34,045 bases of DNA from a bacterium (GTDB lineage: Bacteria > Patescibacteriota > Minisyncoccia > Phycocordibacterales > CAIRYW01). The position numbers were made by a program, and so were the translations under genes. Below are positions 1 to 34,045 of this stretch, in pieces; position 1 is the stretch's first letter, and each line of letters starts with the position of its first letter. The stretch is taken from positions 1-34,045 of the forward strand of contig JAYTUJ010000012.1 in NCBI GenBank assembly GCA_043744615.1, written 5' to 3'. Below the pieces are notes generated by a model. That model saw only the letters and a program-made list of their open reading frames with translations. It did no database searches and was not told the DNA's origin.

Positions 1-2
1 CC

Positions 3-143
3 TTCTTAGGATCCCAAGGAGATATTTGGGATGCTCAAAAAGATATGTGGATGGATACTCTTGGTGCAATTTCTGCACTCATCTTTTTTACAATTATACA
101 TTATTTTTCAAAAACAAAAAACAATTCTACGAAAATTGTTTAA
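3..143 (+). CDS. 3' end of DUF2238 (YjdF-like) inner membrane protein, partial
   Basis: Frame starting at base 3 reads FLGSQGDIWDAQKDMWMDTLGA...TKIV-stop(141-143); FLGxQGDxWDAQxDM is the family hallmark. Not in the ORF track. Confidence 0.8.
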   Translation, partial: FLGSQGDIWDAQKDMWMDTLGAISALIFFTIIHYFSKTKNNSTKIV

Positions 144-924
144 TATTCCACGCATACAATGCAACAGCAGTAGACGCAGAAACATTCAATGATTCACACT
201 GTGGGTCCATCGGAATAGACAATAAGACATCACAGAGTTCTCGAGTTTTTAATCGGATTCCTTTTGCTTCGTTTCCTAAAATAAAAACAGTTGATGCATC
301 AAACTTTTCATCAACAATACTTTGTTTTGATTCCCCTTCAAGACCATATATCCAAAATCCTTTTTCTTTTAAGTCGCGAACGAGTGTATTTATATTAGTA
401 ACTGAAATCAATGGAACTCGAAACGCCATTCCTGCAGAAACTTTTACAACAGTACCTGTTACGGGTGCTTGATTATGTTGTGGAATAAAAATTCCTGAAA
501 TTCCAAATGCTGCAGCAGAACGAATAATCGCTCCAACATTATGAGGGTCTTGTAATTCACCTAAAATAATTAAAGCTGTTTTTGGAGTAACAACAAGTGT
601 GTCTAGAAACTCTTTTTGAGAAATTACTAATGACTCGAGTTTGATTGAAGCGATGATTCCTTGATGCACCGTAGGTGCATCACTTTCTCTTGCAAGTTCT
701 GCTGGCAACGCATCGGCATTAAGTTTTGCAGTCGCAATAGAATTATCTTTTATTAATTCTAAAATTTTCACATCGTCAAAATAAGGAGCAGTAAATATTT
801 TTTCAATTGCTTGAGGTTTATTTTTTATCGCTTCTTCAACCGCATGTTTTCCATAGACATGTGTTATTTTTGCAGGCACAGATGCGTGAGAAAAATTATT
901 TTTTACAAATGATGGTTTATGCAT
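127..924 (-). CDS. rlmB: 23S rRNA 2'-O-ribose methyltransferase, TrmH/SpoU family
   Basis: SPOUT motifs QDPHNVGAIIRSA, ILGNEAKG, ESLNVS; N-terminal YGKHAVEE substrate-binding domain. Start moved to ATG 924 to avoid overlap with the upstream gene. Confidence 0.9.
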   Translation of the reverse strand: MHKPSFVKNNFSHASVPAKITHVYGKHAVEEAIKNKPQAIEKIFTAPYFDDVKILELIKDNSIATAKLNADALPAELARESDAPTVHQGIIASIKLESLVISQKEFLDTLVVTPKTALIILGELQDPHNVGAIIRSAAAFGISGIFIPQHNQAPVTGTVVKVSAGMAFRVPLISVTNINTLVRDLKEKGFWIYGLEGESKQSIVDEKFDASTVFILGNEAKGIRLKTRELCDVLLSIPMDPQCESLNVSASTAVALYAWNIKQFS

Positions 925-929
925 TGGTT

Positions 930-1922
930 TTATAATAGTACTGTTGGCGACGCAGAAATATGGGCAAGAAAAGCGCATAAAATGAGCCAGAAAATAATAA
1001 GGAGTCCGTAATACGTATGTCGAATATGAATTTTATGGGCGTGTTTAAGAAAGAATACAAAGAAGACAGAAACCAAAACAAGCAATACTACCAATGTAAT
1101 TCGTAATATTTTATATGGTTGTGTGAAAAGAAAAAATGTTGTTGCAAAGCTTGGTTTGGGTACCTGAGAAACATCTTCACTTGTTGTTGAAATACCAAGT
1201 ACTGATGATGTACTTATTTTTTGGAGTGCAAGAACACTTGTCGATGCAATTTTTGTTGACGAAGCAGTTGTTGTTGCGATTGTTGTTGTAGTTGTTGACG
1301 CCGTTGAAATCCCCACAGAAATAGAAGTGGAAGCGACTGCAACAACAGGCATTGTTACATTATTTTTTGGAGAACCAAACATTTGAACCACAAACACAAC
1401 TTCTCTTCCATTTACATTTCCTTTGATTGTTGCAACACCAACTTCTGAAAACTTTTCATTTAAAAGATTTGCTCGGTGTGTTGGAGATTTCATCCATGCA
1501 TCAGTCACATCAGATGAATCTGAAAAGTTAATAGCCAAATTTTCACCGGCATAATGATACGAGTATCCTGTTTGTTTGATCCAATACCACGGAGTTGTTC
1601 CGTCAGGGCTTATGTGTGCAAAATATCCTTTTGCAAGCATGTCTTGTGCTTTTGCTTGAGCTGCTTCTTCGAGCAATGTGCTTTTTTTAAGTTCAGGAAG
1701 AGACTGCGCTGCACGGTCTTCATTAGTTAACGCAACGATGACTGAAGGATAAATTGCTGAAAGTGAAATATCAGAATTTACAATATCGCGTGCAATGTTA
1801 GTTGCACCAAATAATCCGATAGTTAATAAAAAAACAACTACCAAACCAATCTCTTGAAAAAGATGGGGTGTGTAGTTGTTTTCTGTGTGTGCAATAACTG
1901 CTTTTTTGAGAAATTTTTTCAT
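930..1922 (-). CDS. CAP/SCP domain membrane protein
   Basis: YFAHISPDG, AGENLA, WMKSPTHRANLL motifs; N-terminal TM, Ser/Thr-rich linker, two C-terminal TMs. Confidence 0.9.
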   Translation of the reverse strand: MKKFLKKAVIAHTENNYTPHLFQEIGLVVVFLLTIGLFGATNIARDIVNSDISLSAIYPSVIVALTNEDRAAQSLPELKKSTLLEEAAQAKAQDMLAKGYFAHISPDGTTPWYWIKQTGYSYHYAGENLAINFSDSSDVTDAWMKSPTHRANLLNEKFSEVGVATIKGNVNGREVVFVVQMFGSPKNNVTMPVVAVASTSISVGISTASTTTTTIATTTASSTKIASTSVLALQKISTSSVLGISTTSEDVSQVPKPSFATTFFLFTQPYKILRITLVVLLVLVSVFFVFFLKHAHKIHIRHTYYGLLIIFWLILCAFLAHISASPTVLL

Positions 1923-1971
1923 GTTGTTTTGAAACTACATATTGGTTACTTCTCAACCAATTATACGCTAT

Positions 1972-2874
1972 TTATTTGAGTGAAGGAAAAGGAAATGTTG
2001 TTGCACAATTATTTGATTTTGAATTAACAAACCAAAGAGTTGTTTTGTATACGTATCCTGTTGATTCTAATACTGTTGCAATTCCAGCATCAACCCAAGG
2101 TTTCAAAATTTCAGTTGCATATTTTGCTTGAAATTGTTTTACCGCAGCCTCAGTTTTCTTTCCAAAAAATCCTGTAACAGGAATTGTAAGATTTAATTCT
2201 TTGTTTAAAAACTTCTGAAGTCGTATTACATCTTCTATTTTATTTTTTTGACCAAACTTCATAAATGAAGAAATGTATGGGGTACAAACACCTGAATTTG
2301 TTGAAGATGCTTCATCAGAAGTAAAGGCACCGAGTACTGACCCTCCCGTTGGTAAACCAGAACCAGAGTGAGATCGTCCACTTGTGTGTGAAGTTGGAGC
2401 GGGTGGAGTCGGAGTTGTTTCAGGCGTCGATGTTGCTTCAGGTTCGATATTTGAAATACAGATTCCACTTTCTTCATCTCCTACAAAATGAAAACCTTCT
2501 GGAAGAACTGATTGTGATCCTTCGATATTTGAACAAACATCTGTCATTGGAGGAGGGATAATTGGCGAACATTCACCATCATCAATAACAAAACCTTCTG
2601 GAACAGATTCTTGGTCTCCTTCAAGATTAGGGCAGACATCTACCGGTTCATCGACAACGACATAAAATTCCATACATCCTGGATCACTGGCATCGACAAG
2701 AGTATTTTCGTCATTATCAATTTCGTCGTGACAAAGTTCTGAAGTATTTTCTACAACAGGAGATTCTTCTACTGATGCAAATGTTGATTGAACAGCAAAA
2801 AGAGCTGAGCTCGACAAAAGAATTGCGATTAATAAAAATGCTTTAAAAAGCTTAATAAATTTGATATTTTTCAT
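1972..2874 (-). CDS. Secreted protein with acidic Cys/Asp repeats and C-terminal peptidoglycan-binding domain
   Basis: Signal peptide; two DVCxNxEGxQxxxPEG repeats; LQKFLN...TGFFGKKTEAAVKQFQ is PG_binding_1-like. Confidence 0.8.
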   Translation of the reverse strand: MKNIKFIKLFKAFLLIAILLSSSALFAVQSTFASVEESPVVENTSELCHDEIDNDENTLVDASDPGCMEFYVVVDEPVDVCPNLEGDQESVPEGFVIDDGECSPIIPPPMTDVCSNIEGSQSVLPEGFHFVGDEESGICISNIEPEATSTPETTPTPPAPTSHTSGRSHSGSGLPTGGSVLGAFTSDEASSTNSGVCTPYISSFMKFGQKNKIEDVIRLQKFLNKELNLTIPVTGFFGKKTEAAVKQFQAKYATEILKPWVDAGIATVLESTGYVYKTTLWFVNSKSNNCATTFPFPSLK

Positions 2875-2942
2875 AGCAGGAATTGTAACATGATAGACAA
2901 AAATGTCAAGACGTGGCTAAATGGATTGTGTATAGTAAAAAT

Positions 2943-2981
2943 TAAAAAAGAAAGCCTCGGTCCGCAAAATGCAGACCGAGG
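2943..2981 (-). terminator. Rho-independent terminator of 3013..3912
   Basis: Minus strand CCTCGGTCTGC-ATTTT-GCGGACCGAGG followed by CTTTCTTTTTT. Confidence 0.85.
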
Positions 2982-3012
2982 ACTTATATTCTTCAAATAA
3001 ACTTCCCTACCC

Positions 3013-3912
3013 TTAAGGGGTAGTGGTGCGGACCGGATACCGGATTCGCACAAAACACTTTTGCTCTGTTGAGGTTAGTGGCCACGAAGTTGTAATTCGT
3101 GACGAATTTGGTCCTGTCGAGACCGTATTCACAACCAAGACAGGTGTCCAGACAGCAGACACAAGATCGTTGCAGACCTCGAGACTGTAATTTGGGTGCA
3201 TGACCCCTTGAACCAAAAACGTTGCCGTTGATGACGGAGGGTTTGCTGGGTCAAATGAGATGTTTGGTAAAACCATAACCGTCGCGGGTTGATCAGTAAA
3301 ACTAAACGGAACATTTGTGCCGTTAACTGTCGCAGAACCTACAAACGTAAACAGAATTTCATAACGCTCCCCTGGAAGCAAAGTGAATTTAGGAAACGTT
3401 GCTGCTGGGTTAGCACTCAGTGGAATCACTTGATCAAGGATTTCGATCATCGCAGCACCGGCCGTAATATTTGTGCCGACAACTGGGCGATTGTTGACTG
3501 CTGTCAAAATTACTCCTGTGCTATCTTTCGCCACAATTACCGGTGAACTCGTCTGATTGAAGACTCCGTATGAACTATTTACAACAGTTGTAACCACACC
3601 TGTGATCACATTCCTTTTTGTTATTTTGAAAGACGCCGTGGTAAAAACCAACGAAGATGTGTTCTTACGAAGTCCGTTTTCTTCCACCATCACTACTGCC
3701 GAAAAATGTAACTGTGTCGATTGAGTGGTTGTGAAGTCTTTTGGTTTTAACGACGTGACTGGAAGATTTCCTGTCAGAAGTTCGTTTTCAAAAGACGCAC
3801 TGTCTGCAACCGCTGCAGTATTGAGTGTAATTACCGGTGCCTGAGCCGAGGCATTATTGACGTTAAGCCAGCTTAGAAAAGCCGCTAGAGTAATGAGGAC
3901 GATGTTTTTCAT
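3013..3912 (-). CDS. Secreted hypothetical protein, beta-rich
   Basis: Signal peptide ending ASA-QA; Thr/Val-rich; C-terminal YSLEVCNDL...W...FVRIR motif; own terminator. Confidence 0.75.
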   Translation of the reverse strand: MKNIVLITLAAFLSWLNVNNASAQAPVITLNTAAVADSASFENELLTGNLPVTSLKPKDFTTTQSTQLHFSAVVMVEENGLRKNTSSLVFTTASFKITKRNVITGVVTTVVNSSYGVFNQTSSPVIVAKDSTGVILTAVNNRPVVGTNITAGAAMIEILDQVIPLSANPAATFPKFTLLPGERYEILFTFVGSATVNGTNVPFSFTDQPATVMVLPNISFDPANPPSSTATFLVQGVMHPNYSLEVCNDLVSAVWTPVLVVNTVSTGPNSSRITTSWPLTSTEQKCFVRIRYPVRTTTP

Positions 3913-4068
3913 TTGTGTGTGTTTCTGTGTTTGAATTTATTGTTGATGTGTTTGGTTTTTCTGAAATTGGAAACATTCATTCGTCTTAATTCGCATCCGC
4001 GAAACAAGCATCTGGGCTAGCTTTTTTAGCTATTTATTTGAAGATGTGAATGAACGTACCAAACGTGA

Positions 4069-4095
4069 CTATATAATCTTTTTGAAAAAAGTCAA
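4069..4095 (-). promoter_or_regulatory. Probable sigma70 promoter for 3013..3912
   Basis: Minus strand TTGACT-N16-TATAGT, back to back with the promoter of the 4116 gene. Confidence 0.5.
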
Positions 4096-4115
4096 TATTA
4101 TGTTATAGTCTGAAC

Positions 4116-4970
4116 ATGGCACGAAATAAGTTCTCCTCTAAAAAAGACACGCTGGGAAAACCTCAGCGACGAAAAGGTGAAAAAAATAGAAATAAGTTTT
4201 CAAAAGGCAAAAAAACAAGCCCTGGGTTTTGGAATGCAGAATACAATACTCAAAATAATACAAAAGCTGTTGACGCTCCCCACCTTGCTCTTTCAAACAA
4301 TCCAAGTACTGACATGATTAAGTTTTTAAGGTGGTTTGAAACTGAATACAAAGAAGATTACTTACACATCGGTTCAACGGTTGCCGATCTTGGATGTGGA
4401 AACGGAAGAAATTTAATTTATCTTGCACAAACATTTGGTATCGTTGGTTTTGGTTGTGATATTTCTAAAGAAGCGATTTCTGTTGCAAAAAGATTGAGTT
4501 CAGAAATTACAATACGAGATGAGAGAGGAAGAAGTTTGGGGCAGCGCGAAGCGCTGCCCCTCGATTACGCAATTCAATCAATCACAAACCCTATTCCCCT
4601 TCCCAACGAATCTCAAAACTTAGTTCTTGATATGATGACGTCACATTTTCTTAATCAAGAACAACGAACTAAATTTATCAACGAAGTTTTGCGAATATTA
4701 AAACCAGACGGTTGGCTTTACTTTAAGACTTTTTTACTCGATGAAGACAAACATGCAGAGCGATTAATTAAAGAATTTCCTGCTCTAGAAAAGAATTCGT
4801 ACATACATCCTCAAATCGGTGTCGCCGAGCATGTATTTACGGAAGAAGAAATTCGAGGTATGCTCGAAGAACATTTTATCATTTATCACGTGCGCAAATC
4901 ACAACAGCATATCCAAAACGGAAAAGCTGCACGTCGAAGAAGTATTTCAATATATGCACAAAAAAAATAA
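4116..4970 (+). CDS. Class I SAM-dependent methyltransferase
   Basis: VADLGCGNGRN motif I, GCDIS, RILKPDG; basic N-terminal tail. Confidence 0.88.
   Translation: MARNKFSSKKDTLGKPQRRKGEKNRNKFSKGKKTSPGFWNAEYNTQNNTKAVDAPHLALSNNPSTDMIKFLRWFETEYKEDYLHIGSTVADLGCGNGRNLIYLAQTFGIVGFGCDISKEAISVAKRLSSEITIRDERGRSLGQREALPLDYAIQSITNPIPLPNESQNLVLDMMTSHFLNQEQRTKFINEVLRILKPDGWLYFKTFLLDEDKHAERLIKEFPALEKNSYIHPQIGVAEHVFTEEEIRGMLEEHFIIYHVRKSQQHIQNGKAARRRSISIYAQKK
4538..4560. repeat. Perfect GC-rich inverted repeat inside a CDS
   Basis: GGGGCAGCGC-GAA-GCGCTGCCCC, 10-bp stem with 3-nt loop. Confidence 0.9.
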
Positions 4971-5850
4971 CTCACAAAAAAATACATCACGTGGCAAAAA
5001 AACACCTTCACGTTCTTTTGATGCACGTAAACCTAAACCGTCTTCACGATCGAAACCAATAACACGAGCAGGTACAAAAACCGCTCCGAAAGTTTTTACT
5101 GTTTTTAAAAAAGCAATTCATAAAGCCCCTAATGAAACTCCTGAATTTCCAATGCGTTTAAATCGCTATCTATCATGGAAAGGAATCGAAACTCGTCGAG
5201 GAGCCGATGAACTTATTGAACGAGGAAAAGTAACTGTTAACGGAATCGTTGCTAATGTTGGGATGAAAGTAAATGAAACCGACATTATCGATGTGCGAGG
5301 AACCAAAAAAAGTTCTGATTATGTGTATCTTGCTTACAACAAACCTTCTGGTGTTGTAACTCATTCTGCGCAACAAGGTGAACTTGATATTTTGCGTTCG
5401 ATAAAAAGTTCGACACTTCCTAAAAACGTATTTCCTTTAGGACGACTCGACAAACAATCACGAGGATTAATTATTCTTACCAACGATGGCAGAATTACCG
5501 ACAAATTACTTAACCCAATTTTTATTCACGAAAAAGAATACGTTGTTGAAACTGGAAAAGATTTGCGAAATAATTTTAAAGAAAAAATGGAAGGCGGAGT
5601 AACTCTTGAAGATGGCTATATTACAAAACCTTGCCGAGTAACAATTTTAGATACCCGAAAATTTTCTGTCGTATTAAGTGAAGGAAAAAAACATCAAATT
5701 CGCCGTATGTGTGTTGCTCTTTTTAATGAAGTAAAAGATTTGCAACGAGTACGAATTATGAATATCGCACTTGGCAAACTTGCTTCAAATAATTATCGAA
5801 AAATCGACGGCGCCGAATTGATAGAATTCAAAAAAGAGTTGGGCTTTTAG
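4954..5850 (+). CDS. rRNA pseudouridine synthase, RsuA/RluB/E/F family with S4 domain
   Basis: MRLNRYLS...RRGADELI S4 domain, catalytic GRLD, EGKKHQIRRM. ATG 4954 preferred over the track start 4819. Confidence 0.93.
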   Translation: MHKKNNSQKNTSRGKKTPSRSFDARKPKPSSRSKPITRAGTKTAPKVFTVFKKAIHKAPNETPEFPMRLNRYLSWKGIETRRGADELIERGKVTVNGIVANVGMKVNETDIIDVRGTKKSSDYVYLAYNKPSGVVTHSAQQGELDILRSIKSSTLPKNVFPLGRLDKQSRGLIILTNDGRITDKLLNPIFIHEKEYVVETGKDLRNNFKEKMEGGVTLEDGYITKPCRVTILDTRKFSVVLSEGKKHQIRRMCVALFNEVKDLQRVRIMNIALGKLASNNYRKIDGAELIEFKKELGF

Positions 5851-6635
5851 TCTTGTTTAAATTTATTAGTAAGTTTATCTGCTTTATCTTTTGCATCTAA
5901 CTTACGTACCTCTCTAACAAATATTTCATCAAAAATACAAGTTAAAATATCATAAGCATCTAGCAAATCTTCTTTTTCTGGTGATTCATCTTTATGACTA
6001 CTTTCATTACCTAACCACTTAATACCTATCAACATATCGGCTAAATCTTTATATTTTTGATTTTCGATAGAACCAAATTTTTCAATTCTAGCGTGTAAAC
6101 TCAAAAATACATCTTCTCCTTTTTTATTTATAGTTTTAGAATCAATATTTTTTTCGTGTAAAATTAATTCAATTGCTTTTCTAATTTTATTCCCTGCCGA
6201 TGAAACATCGTGCCAAAACAAAGAAAAAGAACTAACGAGCATATCCTTAATGCCGTCAGGAACTTCTTTGGGTATATCAATAATATTTATAGGAGGATCT
6301 ATGTATTTAATTGAATAGTGGCATTTTAATTCTGGACCAAAATCAATACTATCTTCAGCAAAAGAAGGCCATTGATCTTCTTTAAGATAACCTGTTCCTG
6401 CTGCAATAGAAATTTCGGTACAATGTTTACATTTTAAAAAAGTAATAAACTTAAAATCTAACGCTTCAAAATCATTAATACTATCTGCAATACCTGAGGA
6501 AGTATTTGTTGATTTTGATTGAAAAGTATCTTTACATATTTCCAACAAACCACTTTCACATAAAATACATTTTAATTTAAGAAAAAAAGACTCTTTTTCA
6601 AAAGGCTTTAGATATGTATCTCGATCTATTTTCAT
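5847..6635 (-). CDS. DUF4145 (HEPN-like) domain protein
   Basis: Two N-terminal CxxC pairs; IRKAIELIL, LHARIE, KWLGNESSH match the DUF4145 pattern. Confidence 0.75.
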   Translation of the reverse strand: MKIDRDTYLKPFEKESFFLKLKCILCESGLLEICKDTFQSKSTNTSSGIADSINDFEALDFKFITFLKCKHCTEISIAAGTGYLKEDQWPSFAEDSIDFGPELKCHYSIKYIDPPINIIDIPKEVPDGIKDMLVSSFSLFWHDVSSAGNKIRKAIELILHEKNIDSKTINKKGEDVFLSLHARIEKFGSIENQKYKDLADMLIGIKWLGNESSHKDESPEKEDLLDAYDILTCIFDEIFVREVRKLDAKDKADKLTNKFKQD

Positions 6636-6863
6636 TTACTTATTTATTATTTTTAAATACTCTTCTCTTGATATATCAAGCACTCTTAAATTATTTAGTA
6701 TAATAAAAGCAGGAAGTGAACTATCCCGTGGAATTACTATAGGTCTTTTTATACCTTTTTTCCAATAAATACGATGATCGCCTTTTTCTCTTTTAAACTC
6801 ACAGCCGACAGCAATAAGAAAACTTTCAAATTTTTTCCAATGTATTGATTGGATACGTGGCAT
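6636..6863 (-). CDS. hicA: HicA family toxin (mRNA interferase)
   Basis: 75 aa, basic, L..VG.EFKREKGDH motif with conserved His, VIP. Confidence 0.85.
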   Translation of the reverse strand: MPRIQSIHWKKFESFLIAVGCEFKREKGDHRIYWKKGIKRPIVIPRDSSLPAFIILNNLRVLDISREEYLKIINK

Positions 6864-6869
6864 AAAAAC

Positions 6870-7154
6870 TTAAGCAAGCAAAGGAACCCGAAGGCCAATA
6901 GACATTGAAGACACTATTTGAGGAGGAGTCCATTGTTTTTGCACTTTCTTCCAACCTAATTCAGATAAGACATCATCGGCAGTTTTAGCCTCAAAAATTT
7001 CTTCCAAAAAAACACTTACGAGTTCGACAAATCGAGCTTTTACTTCTTTTTCTGATTTACCCGAAGTAGAAATATCGAGCGCAGGAGTATGTGCCACAAA
7101 ACGCTTATTTTGCTTGGTTATTACGACAGGTAAATTAAAAGATAGTTGTTTCAT
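6870..7154 (-). CDS. hicB: HicB-like antitoxin without a DNA-binding domain
   Basis: FVAHTPALDISTSGKSEKE partial RNase H fold; directly upstream of hicA. Confidence 0.75.
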   Translation of the reverse strand: MKQLSFNLPVVITKQNKRFVAHTPALDISTSGKSEKEVKARFVELVSVFLEEIFEAKTADDVLSELGWKKVQKQWTPPQIVSSMSIGLRVPLLA

Positions 7155-7208
7155 ATATAAAATATAGCAGAGTTAATCAATGTTTACAATCAAAAAGTTC
7201 TAAAATCT

Positions 7209-7547
7209 TTATATAATCTTTTTAACATATTGCATAATTCTTTCTCGGTCTTCATTTTCTTTATCGCCTTTAAAATATAGTTCAATAAAGATAAATTCTA
7301 TTTTATCTTTATGGTATGCGTATATCAATCTTATTACTCTTGATCGGAGTGATTCGCAGTGAACACGAGCTTTGACTATTTTTATCTCTCCTACTGTTTT
7401 GATAATAGTAAAATTTTTACCAATCCCTGTCGGGCTAATCATAAGAATAGGCTTGATGTCTAGAATATCACTTTCAAGAGTTGGATATTTTTTTGAAAGC
7501 TTTTTGATTTCCTTATCGAATTCTGGTAGTTGGAAAAAATGAGACAT
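7209..7547 (-). CDS. RelE/ParE superfamily toxin-like protein
   Basis: EFDKEIKKLSKKY N-terminus, KARV, RLIYAY, IELYFKGDKEN; directly downstream of the Panacea gene. Confidence 0.7.
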   Translation of the reverse strand: MSHFFQLPEFDKEIKKLSKKYPTLESDILDIKPILMISPTGIGKNFTIIKTVGEIKIVKARVHCESLRSRVIRLIYAYHKDKIEFIFIELYFKGDKENEDRERIMQYVKKII

Positions 7548-7552
7548 ATATT

Positions 7553-8281
7553 CTATTCTGCTGAGAGAGAGGTTTCATCTGGTCGATAAAAAACATGGCG
7601 GTAATTTAGAATCGTTTTATCTTTAGCTACTCTCCATGGAGTATCGATGTGCGACAAGTCAGAAAGCTCTTTTGCCGTTTTTGAAGCAAGTCGCTCAAGC
7701 TCAGTATCTATATGCTTTAATTCTGACGCACTCAAAAAAGATACCTCTGGATCATTTGTAACTAAATATTTTTTTTGGTCATACTTAAAAAATTTACTAT
7801 TGACCTCGACAAGTTGACGACTATTTTGAAGTTCACGAGAGATCTTTGCAAATGAAACAGGACTTGGTCCATGTGTATTTTTTATATAAGTAGCTCCAAT
7901 CAAATACTGCTGAGTTTTTTCATAGTAATCAAAATCGATAAAATAAAGTAATTTATACAAAGCTGTCTGGCCTATATTTGGACGGTTGCCGACTTTGCTC
8001 ACCACATATAACAGTACCTGTTTAAATTTTTCAATATTTTCTTTTGGAATTTCTTTCACTATTACTTCTTGAGTAAGAAGACTTTGTTGATTAGAATTTT
8101 TCTCTAATGTTTCTTTAGATATACCAAAAATACTTGCAAAAAGTGCCTTTTGATCTTCTGTAGGTTTTGTCTCCCCCTTCTCAAGTTTGAGATATGTAGG
8201 ACGAGATATACCAAGACTTTGTGCAACTTGAAGTTGAGAAAGACCTGACTTTTTACGATTAATTTGGATATATGTAGACAT
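7553..8281 (-). CDS. XRE HTH + DUF4065 (Panacea/SocA/GepA) antitoxin
   Basis: GLSQLQVAQSLGISRPTY HTH; LYKLLYFIDF, HGP, LSHIDTPW motifs. ATG 8281 is supported by an extended -10 six nt upstream. Confidence 0.88.
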   Translation of the reverse strand: MSTYIQINRKKSGLSQLQVAQSLGISRPTYLKLEKGETKPTEDQKALFASIFGISKETLEKNSNQQSLLTQEVIVKEIPKENIEKFKQVLLYVVSKVGNRPNIGQTALYKLLYFIDFDYYEKTQQYLIGATYIKNTHGPSPVSFAKISRELQNSRQLVEVNSKFFKYDQKKYLVTNDPEVSFLSASELKHIDTELERLASKTAKELSDLSHIDTPWRVAKDKTILNYRHVFYRPDETSLSAE

Positions 8282-8308
8282 ACATACAATGTAACACGAC
8301 ATCGTATA

Positions 8309-8346
8309 CTTTACAAATTTACCTTACATAGTGTAAAAATGTAAAG
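8309..8346. promoter_or_regulatory. Nested TTACA/TGTAA inverted repeats, candidate operator
   Basis: CTTTACA(8309-15)...TGTAAAG(8340-46) enclosing TTACA-TAG-TGTAA(8324-36), just upstream of the HTH-Panacea gene. Confidence 0.5.
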
Positions 8347-8349
8347 ACT

Positions 8350-8916
8350 TTAATATTTTCTGATGACTCCTTTAACAACGGCGGCAATTCTAAAATTTTC
8401 TTTTGGATAAATTGGTTTAAAATCTTTATTTGCTGGTTCAAGATATAATTGAGCTCCTTTTTTGCGAAGATACTTCATTGTCCAGCCACCATCGACTTCT
8501 GCAATTACAATATCTCCTATTTTTGGTTCTTGCTTTCGTTCTACAATAACAAGATCACCTTCTTTGATTCCTTCGTCTATCATTGAATCCCCTTTTACTT
8601 CAAGAATATAACTTGCTTCTTTGTGCTCAATTAAATAATCGTCAATACTGAGTGTATCTTTAAAATCGGAATCAGCCATTGTTGGAATTCCCGCTTCAAC
8701 CAAACCAAGAAAAGGAACTTCATTAAATGCTCGATTAGGAGTTAACTTACCATTTGAATCTTTGGATACAATATCCATGTCTACAAGTTTTTGTATTAAT
8801 TTATATACAGCATTTTTTGATTTGAAACCAGTAAGTTCCATAATCTCTTTGTATCCGGGCATTCGCTTGTTTTTTTGATAAAAAGCGATGAACTTGTTTT
8901 TGTATTCTTCGATCAT
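8350..8916 (-). CDS. lexA: LexA SOS repressor
   Basis: N-terminal wHTH (PGYKEIMELTGFKS), Ala-Gly cleavage site VEAG, catalytic Ser in GDSM and Lys in WTMK. Confidence 0.93.
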   Translation of the reverse strand: MIEEYKNKFIAFYQKNKRMPGYKEIMELTGFKSKNAVYKLIQKLVDMDIVSKDSNGKLTPNRAFNEVPFLGLVEAGIPTMADSDFKDTLSIDDYLIEHKEASYILEVKGDSMIDEGIKEGDLVIVERKQEPKIGDIVIAEVDGGWTMKYLRKKGAQLYLEPANKDFKPIYPKENFRIAAVVKGVIRKY

Positions 8917-8949
8917 ATAAATAATAGTATCAAAATTTAAGAGTTCATG

Positions 8950-9159
8950 TTAGAAAAAAAGTGATGGTACGATATTTGCCATTCGTCTCATCCAATTTGC
9001 ATTACTTGCTTGAGCAAATCGTGATAAGCGAGAGAGTAAAAACTTGTGTTGTTTTGACTCACGAGCATATGAGACTCCTTTAATAATTTTAAGATCAATT
9101 TGCTGATTAATCTTTGAAAGCTCGGTTTCTATTGTTTTGATTAAATTGTTTTTACTCAT
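8950..9159 (-). CDS. Small hypothetical protein upstream of lexA
   Basis: 69 aa from ATG 9159. The track start 9219 lies inside the promoter and operator. Confidence 0.7.
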   Translation of the reverse strand: MSKNNLIKTIETELSKINQQIDLKIIKGVSYARESKQHKFLLSRLSRFAQASNANWMRRMANIVPSLFF

Positions 9160-9197
9160 ATATTTAAGTGTTTTTTGATTTAAAACGTTATATATGT

Positions 9198-9226
9198 AGT
9201 ATAGTGAACTATGGTTCACCTGTCAA
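9198..9226 (-). promoter_or_regulatory. Sigma70 promoter with LexA-type operator in the spacer
   Basis: TTGACA(9226-21)-N17-TATACT(9203-9198); palindrome GTGAAC-TATG-GTTCAC at 9204-9219. Confidence 0.85.
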
Positions 9227-9245
9227 TAAATCACCTAATGGAACG

Positions 9246-9254
9246 TGTGGATAA
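9246..9254 (-). promoter_or_regulatory. Consensus DnaA box
   Basis: TGTGGATAA, the reverse complement of TTATCCACA; single copy. Confidence 0.45.
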
Positions 9255-9282
9255 CCTAATTATTTAGGTATTATGCCTCAGA

Positions 9283-9447
9283 CTAATCCCCTATTTTAAA
9301 TGCAACATAGATTCCCAAAATAGAACCAACAGCGCTTAATAGCATTGAACTAAAAGAAAACATACCTGCTCCCCACAATGAGGGAATATATCCACCGACT
9401 GTTCCACCGATAAACACAAAAATCCAAACTAATTTTTTTCGGTCCAT
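9283..9447 (-). CDS. Small two-TM Gly-rich membrane protein (54 aa)
   Basis: MDRKKLVWIFVFIGGTVGGYIPSLWGAGMFSFSSMLLSAVGSILGIYVAFKIGD-stop; below the track cutoff; 9 nt after the GT2 stop. Confidence 0.75.
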   Translation of the reverse strand: MDRKKLVWIFVFIGGTVGGYIPSLWGAGMFSFSSMLLSAVGSILGIYVAFKIGD

Positions 9448-9456
9448 ATATTTATA

Positions 9457-10179
9457 TTATCTAATAACTTTCCATTCTTTGCTAAATGATCTTTTTAAAA
9501 AAGTTGTGCAGAACGCATTCATAAACCACAAACTTAATAGCTTTGGCCAGCCAATTATATGCGCTCGTCTTGATGTGTGCATAATATGCATACTTGATAT
9601 AAATTTTGTTTTACCGAGTTTAGATAATCGTTTAAACATATCAAAGTCTTCTCCGGCAACAAGTTTTTCATTGTAACCTTGTGTTTGTAAAAAAGATTCT
9701 TTTTTCATCATTTGAAATTCCCCACCTGCTGCTCCATGTTTAAAAATATTATTTAAGATATACAATATTGTATTTAAAATAAAAAAGAAAAAGTTATCTG
9801 CTGGTGTAGCATGCTCAGGAAGTACTTTTATAGCCACAGAAATCGCGACGACTTGAGGATCTTTTTGAAATTCTTCAACTGCTTTTTTAAAAAAATTATC
9901 GATATCGGGAATAATTACATCAGCATCGATAAATACTAAATAGTCTCCTACTGCTTTTGATGCTCCAATATTTCTACCTTGTGCAATTGTCTGTCGAGTT
10001 GGCACCCTATGTTCTAATACCTTGTGAGCGTATTTTTTTGAAATTTCTACTGTCGCATCTTTACTTCCTCCATCAGAAACAATAATTTCGTATGGTTGTG
10101 ATGAAAAAACTTTTAAATTCGAAAGTGTTTTTTCGATTGCTTTTGCTTCATTAAGTGTGGGAATGATAATAGAAATCAT
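9457..10179 (-). CDS. Glycosyltransferase family 2
   Basis: ISIIIPTLNE, DGGSKD, GRNIGA, DAD, GED, TSRR. Confidence 0.92.
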   Translation of the reverse strand: MISIIIPTLNEAKAIEKTLSNLKVFSSQPYEIIVSDGGSKDATVEISKKYAHKVLEHRVPTRQTIAQGRNIGASKAVGDYLVFIDADVIIPDIDNFFKKAVEEFQKDPQVVAISVAIKVLPEHATPADNFFFFILNTILYILNNIFKHGAAGGEFQMMKKESFLQTQGYNEKLVAGEDFDMFKRLSKLGKTKFISSMHIMHTSRRAHIIGWPKLLSLWFMNAFCTTFLKRSFSKEWKVIR

Positions 10180-10185
10180 ACAGTG

Positions 10186-10761
10186 TTAATTTAAAGATGC
10201 GAGATATTTTGTAATAAGCTTTAATCCTATCACAATACCTAACCCTGCACAGATCACTAATCCAATTTTAAGAAAAGGAGGAATAACTATGTATATATTG
10301 CCAAGATAATAACCAACGATAATCATAATCGCACACCACAGAAACCCTCCAAGTAAGTTAATGGTTGCATATTTTTTAAATGAAACTTTTAAAATGCCTG
10401 ATGTAATAAGCGTAGCCAAAGAAAAACCCAATCCCATTGTTAGTTTTGAGATAATCAATAATTTTGTTTCAAAAGTTCTAAATCGTTTTTCTAATTTTTC
10501 AAAAATTTGTGGAGTTATGTGTATATAATTTCCCCATCGTAAAATAACTTTTCTTCCTCCAAAATAACCGACGCAGTACCACACAACGTCTGCAATAAAA
10601 TCGCCTGAAACTAAACTTATATACATTGGCAAAAAAGAAACTTCATTGATCGAATATAAAAATCCCCCACTTATCATAACAATTGGCCCTTCAAAAAAGG
10701 AACCTAAAAAAAGAAGAGCGTATTTTGAGGAATGAAAAAATAATAGTAGATGTTCAATCAT
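10186..10761 (-). CDS. DedA/VTT family membrane protein
   Basis: FFEGP, GDFIADVVWYCVGYFGG, SK motif, INLLGGFLW, GYYLG. Confidence 0.88.
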   Translation of the reverse strand: MIEHLLLFFHSSKYALLFLGSFFEGPIVMISGGFLYSINEVSFLPMYISLVSGDFIADVVWYCVGYFGGRKVILRWGNYIHITPQIFEKLEKRFRTFETKLLIISKLTMGLGFSLATLITSGILKVSFKKYATINLLGGFLWCAIMIIVGYYLGNIYIVIPPFLKIGLVICAGLGIVIGLKLITKYLASLN

Positions 10762-10772
10762 ATTTGTTTAAT

Positions 10773-11528
10773 TTATGTGTTTATTTGTATGTTTTGAGAA
10801 ACGCATTTGTGTCGAGCCTTGAAAAAATTATAGAAATATAAAAAAGAAATCTTTAAAAAACCATGTTGTTGAAATCGTCGTGCAGATGTTTTTACAATAA
10901 AGTTTTTATCAAAAATCATGTTTCCCATTGGAGAAATTCTTTTTGCCATATCAGCACCATCGCCATAAAATGTATACGATGTATTGTAACCACCAACCTT
11001 ACTTAACACATCAGCCTTAAAAAAAACATTTCCTTCAATAATAATCCCTCCTTTGTGAGAATGGTTTAACACTTGATGTAACCACGGGTAAATATATTTT
11101 TGAATAAAAAGTGAAAAATTTCTAAATAAAGGTTTTGCATCGTAATAGTCGTAAGGCCCTGTAAGCATAATAATAGGCTCGTCAGTAGACTGCCCAGAAA
11201 CATCTTTAAATTGAGCCGCACCATTTGATATCCAATCTGTTTCGGGCAAACAATCAGCATCGAGATTTGCAATAATTTCACCACAAGCTTCTTTTCGTCC
11301 TCGTTCACGTGCCCATTGAGTACCTTTATTTATTTCGTCTACTAATATTATTTTGTTTGGATTTTGTTGAATAATTCTTTGTACAACTTGTGCGCTATTA
11401 TCTGTACTTGCATTGTTAACAACGATTATTTCAAAGTCTTCGTAATTTTGCTTTAAAAGCGCATGAAGGGCTGCTTCAATATCTTTTTCTTCATTATATA
11501 TCGGAATAATTACTGATACTTTTTTCAT
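10773..11528 (-). CDS. Glycosyltransferase family 2
   Basis: VSVIIPIYNEE, NNASTD, LDADC, TSARRF. Confidence 0.92.
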   Translation of the reverse strand: MKKVSVIIPIYNEEKDIEAALHALLKQNYEDFEIIVVNNASTDNSAQVVQRIIQQNPNKIILVDEINKGTQWARERGRKEACGEIIANLDADCLPETDWISNGAAQFKDVSGQSTDEPIIMLTGPYDYYDAKPLFRNFSLFIQKYIYPWLHQVLNHSHKGGIIIEGNVFFKADVLSKVGGYNTSYTFYGDGADMAKRISPMGNMIFDKNFIVKTSARRFQQHGFLKISFLYFYNFFKARHKCVSQNIQINT

Positions 11529-11530
11529 AT

Positions 11531-12163
11531 CTATCGCAATTCGAGTGTTCGTCGTATTTGGTCAAATTGATTTAATAATTGTTCTCGATTAAATTTCTTT
11601 ATTGTTGTTGGATCATAATTTTCATACACGGTAGAGTGAATAAAATATCGAATCGCAACACACCGATTATGTTGTGAAAAAGCATATATAGTTTGCTCAT
11701 ATCTATTTCCTGCTGCTGCATCAGTCGAAGAAAATACTGAGTACGTTGTTTCATTATCTATAATTGTTTTTAAATCTTGTTGCGCGGGTACACTGTCGGC
11801 AAATAAACGAGCGTCGCAATGTTGATCAAAAGGAACTTCTTCAAAACTTATGTATGAATCTTTTGATAAATTTGTTCCTTGTGCAAAAGAAGTTGGGATT
11901 GTAAATCGCACACCAGAAATTGTTTTTTCTGGACTCACTGCATGTTTAAACCCTTCATCAATTATATATGTCGTATCGTTAAATTTTATAGACGAAGTAG
12001 TTTGTGGAAGACTTATTGAAAAATGGTAGGCTGAATTAACATATTCTTGATTATCATCATTGTTATCATCAAGAGTTTCTTTATGAAACATTCGATACGA
12101 AACACCGAATCCAATAATAAACGCAAGGAGTATAACAATACCAACGTAAGGTTTTTTCATCAT
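11531..12163 (-). CDS. Membrane-anchored extracytoplasmic hypothetical protein
   Basis: N-terminal TM then YVNSAYHFSISLP, DAAAGNRY and a Cys pair. Confidence 0.7.
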   Translation of the reverse strand: MMKKPYVGIVILLAFIIGFGVSYRMFHKETLDDNNDDNQEYVNSAYHFSISLPQTTSSIKFNDTTYIIDEGFKHAVSPEKTISGVRFTIPTSFAQGTNLSKDSYISFEEVPFDQHCDARLFADSVPAQQDLKTIIDNETTYSVFSSTDAAAGNRYEQTIYAFSQHNRCVAIRYFIHSTVYENYDPTTIKKFNREQLLNQFDQIRRTLELR

Positions 12164-12177
12164 TTAATAATAGCACG

Positions 12178-13350
12178 CTACTGATATTGAATATATATCG
12201 GTTGTGGAGTGAGTGAAAGAATTTCTGATGGAGTTGTCAGACGAGTACTTGGCGCTCGAAGATCGTTTTTATAAAATAATTTAAAGCCGGTAAACTGTAC
12301 TGGTTCGGGAGCAACAACTTGATTATAGGTTCCAATCTTTTTTTGAGCTGGTCCCCAACCGTCCATATGAATTACAATTTGAACTTCCGGAAGTGGCGCA
12401 ATCTTTTTATAATTTGTGACCATGTTTTGAGTGTACCGATGCACAATCAAAACTTTTGGTGGCAAATTATTTTTCTTTACCAAATCTGCTAAATAATTAG
12501 CTACATAATTTATATCAGTTGCATCCATTGTTCCAACAACAGTTCCTGGCTTTGCTCCTGTCTTCATTGAAAATTCAGGGTCGATTGCGAGGTGAACTTG
12601 GGGCATCTTTAAATATTTTTCAAGTAAAGGAATTTCTGTTTGCAAATTACTTAATGCAACTTGAACATCAAGAATTAAAATCCCTTTTACTTTATCAGCC
12701 ATTTCAAGGGCATGATCAATTTCTTTTTCAGGCATTCGTAATCGATACTTTCCATCACCAGCACTTCCTTGAGCAGTTACGGCTATATAATGAATAGCGG
12801 GTATTACAGGGGTATTAGGATCAGCACGATTCCATTTATCTTGTTCAAAAGAAAGTTTTTTTAATACTTCGTCTTCAGAATATTCTCCGAGAACTCCCAT
12901 TCCTTTTGAATAAAAGTTTCCATAAAAAGCAAGAATCCTTTTAAAAGGCAATATCGCACCCGCGTTTGGATAGACAGTTTTTGCTGGCCATACATATGTT
13001 TTTACTGTGGTTGAAGCCAGTTTTGTTGAGGAAACTTTTTTTGTAGAAGTCCCCGTGCTTGAAGAAACTTTTAACGACAACGACGAAGTGGTTGCAACAC
13101 TTACAACAACATCTCGATGTGCAAGATGCAACATACGCTTGTCGTAATCAGCGATATCTAAAACCGATACAGGTACAACTATTTTTTTTACAACTTTTTT
13201 TATATCTTTCGTTTGAGTGCTCAATTCATTATATGAAACAGAAAACAACTTACTCTGTCCAAATGCATACAATGCAATTGAACATGCAATAAAAATTACA
13301 CTGCCTATGATTATTTTTTTGTTATTTTTTGAGCTAATAGCAAAAATTAT
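12178..13350 (-). CDS. Exported hypothetical protein, start uncertain
   Basis: The track ORF starts at TTG 13272 but the frame is open to 13350 and encodes a basic-hydrophobic signal segment; Ser/Thr linker; globular domain LAFYGN...LAIDPEF...HMDGWG...GFKLFY. Confidence 0.7.
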   Translation of the reverse strand: MIFAISSKNNKKIIIGSVIFIACSIALYAFGQSKLFSVSYNELSTQTKDIKKVVKKIVVPVSVLDIADYDKRMLHLAHRDVVVSVATTSSLSLKVSSSTGTSTKKVSSTKLASTTVKTYVWPAKTVYPNAGAILPFKRILAFYGNFYSKGMGVLGEYSEDEVLKKLSFEQDKWNRADPNTPVIPAIHYIAVTAQGSAGDGKYRLRMPEKEIDHALEMADKVKGILILDVQVALSNLQTEIPLLEKYLKMPQVHLAIDPEFSMKTGAKPGTVVGTMDATDINYVANYLADLVKKNNLPPKVLIVHRYTQNMVTNYKKIAPLPEVQIVIHMDGWGPAQKKIGTYNQVVAPEPVQFTGFKLFYKNDLRAPSTRLTTPSEILSLTPQPIYIQYQ

Positions 13351-13796
13351 TTAACTTCTGGTGTTGAAGGTCCACTACATACACAAGTTTTGTTTGCATC
13401 ACACGCAGGACAACATGACTTTCCACAAAATTTAACTGAGATTTTTCCTGGGCCTGCACCAAAGATTGCAATTGTTGAAGCAAGAGTTGCTAAAGGAAAA
13501 CCAAATGCCATCATTCCGTTTGGCCACATAAGATATACAGCAACTGCCATAATAATAGAAAGAAAAGCAGAGGCTACACATGACCATACTCCAAGACCAA
13601 TTAAAACTCCACCGACAAGTTCACCGTATGAGACGATGTAGGTAAGAAATGTAGGAATATGCATACTACTCATAAACTTAATTGTGTTTGGCATATCAGA
13701 AACTTTTGCCCATCCACTTGATATAAAAATCACCGCAATAATAATTCGAGAAATAAAAAGTGCAATGTCTGCACGTGCATGTAATATTTTTTTCAT
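13347..13796 (-). CDS. DoxX family membrane protein
   Basis: RIIIAVIFISSGWAK, ELVGGVLIGLG, GAGPGKIS; Cys-rich tail. Confidence 0.9.
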   Translation of the reverse strand: MKKILHARADIALFISRIIIAVIFISSGWAKVSDMPNTIKFMSSMHIPTFLTYIVSYGELVGGVLIGLGVWSCVASAFLSIIMAVAVYLMWPNGMMAFGFPLATLASTIAIFGAGPGKISVKFCGKSCCPACDANKTCVCSGPSTPEVK

Positions 13797-13884
13797 AATT
13801 TAATTTTAACATACAAAAATTCGATTACTAGCAAGTTTTACTCAGTTTTGAGATTCTTTAAAAAATGCATATAATACAAGCCAT

Positions 13885-16059
13885 ATGCACGATAAGTTTA
13901 CAAAACCATACAGTCCTGAAGAAACTGAAAACTCGATATATAAAGTTTGGGAAGAATCGGGTTTTTTTAATCCTGATAATTTGCCTGGCGAGCGAAGCGA
14001 GCCGTTTACTATCGTCATGCCCCCACCAAATGCAAACGGTGATTTGCACGTTGGTCATTCCCTTTTTATTACTCTCGAAGATTTGATTATTCGTTTCAAA
14101 CGAATGCAAGGTTATAAAGCATTATGGATTCCTGGAAGAGACCATGGTGGTTTTGAAACCCAAACTGTATACGAAAAGAAATTAGAAAAAGAAGGACGAT
14201 CACGATTTAAAATGGATCCTCAAGATTTGTATAAAGAAATTTATGCATTCACCATTGAAAATAAAGCAAAGATGGAAAACCAAGTTCGAAAAATTGGTGC
14301 TTCATGCGACTGGTCTCGAGAAAAGTTTACCCTTGATGCTGATGTAATCAAAAAAGTTCAACAAACATTTAAAAAAATGTATGACGATGGTTTGGTATAT
14401 CGAGACAATCGAATGGTTAACTGGTGTACAAAACATCAAACTTCCCTTTCTGATGTAGAAACCGAAACAAAAGAAATGACTGACAAACTGTATTACATTA
14501 AATACGGGCCCGTTACTGTTGCAACGGTACGACCAGAAACAATTTTTGGTGACGTTGCTGTTGCAGTAAACCCTACTGACGAACGATACAAACATTTAAT
14601 TGATACAACAATTACCGTACAAATTCCAACTGGTGATTTAGTACTCAAAGTTATTGGCGATAGCATAGTAGAAAAAGATTTTGGAACTGGTGCATTAAAA
14701 ATTACTCCTGCGCACGATAAAAACGATTTTGAATTAGGACGTCGTCATGGATTAACTTCAGTTGAAGTGATCGACCGTTTTGGAAAACTAAACGAAAAAA
14801 CAGGAAAATATGCGGGCTTAAAAATTGCTGAAGCCCGCAAACAAGTTGTTGCCGACCTTGAAGCAATGAACTTAATTGAAAAAACAGAAGAATATCTTCA
14901 CCCTGTTCCGACTTGTTATAAATGCGCGACGGTTATCGAACCACGACAACTTCCACAATGGTATGTAAGTATGAAACCGCTTGCAGAAAAAGCACTTGAA
15001 GCTGTTGAAAAAGGTGAGGTTACTTTTTATCCCGACAACTATCGAAAAATATTTAATTATTGGATGTCGAATACACTTGATTGGAATATTTCAAGGCAGA
15101 TTGTATGGGGTATTTCTATTCCTGCAAAAATTTGTACAGCGTGCGGGCAAGGATTTCCTGATCTTGAAAACACTTTATTAGCTTGTGAAAAATGTAATGG
15201 CGAAGTTATTGCAGACACCGACACCTTTGATACTTGGTTTTCATCAGGACAATGGCCTTTAATTACAACAGGTTTTGCACTCGAAGAAAAAAATCAAACA
15301 AAAGATTTCAAAACATTCTACCCTACCAATGTAATGGAAACTGGGTACGATCTTATTTTCAAATGGATTCCTCGAATGATTATTTTTGGATTATATCTTT
15401 CAGGAGAAGTTCCATTTAAAGATGTGTACTTGCATGGACTCGTAAACGATGCGCAAGGTAAAAAAATGAGTAAGAGTAAAGGCAATGTAATTAATCCGCT
15501 CGACATGACTGCCAAATACGGTACTGATGCGTTGCGAATGGCTTTAGTTGTTGCCAATCCTGCCGGAAGCGACACTGCCCTTTCTGAAAATAAAATTAAA
15601 GGTTATAAAAACTTTGCAAATAAATTGTGGAATATTTCAAGATTCGTATTTTCAAACACCGAAGGAATTATTCTTGATGAAACACCGATTACTGAAGAAC
15701 AAAAAAATATTACTGCCGATGCCGATAAAATCTTGATACAAGAATACGTAGAAATAATAAAAGATATTACTGCAGACCTTGAAGCGTACCGATTTCATCT
15801 TGCTTCAGAAAAAATATATCACTATGTATGGGACCGCTACGCAGCAATTATTATTGAAGAAAGTAAAGCAGTACTTGCAAATGACCAAGACATACAAGCA
15901 AAAACTTCTCGACAATATACTTTGTTATTAATTCTAAAAAATATCATTGCAGTACTGCACCCTTTCATGCCTTTTATTACCGAAGAAATTTGGTCACATA
16001 TTTGCAAAAAAGAAAAAGAGTTATTAATTATTGCTCCGTGGCCGTATAAAAAAATATAA
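13885..16059 (+). CDS. valS: Valine-tRNA ligase, short form
   Basis: PPPNANGDLHVGH, DWNISRQIVWG, DTWFSS, KMSKS, LHPFMPFITEEIW. Confidence 0.97.
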   Translation: MHDKFTKPYSPEETENSIYKVWEESGFFNPDNLPGERSEPFTIVMPPPNANGDLHVGHSLFITLEDLIIRFKRMQGYKALWIPGRDHGGFETQTVYEKKLEKEGRSRFKMDPQDLYKEIYAFTIENKAKMENQVRKIGASCDWSREKFTLDADVIKKVQQTFKKMYDDGLVYRDNRMVNWCTKHQTSLSDVETETKEMTDKLYYIKYGPVTVATVRPETIFGDVAVAVNPTDERYKHLIDTTITVQIPTGDLVLKVIGDSIVEKDFGTGALKITPAHDKNDFELGRRHGLTSVEVIDRFGKLNEKTGKYAGLKIAEARKQVVADLEAMNLIEKTEEYLHPVPTCYKCATVIEPRQLPQWYVSMKPLAEKALEAVEKGEVTFYPDNYRKIFNYWMSNTLDWNISRQIVWGISIPAKICTACGQGFPDLENTLLACEKCNGEVIADTDTFDTWFSSGQWPLITTGFALEEKNQTKDFKTFYPTNVMETGYDLIFKWIPRMIIFGLYLSGEVPFKDVYLHGLVNDAQGKKMSKSKGNVINPLDMTAKYGTDALRMALVVANPAGSDTALSENKIKGYKNFANKLWNISRFVFSNTEGIILDETPITEEQKNITADADKILIQEYVEIIKDITADLEAYRFHLASEKIYHYVWDRYAAIIIEESKAVLANDQDIQAKTSRQYTLLLILKNIIAVLHPFMPFITEEIWSHICKKEKELLIIAPWPYKKI

Positions 16060-16064
16060 ATAAA

Positions 16065-16733
16065 CTAACCTCGAAACGTATCGGCAAGTTTTGAAACCAT
16101 ATTACCTTTTGGATCTACCACTAAAAAACCTCGTAGAAAAGCTTCTTTGAGACGTTTTAATTTTGTTGGAATAGAATTATTAAATCGTTTTACAAACTTA
16201 GCGTAATGAGGCGACTTTTTTTGCAATAATTCTTCAGCATTAAATGATTTGGTTTCAATGCCGTGATTTTTAAATATTTTCGAAGCACGCTTTGTATGAA
16301 AACCTACGGTTAGCAAGGCAGGTGTGGATTGTTGTGTTTCATTTTCGCGATCCAATATATTTTTTATCTCTTTTGCATTTCCATGTGTATCTAAAGATTG
16401 TTCTTCTAAGATAATATTCTCGTCGCAAATTTGTGGATACGTTTCGTGCGGATATTTTAAAAGAATATACGTTTTCATCGCTTCTGATTCAGAAGGAAAT
16501 TCTTTGCCGGCAGTTTTTCCACCCGAAATAATAAGTCGGTCGGTCATGCCCGAAATTAACATTTCAGCACCTGCGATTGCGCACATTTTTGACTCGACAC
16601 TCAGCTCAGGATTTTTTGAATACTCACGCCAATTTTGTCCCAACACAAAAACAGTATCAAAGTGATCGGGAGTTTGCTCATGAGATTCTTGAGAATCTTC
16701 TGGACTGTTTACATGTATTGGTTTTTCAGACAT
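16065..16733 (-). CDS. YdcF/DUF218 family protein
   Basis: VFVLG, IISGG, SESEAM, EEQSLDTHGNA, FHTKRA. Confidence 0.88.
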   Translation of the reverse strand: MSEKPIHVNSPEDSQESHEQTPDHFDTVFVLGQNWREYSKNPELSVESKMCAIAGAEMLISGMTDRLIISGGKTAGKEFPSESEAMKTYILLKYPHETYPQICDENIILEEQSLDTHGNAKEIKNILDRENETQQSTPALLTVGFHTKRASKIFKNHGIETKSFNAEELLQKKSPHYAKFVKRFNNSIPTKLKRLKEAFLRGFLVVDPKGNMVSKLADTFRG

Positions 16734-16742
16734 ACAACAATA

Positions 16743-16994
16743 TTAACCTGTCGCGTTTATTAATTCTAATTTCTCTTCCCTTTTCATTCGTTTAATTTCT
16801 GCTTCGCGACTGCGAGCTTCGGCAAAAGTTTTTACTTTTTCAGAATATACCAATTCAACAGGCCGTCTAATTTTTGTATAATGCGCTCCCGATTTTAAAT
16901 TATTATGTTGATGTAATCTTTTTTGTATATCGTTTGTTGAGCCAACATAGAGGGTTGAATCGGAGCATTTGAGGATATATACAAAATATTTCAT
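16743..16994 (-). CDS. GIY-YIG nuclease, YhbQ/UPF0213-like
   Basis: YFVYILKCSDSTLYVGST, RLHQHN, GAHYT, RPVELVY, REAEIK. Confidence 0.92.
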   Translation of the reverse strand: MKYFVYILKCSDSTLYVGSTNDIQKRLHQHNNLKSGAHYTKIRRPVELVYSEKVKTFAEARSREAEIKRMKREEKLELINATG

Positions 16995-17145
16995 ACTCTA
17001 TGTGAGTTGATCGTTTAGCATGTCAGTTAGTAGATTATATTTTCACCTTCTGTCATAAAATTATAATAACATATATTTAAGCCGGGAATATAAGCATGGT
17101 TTCAGCAATCTATTTATCTTGTGAATAGATACTCCATCATATTAC

Positions 17146-17880
17146 TTATAATTCTTTCTGTATTTCATCAAACCATAACCCGTAGCCTTTGTCATTGAGG
17201 TGTAAAAAATCATTAGCATAATACTCATTTGGATTTTCTAAAACAACCTTTGTCAAAGAAGAATCAATCAAATTAATATAATGTGCACCGGTTGCTTGAG
17301 CTTGTTTTATGTAAATATCCCGAACTTCATAACTTCTTTTTGAAAGCAGTGCATTAATGTACCAGGGAAAGAATTTTGAATCACCGACATTTCCTGAATG
17401 AAGAAAAATAACTTTGTTACTATTCGCTATTGTCCACGCAAGAACTTTTTGTATCCCCTCTTCAATATTTTTTATTGATGTAAATCTAATGATGTCATTT
17501 GCACCAATTTGAATAAGAATAATATCAAATTTTTGAGTTGTATCTATTGTTTTAATTTTTTCAAGCAAACCAGCAATTTTTAAACCGTTCTCAGAAATAT
17601 TCGTAATCGTTGCATTTGGATACATACTTCCTAATCGCCCAGCTGTAGTATTTTTAGGATCTTCTGAGCCGGTTCCAACCATAGTACTATCACCAAGAAC
17701 AAGAATATTTGTCTGTGCGTTTACAACCGTTCGAGAAAACGGAATTGCTTTTTTCATCAATACTCCAGTCTTGCGTAACAACATAATTGTTCGGACAATA
17801 TCAAATAGCAAAACGATACCGACAAGTATTACGAATATAATAATTATAGAAATAAATTCCATATAGGTTATTGCTCGCAA
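17146..17880 (-). CDS. SGNH/GDSL hydrolase, membrane-anchored
   Basis: LGDST block I, GANDI block III, DFLH block V; the start may be ATG 17862. Confidence 0.9.
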   Translation of the reverse strand: MRAITYMEFISIIIIFVILVGIVLLFDIVRTIMLLRKTGVLMKKAIPFSRTVVNAQTNILVLGDSTMVGTGSEDPKNTTAGRLGSMYPNATITNISENGLKIAGLLEKIKTIDTTQKFDIILIQIGANDIIRFTSIKNIEEGIQKVLAWTIANSNKVIFLHSGNVGDSKFFPWYINALLSKRSYEVRDIYIKQAQATGAHYINLIDSSLTKVVLENPNEYYANDFLHLNDKGYGLWFDEIQKEL

Positions 17881-17885
17881 ATCTA

Positions 17886-18434
17886 CTATCGATAAAAATC
17901 GTGTTCTTCGTAATAGTATGATTGTTCGATTCCTTTCATAAATACATCACGATCATCAACTTGACTGGTAAGTTCTTTGCGTAAAAGTTCTTGTATTTCA
18001 AGAGAGTTCACCGGACTTCGTTCCATAGCATTAAGATAATCTCTTTTATCTATTTTCTGCCAATCAACACATTGCTGTAGATTATTCTTTAACATTAAAT
18101 CGAGCCAAATGCGCATACTGCGGCCATTACCTTCCATAAAAGGATGTGCGACATTCATTTCTACATACTTTGTAATAATATCTTCAAATGTAGACTCAAA
18201 AAGCAAATCAATTTTTTTTAAACTCTCAATCAAATACAAGTGTGAAGCAAAGCGAAAACCACCTTTACTTATATCTTTTGTGCGAATAGTGCCGGCAAAA
18301 TCATACAAATCTTTAAAAAGGTATTCGTGTATTTGTTGTAAACCATGTGTTGTTCCCACTTCAAACGAGACAAGTTCATGAGTATCAAAAAGTTCTATGG
18401 CTCGCTTTTTACTTTGCTCATCAAGCTCTTTCAT
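17886..18434 (-). CDS. fic: Fic protein adenylyltransferase, class III NmFic-like
   Basis: [12 protein letters not shown] catalytic motif; C-terminal GIEQSYYYE inhibitory helix. Confidence 0.92.
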
Positions 18435-18489
18435 TGCTTAATTATAACACAATTTTAACCGAGCGTATCACCAAGTATGTCTTGGTTTT

Positions 18490-18972
18490 TTACCCTTGTC
18501 GTGCTTTTTCAATAGCAGCAACATCGATTTTTTGCATTGTCATCATTGCATCAAAAGCTCGTTTTGCTTCGTCTCCTCCTACTAAAAAAGCTTCGGTTAA
18601 AACGCGTGGCGTAATTTGCCATGACACTCCCCACTTATCTTTGCACCATCCGCAGTCGCTTTCTTGACCATTATTTTCGATAATTGCATTCCAATATTTG
18701 TCAGTTTCTTCTTGAGTATCTGTCGCGATTTGAAAAGAAAATGCTTCGCTTTGTTTAAATATAGGCCCACCGTTAAGCCCAACACAAGCAATTCCAAACA
18801 CCGTAAATTCAACGGTTAGCACATCACCTTTCTTGCCACTTGGATAGTCACTTGGCGCTCGAAAAATATTTATTAATTTACTATCTGGAAACGTAGCTGC
18901 ATAAAAGTTCGCTGCCTCTTCTGCATCTTTTTCAAACCAGAGGCAGATGGTGTTTTTTGGTATTGTATTCAT
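18490..18972 (-). CDS. VOC family protein (PhnB/3-dmu-9_3-mt)
   Basis: CLWF, LNGGP, CGWCKDKWGVSWQI. Confidence 0.92.
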   Translation of the reverse strand: MNTIPKNTICLWFEKDAEEAANFYAATFPDSKLINIFRAPSDYPSGKKGDVLTVEFTVFGIACVGLNGGPIFKQSEAFSFQIATDTQEETDKYWNAIIENNGQESDCGWCKDKWGVSWQITPRVLTEAFLVGGDEAKRAFDAMMTMQKIDVAAIEKARQG

Positions 18973-19049
18973 GTGGTTAGTTTAATATTATTTTAGATTA
19001 AAATCTATTTCCATTAAAAATATAATTTAATGTTCTATTTATAACTGCT

Positions 19050-19496
19050 TTAAAGAAGCTCGTTTCTTAGCTTCATCCAGATCTTACCAATATAATTAAG
19101 ACCTTTCCCGTCTTCCCCATCATCCCAAAAACCGTCACCTGGTGGATATGTGACAATATGCTTAACAATATCTAATTCACCAGAATCTAAAAGTGCTTTT
19201 CTAACCTCCTCGTGTTGATCTCGTTTTAATCTCATTATTTTCTCCATAATTTCTAATTTGTATTCTTCTTTTTTAAATTCAGAGATTTGAGTATGTTTAT
19301 ATTTTGAAGAAATTTCCCAAGCTTTAACTGGACTATGAGTATTTCTTATTTCTTCAATGATGTTTTTATCCGTGTATCGTGCACACTGATACGCATGTTC
19401 AACGGTTGGATACACTACTCTGTCAATTTCTATTGCATGGGCGGTGTAGGGGGAAAAATAAATATAAAAGATTTCTAAAGGAAGTTTGTTTTGCAT
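19050..19496 (-). CDS. NADAR (YbiA-like) family protein
   Basis: YPTVEHAYQ, LLDSG, DGFW, GLNYIGKIWMKLR. Confidence 0.88.
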   Translation of the reverse strand: MQNKLPLEIFYIYFSPYTAHAIEIDRVVYPTVEHAYQCARYTDKNIIEEIRNTHSPVKAWEISSKYKHTQISEFKKEEYKLEIMEKIMRLKRDQHEEVRKALLDSGELDIVKHIVTYPPGDGFWDDGEDGKGLNYIGKIWMKLRNELL

Positions 19497-19569
19497 ACGA
19501 GAATTATACCAAACTTATGAACTGGCAACTCTTTTATTAAAAGTTTTGCAATCGTACTTTTCCCTACGT

Positions 19570-20850
19570 TTATTGAACCTCAACTCTTTTATTCTCAAAA
19601 GTATCAAAGTCTAATTCGTCTTTCATTACCTTTACGAAAGGATATTGTTTTTTAAAATCTGCCACAGAAACTCCTCTTAATTTTAAAGATTCGAATTCAA
19701 TTTCACATCCAAGATCAGTATGTCCGTTCTGTTTCATTTCAGAATAAGCTTTAAAAAATAGGTCAATATCTTTAGGAAGAATGTCTAATACAAGAGAACC
19801 ATATTCTCCTAATGTCTTCTGTATTAATTGTCTAAACTTTTCTTGATCACCCTCAATATATAATACAAATAAATCCTCTTCTATTTCTTTTGTTGATTTA
19901 CTCTCGCTTTGAGCCAAGAAAGAAATAGTTTGAGACACGGACAAGACGTACCCGTCGTATGAATGTGTTTTAAAAGTATCTTGAGGAAAAGATTCAGAGG
20001 TCATGGTCCGAGCAAAATATTCTGTAAATCCCTCGTTAAAATTATTAAGATCGTATGTGCTCTCTAAAGGGTTTTCATGATCATATACGATAGTACCAAA
20101 TCCGCTTTCATTTTTTCTTTTTGTACCCGAAGTATCTATCTTATTACGTGAGATTCCATGAAATATTTCGTGTGTTTGTAATTTTAAAACTTCCTTTCCT
20201 AAGGGCAAATCTTTATCGGAAGAAAGTGTAACATACGCACTCTTTGAGTCGTGAACATACTCCCCTGAAGAACAAGCGTGGGGATCAAACACCTCAACAT
20301 CATTTGTTCTTCTAAGCATTCTATTAACTTTTCCAGTATATACAATTGTAGGCCAACGTTCCTCTACTTGGTCTTGAACCCCCAACCTAAGAGCAAGAAG
20401 TTTAATCCGAGCCATTACCATATCTGCTTCTTTTAAAAATTCAGGGTTATCAATCCTCTGTTTAATCGCTTCATTTTCCATTGTAACCATTCCAGCAAGA
20501 ACTTCTTGAAGGGCGTCATTTTGAGTCGCTGCTAAAAGCATTTCTATCTCATCAACTGAAAAATCAGCATTTTCTAAAGTCGAAACACTAGTAAGCATAT
20601 CTTGCCCTTCAAGGATTTGACCTTGCTTTAACTTATCTATAACGCGCTGCTCTTCTGCTAAATTTTGATTTAATGAGCTTTTAATAACCAAAGAAACTTC
20701 TTTAAGGTTTGATGGGGCTTCTTCTAATTTAATAGAACGTTGTTTTAAACGCTCATAAAATTCTATATCTGTATGCTGATTTTCTGGCTGAACATTTTCA
20801 ACTGTTTCAACTTTATTCGCCACATTCTCTTGTCTTACTAATCTTTCCAT
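19570..20850 (-). CDS. Hypothetical protein with zinc-metallopeptidase motif
   Basis: THEIFH (HExxH) plus downstream NEGFTEYFA, a gluzincin-like third ligand. Confidence 0.65.
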   Translation of the reverse strand: MERLVRQENVANKVETVENVQPENQHTDIEFYERLKQRSIKLEEAPSNLKEVSLVIKSSLNQNLAEEQRVIDKLKQGQILEGQDMLTSVSTLENADFSVDEIEMLLAATQNDALQEVLAGMVTMENEAIKQRIDNPEFLKEADMVMARIKLLALRLGVQDQVEERWPTIVYTGKVNRMLRRTNDVEVFDPHACSSGEYVHDSKSAYVTLSSDKDLPLGKEVLKLQTHEIFHGISRNKIDTSGTKRKNESGFGTIVYDHENPLESTYDLNNFNEGFTEYFARTMTSESFPQDTFKTHSYDGYVLSVSQTISFLAQSESKSTKEIEEDLFVLYIEGDQEKFRQLIQKTLGEYGSLVLDILPKDIDLFFKAYSEMKQNGHTDLGCEIEFESLKLRGVSVADFKKQYPFVKVMKDELDFDTFENKRVEVQ

Positions 20851-20869
20851 ATTATTTATTATATCTTAA

Positions 20870-21055
20870 GGTTCTTGAAATTCGAACCTGTCCCATATTC
20901 TCTTCTCGCAAAGCCTCGAGGCGATTTTCTATTATTTTTGCTTCGCAACCTTGATAAAATCGGCTGACTGTCTCGAGCTAGAAGCGTGGATGGTCAAGCC
21001 CTGTAATGTTGGTTTGACCTATTCTAGTGCAGGCTGGTCGACGCGACTCGAGCAG
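20870..21055. other. GC-rich multi-stem intergenic element, candidate ncRNA or repeat element
   Basis: Several nested inverted repeats; see findings. Confidence 0.5.
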
Positions 21056-21064
21056 ATAACTTTT

Positions 21065-21859
21065 TTACAGTGTATTTTTTACATCTATTCCTGTACCTTC
21101 TGAATCTTCCACGATAGATTTGGCAATTTCTTCCAAACTACTTTGAACACCTGACCTATGAAGAGTGTCCGCTAAAATCTTTAACCTCATATACTGAGTG
21201 TTTGTCATTGAATATTTCTGTGCCAGATTTACCAAAAAGATTCCCTCTCTTCTTTTTTCTACCATCGTCTGATCTAGTAACGCCTCTGGGATTCTGTTTT
21301 GATAAGCTAATACTCCACGCTTAGCCATTCTTTCTTGTCGTTTTGATGCCTTCTCGATTATATTAAAGATATTATAGGCCCTCATTGTATCCAGAAGATT
21401 TTTATAATCTTCATCTTCAGATTCCCTGTTGTTTCTTATAGCAGAACCAATTTGAAGATCTACTGTCATGTGGAGCAGCCCTTCATTGTCTTCGATGAGA
21501 TAACCTGAAAGAGGGTCAGGTCTTTCTTCACCACCTAAAAACCGAGTGAGCTCCTTGCTCACACGATTATGGATAAAAGAATCCCTTTCTCTTTCTACAA
21601 CATTAGAATTTTCTATCCAAATGCTATCTATCTGATCATTACTCTTTCCGCCAGATCTAAAAATAATAGCGGGAACTTCCTTTTTAATTCCAATAATTCC
21701 TGCGTCTTGATACCAAATGGAAAGGTCACGAGAAGCTTCCTCACTAAGCGGTTCTACACTTGCCAGTCTTTCTGAAAATATTTTTTTGAAATCTGGAACT
21801 TCTCGTCTAGTTTCATACTCTCCGCCTTCGATAGGATTAGGGTATTTAGGTTTTTCCAT
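21065..21859 (-). CDS. Hypothetical protein
   Basis: 264-aa charged ORF with TATAAT just upstream of the ATG; no recognised motif. Confidence 0.7.
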   Translation of the reverse strand: MEKPKYPNPIEGGEYETRREVPDFKKIFSERLASVEPLSEEASRDLSIWYQDAGIIGIKKEVPAIIFRSGGKSNDQIDSIWIENSNVVERERDSFIHNRVSKELTRFLGGEERPDPLSGYLIEDNEGLLHMTVDLQIGSAIRNNRESEDEDYKNLLDTMRAYNIFNIIEKASKRQERMAKRGVLAYQNRIPEALLDQTMVEKRREGIFLVNLAQKYSMTNTQYMRLKILADTLHRSGVQSSLEEIAKSIVEDSEGTGIDVKNTL

Positions 21860-21948
21860 ATCGTTTAATTATATATCTTTTTATTGAATTTCGTAGCTAT
21901 GCAAAATTACCGAACTGTTTCACTAACACATCTCGTGTTAGCACGTGT

Positions 21949-22022
21949 TGGCTGCGAGACTTGGACTCGAACCAAGATACACGGTTCCAGAAACCGTAGT
22001 CCTACCATTAGACGATCTCGCA
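21949..22022 (-). tRNA. tRNA-Gln(CTG), CCA encoded
   Basis: TGCGAGA acceptor, anticodon arm ACGGT-TTCTGGA-ACCGT, T-arm CTTGGTTCGAGTCCAAG, 3' GCCA. Confidence 0.96.
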
Positions 22023-22206
22023 ATGTGTTTATTACCCTCGCCTTTACCCCCTTAATATACCTTTAAACTTTAAAAACTGAAAACCTAGCTAAAAAATTAT
22101 TTTATGTTACTGTTCTGTGCAGAGGCGTCTACACTAAAAACTAGATGTCTGTTATTTGTCAGTAAACTCAACAAAACCAGAAAAACCAACAAAAACAACA
22201 CTAAAC

Positions 22207-22830
22207 ATGAACACAGAACCTACACGTAAACTTCGTGCCTTGATATCAGTGACCAACAAAGATCGTCTTGATAAATTCAAAGCTCTTACTGATACCGGAA
22301 AATGGGAAATTATCTCAACCGGTGGCACTGCTAAAACTCTGGAAGATCTGGGTATTCCCTGCATTCCCATCGAACAAGTCACTGGCTTCCCTGAAATGAT
22401 GGACGGGCGTCTAAAAACACTCCACCCAAAAATCTTCGGGGGCATTCTTGCTGACAAAGAGAAAGAAAGTCACACGCTTGCTCTAGCAGAGCATGGCATG
22501 GAACTCATTGACCTTGTGGTCGTGAATCTGTATGATTTTCCTGATAATCCTGGAATTGAAAACATCGACATTGGTGGACCTTCTCTACTCCGCGCTGCTG
22601 CCAAAAATGGCAAACGTGTGACTGTGGTTGTTGATCCTCTCAACTATTCCGTAGTCATTGAAAGCTACCTGAAAACTGGATCTGTTCCGGTTCTGATGCG
22701 AGAAGCACTTGCTATCGAAGTATTCCGACATACATCCCGCTATGATGAAACCATTATGCAATGGCTGAACCACCAGAACGGAGGCAGTATATTTGGCGAT
22801 GGAAGTGAGGAACCTTCTAGCTCGATGTAA
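22207..22830 (+). CDS. purH: IMP cyclohydrolase (N-terminal half of PurH only)
   Basis: ALISVTNK, ISTGGTA, TGFPEMMDGRLKTLHPKIFGGIL, IENIDIGGPSLLRAAAKN; ends before the AICAR transformylase domain. Confidence 0.88.
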   Translation: MNTEPTRKLRALISVTNKDRLDKFKALTDTGKWEIISTGGTAKTLEDLGIPCIPIEQVTGFPEMMDGRLKTLHPKIFGGILADKEKESHTLALAEHGMELIDLVVVNLYDFPDNPGIENIDIGGPSLLRAAAKNGKRVTVVVDPLNYSVVIESYLKTGSVPVLMREALAIEVFRHTSRYDETIMQWLNHQNGGSIFGDGSEEPSSSM

Positions 22831-22881
22831 CCTCTACTCCTAAATCAAATCTTAGCTGGCTCGTTGAGTTCCCCCTAACAC

Positions 22882-22918
22882 AACTCTCGTTGCCCTGCGC
22901 AACGAGAGTTCGTTTTTT
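22882..22918 (+). terminator. Rho-independent terminator between convergent purH-N and pyrG
   Basis: AACTCTCGTTGC-CCTGC-GCAACGAGAGTT perfect 12-bp stem, then CGTTTTTT. Confidence 0.88.
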
Positions 22919-22923
22919 ATAAA

Positions 22924-24567
22924 CTATTTTTTATTCTTAAGTGCAGCTTTTATAAACGCTGTAAAAAGAGGATGTGGGGAAAGTGGTCGCGCTTTTAATT
23001 CTGGGTGAAATTGTGTTCCTAAAAAGAATGGATGTTTTGTTGCGGGTAATTCTGCAATTTCCATTAATGTTCCATTTGGAGATTTTCCTGAAAATACTAA
23101 TCCGGCTTTTTCAATTTGTTCAATATATTCTGGGTTAACTTCAAATCGATGTCGGTGTCGTTCACTAATATCAGTTGTGGTGTATGCTTTTTCTGCAATA
23201 GTTCCCTTTTTAAGAGTTGCGGGGTATGCACCGAGTCGCATTGTTGCTCCGTATTTTCCTTCGGCTAATTTCTTTTTTTGATCGGGCATAATATCGATTA
23301 CGCAATGTTTTGATTTTGGATTAATTTCTGCAGTGATTGCATCTTTTAATCCTAAAACGTTTCGAGCGTATTCGATAACCATCAATTGCATTCCGTAACA
23401 TAATCCAAAATATGGAATTTTGTTTTCTCGACAATACTTAATTGCATGAATTTTTCCTTCAATACCGCTATGACCAAAACCTCCAGGAACAATAACACCG
23501 GCATAATTTTTTAATATAGAAACTTTTTTAGGATCCTTTTCAAATTCTTTTGCATTGATCCAGGTGAGTACTGGCTTAACTCCAATATGATAGCCTGAAA
23601 ATTTAATTGCTTCGATAACTGAAAGATACGCATCAGATAATACGAAGTCTCCGGTATCAAAATATTTTCCTACCACAGCAATTTGAACTTGTTTTTTTGC
23701 AGTCTTAACTTTTGAAACAAAGCTTCGCCACTGTACTAAGCCAGTATCACTTTTCTTTTTAAGGTGAAGAGTTTTGAGAACCATTTCGCCGAGCTTGTCG
23801 TTTTCAAAATTGATTGGTACATCGTAAACGCTGTCGATGTCGGGAGCGGAAACTACGTTTCCGCTCTGTATACTACACGAAATAGCAATTTTCTCTTTTC
23901 GCTTATCATCAAGCGGTTGTTCACTTCGCGCGATAATAATATCAGGATGAACTCCGTATGAGTTTAATTGTCGTACGGCATTTTGAGTTGGCTTTGATTT
24001 CATTTCTCCAAGTTTTCCTGGAATTGGAAGATAACTTACGAGTACAAATGAAACATCTTCAGGATGATAAACTTTCAATGACCTCGCGGCTTCAATGAAC
24101 ATAATATTTTGATAGTCTCCGACGGTTCCCCCAATTTCAACAACTGAAATATCTGAATTATTTATTTGCTGTGCACGAGAAAAACGTCGAATGATTTCAT
24201 CACGAATATCGGGAATCGCTTCAACACATTTTCCACCATACCCAAGTGACCTTTCTTTGTCGATTACATGTTTATACACCATTCCACTGGTAATATAATC
24301 ATCACTTGTTAAATCAACACCTAAAAATCGCTCGTAGTTACCCATATCTTGATCAGTTTCTAAACCAGAATCAAGAACAAAAGTTTCGCCATGCTCTGTT
24401 GGATTCATGGTACCCGCATCAACGTTTAGATAAGGATCAACTTTTACAAGATTAACTTTAAAGCCTTTTGATTGTAAAATTTTTCCGATAGAAGAGACTG
24501 CAATACCTTTGCCAACACCTGACATTACTCCCCCGATTACGAATACGTATTTGTGTCTTTTAGCCAT
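22924..24567 (-). CDS. pyrG: CTP synthase
   Basis: GGVMSGVGKG, DPYLNVDAGTMNP, GLCYGMQ, HRHRFE, QFHPE. Confidence 0.98.
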   Translation of the reverse strand: MAKRHKYVFVIGGVMSGVGKGIAVSSIGKILQSKGFKVNLVKVDPYLNVDAGTMNPTEHGETFVLDSGLETDQDMGNYERFLGVDLTSDDYITSGMVYKHVIDKERSLGYGGKCVEAIPDIRDEIIRRFSRAQQINNSDISVVEIGGTVGDYQNIMFIEAARSLKVYHPEDVSFVLVSYLPIPGKLGEMKSKPTQNAVRQLNSYGVHPDIIIARSEQPLDDKRKEKIAISCSIQSGNVVSAPDIDSVYDVPINFENDKLGEMVLKTLHLKKKSDTGLVQWRSFVSKVKTAKKQVQIAVVGKYFDTGDFVLSDAYLSVIEAIKFSGYHIGVKPVLTWINAKEFEKDPKKVSILKNYAGVIVPGGFGHSGIEGKIHAIKYCRENKIPYFGLCYGMQLMVIEYARNVLGLKDAITAEINPKSKHCVIDIMPDQKKKLAEGKYGATMRLGAYPATLKKGTIAEKAYTTTDISERHRHRFEVNPEYIEQIEKAGLVFSGKSPNGTLMEIAELPATKHPFFLGTQFHPELKARPLSPHPLFTAFIKAALKNKK

Positions 24568-24576
24568 ATATTCTTA

Positions 24577-25329
24577 TCATATCGCACTGTTAAAATAAGA
24601 CAAAACTTTATCTTCCATTTCAAAAAATTCTTTAGAACGATGGTTTCTGTCTCGTGGTAAATCGTTTTTTACAATCTCAATAATTTTTCCTGGGCGTTCA
24701 GAAAACACGACAATACGATCAGAGAGTTCGACGGCCTCATCGATGTAGTGACTGACCATAATTATAGTGGTACCTTTTTTTTGCCACATAGAAAGGAGCG
24801 CGCGACGCAAGTCGCGCGCAGTAAAAAAATCAAGTTCAGAAAACGGCTCATCTAAAAAGATTATTTTTGGCTCGGTCACAAATGCCCGCGCCAAACCAAC
24901 TCGCTGTTTCATTCCACCCGATAAATCAACTGGTCTACTGTGAGCAAATGATGCTAATCCAAAATGTTCTAAAATTTCTGAAACTTTTTGTTTTCGAATA
25001 TGTTCGGCAACATTTCGCCCAATCAAACCAAGTTCAACATTTTCTGAAACCGAAAGCCACGGCAACAACCCGAAGTTTTGAAATACAAAACCAATCTCAT
25101 CTAAATTAAATTTTTGATGATACTCAATTTCACCTTTTGAAGCAGTATCAAGACCAGAAACAATTCTTAACAACGTAGATTTTCCACAACCAGATGGACC
25201 AAGCAAGACTAAAAACTCTCCTTCATGAATACACAAATTAATATCATCGAGCACATGCAAGGCGCGTTTCCCTTCTTCAGCAGGAAACTTTTTAACTACA
25301 TTTTTTATTGAAATAATTGGTGATGACAT
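24577..25329 (-). CDS. ABC transporter ATPase, NitT/TauT family
   Basis: GPSGCGKST, LSGGMKQR, FLDEPF, VSH, ERPG. Confidence 0.92.
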   Translation of the reverse strand: MSSPIISIKNVVKKFPAEEGKRALHVLDDINLCIHEGEFLVLLGPSGCGKSTLLRIVSGLDTASKGEIEYHQKFNLDEIGFVFQNFGLLPWLSVSENVELGLIGRNVAEHIRKQKVSEILEHFGLASFAHSRPVDLSGGMKQRVGLARAFVTEPKIIFLDEPFSELDFFTARDLRRALLSMWQKKGTTIIMVSHYIDEAVELSDRIVVFSERPGKIIEIVKNDLPRDRNHRSKEFFEMEDKVLSYFNSAI

Positions 25330-25355
25330 ATATTTTTTCTATTCGTATTTTTTTG

Positions 25356-26078
25356 CTATTCTTCAAGCATGCGATGACTTTTTTCAAGTAATGGCAACCA
25401 AATAAATTTATTAAGTGTAAATATCATTAACAAAAACATAAAAACTCCGAGCAATGTAATTTGATAATTATTAGAAAAACTATTAAAAAATGGCCCTAAT
25501 CCAGATTTTGTTTTTGTAATTAATTCGGTTGCAACCAATGCTTCCCAACCTTCACCAAGCCCAATAATTGCACCGGTAATAATTCCTGGAAACGTAAGTG
25601 GAAGTAAATAATATTTAATATACCTTAATCCTTTTATTCGAGTAATTAAAACAGCTTCACGCCAACTTCGTTCTGATTGTTTAAGAGCGCTGACAATTGA
25701 AAAAATAACTGGCCAAATAATCGTAAGTACCAAAAAGAAAATAATAGTTGTTGTACCGGAACCAAATATAGAAACTGCAAGCGGAAGAATCGCAAAGGTC
25801 GGCAAACTTTGTAATACATCAAATAAAGCAAGGGTTCCATTGGCTGTTTTTCCACGCACTAAACAAACGACAGCGAGCCATGCCAAAACAATCGCAATAA
25901 TAAAAGCAATTGCCAGTCGCCACGATGAAATAAGTAATTCAGTAAGGATAGTATTAACTTGAATTCCGCTTACATACGAAAAGAAAAAAAGCCCCGCAAG
26001 TGGTAAAAGAATTAAAGAAAATGACGCAACAAGATGTCTTCGCGAACGACTGAGTGGAAAGTGGTGGTAGGCTCGCAT
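25356..26078 (-). CDS. ABC transporter permease, NitT/TauT family
   Basis: About six TMs, DVLQSLP, EAA-like loop, GEGWEALVATE. Confidence 0.88.
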   Translation of the reverse strand: MRAYHHFPLSRSRRHLVASFSLILLPLAGLFFFSYVSGIQVNTILTELLISSWRLAIAFIIAIVLAWLAVVCLVRGKTANGTLALFDVLQSLPTFAILPLAVSIFGSGTTTIIFFLVLTIIWPVIFSIVSALKQSERSWREAVLITRIKGLRYIKYYLLPLTFPGIITGAIIGLGEGWEALVATELITKTKSGLGPFFNSFSNNYQITLLGVFMFLLMIFTLNKFIWLPLLEKSHRMLEE

Positions 26079-26090
26079 GATGTCTATGAC

Positions 26091-27017
26091 CTAGATTTTT
26101 AGGTATCGGCGCACTGCCATAAAACTTGAAGCGGCGCCGATAACAATTCCTGCTAAAAACATGTATAGGATTATTGTAAAAAGATGTTCAAAAAAGAATT
26201 GATGTAAATCAACACCTGTCCCCAATCGAATAGTGTATGGCCCAGCCCAATATGTTAGTGGGTATAGCATAATAAGCGAAACAAAAGCAGAAACCATTCC
26301 ATATAAAATTCCAGCAACAACAAACGGTCCTCGAATATATTTTGCACTCGCCCCTACTAATCGCATCACTGCAATTTCATCTTTTGATGTATAAATTGCC
26401 AAACGAATTGTATTAAACGTAATTAAAATTGAAACAATAATCAAAAATATTCCTGTGTATGTGCCAACTCGTTTAATAACTTCGATAATTCGGTTTAACT
26501 TTTCAATCGCAGGTCGATTGTCGTCATAATTTATTTTTGCAATAATCCCATTTGAGTTATCAGCAGAAACAACATATTTTTTTAAAAAGTTTACAACACT
26601 TTCATAATGAGTTGGGTCTTTTGCTTTTACCGAAAAACGAGCAGAAAGTGGGTTTGTATTTAATTCACCAAGAGCTTGCATCATCAAGCCATCGTTTTGA
26701 TGTTTGTCTTTAAATGACTGGAGCGCAGCTTCTTTGTTGATATATACAACTTCATCAACTTCGGGTAATCCCTTTACTGAAGTAATTAAAGTCTGAATTT
26801 TATCTTCATTTGCATCAAGGTTTAAAAAAACATTTACGTCAACTTTTGACTGAATTTGTTTTACACTTGAATTAAGAATGACCCCAAGTAAAAGGAGTGA
26901 GGAAATAGAAAACAACGTAATCACCATCACTAAAATTGATGCGAGTGAAATAAAACCGTTTCGAGTAAAATTAATTACCCCCGATCGACATATTCTTTTT
27001 ATATGAGTCAAAAGCAT
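26091..27017 (-). CDS. ftsX: Cell division protein FtsX
   Basis: FNTIRLAIY, EIAVMRLVGA, IRGPF, RRYLKI; follows ftsE. Confidence 0.94.
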   Translation of the reverse strand: MLLTHIKRICRSGVINFTRNGFISLASILVMVITLFSISSLLLLGVILNSSVKQIQSKVDVNVFLNLDANEDKIQTLITSVKGLPEVDEVVYINKEAALQSFKDKHQNDGLMMQALGELNTNPLSARFSVKAKDPTHYESVVNFLKKYVVSADNSNGIIAKINYDDNRPAIEKLNRIIEVIKRVGTYTGIFLIIVSILITFNTIRLAIYTSKDEIAVMRLVGASAKYIRGPFVVAGILYGMVSAFVSLIMLYPLTYWAGPYTIRLGTGVDLHQFFFEHLFTIILYMFLAGIVIGAASSFMAVRRYLKI

Positions 27018-27021
27018 AATA

Positions 27022-27702
27022 TTATTTTTTAGGTTTAGTATCACTTATTATTTTACCACCTTCCATTGAAACAACTCGTTTTTGTAAGTTATCAATAATC
27101 CCTTGATTATGTGTTGTTAAAATAACAGTGGTACCCAAATCATTAATTTTTTTAAAAATCTGAATAATATCGTAGGTATTTATTGGATCCAAGTTTCCAG
27201 TCGGCTCATCAGCAATAAGCAAATCGGGTTGATTCACAATAGCTCGTGCAATTGATAATCGCTGTTTTTCACCTCCAGAAAGTTCATGAGGAAAACGGTG
27301 AATTTTTCCTTTTAATCCGACAAGTTCAAGCGCATACGGCACATCTGATTTAATTTCATCGTCGGTTCGACCAGCGGCTTCCATTGCAAATGCAATATTT
27401 TCATACGCATTTAAGTGTGACAGTAAACGAAAATCTTGAAAAACAGTACCGATACGTCGACGATAATCGTTAATTTGATTTCGTTTAAGATTATGAATAT
27501 TTATAGATTCAAAATAAATATTTCCTTCAGATGGCTTATCCTCGCCAAGAATCATTTTTAATAATGTTGTTTTTCCTGCTCCCGAATGACCAACAATAGA
27601 CACAAATTCTTTTGGTGAAACCGTAAGGCTCACATTTTCAACAGCGGTAAAATCTTTACCGTTTTTTCCATATTTTTTTGTTACGTTATCAAAAAATATC
27701 AT
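27022..27702 (-). CDS. ftsE: Cell division ATPase FtsE
   Basis: GHSGAGKTT, VFQDFRLL, LSGGEKQR, ADEPTGNLD; start set to ATG 27702. Confidence 0.94.
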   Translation of the reverse strand: MIFFDNVTKKYGKNGKDFTAVENVSLTVSPKEFVSIVGHSGAGKTTLLKMILGEDKPSEGNIYFESINIHNLKRNQINDYRRRIGTVFQDFRLLSHLNAYENIAFAMEAAGRTDDEIKSDVPYALELVGLKGKIHRFPHELSGGEKQRLSIARAIVNQPDLLIADEPTGNLDPINTYDIIQIFKKINDLGTTVILTTHNQGIIDNLQKRVVSMEGGKIISDTKPKK

Positions 27703-27706
27703 AATG

Positions 27707-28639
27707 TTATAATTTTTTTTCGGCTTCGATGAATTCATCGAGTTCGCCATTTAATACAGCGTCGGCATTTCTGACTTCTACGTTTGTTCGGTGATCTTTT
27801 ACTAATTTATATGGATGAAGCACGTATGATCGAATCTGGCTTCCCCACTCGGCATCAACGGTTTTTGAAATATACATCCCTTGTTCTTTCGAAATACGTT
27901 CTGCCTCCCTTAGATTATACAACTTACCTTTCAATAGTTCTAATCCCTTTTCTTTGTTTTGTGCTTGTGAGCGTTCAGAAGTTACGTGAACAGAAAGTTT
28001 TGTTGGCTTATGAACCAATCGCACCGCTGTTTCGCGCTTATTTACGTTTTGCCCCCCTGGGCCTCCTGCTCGCGCAAACGTTACTTCAAGTTCAGTTTCA
28101 GGAATTTCAATATCACTATTTTTTTCAAATTTTGGAATAAACTCAACCATCGAAAAAGATGTTTGCCGTAAACTTTTTGCATTAAATGGTGAAAGTCGAA
28201 CTAAACGATGAACCCCAGATTCTTTTTTTAAAGTGCCAAAAGCATTTTTACCTCTTATTTCAATCGTAATACTTCGATATCCGTCATGATCATTTTTATT
28301 TTCATCAAGAATTGTTGTTGACCATCCGCGACTTGCACAATATTTTGAATACATTTCTAAAAGGATCCGTGAAAAATCTTCTGCATCATCACCACCTGCC
28401 CCCGAAAAAATAGAAAGTACAGCATCACCACGATCAAATGGACCAACGCCTTGCGAAACAAGTTCAAGGTCTTGCATTTCTTTAATCAAAGCCTGTGCTT
28501 TTTGGGAATCACTCCAAAAATTTGCCTCGAGCATTAATGCCTGAATTTCAGCAATTCTTTTTTGAGCAATTTCTTGTGACGAAAGCATATTTGACGACGA
28601 CACCGCCTTAGTTGATGACGTTGCCTTTATTTCTGACAT
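27707..28639 (-). CDS. prfB: Peptide chain release factor 2
   Basis: SPF stop-recognition motif, [16 protein letters not shown]; prfB-ftsEX synteny. Confidence 0.95.
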
Positions 28640-28677
28640 CTTTAAATTATATCATGCTTGCTTATACCTTCACCTTG

Positions 28678-28750
28678 AGCCAAAGGCGAGGATCGAACTC
28701 GCGACCCCAGCTTTACGAAAGCTGTGCTCTACCAACTGAGCTACTTTGGC
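28678..28750 (-). tRNA. tRNA-Thr(CGT), CCA not encoded
   Basis: GCCAAAG acceptor, arm CAGCT-TTCGTAA-AGCTG, T-arm GCGAGTTCGATCCTCGC. Confidence 0.96.
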
Positions 28751-28841
28751 CTACTATTTTTATATCGACACTTTTACTCGTACAGTATAAGTCAAAGTGA
28801 GTAAGATAGTAAATAAAATAGCGGATAAAATAAATCTGTAA

Positions 28842-29258
28842 TTAAGCAAAAATCTTGAGCGCAATACGACCTAAGATTTCTCTAACTTCTTGCATATTAG
28901 ATTCTAACTTTTTTTCGATAGAATCAAGCCGGTTTTCTATTACATCAAGACGATTTTCGATTGCATCGAGACGCTTATCTATAGTGTCGAGTCGTTGTTC
29001 AACAATATCAAGACGATTTTCTATTACACTAAATCGTTTATCGATTGCATCAAATTTTTTGTCTATCGCTTCGAATCTCTTATCAATTACCTCAAATTTT
29101 TCATCGATAGCATCAAATTTCTTATCAATAGATTTAAATTTTTCATCGATCTGATCAAATCGATAAAGAGTAACTTCAAAAATATCTTTTGCTTTGCTTG
29201 TTATTCTTGTATCGAGATATTCCTCAAAATACTTCTTTTCTTCTGTTGTAATGCTCAT
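28842..29258 (-). CDS. Heptad-repeat coiled-coil protein
   Basis: Twelve heptads of the form (F/L)xx(I/V)(D/E)x(K/R), arising from degenerate 21-nt repeats. Confidence 0.8.
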   Translation of the reverse strand: MSITTEEKKYFEEYLDTRITSKAKDIFEVTLYRFDQIDEKFKSIDKKFDAIDEKFEVIDKRFEAIDKKFDAIDKRFSVIENRLDIVEQRLDTIDKRLDAIENRLDVIENRLDSIEKKLESNMQEVREILGRIALKIFA

Positions 29259-29371
29259 ACGTTATGTTAATTGTTAAAATAATAAGTATAGAAACTATAA
29301 AACATTGAGTATGAAATTTTAATGAAGAAAGCCTCATTAAAAAATAGATTACAAATCAGAACACAATTTTG

Positions 29372-29444
29372 AGCCGTTGTCCGGGATTGAACCGGAGACC
29401 TCGTCATTACCAATGACGTGCTCTACCAACTGAGCTACAACGGC
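29372..29444 (-). tRNA. tRNA-Thr(GGT), CCA not encoded
   Basis: GCCGTTG acceptor, arm CGTCA-TTGGTAA-TGACG, T-arm TCCGGTTCAATCCCGGA. Confidence 0.96.
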
Positions 29445-29558
29445 CTACTATACACGACACAATTCTCACAAAAAACCTATTTTTGTGTTACGTTGTCTTT
29501 TGTGTCGTCATAGTAATACAATTTTGAAAGATTATCAATAAACACACTTTTAAAACTT

Positions 29559-30752
29559 TTAAAAAGTACTTGTTTGTGGCGAACCGAGACCAGTTACATA
29601 ATCGTAATGCGCTCTGCTTTGGCAAAAATATATACATTGCCCGTTTGTTCCACTCACAATATCTCTAAAATAGTTTTTGTTATCTACTGATGCTTTGTGT
29701 GCATACAAATCATCATGAAAAAACGCTTTTCCAAGAGAACGAATTGCCGCCCATTGCGGAGCACCAGCTGAAGTTCCCCCAACAATCATCCAATATCCGA
29801 GTTGTTTCTGTGGGGTCGCAGAAACTTTTTTTGATTTTGAATTTGATATCGATTTTGAATTTGATTTTGAAACGGTACTTGTAATTCCAGAAAAATAAAT
29901 TGAAAAACCAGTTTGTGGATCTGCGTTATACGAGACATCAGGAATTCCTCTCATACCTTTATTTCTCATAATGTGATATTGCTTTTGATATGATGGTTCT
30001 TTAATGTAAGTACTGACTCCTCCACCGCTTCCGTTCCATGCAGATTCAATAGTATTTTTTATATTAAGATCGTACATCAATGTGGTTCCTCCAACAGAAA
30101 CAACTTTACTTGATACTGATGGCCAAGAAGTACCCGAGCCAGTATCACCTGATGCAGCAAAAAATGTAGCGCCGAAAGAAGATTGAAAATGTGAATCGAG
30201 ATTTTCTTCGGTAGAAAATTCACGTCCACCCCAGCTCATTGATATTGCAACAACATCAGAGAGACTTCGAGCATAATCGACTGCATTCAAAAGACTTTTA
30301 CCGCTTTCATCACTTGCTTCAACTAATAGAATTTTTGCACGTGGAGCAATTGCATGCGCCCATTCGACATCGAGCGTTGTTTCTTGTGCCCAACCAGAAT
30401 TTTTGCGAATAGTCGACGGAGAAATAGTATGAACTTCTAAACAATTATTTTTCACCGTGCATGTTGCAAGAGAAAATTGTGCATCAAAAATACCAAGATC
30501 ATGTTCGATAAAAGGAGTATGGTATGCGTCGATAATTGCAATTGTTCCTTGTCCGGCATCAGAAGGTAAATTGTATGCAGATTTGATCGTTTGCGGAGTT
30601 AACCCTTGTGGTGCTTGAGTTTTAAGCCCAAATACATGAATTGGTGGACGGGCCTTAAACGCATCAATGCTGGTAATTTTTTGTACTTTTGCATCCGAAA
30701 AAATTGGAATACAGCATGCAAAAATTATGTAATATAAATTTTGTTTTTTCAT
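29559..30752 (-). CDS. S53 (sedolisin/kumamolisin-like) peptidase, secreted
   Basis: ETTLDVE (ExxxD), ASGD oxyanion, GGTSAGAP catalytic Ser, YDYVTGLGSP; signal peptide. Confidence 0.9.
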   Translation of the reverse strand: MKKQNLYYIIFACCIPIFSDAKVQKITSIDAFKARPPIHVFGLKTQAPQGLTPQTIKSAYNLPSDAGQGTIAIIDAYHTPFIEHDLGIFDAQFSLATCTVKNNCLEVHTISPSTIRKNSGWAQETTLDVEWAHAIAPRAKILLVEASDESGKSLLNAVDYARSLSDVVAISMSWGGREFSTEENLDSHFQSSFGATFFAASGDTGSGTSWPSVSSKVVSVGGTTLMYDLNIKNTIESAWNGSGGGVSTYIKEPSYQKQYHIMRNKGMRGIPDVSYNADPQTGFSIYFSGITSTVSKSNSKSISNSKSKKVSATPQKQLGYWMIVGGTSAGAPQWAAIRSLGKAFFHDDLYAHKASVDNKNYFRDIVSGTNGQCIYFCQSRAHYDYVTGLGSPQTSTF

Positions 30753-30808
30753 ACCACACACAATAACTTATGGGGTATGAAATCTTTATAAAGTCTTACA
30801 ACGGCTCA

Positions 30809-31996
30809 CTAGTACGCCACCGTTTCTTTTATTTTACAATTATTTTTTAACCATTGTGCATCAAACTCACTGACTGCATGATTAGCACCTTCATATATAT
30901 AGTATGTAGAAGTTTCAGGATCTCGTGGCCCAATAGTAGGCATCGCATTAGTAATTTTTTCAGTTGGACATGCCTGAAGAAGAATTCTTTTTAAAAAGTA
31001 TGAGGAATTTTTGTGTATTAATGTGAGTTCGTATCTAAACACAATATCTCGAATCGAATCGTTTGCGGTTATAAAAAGAAAATTGTTTTTTATAACCATA
31101 TTTTTTATTTGATATTGTTTATACCCAGAAGATTCAATTCCATCGGGCATTACCGAAAAATAATTTGCATGTCCTTTTTCGTTTAGAATAACCAAAAAGT
31201 CACTTCCACACGATGCCGAACACCATGTTCCTTGAGTCACCACATCTTCAAAACCATCATTATTTAAATCCCCTTTTGCAGTAAAGTTAATATCAAGCGA
31301 GCCCCGTCCATCAACAAAACTAAATACGTTATCTGAAATCTTTTTTATTTTATTTCCTTGTGCAGCACTGTTTGCGATAATTGCCGCGTCAATTTGTGCA
31401 TTAGTTAATCTTTTATTATTTTGCAAGGTAGACAAATCAGACGAAGAAATTGCATCAAAAATAAGTGGAAGTTCTACGGTATCAACAACTCCTTGACCCG
31501 AAGGGTTTTCTTCAGAAAAAATAACTTTAAGTGGTGTGTTATCGGGCAAACCAATACCGCCATTATTAAAATTAAGAACTGTAGAAAACAAGGTTGATGT
31601 TGCCATCCAATCGTCAACACTAACAACAACACGTTCTCCGAGTTTTTTCCACCCTGCATTATCAACATTAAAATATAATTGTGCAGAGCCAGCTTGCCCC
31701 TCAAACATTTGCCAATTAAGGCAACCTTCTTTGTGTGTATTATCGATGACACCACTTACTGTTAACGGAAAAACAACCTTTGCATTTGGTTTAACTGACC
31801 TCACTTCAAGTCCGCATACAGTTTCTTGTTCGACTTCATTACCTGTTTGCTGTTGTAGTGGCGATGGAGATAGTGGCAAGACATGTTGCATTGCAAAATC
31901 ATTTTTTTGAATATATACACACACCCCAGCAAAAATAATTGTGGCTACTAAAATTAGTAAAAGACTACTTAATGAACCTTTTTGATAAGTTTTCAT
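30809..31996 (-). CDS. Membrane-anchored surface protein with Gmad2-like Ig domain
   Basis: N-terminal QKG plus TM; FPLTVSG...WQMFEGQ...ENPSG Gmad2-like pattern; GDLNNDGFED Ca-binding-like loop. Confidence 0.6.
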   Translation of the reverse strand: MKTYQKGSLSSLLLILVATIIFAGVCVYIQKNDFAMQHVLPLSPSPLQQQTGNEVEQETVCGLEVRSVKPNAKVVFPLTVSGVIDNTHKEGCLNWQMFEGQAGSAQLYFNVDNAGWKKLGERVVVSVDDWMATSTLFSTVLNFNNGGIGLPDNTPLKVIFSEENPSGQGVVDTVELPLIFDAISSSDLSTLQNNKRLTNAQIDAAIIANSAAQGNKIKKISDNVFSFVDGRGSLDINFTAKGDLNNDGFEDVVTQGTWCSASCGSDFLVILNEKGHANYFSVMPDGIESSGYKQYQIKNMVIKNNFLFITANDSIRDIVFRYELTLIHKNSSYFLKRILLQACPTEKITNAMPTIGPRDPETSTYYIYEGANHAVSEFDAQWLKNNCKIKETVAY

Positions 31997-32017
31997 GTTG
32001 ATAATATATTATACCAT

Positions 32018-33148
32018 TTAAGTTATTATTCTATCTAACAAAGAAGATACTCTGGTCACGATTTCATAATTAATTGTATTAACTTTTTCTGCTAATTCGT
32101 CAGCAGTAACAAATGTCTTGTCTTGATGACCTAATAAAACAACTTCATCTTCTAAATGAACCTTTTTTAATTTAGTTACATCAACTACAAACATATTCAT
32201 GGCCACTCTACCAATAACAGCACACCTTTTTCCTTTAATTAAAACATTTGAATTATTTGAAAAACCCCTATCGTACCCATCGCTATATCCTTGTGGAATT
32301 ATAGCTATTTTCATTTGTCTTTTAGTGATATACGTTAATCCATATCCAATAGGAAAATCTTTAGGAACAATTTTAATCTGGGCTATTTTTGTTACCCACC
32401 TCATCACAGGTTTAAGTAATATATTTTTTGAAAACTTATTTTTTAATGATTCTGAAGGCCACAAACCGTACATGCCAATTCCGAGTCGCAACATATACCC
32501 TCCCCAATTTTTATCTTGATTTGTTAAAAATCCAGAAGTTGCAGATATATGATGATTTATATTTTGAAAACCAAAACCCTTAATTAACTCTTTTGCTTTC
32601 ATAAGTTCTGCAAACTGCTTACGAGCATGATGCATATCATCTACATCTTCAATATTAGAAAAGTGTGAATATATTGCTTCTAATTTAATGTATGTTGTTT
32701 TCTGTATTGCATTAATATACTTTTTTAAGTCTTTTGTGAGAACACCTTGTCTACCTAAAAAAGCATCTATCTTTAGATGAATTTTTATTTGTTTTTTATT
32801 TTTTACTGCAATACTATTTAACGCTTTTATGGTTTCTATATTATAAACACCTAATATTGCATTATATTTAAAAATTAAATCGAGTTGATCAATTGCAACA
32901 TATCCAAAAACTAAAACTGGTTTATTTGTATGTTTTCTAATTTCGATTAATTCTTTAACATCATCAACTTGAAAATAATCAACATGATGTTGGGAAATAG
33001 ATACAACCTCTTTAAGACCGTGTCCGTAAGCATTTGCTTTTACAACAGCAACAAGCGCGTTTTCTTTTGGTAAAACAGATCGAAATTGAGCAATATTATC
33101 AAGAAGATTCTGCCTTGATAATTCAATACGAGACAGAGGAGTTAGCAT
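32018..33148 (-). CDS. alr: Alanine racemase
   Basis: AVVKANAYGHG PLP lysine, SHF, GYG, GYSDG, GRVAMN, TINYE. Confidence 0.96.
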   Translation of the reverse strand: MLTPLSRIELSRQNLLDNIAQFRSVLPKENALVAVVKANAYGHGLKEVVSISQHHVDYFQVDDVKELIEIRKHTNKPVLVFGYVAIDQLDLIFKYNAILGVYNIETIKALNSIAVKNKKQIKIHLKIDAFLGRQGVLTKDLKKYINAIQKTTYIKLEAIYSHFSNIEDVDDMHHARKQFAELMKAKELIKGFGFQNINHHISATSGFLTNQDKNWGGYMLRLGIGMYGLWPSESLKNKFSKNILLKPVMRWVTKIAQIKIVPKDFPIGYGLTYITKRQMKIAIIPQGYSDGYDRGFSNNSNVLIKGKRCAVIGRVAMNMFVVDVTKLKKVHLEDEVVLLGHQDKTFVTADELAEKVNTINYEIVTRVSSLLDRIIT

Positions 33149-33242
33149 GAAAATAGTATATCATTTCCCCGACCAAGAGATTTCATCGATCAAAAGTGAG
33201 CGTTGAGGGTATACAAAATAAAAGGTATCTCTACATTCAAAA

Positions 33243-34045
33243 TCAAATTAAAAACTTAAACATAGGACTACTGCTGTCGAGTAATTCATACGTTAAACCA
33301 ATATTATCCATTTTTTTAAGTAATGGTTTTAAGTCTTCCTTTTTTAATAATTCAATACCAACTAGACTGGGTCCGGTCTCACGATTATTTTTCTTTACAT
33401 ATTCAAAAAGAGTAATGTCGTCATGTTTTCCCAATACTTTATCAAGATACGTACGAAGTGATCCTGCCTTTTGCGAAAACTCAATGACAAAATAATATTT
33501 TAGACCTTGATACACAAGACTTCGTTCAATTATTTCTGGGTACCGACTGATGTCATTATTTCCACCACTGACTACACAAACAATAGTCTTGCCTTTTATT
33601 TCATCTCTCAACATATCTAATGAAGCGACGGAAAGCGCTCCTGCTGGTTCTGTAATTATTCCATCACTTTGATATAAAGAAATCATTTCCTGACAAACTT
33701 TTCCTTCTGGAACCAAAAGCATCTTATCTAATATATTTTTTGAGATTGTATAATTAAGACTGCCTACAGTCTTAACAGCGGCACCATCGACAAACTTTTC
33801 GAGCGAATCTAAGGTTACAACTTTCCCTGCTTTGAGAGCTTTAGTCATCGAAGGAGCACCGAGTGGCTCGACACCCACAAGCTTGATATTTTTATTTCTT
33901 GATTTTGCATAAGAGCCGAGCCCAGCAAGTAAACCTCCACCGCCAACAGGAACAACAACATAATCAATTGGTTCTTGGAGTTGTTCAAATATTTCTATCC
34001 CAACAGTTCCTTGCCCTGCTATCACGTATTCATCGTCAAACGGAT
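33243..34045 (-). CDS. ilvA: Threonine ammonia-lyase, N-terminus outside the window
   Basis: FDDEYVIAGQGT, PVGGGGL, FVDGAAV, EPAGAL, SGGN, one C-terminal regulatory domain. Confidence 0.93.
   Translation of the reverse strand, partial: PFDDEYVIAGQGTVGIEIFEQLQEPIDYVVVPVGGGGLLAGLGSYAKSRNKNIKLVGVEPLGAPSMTKALKAGKVVTLDSLEKFVDGAAVKTVGSLNYTISKNILDKMLLVPEGKVCQEMISLYQSDGIITEPAGALSVASLDMLRDEIKGKTIVCVVSGGNNDISRYPEIIERSLVYQGLKYYFVIEFSQKAGSLRTYLDKVLGKHDDITLFEYVKKNNRETGPSLVGIELLKKEDLKPLLKKMDNIGLTYELLDSSSPMFKFLI

Follow-up and report, generated by a model that had tools for sequence, protein, structure and literature searches.

The Cheo box, GAAC-N4-GTTC, is the Gram-positive-type LexA operator. Among the small proteins linked to the SOS response, TisB is an SOS-induced, membrane-acting growth-arrest toxin, YnzC/DUF896 is an SOS hairpin of Firmicutes, and the fold of Sda is a helical hairpin. 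Closest to the locus described here are the division inhibitors YneA (Bacillus), SosA (Staphylococcus), SidA (Caulobacter), and DdrR, which the available text of a recent account presents as small, lineage-specific, mutually non-homologous, and encoded beside the SOS repressor (PMC13689564). It adds that YneA, SosA, and SidA lack homologues in other lineages and are repressed by the neighboring SOS repressor. The same text reports that DdrR of Acinetobacter was recently shown to be a division inhibitor without a transmembrane domain (PMC13689564). In the available parts of two papers, DdrR is both a co-repressor and a division inhibitor, and the regulon of UmuDAb is little more than UmuDAb itself and the error-prone polymerases (PMC13689564, PMC11332147). 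Dual control by DnaA and LexA has been described, in the portions of the papers at hand, for sda of Bacillus subtilis (PMC11925247) and for uvrB and recN of E. coli (PMC8203912).

SOS division inhibitors share no homology, and therefore the inhibitor of each lineage needs a separate discovery. For Patescibacteria, no SOS division inhibitor is described in the literature that we searched, which covered few subscription journals, and the same search found no published description of the protein family reported here. From sequence comparison, this appears to be an undescribed family of small proteins in a minimal LexA circuit of Paceibacteria, and its function is a prediction. We tentatively propose, with a little less than even confidence, that the 69-aa member encoded in this window (the whole stretch of DNA analyzed, 34,045 nucleotides) is a division checkpoint protein of the SOS response that is anchored to the membrane, an analogue but not a homologue of YneA, SosA, and DdrR.

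The boxed promoter and its two genes

The features of the locus are as follows.

8350 to 8916, minus strand: LexA-type S24 repressor of 188 aa, second gene of the predicted operon (TIGR00498, PF00717)
8950 to 9159, minus strand: 69-aa gene of a Paceibacteria family, encoding a conserved helical hairpin (residues 3 to 48), a variable linker, and an amphipathic tail (open reading frame, homologues, dN/dS)
8953 to 8994, minus strand: last 14 codons of that gene, a predicted membrane-targeting amphipathic helix (hydrophobic moment 0.65)
9198 to 9203, minus strand: -10 hexamer TATACT (promoter scan; all 57 boxed loci have TATACT or TATAAT)
9204 to 9219, no strand assigned: palindromic operator GTGAAC-TATG-GTTCAC, a likely LexA site by prediction (seen in the sequence; conserved arms)
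9221 to 9226, minus strand: -35 hexamer TTGACA (promoter scan; TTG at the equivalent place in 56 of 57 boxed loci)
9246 to 9254, minus strand: putative DnaA-type box TTATCCACA, placed 19 nt ahead of the -35 hexamer (seen in the sequence)

The small gene runs from an ATG at 9159 to a stop at 8950, and lexA starts 33 nt after it. The TTGACA and TATACT hexamers are separated by 17 nt, match the consensus at 11 of 12 positions, and form the best of 34 promoter-like sites between 7000 and 12000. The palindrome occupies 16 of the 17 spacer bases (9204 to 9219). The original prediction had described a palindrome in the promoter spacer, followed by a 69-aa frame and then lexA; the sequence confirms each of these with exact coordinates, and the C-terminal tail that it quoted is present at the end of the translation.

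We compared this locus with its relatives, which after removal of duplicates gave 64 distinct small-gene loci, 57 of them with the box ahead of the small gene (the boxed loci below). The position of the box within the promoter is identical in 57 of 57 boxed loci, its arms are invariant in 56 to 57, and its four central bases are variable. Scored with a weight matrix built from relatives, with the locus itself left out, the operator reaches 25.9 bits, more than any other non-coding site in the 709-kb genome; under the same matrix, none of five genome shuffles contained a site reaching 20 bits. A shuffle control on the window with two mismatches allowed (1 found, mean of 1.1 expected) carries no significance alone. 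A coding region of the source genome contains one site of equal quality (C30:57780), which means that a perfect site can arise by chance once per genome. Since single perfect sites do arise by chance, it is the conserved position that provides real evidence for an operator.

An upstream GTG start, which would lengthen the product to 89 aa, was rejected because this GTG falls within the operator itself. In 16 of the 57 boxed loci (e.g., L002, L003, and L004), the -10 hexamer lies 6 to 7 nt from the ATG and the small-gene mRNA is predicted to be leaderless; the leader is longer at this locus. Rfam gave no match around the locus.

The repressor passes TIGR00498 narrowly (116 bits, cutoff of 110.95), with a match that begins at model position 20, and it contains a peptidase S24 domain (PF00717, E 4e-28). 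Its Ala75-Gly76 cleavage site and its Ser111/Lys148 dyad are invariant in 46 of 46 aligned orthologues. The canonical LexA DNA-binding domain, PF01726, had no match in the repressor at E 0.1, and only a weak HTH_36 match was seen (E 0.017). It is the sole copy of its clade in the source genome. Second copies of this clade in other genomes are separate lexA-dinB cassettes without the small gene (G004:C18, G010:C15, G013:C47, and G018:C1). The top 30 LexA hits from the class Paceibacteria (L093 to L122) are mostly canonical LexA fusions of 450 to 620 aa, and in the five inspected the fusion partners look like DNA methyltransferase domains.

Behind lexA, an HTH + Panacea/SocA antitoxin gene (249 aa) starts after 50 nt, in a cluster at 8302 to 5847 of the window (minus strand) that also holds a 112-aa RelE-looking frame without a family match, a HicB-like/HicA pair, and a DUF4145 gene. 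No terminator was found between lexA and this toxin-antitoxin cluster, and read-through into it from the boxed promoter is possible. The genes downstream of lexA, including the cluster here, are not conserved in relatives. Elsewhere in the window, a 138-aa open reading frame of tandem heptad repeats lies between two tRNA-Thr genes (28842 to 29258, minus strand).

The hairpin family and its repressor partners

A profile search with the 69-aa protein found 840 homologues at 90% clustering and 375 at 50% clustering. The named records are Patescibacteria/Paceibacteria-type assemblies, several of which are labelled Saccharibacteria. The small gene is present in 18 of the 21 family genomes, is patchy in the class (14 of 251 genomes), and occurs in 3 of 301 genomes of the phylum, all three from the same order. 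Values of dN/dS were 0 to 0.15 in the six closest small-gene pairs; nine more distant pairs gave 0.25 to 0.74, with synonymous sites so near saturation that these values are uninformative. By its homologues and its pattern of substitution, the 69-aa frame is a real, conserved, and unannotated Paceibacteria protein family. A phage origin was rejected, as viral contigs gave no relative of the protein.

AlphaFold predicts a confident hairpin formed by helices 3 to 27 and 32 to 48 (pLDDT of 83 to 98 by block). Eight positions are invariant in 139 sequences (E13, N18, I21, D22, I25, G28, Y31, and H38), and the family is strongly basic (median net charge of +9, pI of 10.6). We found no significant match for the 69-aa protein in Pfam, NCBIfam, PHROGs, or PADLOC, no match in a PDB sequence search at E 10, and no named hit in the ESM Atlas, which returned only unnamed Minisyncoccota clusters. 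Fold searches led only to generic hairpins (Foldseek, best E of 0.78; VIA, best Z of 8.1). No fusion of the small protein was present among 7990 longer candidates (196 to 2000 aa), which is weak evidence. Several known families were tried and rejected. Sda (PF08970) and YnzC/DUF896 (PF05979) left the frame unmatched at E 10 in five genomes by profile search, and Sda was not among the top 25 families for the 139 members. The UVR hairpin (PF02151) gave no profile match and an hhalign probability of 0.9% against 10 UvrB/UvrC domains. DinI (PF06183) and SulA (PF03846) had profile matches in 0 of 5 genomes, with a control that detects E. coli SulA.

An S24 repressor adjoins the small gene in 63 of 64 loci; the gene order takes three forms, and the repressors belong to two unrelated clades. 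Twenty-three of the 64 loci were fetched by a lexA query, and there the linkage to lexA exists by construction; when the small protein was the query, a repressor adjoined all 13 hits from the class and all 27 distinct named loci. This LexA clade is the neighbor in 60 loci. In 56 of them the small gene comes first with the box ahead of it, in three lexA comes first with the box ahead of lexA, and in one the upstream sequence is too short to see the box. The 57th boxed locus reaches a contig edge before lexA. Overall, the small gene is co-oriented ahead of lexA in 57 of 64 loci, and the intergenic gap is at most 33 nt in 46 of 57. Between the small gene and lexA, two or three lineages have a further short frame (38 to 58 aa), basic and aromatic, that is conserved within each lineage (loci L007, L008, L010, and L018; L009 and L012; L003).

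The three other repressor-linked loci come from genomes of another family. Here, an S24 repressor of another kind, 210 aa long, is encoded divergently from the small gene, and the small gene lacks the box. These genomes lack this LexA clade yet keep the hairpin intact, and the swapped repressor scores only 33 to 34 bits against this LexA. Trees place the two groups of partner repressors apart, and a single clade is rejected (AU p of 8e-5) in a test whose repressor group was named after the first tree was seen; the swap itself rests on three related genomes and is probably one event. No shared operator was evident in eight upstream regions of the swapped repressor clade. Conversely, this LexA clade occurs without the small gene in 12 loci.

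The box precedes most members of this LexA clade even when the small gene is missing, and it is absent where the clade is absent or replaced. This supports, by inference, autoregulation by LexA. The original prediction had taken the palindrome for a LexA box; the comparison supports its assignment as the predicted operator of this LexA clade, one that tracks the repressor and not the small gene. Both lexA synteny and the box, which it had proposed to follow, are kept across Paceibacteria.

Such tight linkage (63 of 64 loci, mostly with gaps of 33 nt or less) is also consistent with a hairpin that binds the LexA dimer and tunes its operator binding or its cleavage, in the manner of DdrR or gp7 of phage GIL01. 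The available text of one paper reports that UmuDAb, when bound by DdrR, binds DNA about twofold better, and that gp7 does likewise for LexA (PMC11332147). We regard this co-repressor or modulator role as a serious alternative but an unlikely one. After a repressor swap, one would expect a protein fitted to the LexA surface to diverge or disappear, but the hairpin is unchanged beside the unrelated repressor; a payload under damage control would accept a new repressor. Moreover, the LexA clade manages without the small gene in 12 loci, a pure co-repressor would leave the circuit of genomes that lack DinB without a conserved output, and the role needs no membrane-type tail. The retention of the hairpin beside an unrelated repressor, together with the position of the small gene as the main output of the circuit (see below), thus favors an effector over a LexA helper. 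Modulation of LexA could coexist with a division block, as it does in DdrR.

The DnaA-type box, the C-terminal tail, and the regulon

Upstream of the promoter stands TTATCCACA (9246 to 9254), which we take to be a DnaA-type box and which the original prediction did not mention. Of the 57 boxed loci, 55 have a forward match with at most one mismatch in the 60 nt that precede the operator, and in 43 the match is exact. These boxes share a single orientation, and their distances cluster at 16 to 17, 23 to 27, and 34 to 36 nt. For comparison, a forward match within 150 nt occurs in 6 of the 211 free upstream regions in the source genome. The small gene kept the box after the repressor swap (3 of 3 loci), and it is exact in 1 of the 12 lexA loci without the small gene. 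Two broader readings of the box were rejected: it is not a general promoter element of the source genome (13 of 211 regions, 10 when shuffled), nor is it unique to the small-gene operon, as it also stands before 25 of 26 other lexA or lexA-methyltransferase genes, with an exact box within 150 nt upstream in 22 of the 26. Exact boxes also occur upstream of pilin-, SecA-, and tyrosine recombinase-like frames of the source genome (G000, contigs C5 and C49); these labels (type IV pilin, SecA, and tyrosine recombinase) were read off the sequences, with no library behind them.

A target in replication is one way to read this layout. The protein would tether DnaA, the sliding clamp, or DNA to the membrane and so stop initiation or segregation after damage. 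The box with its near helical-turn phasing points in this direction, as does the fact that it stays after the repressor swap but is exact in just one of the 12 gene-less loci. The strongly basic charge of the protein and the precedent of sda, a small checkpoint gene under both DnaA and LexA in the available text (PMC11925247), are on the same side. Still, we consider a replication or chromosome checkpoint quite improbable. A DnaA box bears on regulation, not on the target; the box also stands ahead of lexA-methyltransferase fusions, and the related loci are not independent. In addition, a DnaA gene was not found in the 87%-complete source assembly, though it is present in 5 of 5 relatives.

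At the other end of the small gene, the original prediction had seen in the C terminus what looked like a membrane-targeting helix of the MinD/FtsA type. The best 14-residue hydrophobic moment is 0.65, a value reached by 3% of 532 C termini of the genome (shuffle p of 0.01), and AlphaFold assigns the tail a pLDDT of only 58. A membrane-anchor criterion that was set post hoc selects 54% of 169 family members, compared with 1.5% of the 532 genome C termini, and it also selects the tail of the source genome's own FtsA (moment of 0.59 versus 0.65). Across the family, the last 18 residues contain on average 3.7 Phe/Trp and 0.3 acidic residues. The amphipathic periodicity is modest (median shuffle p of 0.09; p below 0.05 for 31% of tails), and the tail is missing from 7 of 318 family sequences, which end at most 16 residues after H38. 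A transmembrane-like stretch, with a 17-residue Kyte-Doolittle maximum above 1.6, occurs in just 0.6% of the 169 members. Thus, the FtsA/MinD analogy stands for composition, which is aromatic, basic, and acid poor like that of the genome's FtsA tail, and is weakened by the modest periodicity and by the tail-less members. We predict from these features that the small protein attaches to the membrane via its tail.

A tail of this composition, aromatic, basic, and nearly free of acidic residues, would also suit a TisB-like toxin that is induced by SOS, acts on the membrane itself, and causes growth arrest and dormancy; alternatively, the hydrophobic tail could be a protease tag and not an anchor. 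Tight repression within the promoter spacer suggests a harmful product, in keeping with a toxin. What makes these readings very unlikely is that conservation lies in the soluble hairpin, with its eight invariant positions in 139 sequences, and not in the tail, which implies a specific partner.

The reach of the operator was assessed in the 21 family genomes, which hold 33 exact 14-bp sites: 19 at lexA-operon promoters and 14 elsewhere. The 14 extra sites are at the level of chance, as a reversed-pattern control gave 18. Of the 12 extras that were inspected, nine lie in coding frames, one in the promoter of a second lexA-dinB cassette, and two in intergenic DNA, neither of which is followed by a frame of at least 60 aa. 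A homologous stretch with the same 14-bp palindrome and no clear gene behind it occurs in L153 (G016:C4:10637) and L156 (G002:C1:142537) and may be a structured RNA. Upstream of recA, no site was found in the 21 genomes, one of which had just 65 nt to scan; the best score was -0.8 bits, compared with 20.7 to 27.5 for true sites. The source genome has no other non-coding operator site above 15 bits. It does have a one-mismatch operator 134 nt before smc (G000:C27:26041), and smc was rejected as a second regulon member, as a site of at least 14 bits is present in 1 of 21 genomes and not kept in the 20 relatives. As recA lacks a box, the sites surveyed do not amount to a canonical SOS regulon, and this LexA is by this measure no global SOS repressor in these genomes.

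A search for DinB succeeded in 12 of the 21 genomes; in 11 of these it lies shortly after a lexA-clade gene, which makes the control of mutagenesis an equally real role of the clade. In the other nine genomes DinB was not found; eight of these carry the small gene, and they include genomes that are 97, 99, and 100% complete. Since no DinB was seen in eight carriers, the main output of the circuit would seem to be the small gene. In these carriers, the small protein would be the only conserved product of derepression besides LexA, to judge from the sites surveyed; degenerate or weak LexA sites, or read-through into unconserved downstream genes, could give other outputs. These eight carriers also bear on a role as a modulator of RecA or of the DinB polymerase, akin to DinI or to a UmuD-like accessory. 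The retrieved flanks of 11 of 64 loci include DinB, and all 21 family genomes have RecA, but with the DinB-less carriers, the common lexA-dinB cassettes without the small gene, and no similarity to DinI, such a role is highly improbable.

Finally, it is scarcely credible that the palindrome is no damage switch at all, being bound by another factor or by the small protein itself, or serving a LexA loop that merely buffers its own level: this LexA has no PF01726 match, its NCBIfam match starts at model position 20, and the available text of one paper cites the Patescibacteria LexA motif among direct-repeat types (PMC7739468), but the box accompanies the LexA clade whether or not the small gene is there and is missing wherever the clade is missing, and the cleavage site and catalytic dyad are invariant. 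The operator or the operon may already be listed in the 2017 Patescibacteria SOS paper (doi 10.1111/1462-2920.13826) or its supplements.

A proposed division checkpoint and its known counterparts

In the checkpoint that we propose, the small gene heads a two-gene unit with lexA behind the boxed promoter. By known S24 chemistry, LexA dimers would occupy the promoter spacer and block RNA polymerase, and RecA filaments would trigger self-cleavage of LexA at Ala75-Gly76, so that both genes are transcribed; newly made LexA would then close the loop again. The layout suggests that DnaA at the upstream box could add an input for replication status. The tail is predicted to bind the inner membrane in the way of FtsA and MinD tails. 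For the hairpin, the prediction is that its invariant face (E13, N18, I21, D22, I25, G28, Y31, and H38) binds a conserved cytoplasmic partner. If the precedents are a guide, cell division would likely be delayed until the DNA is repaired. We propose a division block because small, non-homologous inhibitors adjoin the SOS repressor in several lineages; our guess for the partner of the hairpin is a divisome protein, for instance FtsZ or FtsA. By the same analogy, one point counts against a division inhibitor: the known Gram-positive inhibitors span the membrane, unlike all but fewer than 1% of this family.

A more specific version, for which our support is tentative and the chances are rather against it, is a minimal two-gene damage checkpoint of CPR bacteria. 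In it, the repressor would be kept almost solely to gate one inhibitor of a new kind, a soluble hairpin on an FtsA-like membrane helix that competes at the Z-ring; LexA and DnaA inputs would meet at one promoter, and the repressor would be interchangeable in evolution. If the protein does act at the Z-ring, it would represent a new inhibitor architecture, and a 0.7-Mb symbiont would have retained a cell cycle checkpoint while dropping LexA control of repair genes. In practical terms, the locus offers one concrete candidate inhibitor that is small and easily expressed, with eight invariant residues and a removable tail.

The control region resembles known ones in part. The operator has the same core as the Cheo box and likewise lies in the promoter of a lexA unit, but its flanks are fixed (GTGAAC...GTTCAC) and recA is unboxed. 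The repressor differs from the LexA proteins of Cheo-box systems in belonging to a short, 188-aa clade far from the canonical Paceibacteria LexAs. The small gene would resemble sda of B. subtilis, a small checkpoint gene that, in the available text, DnaA activates and LexA represses (PMC11925247). Sda shares the hairpin shape predicted for the small protein, but it inhibits sporulation kinases and is unlinked to lexA. The tail shares with the membrane-targeting helices of FtsA and MinD an aromatic, basic, acid-poor, and amphipathic stretch of the last 14 to 18 residues, whereas it is joined to a 48-residue hairpin and not to an ATPase and is missing in a few family members.

DdrR, as far as it is described in the accessible text, is also a protein of 70 to 80 aa, genus restricted, and encoded beside an S24 repressor with a tiny regulon. 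The ddrR-umuDAb pair differs in its divergent layout and its atypical operator, and that text reports no amphipathic tail. No Acinetobacter appears among the named homologues of the small protein. Searches of family libraries found no sequence similarity to YneA, SosA, or SidA. Those three are membrane proteins, whereas this family has no spanning helix and a predicted amphipathic anchor; their genes are usually divergent from lexA, whereas the small gene is mostly co-oriented ahead of it (57 of 64 loci). What the small gene has in common with yneA, sosA, sidA, and ddrR is that it is small, lineage specific, adjacent to an SOS repressor, and boxed.
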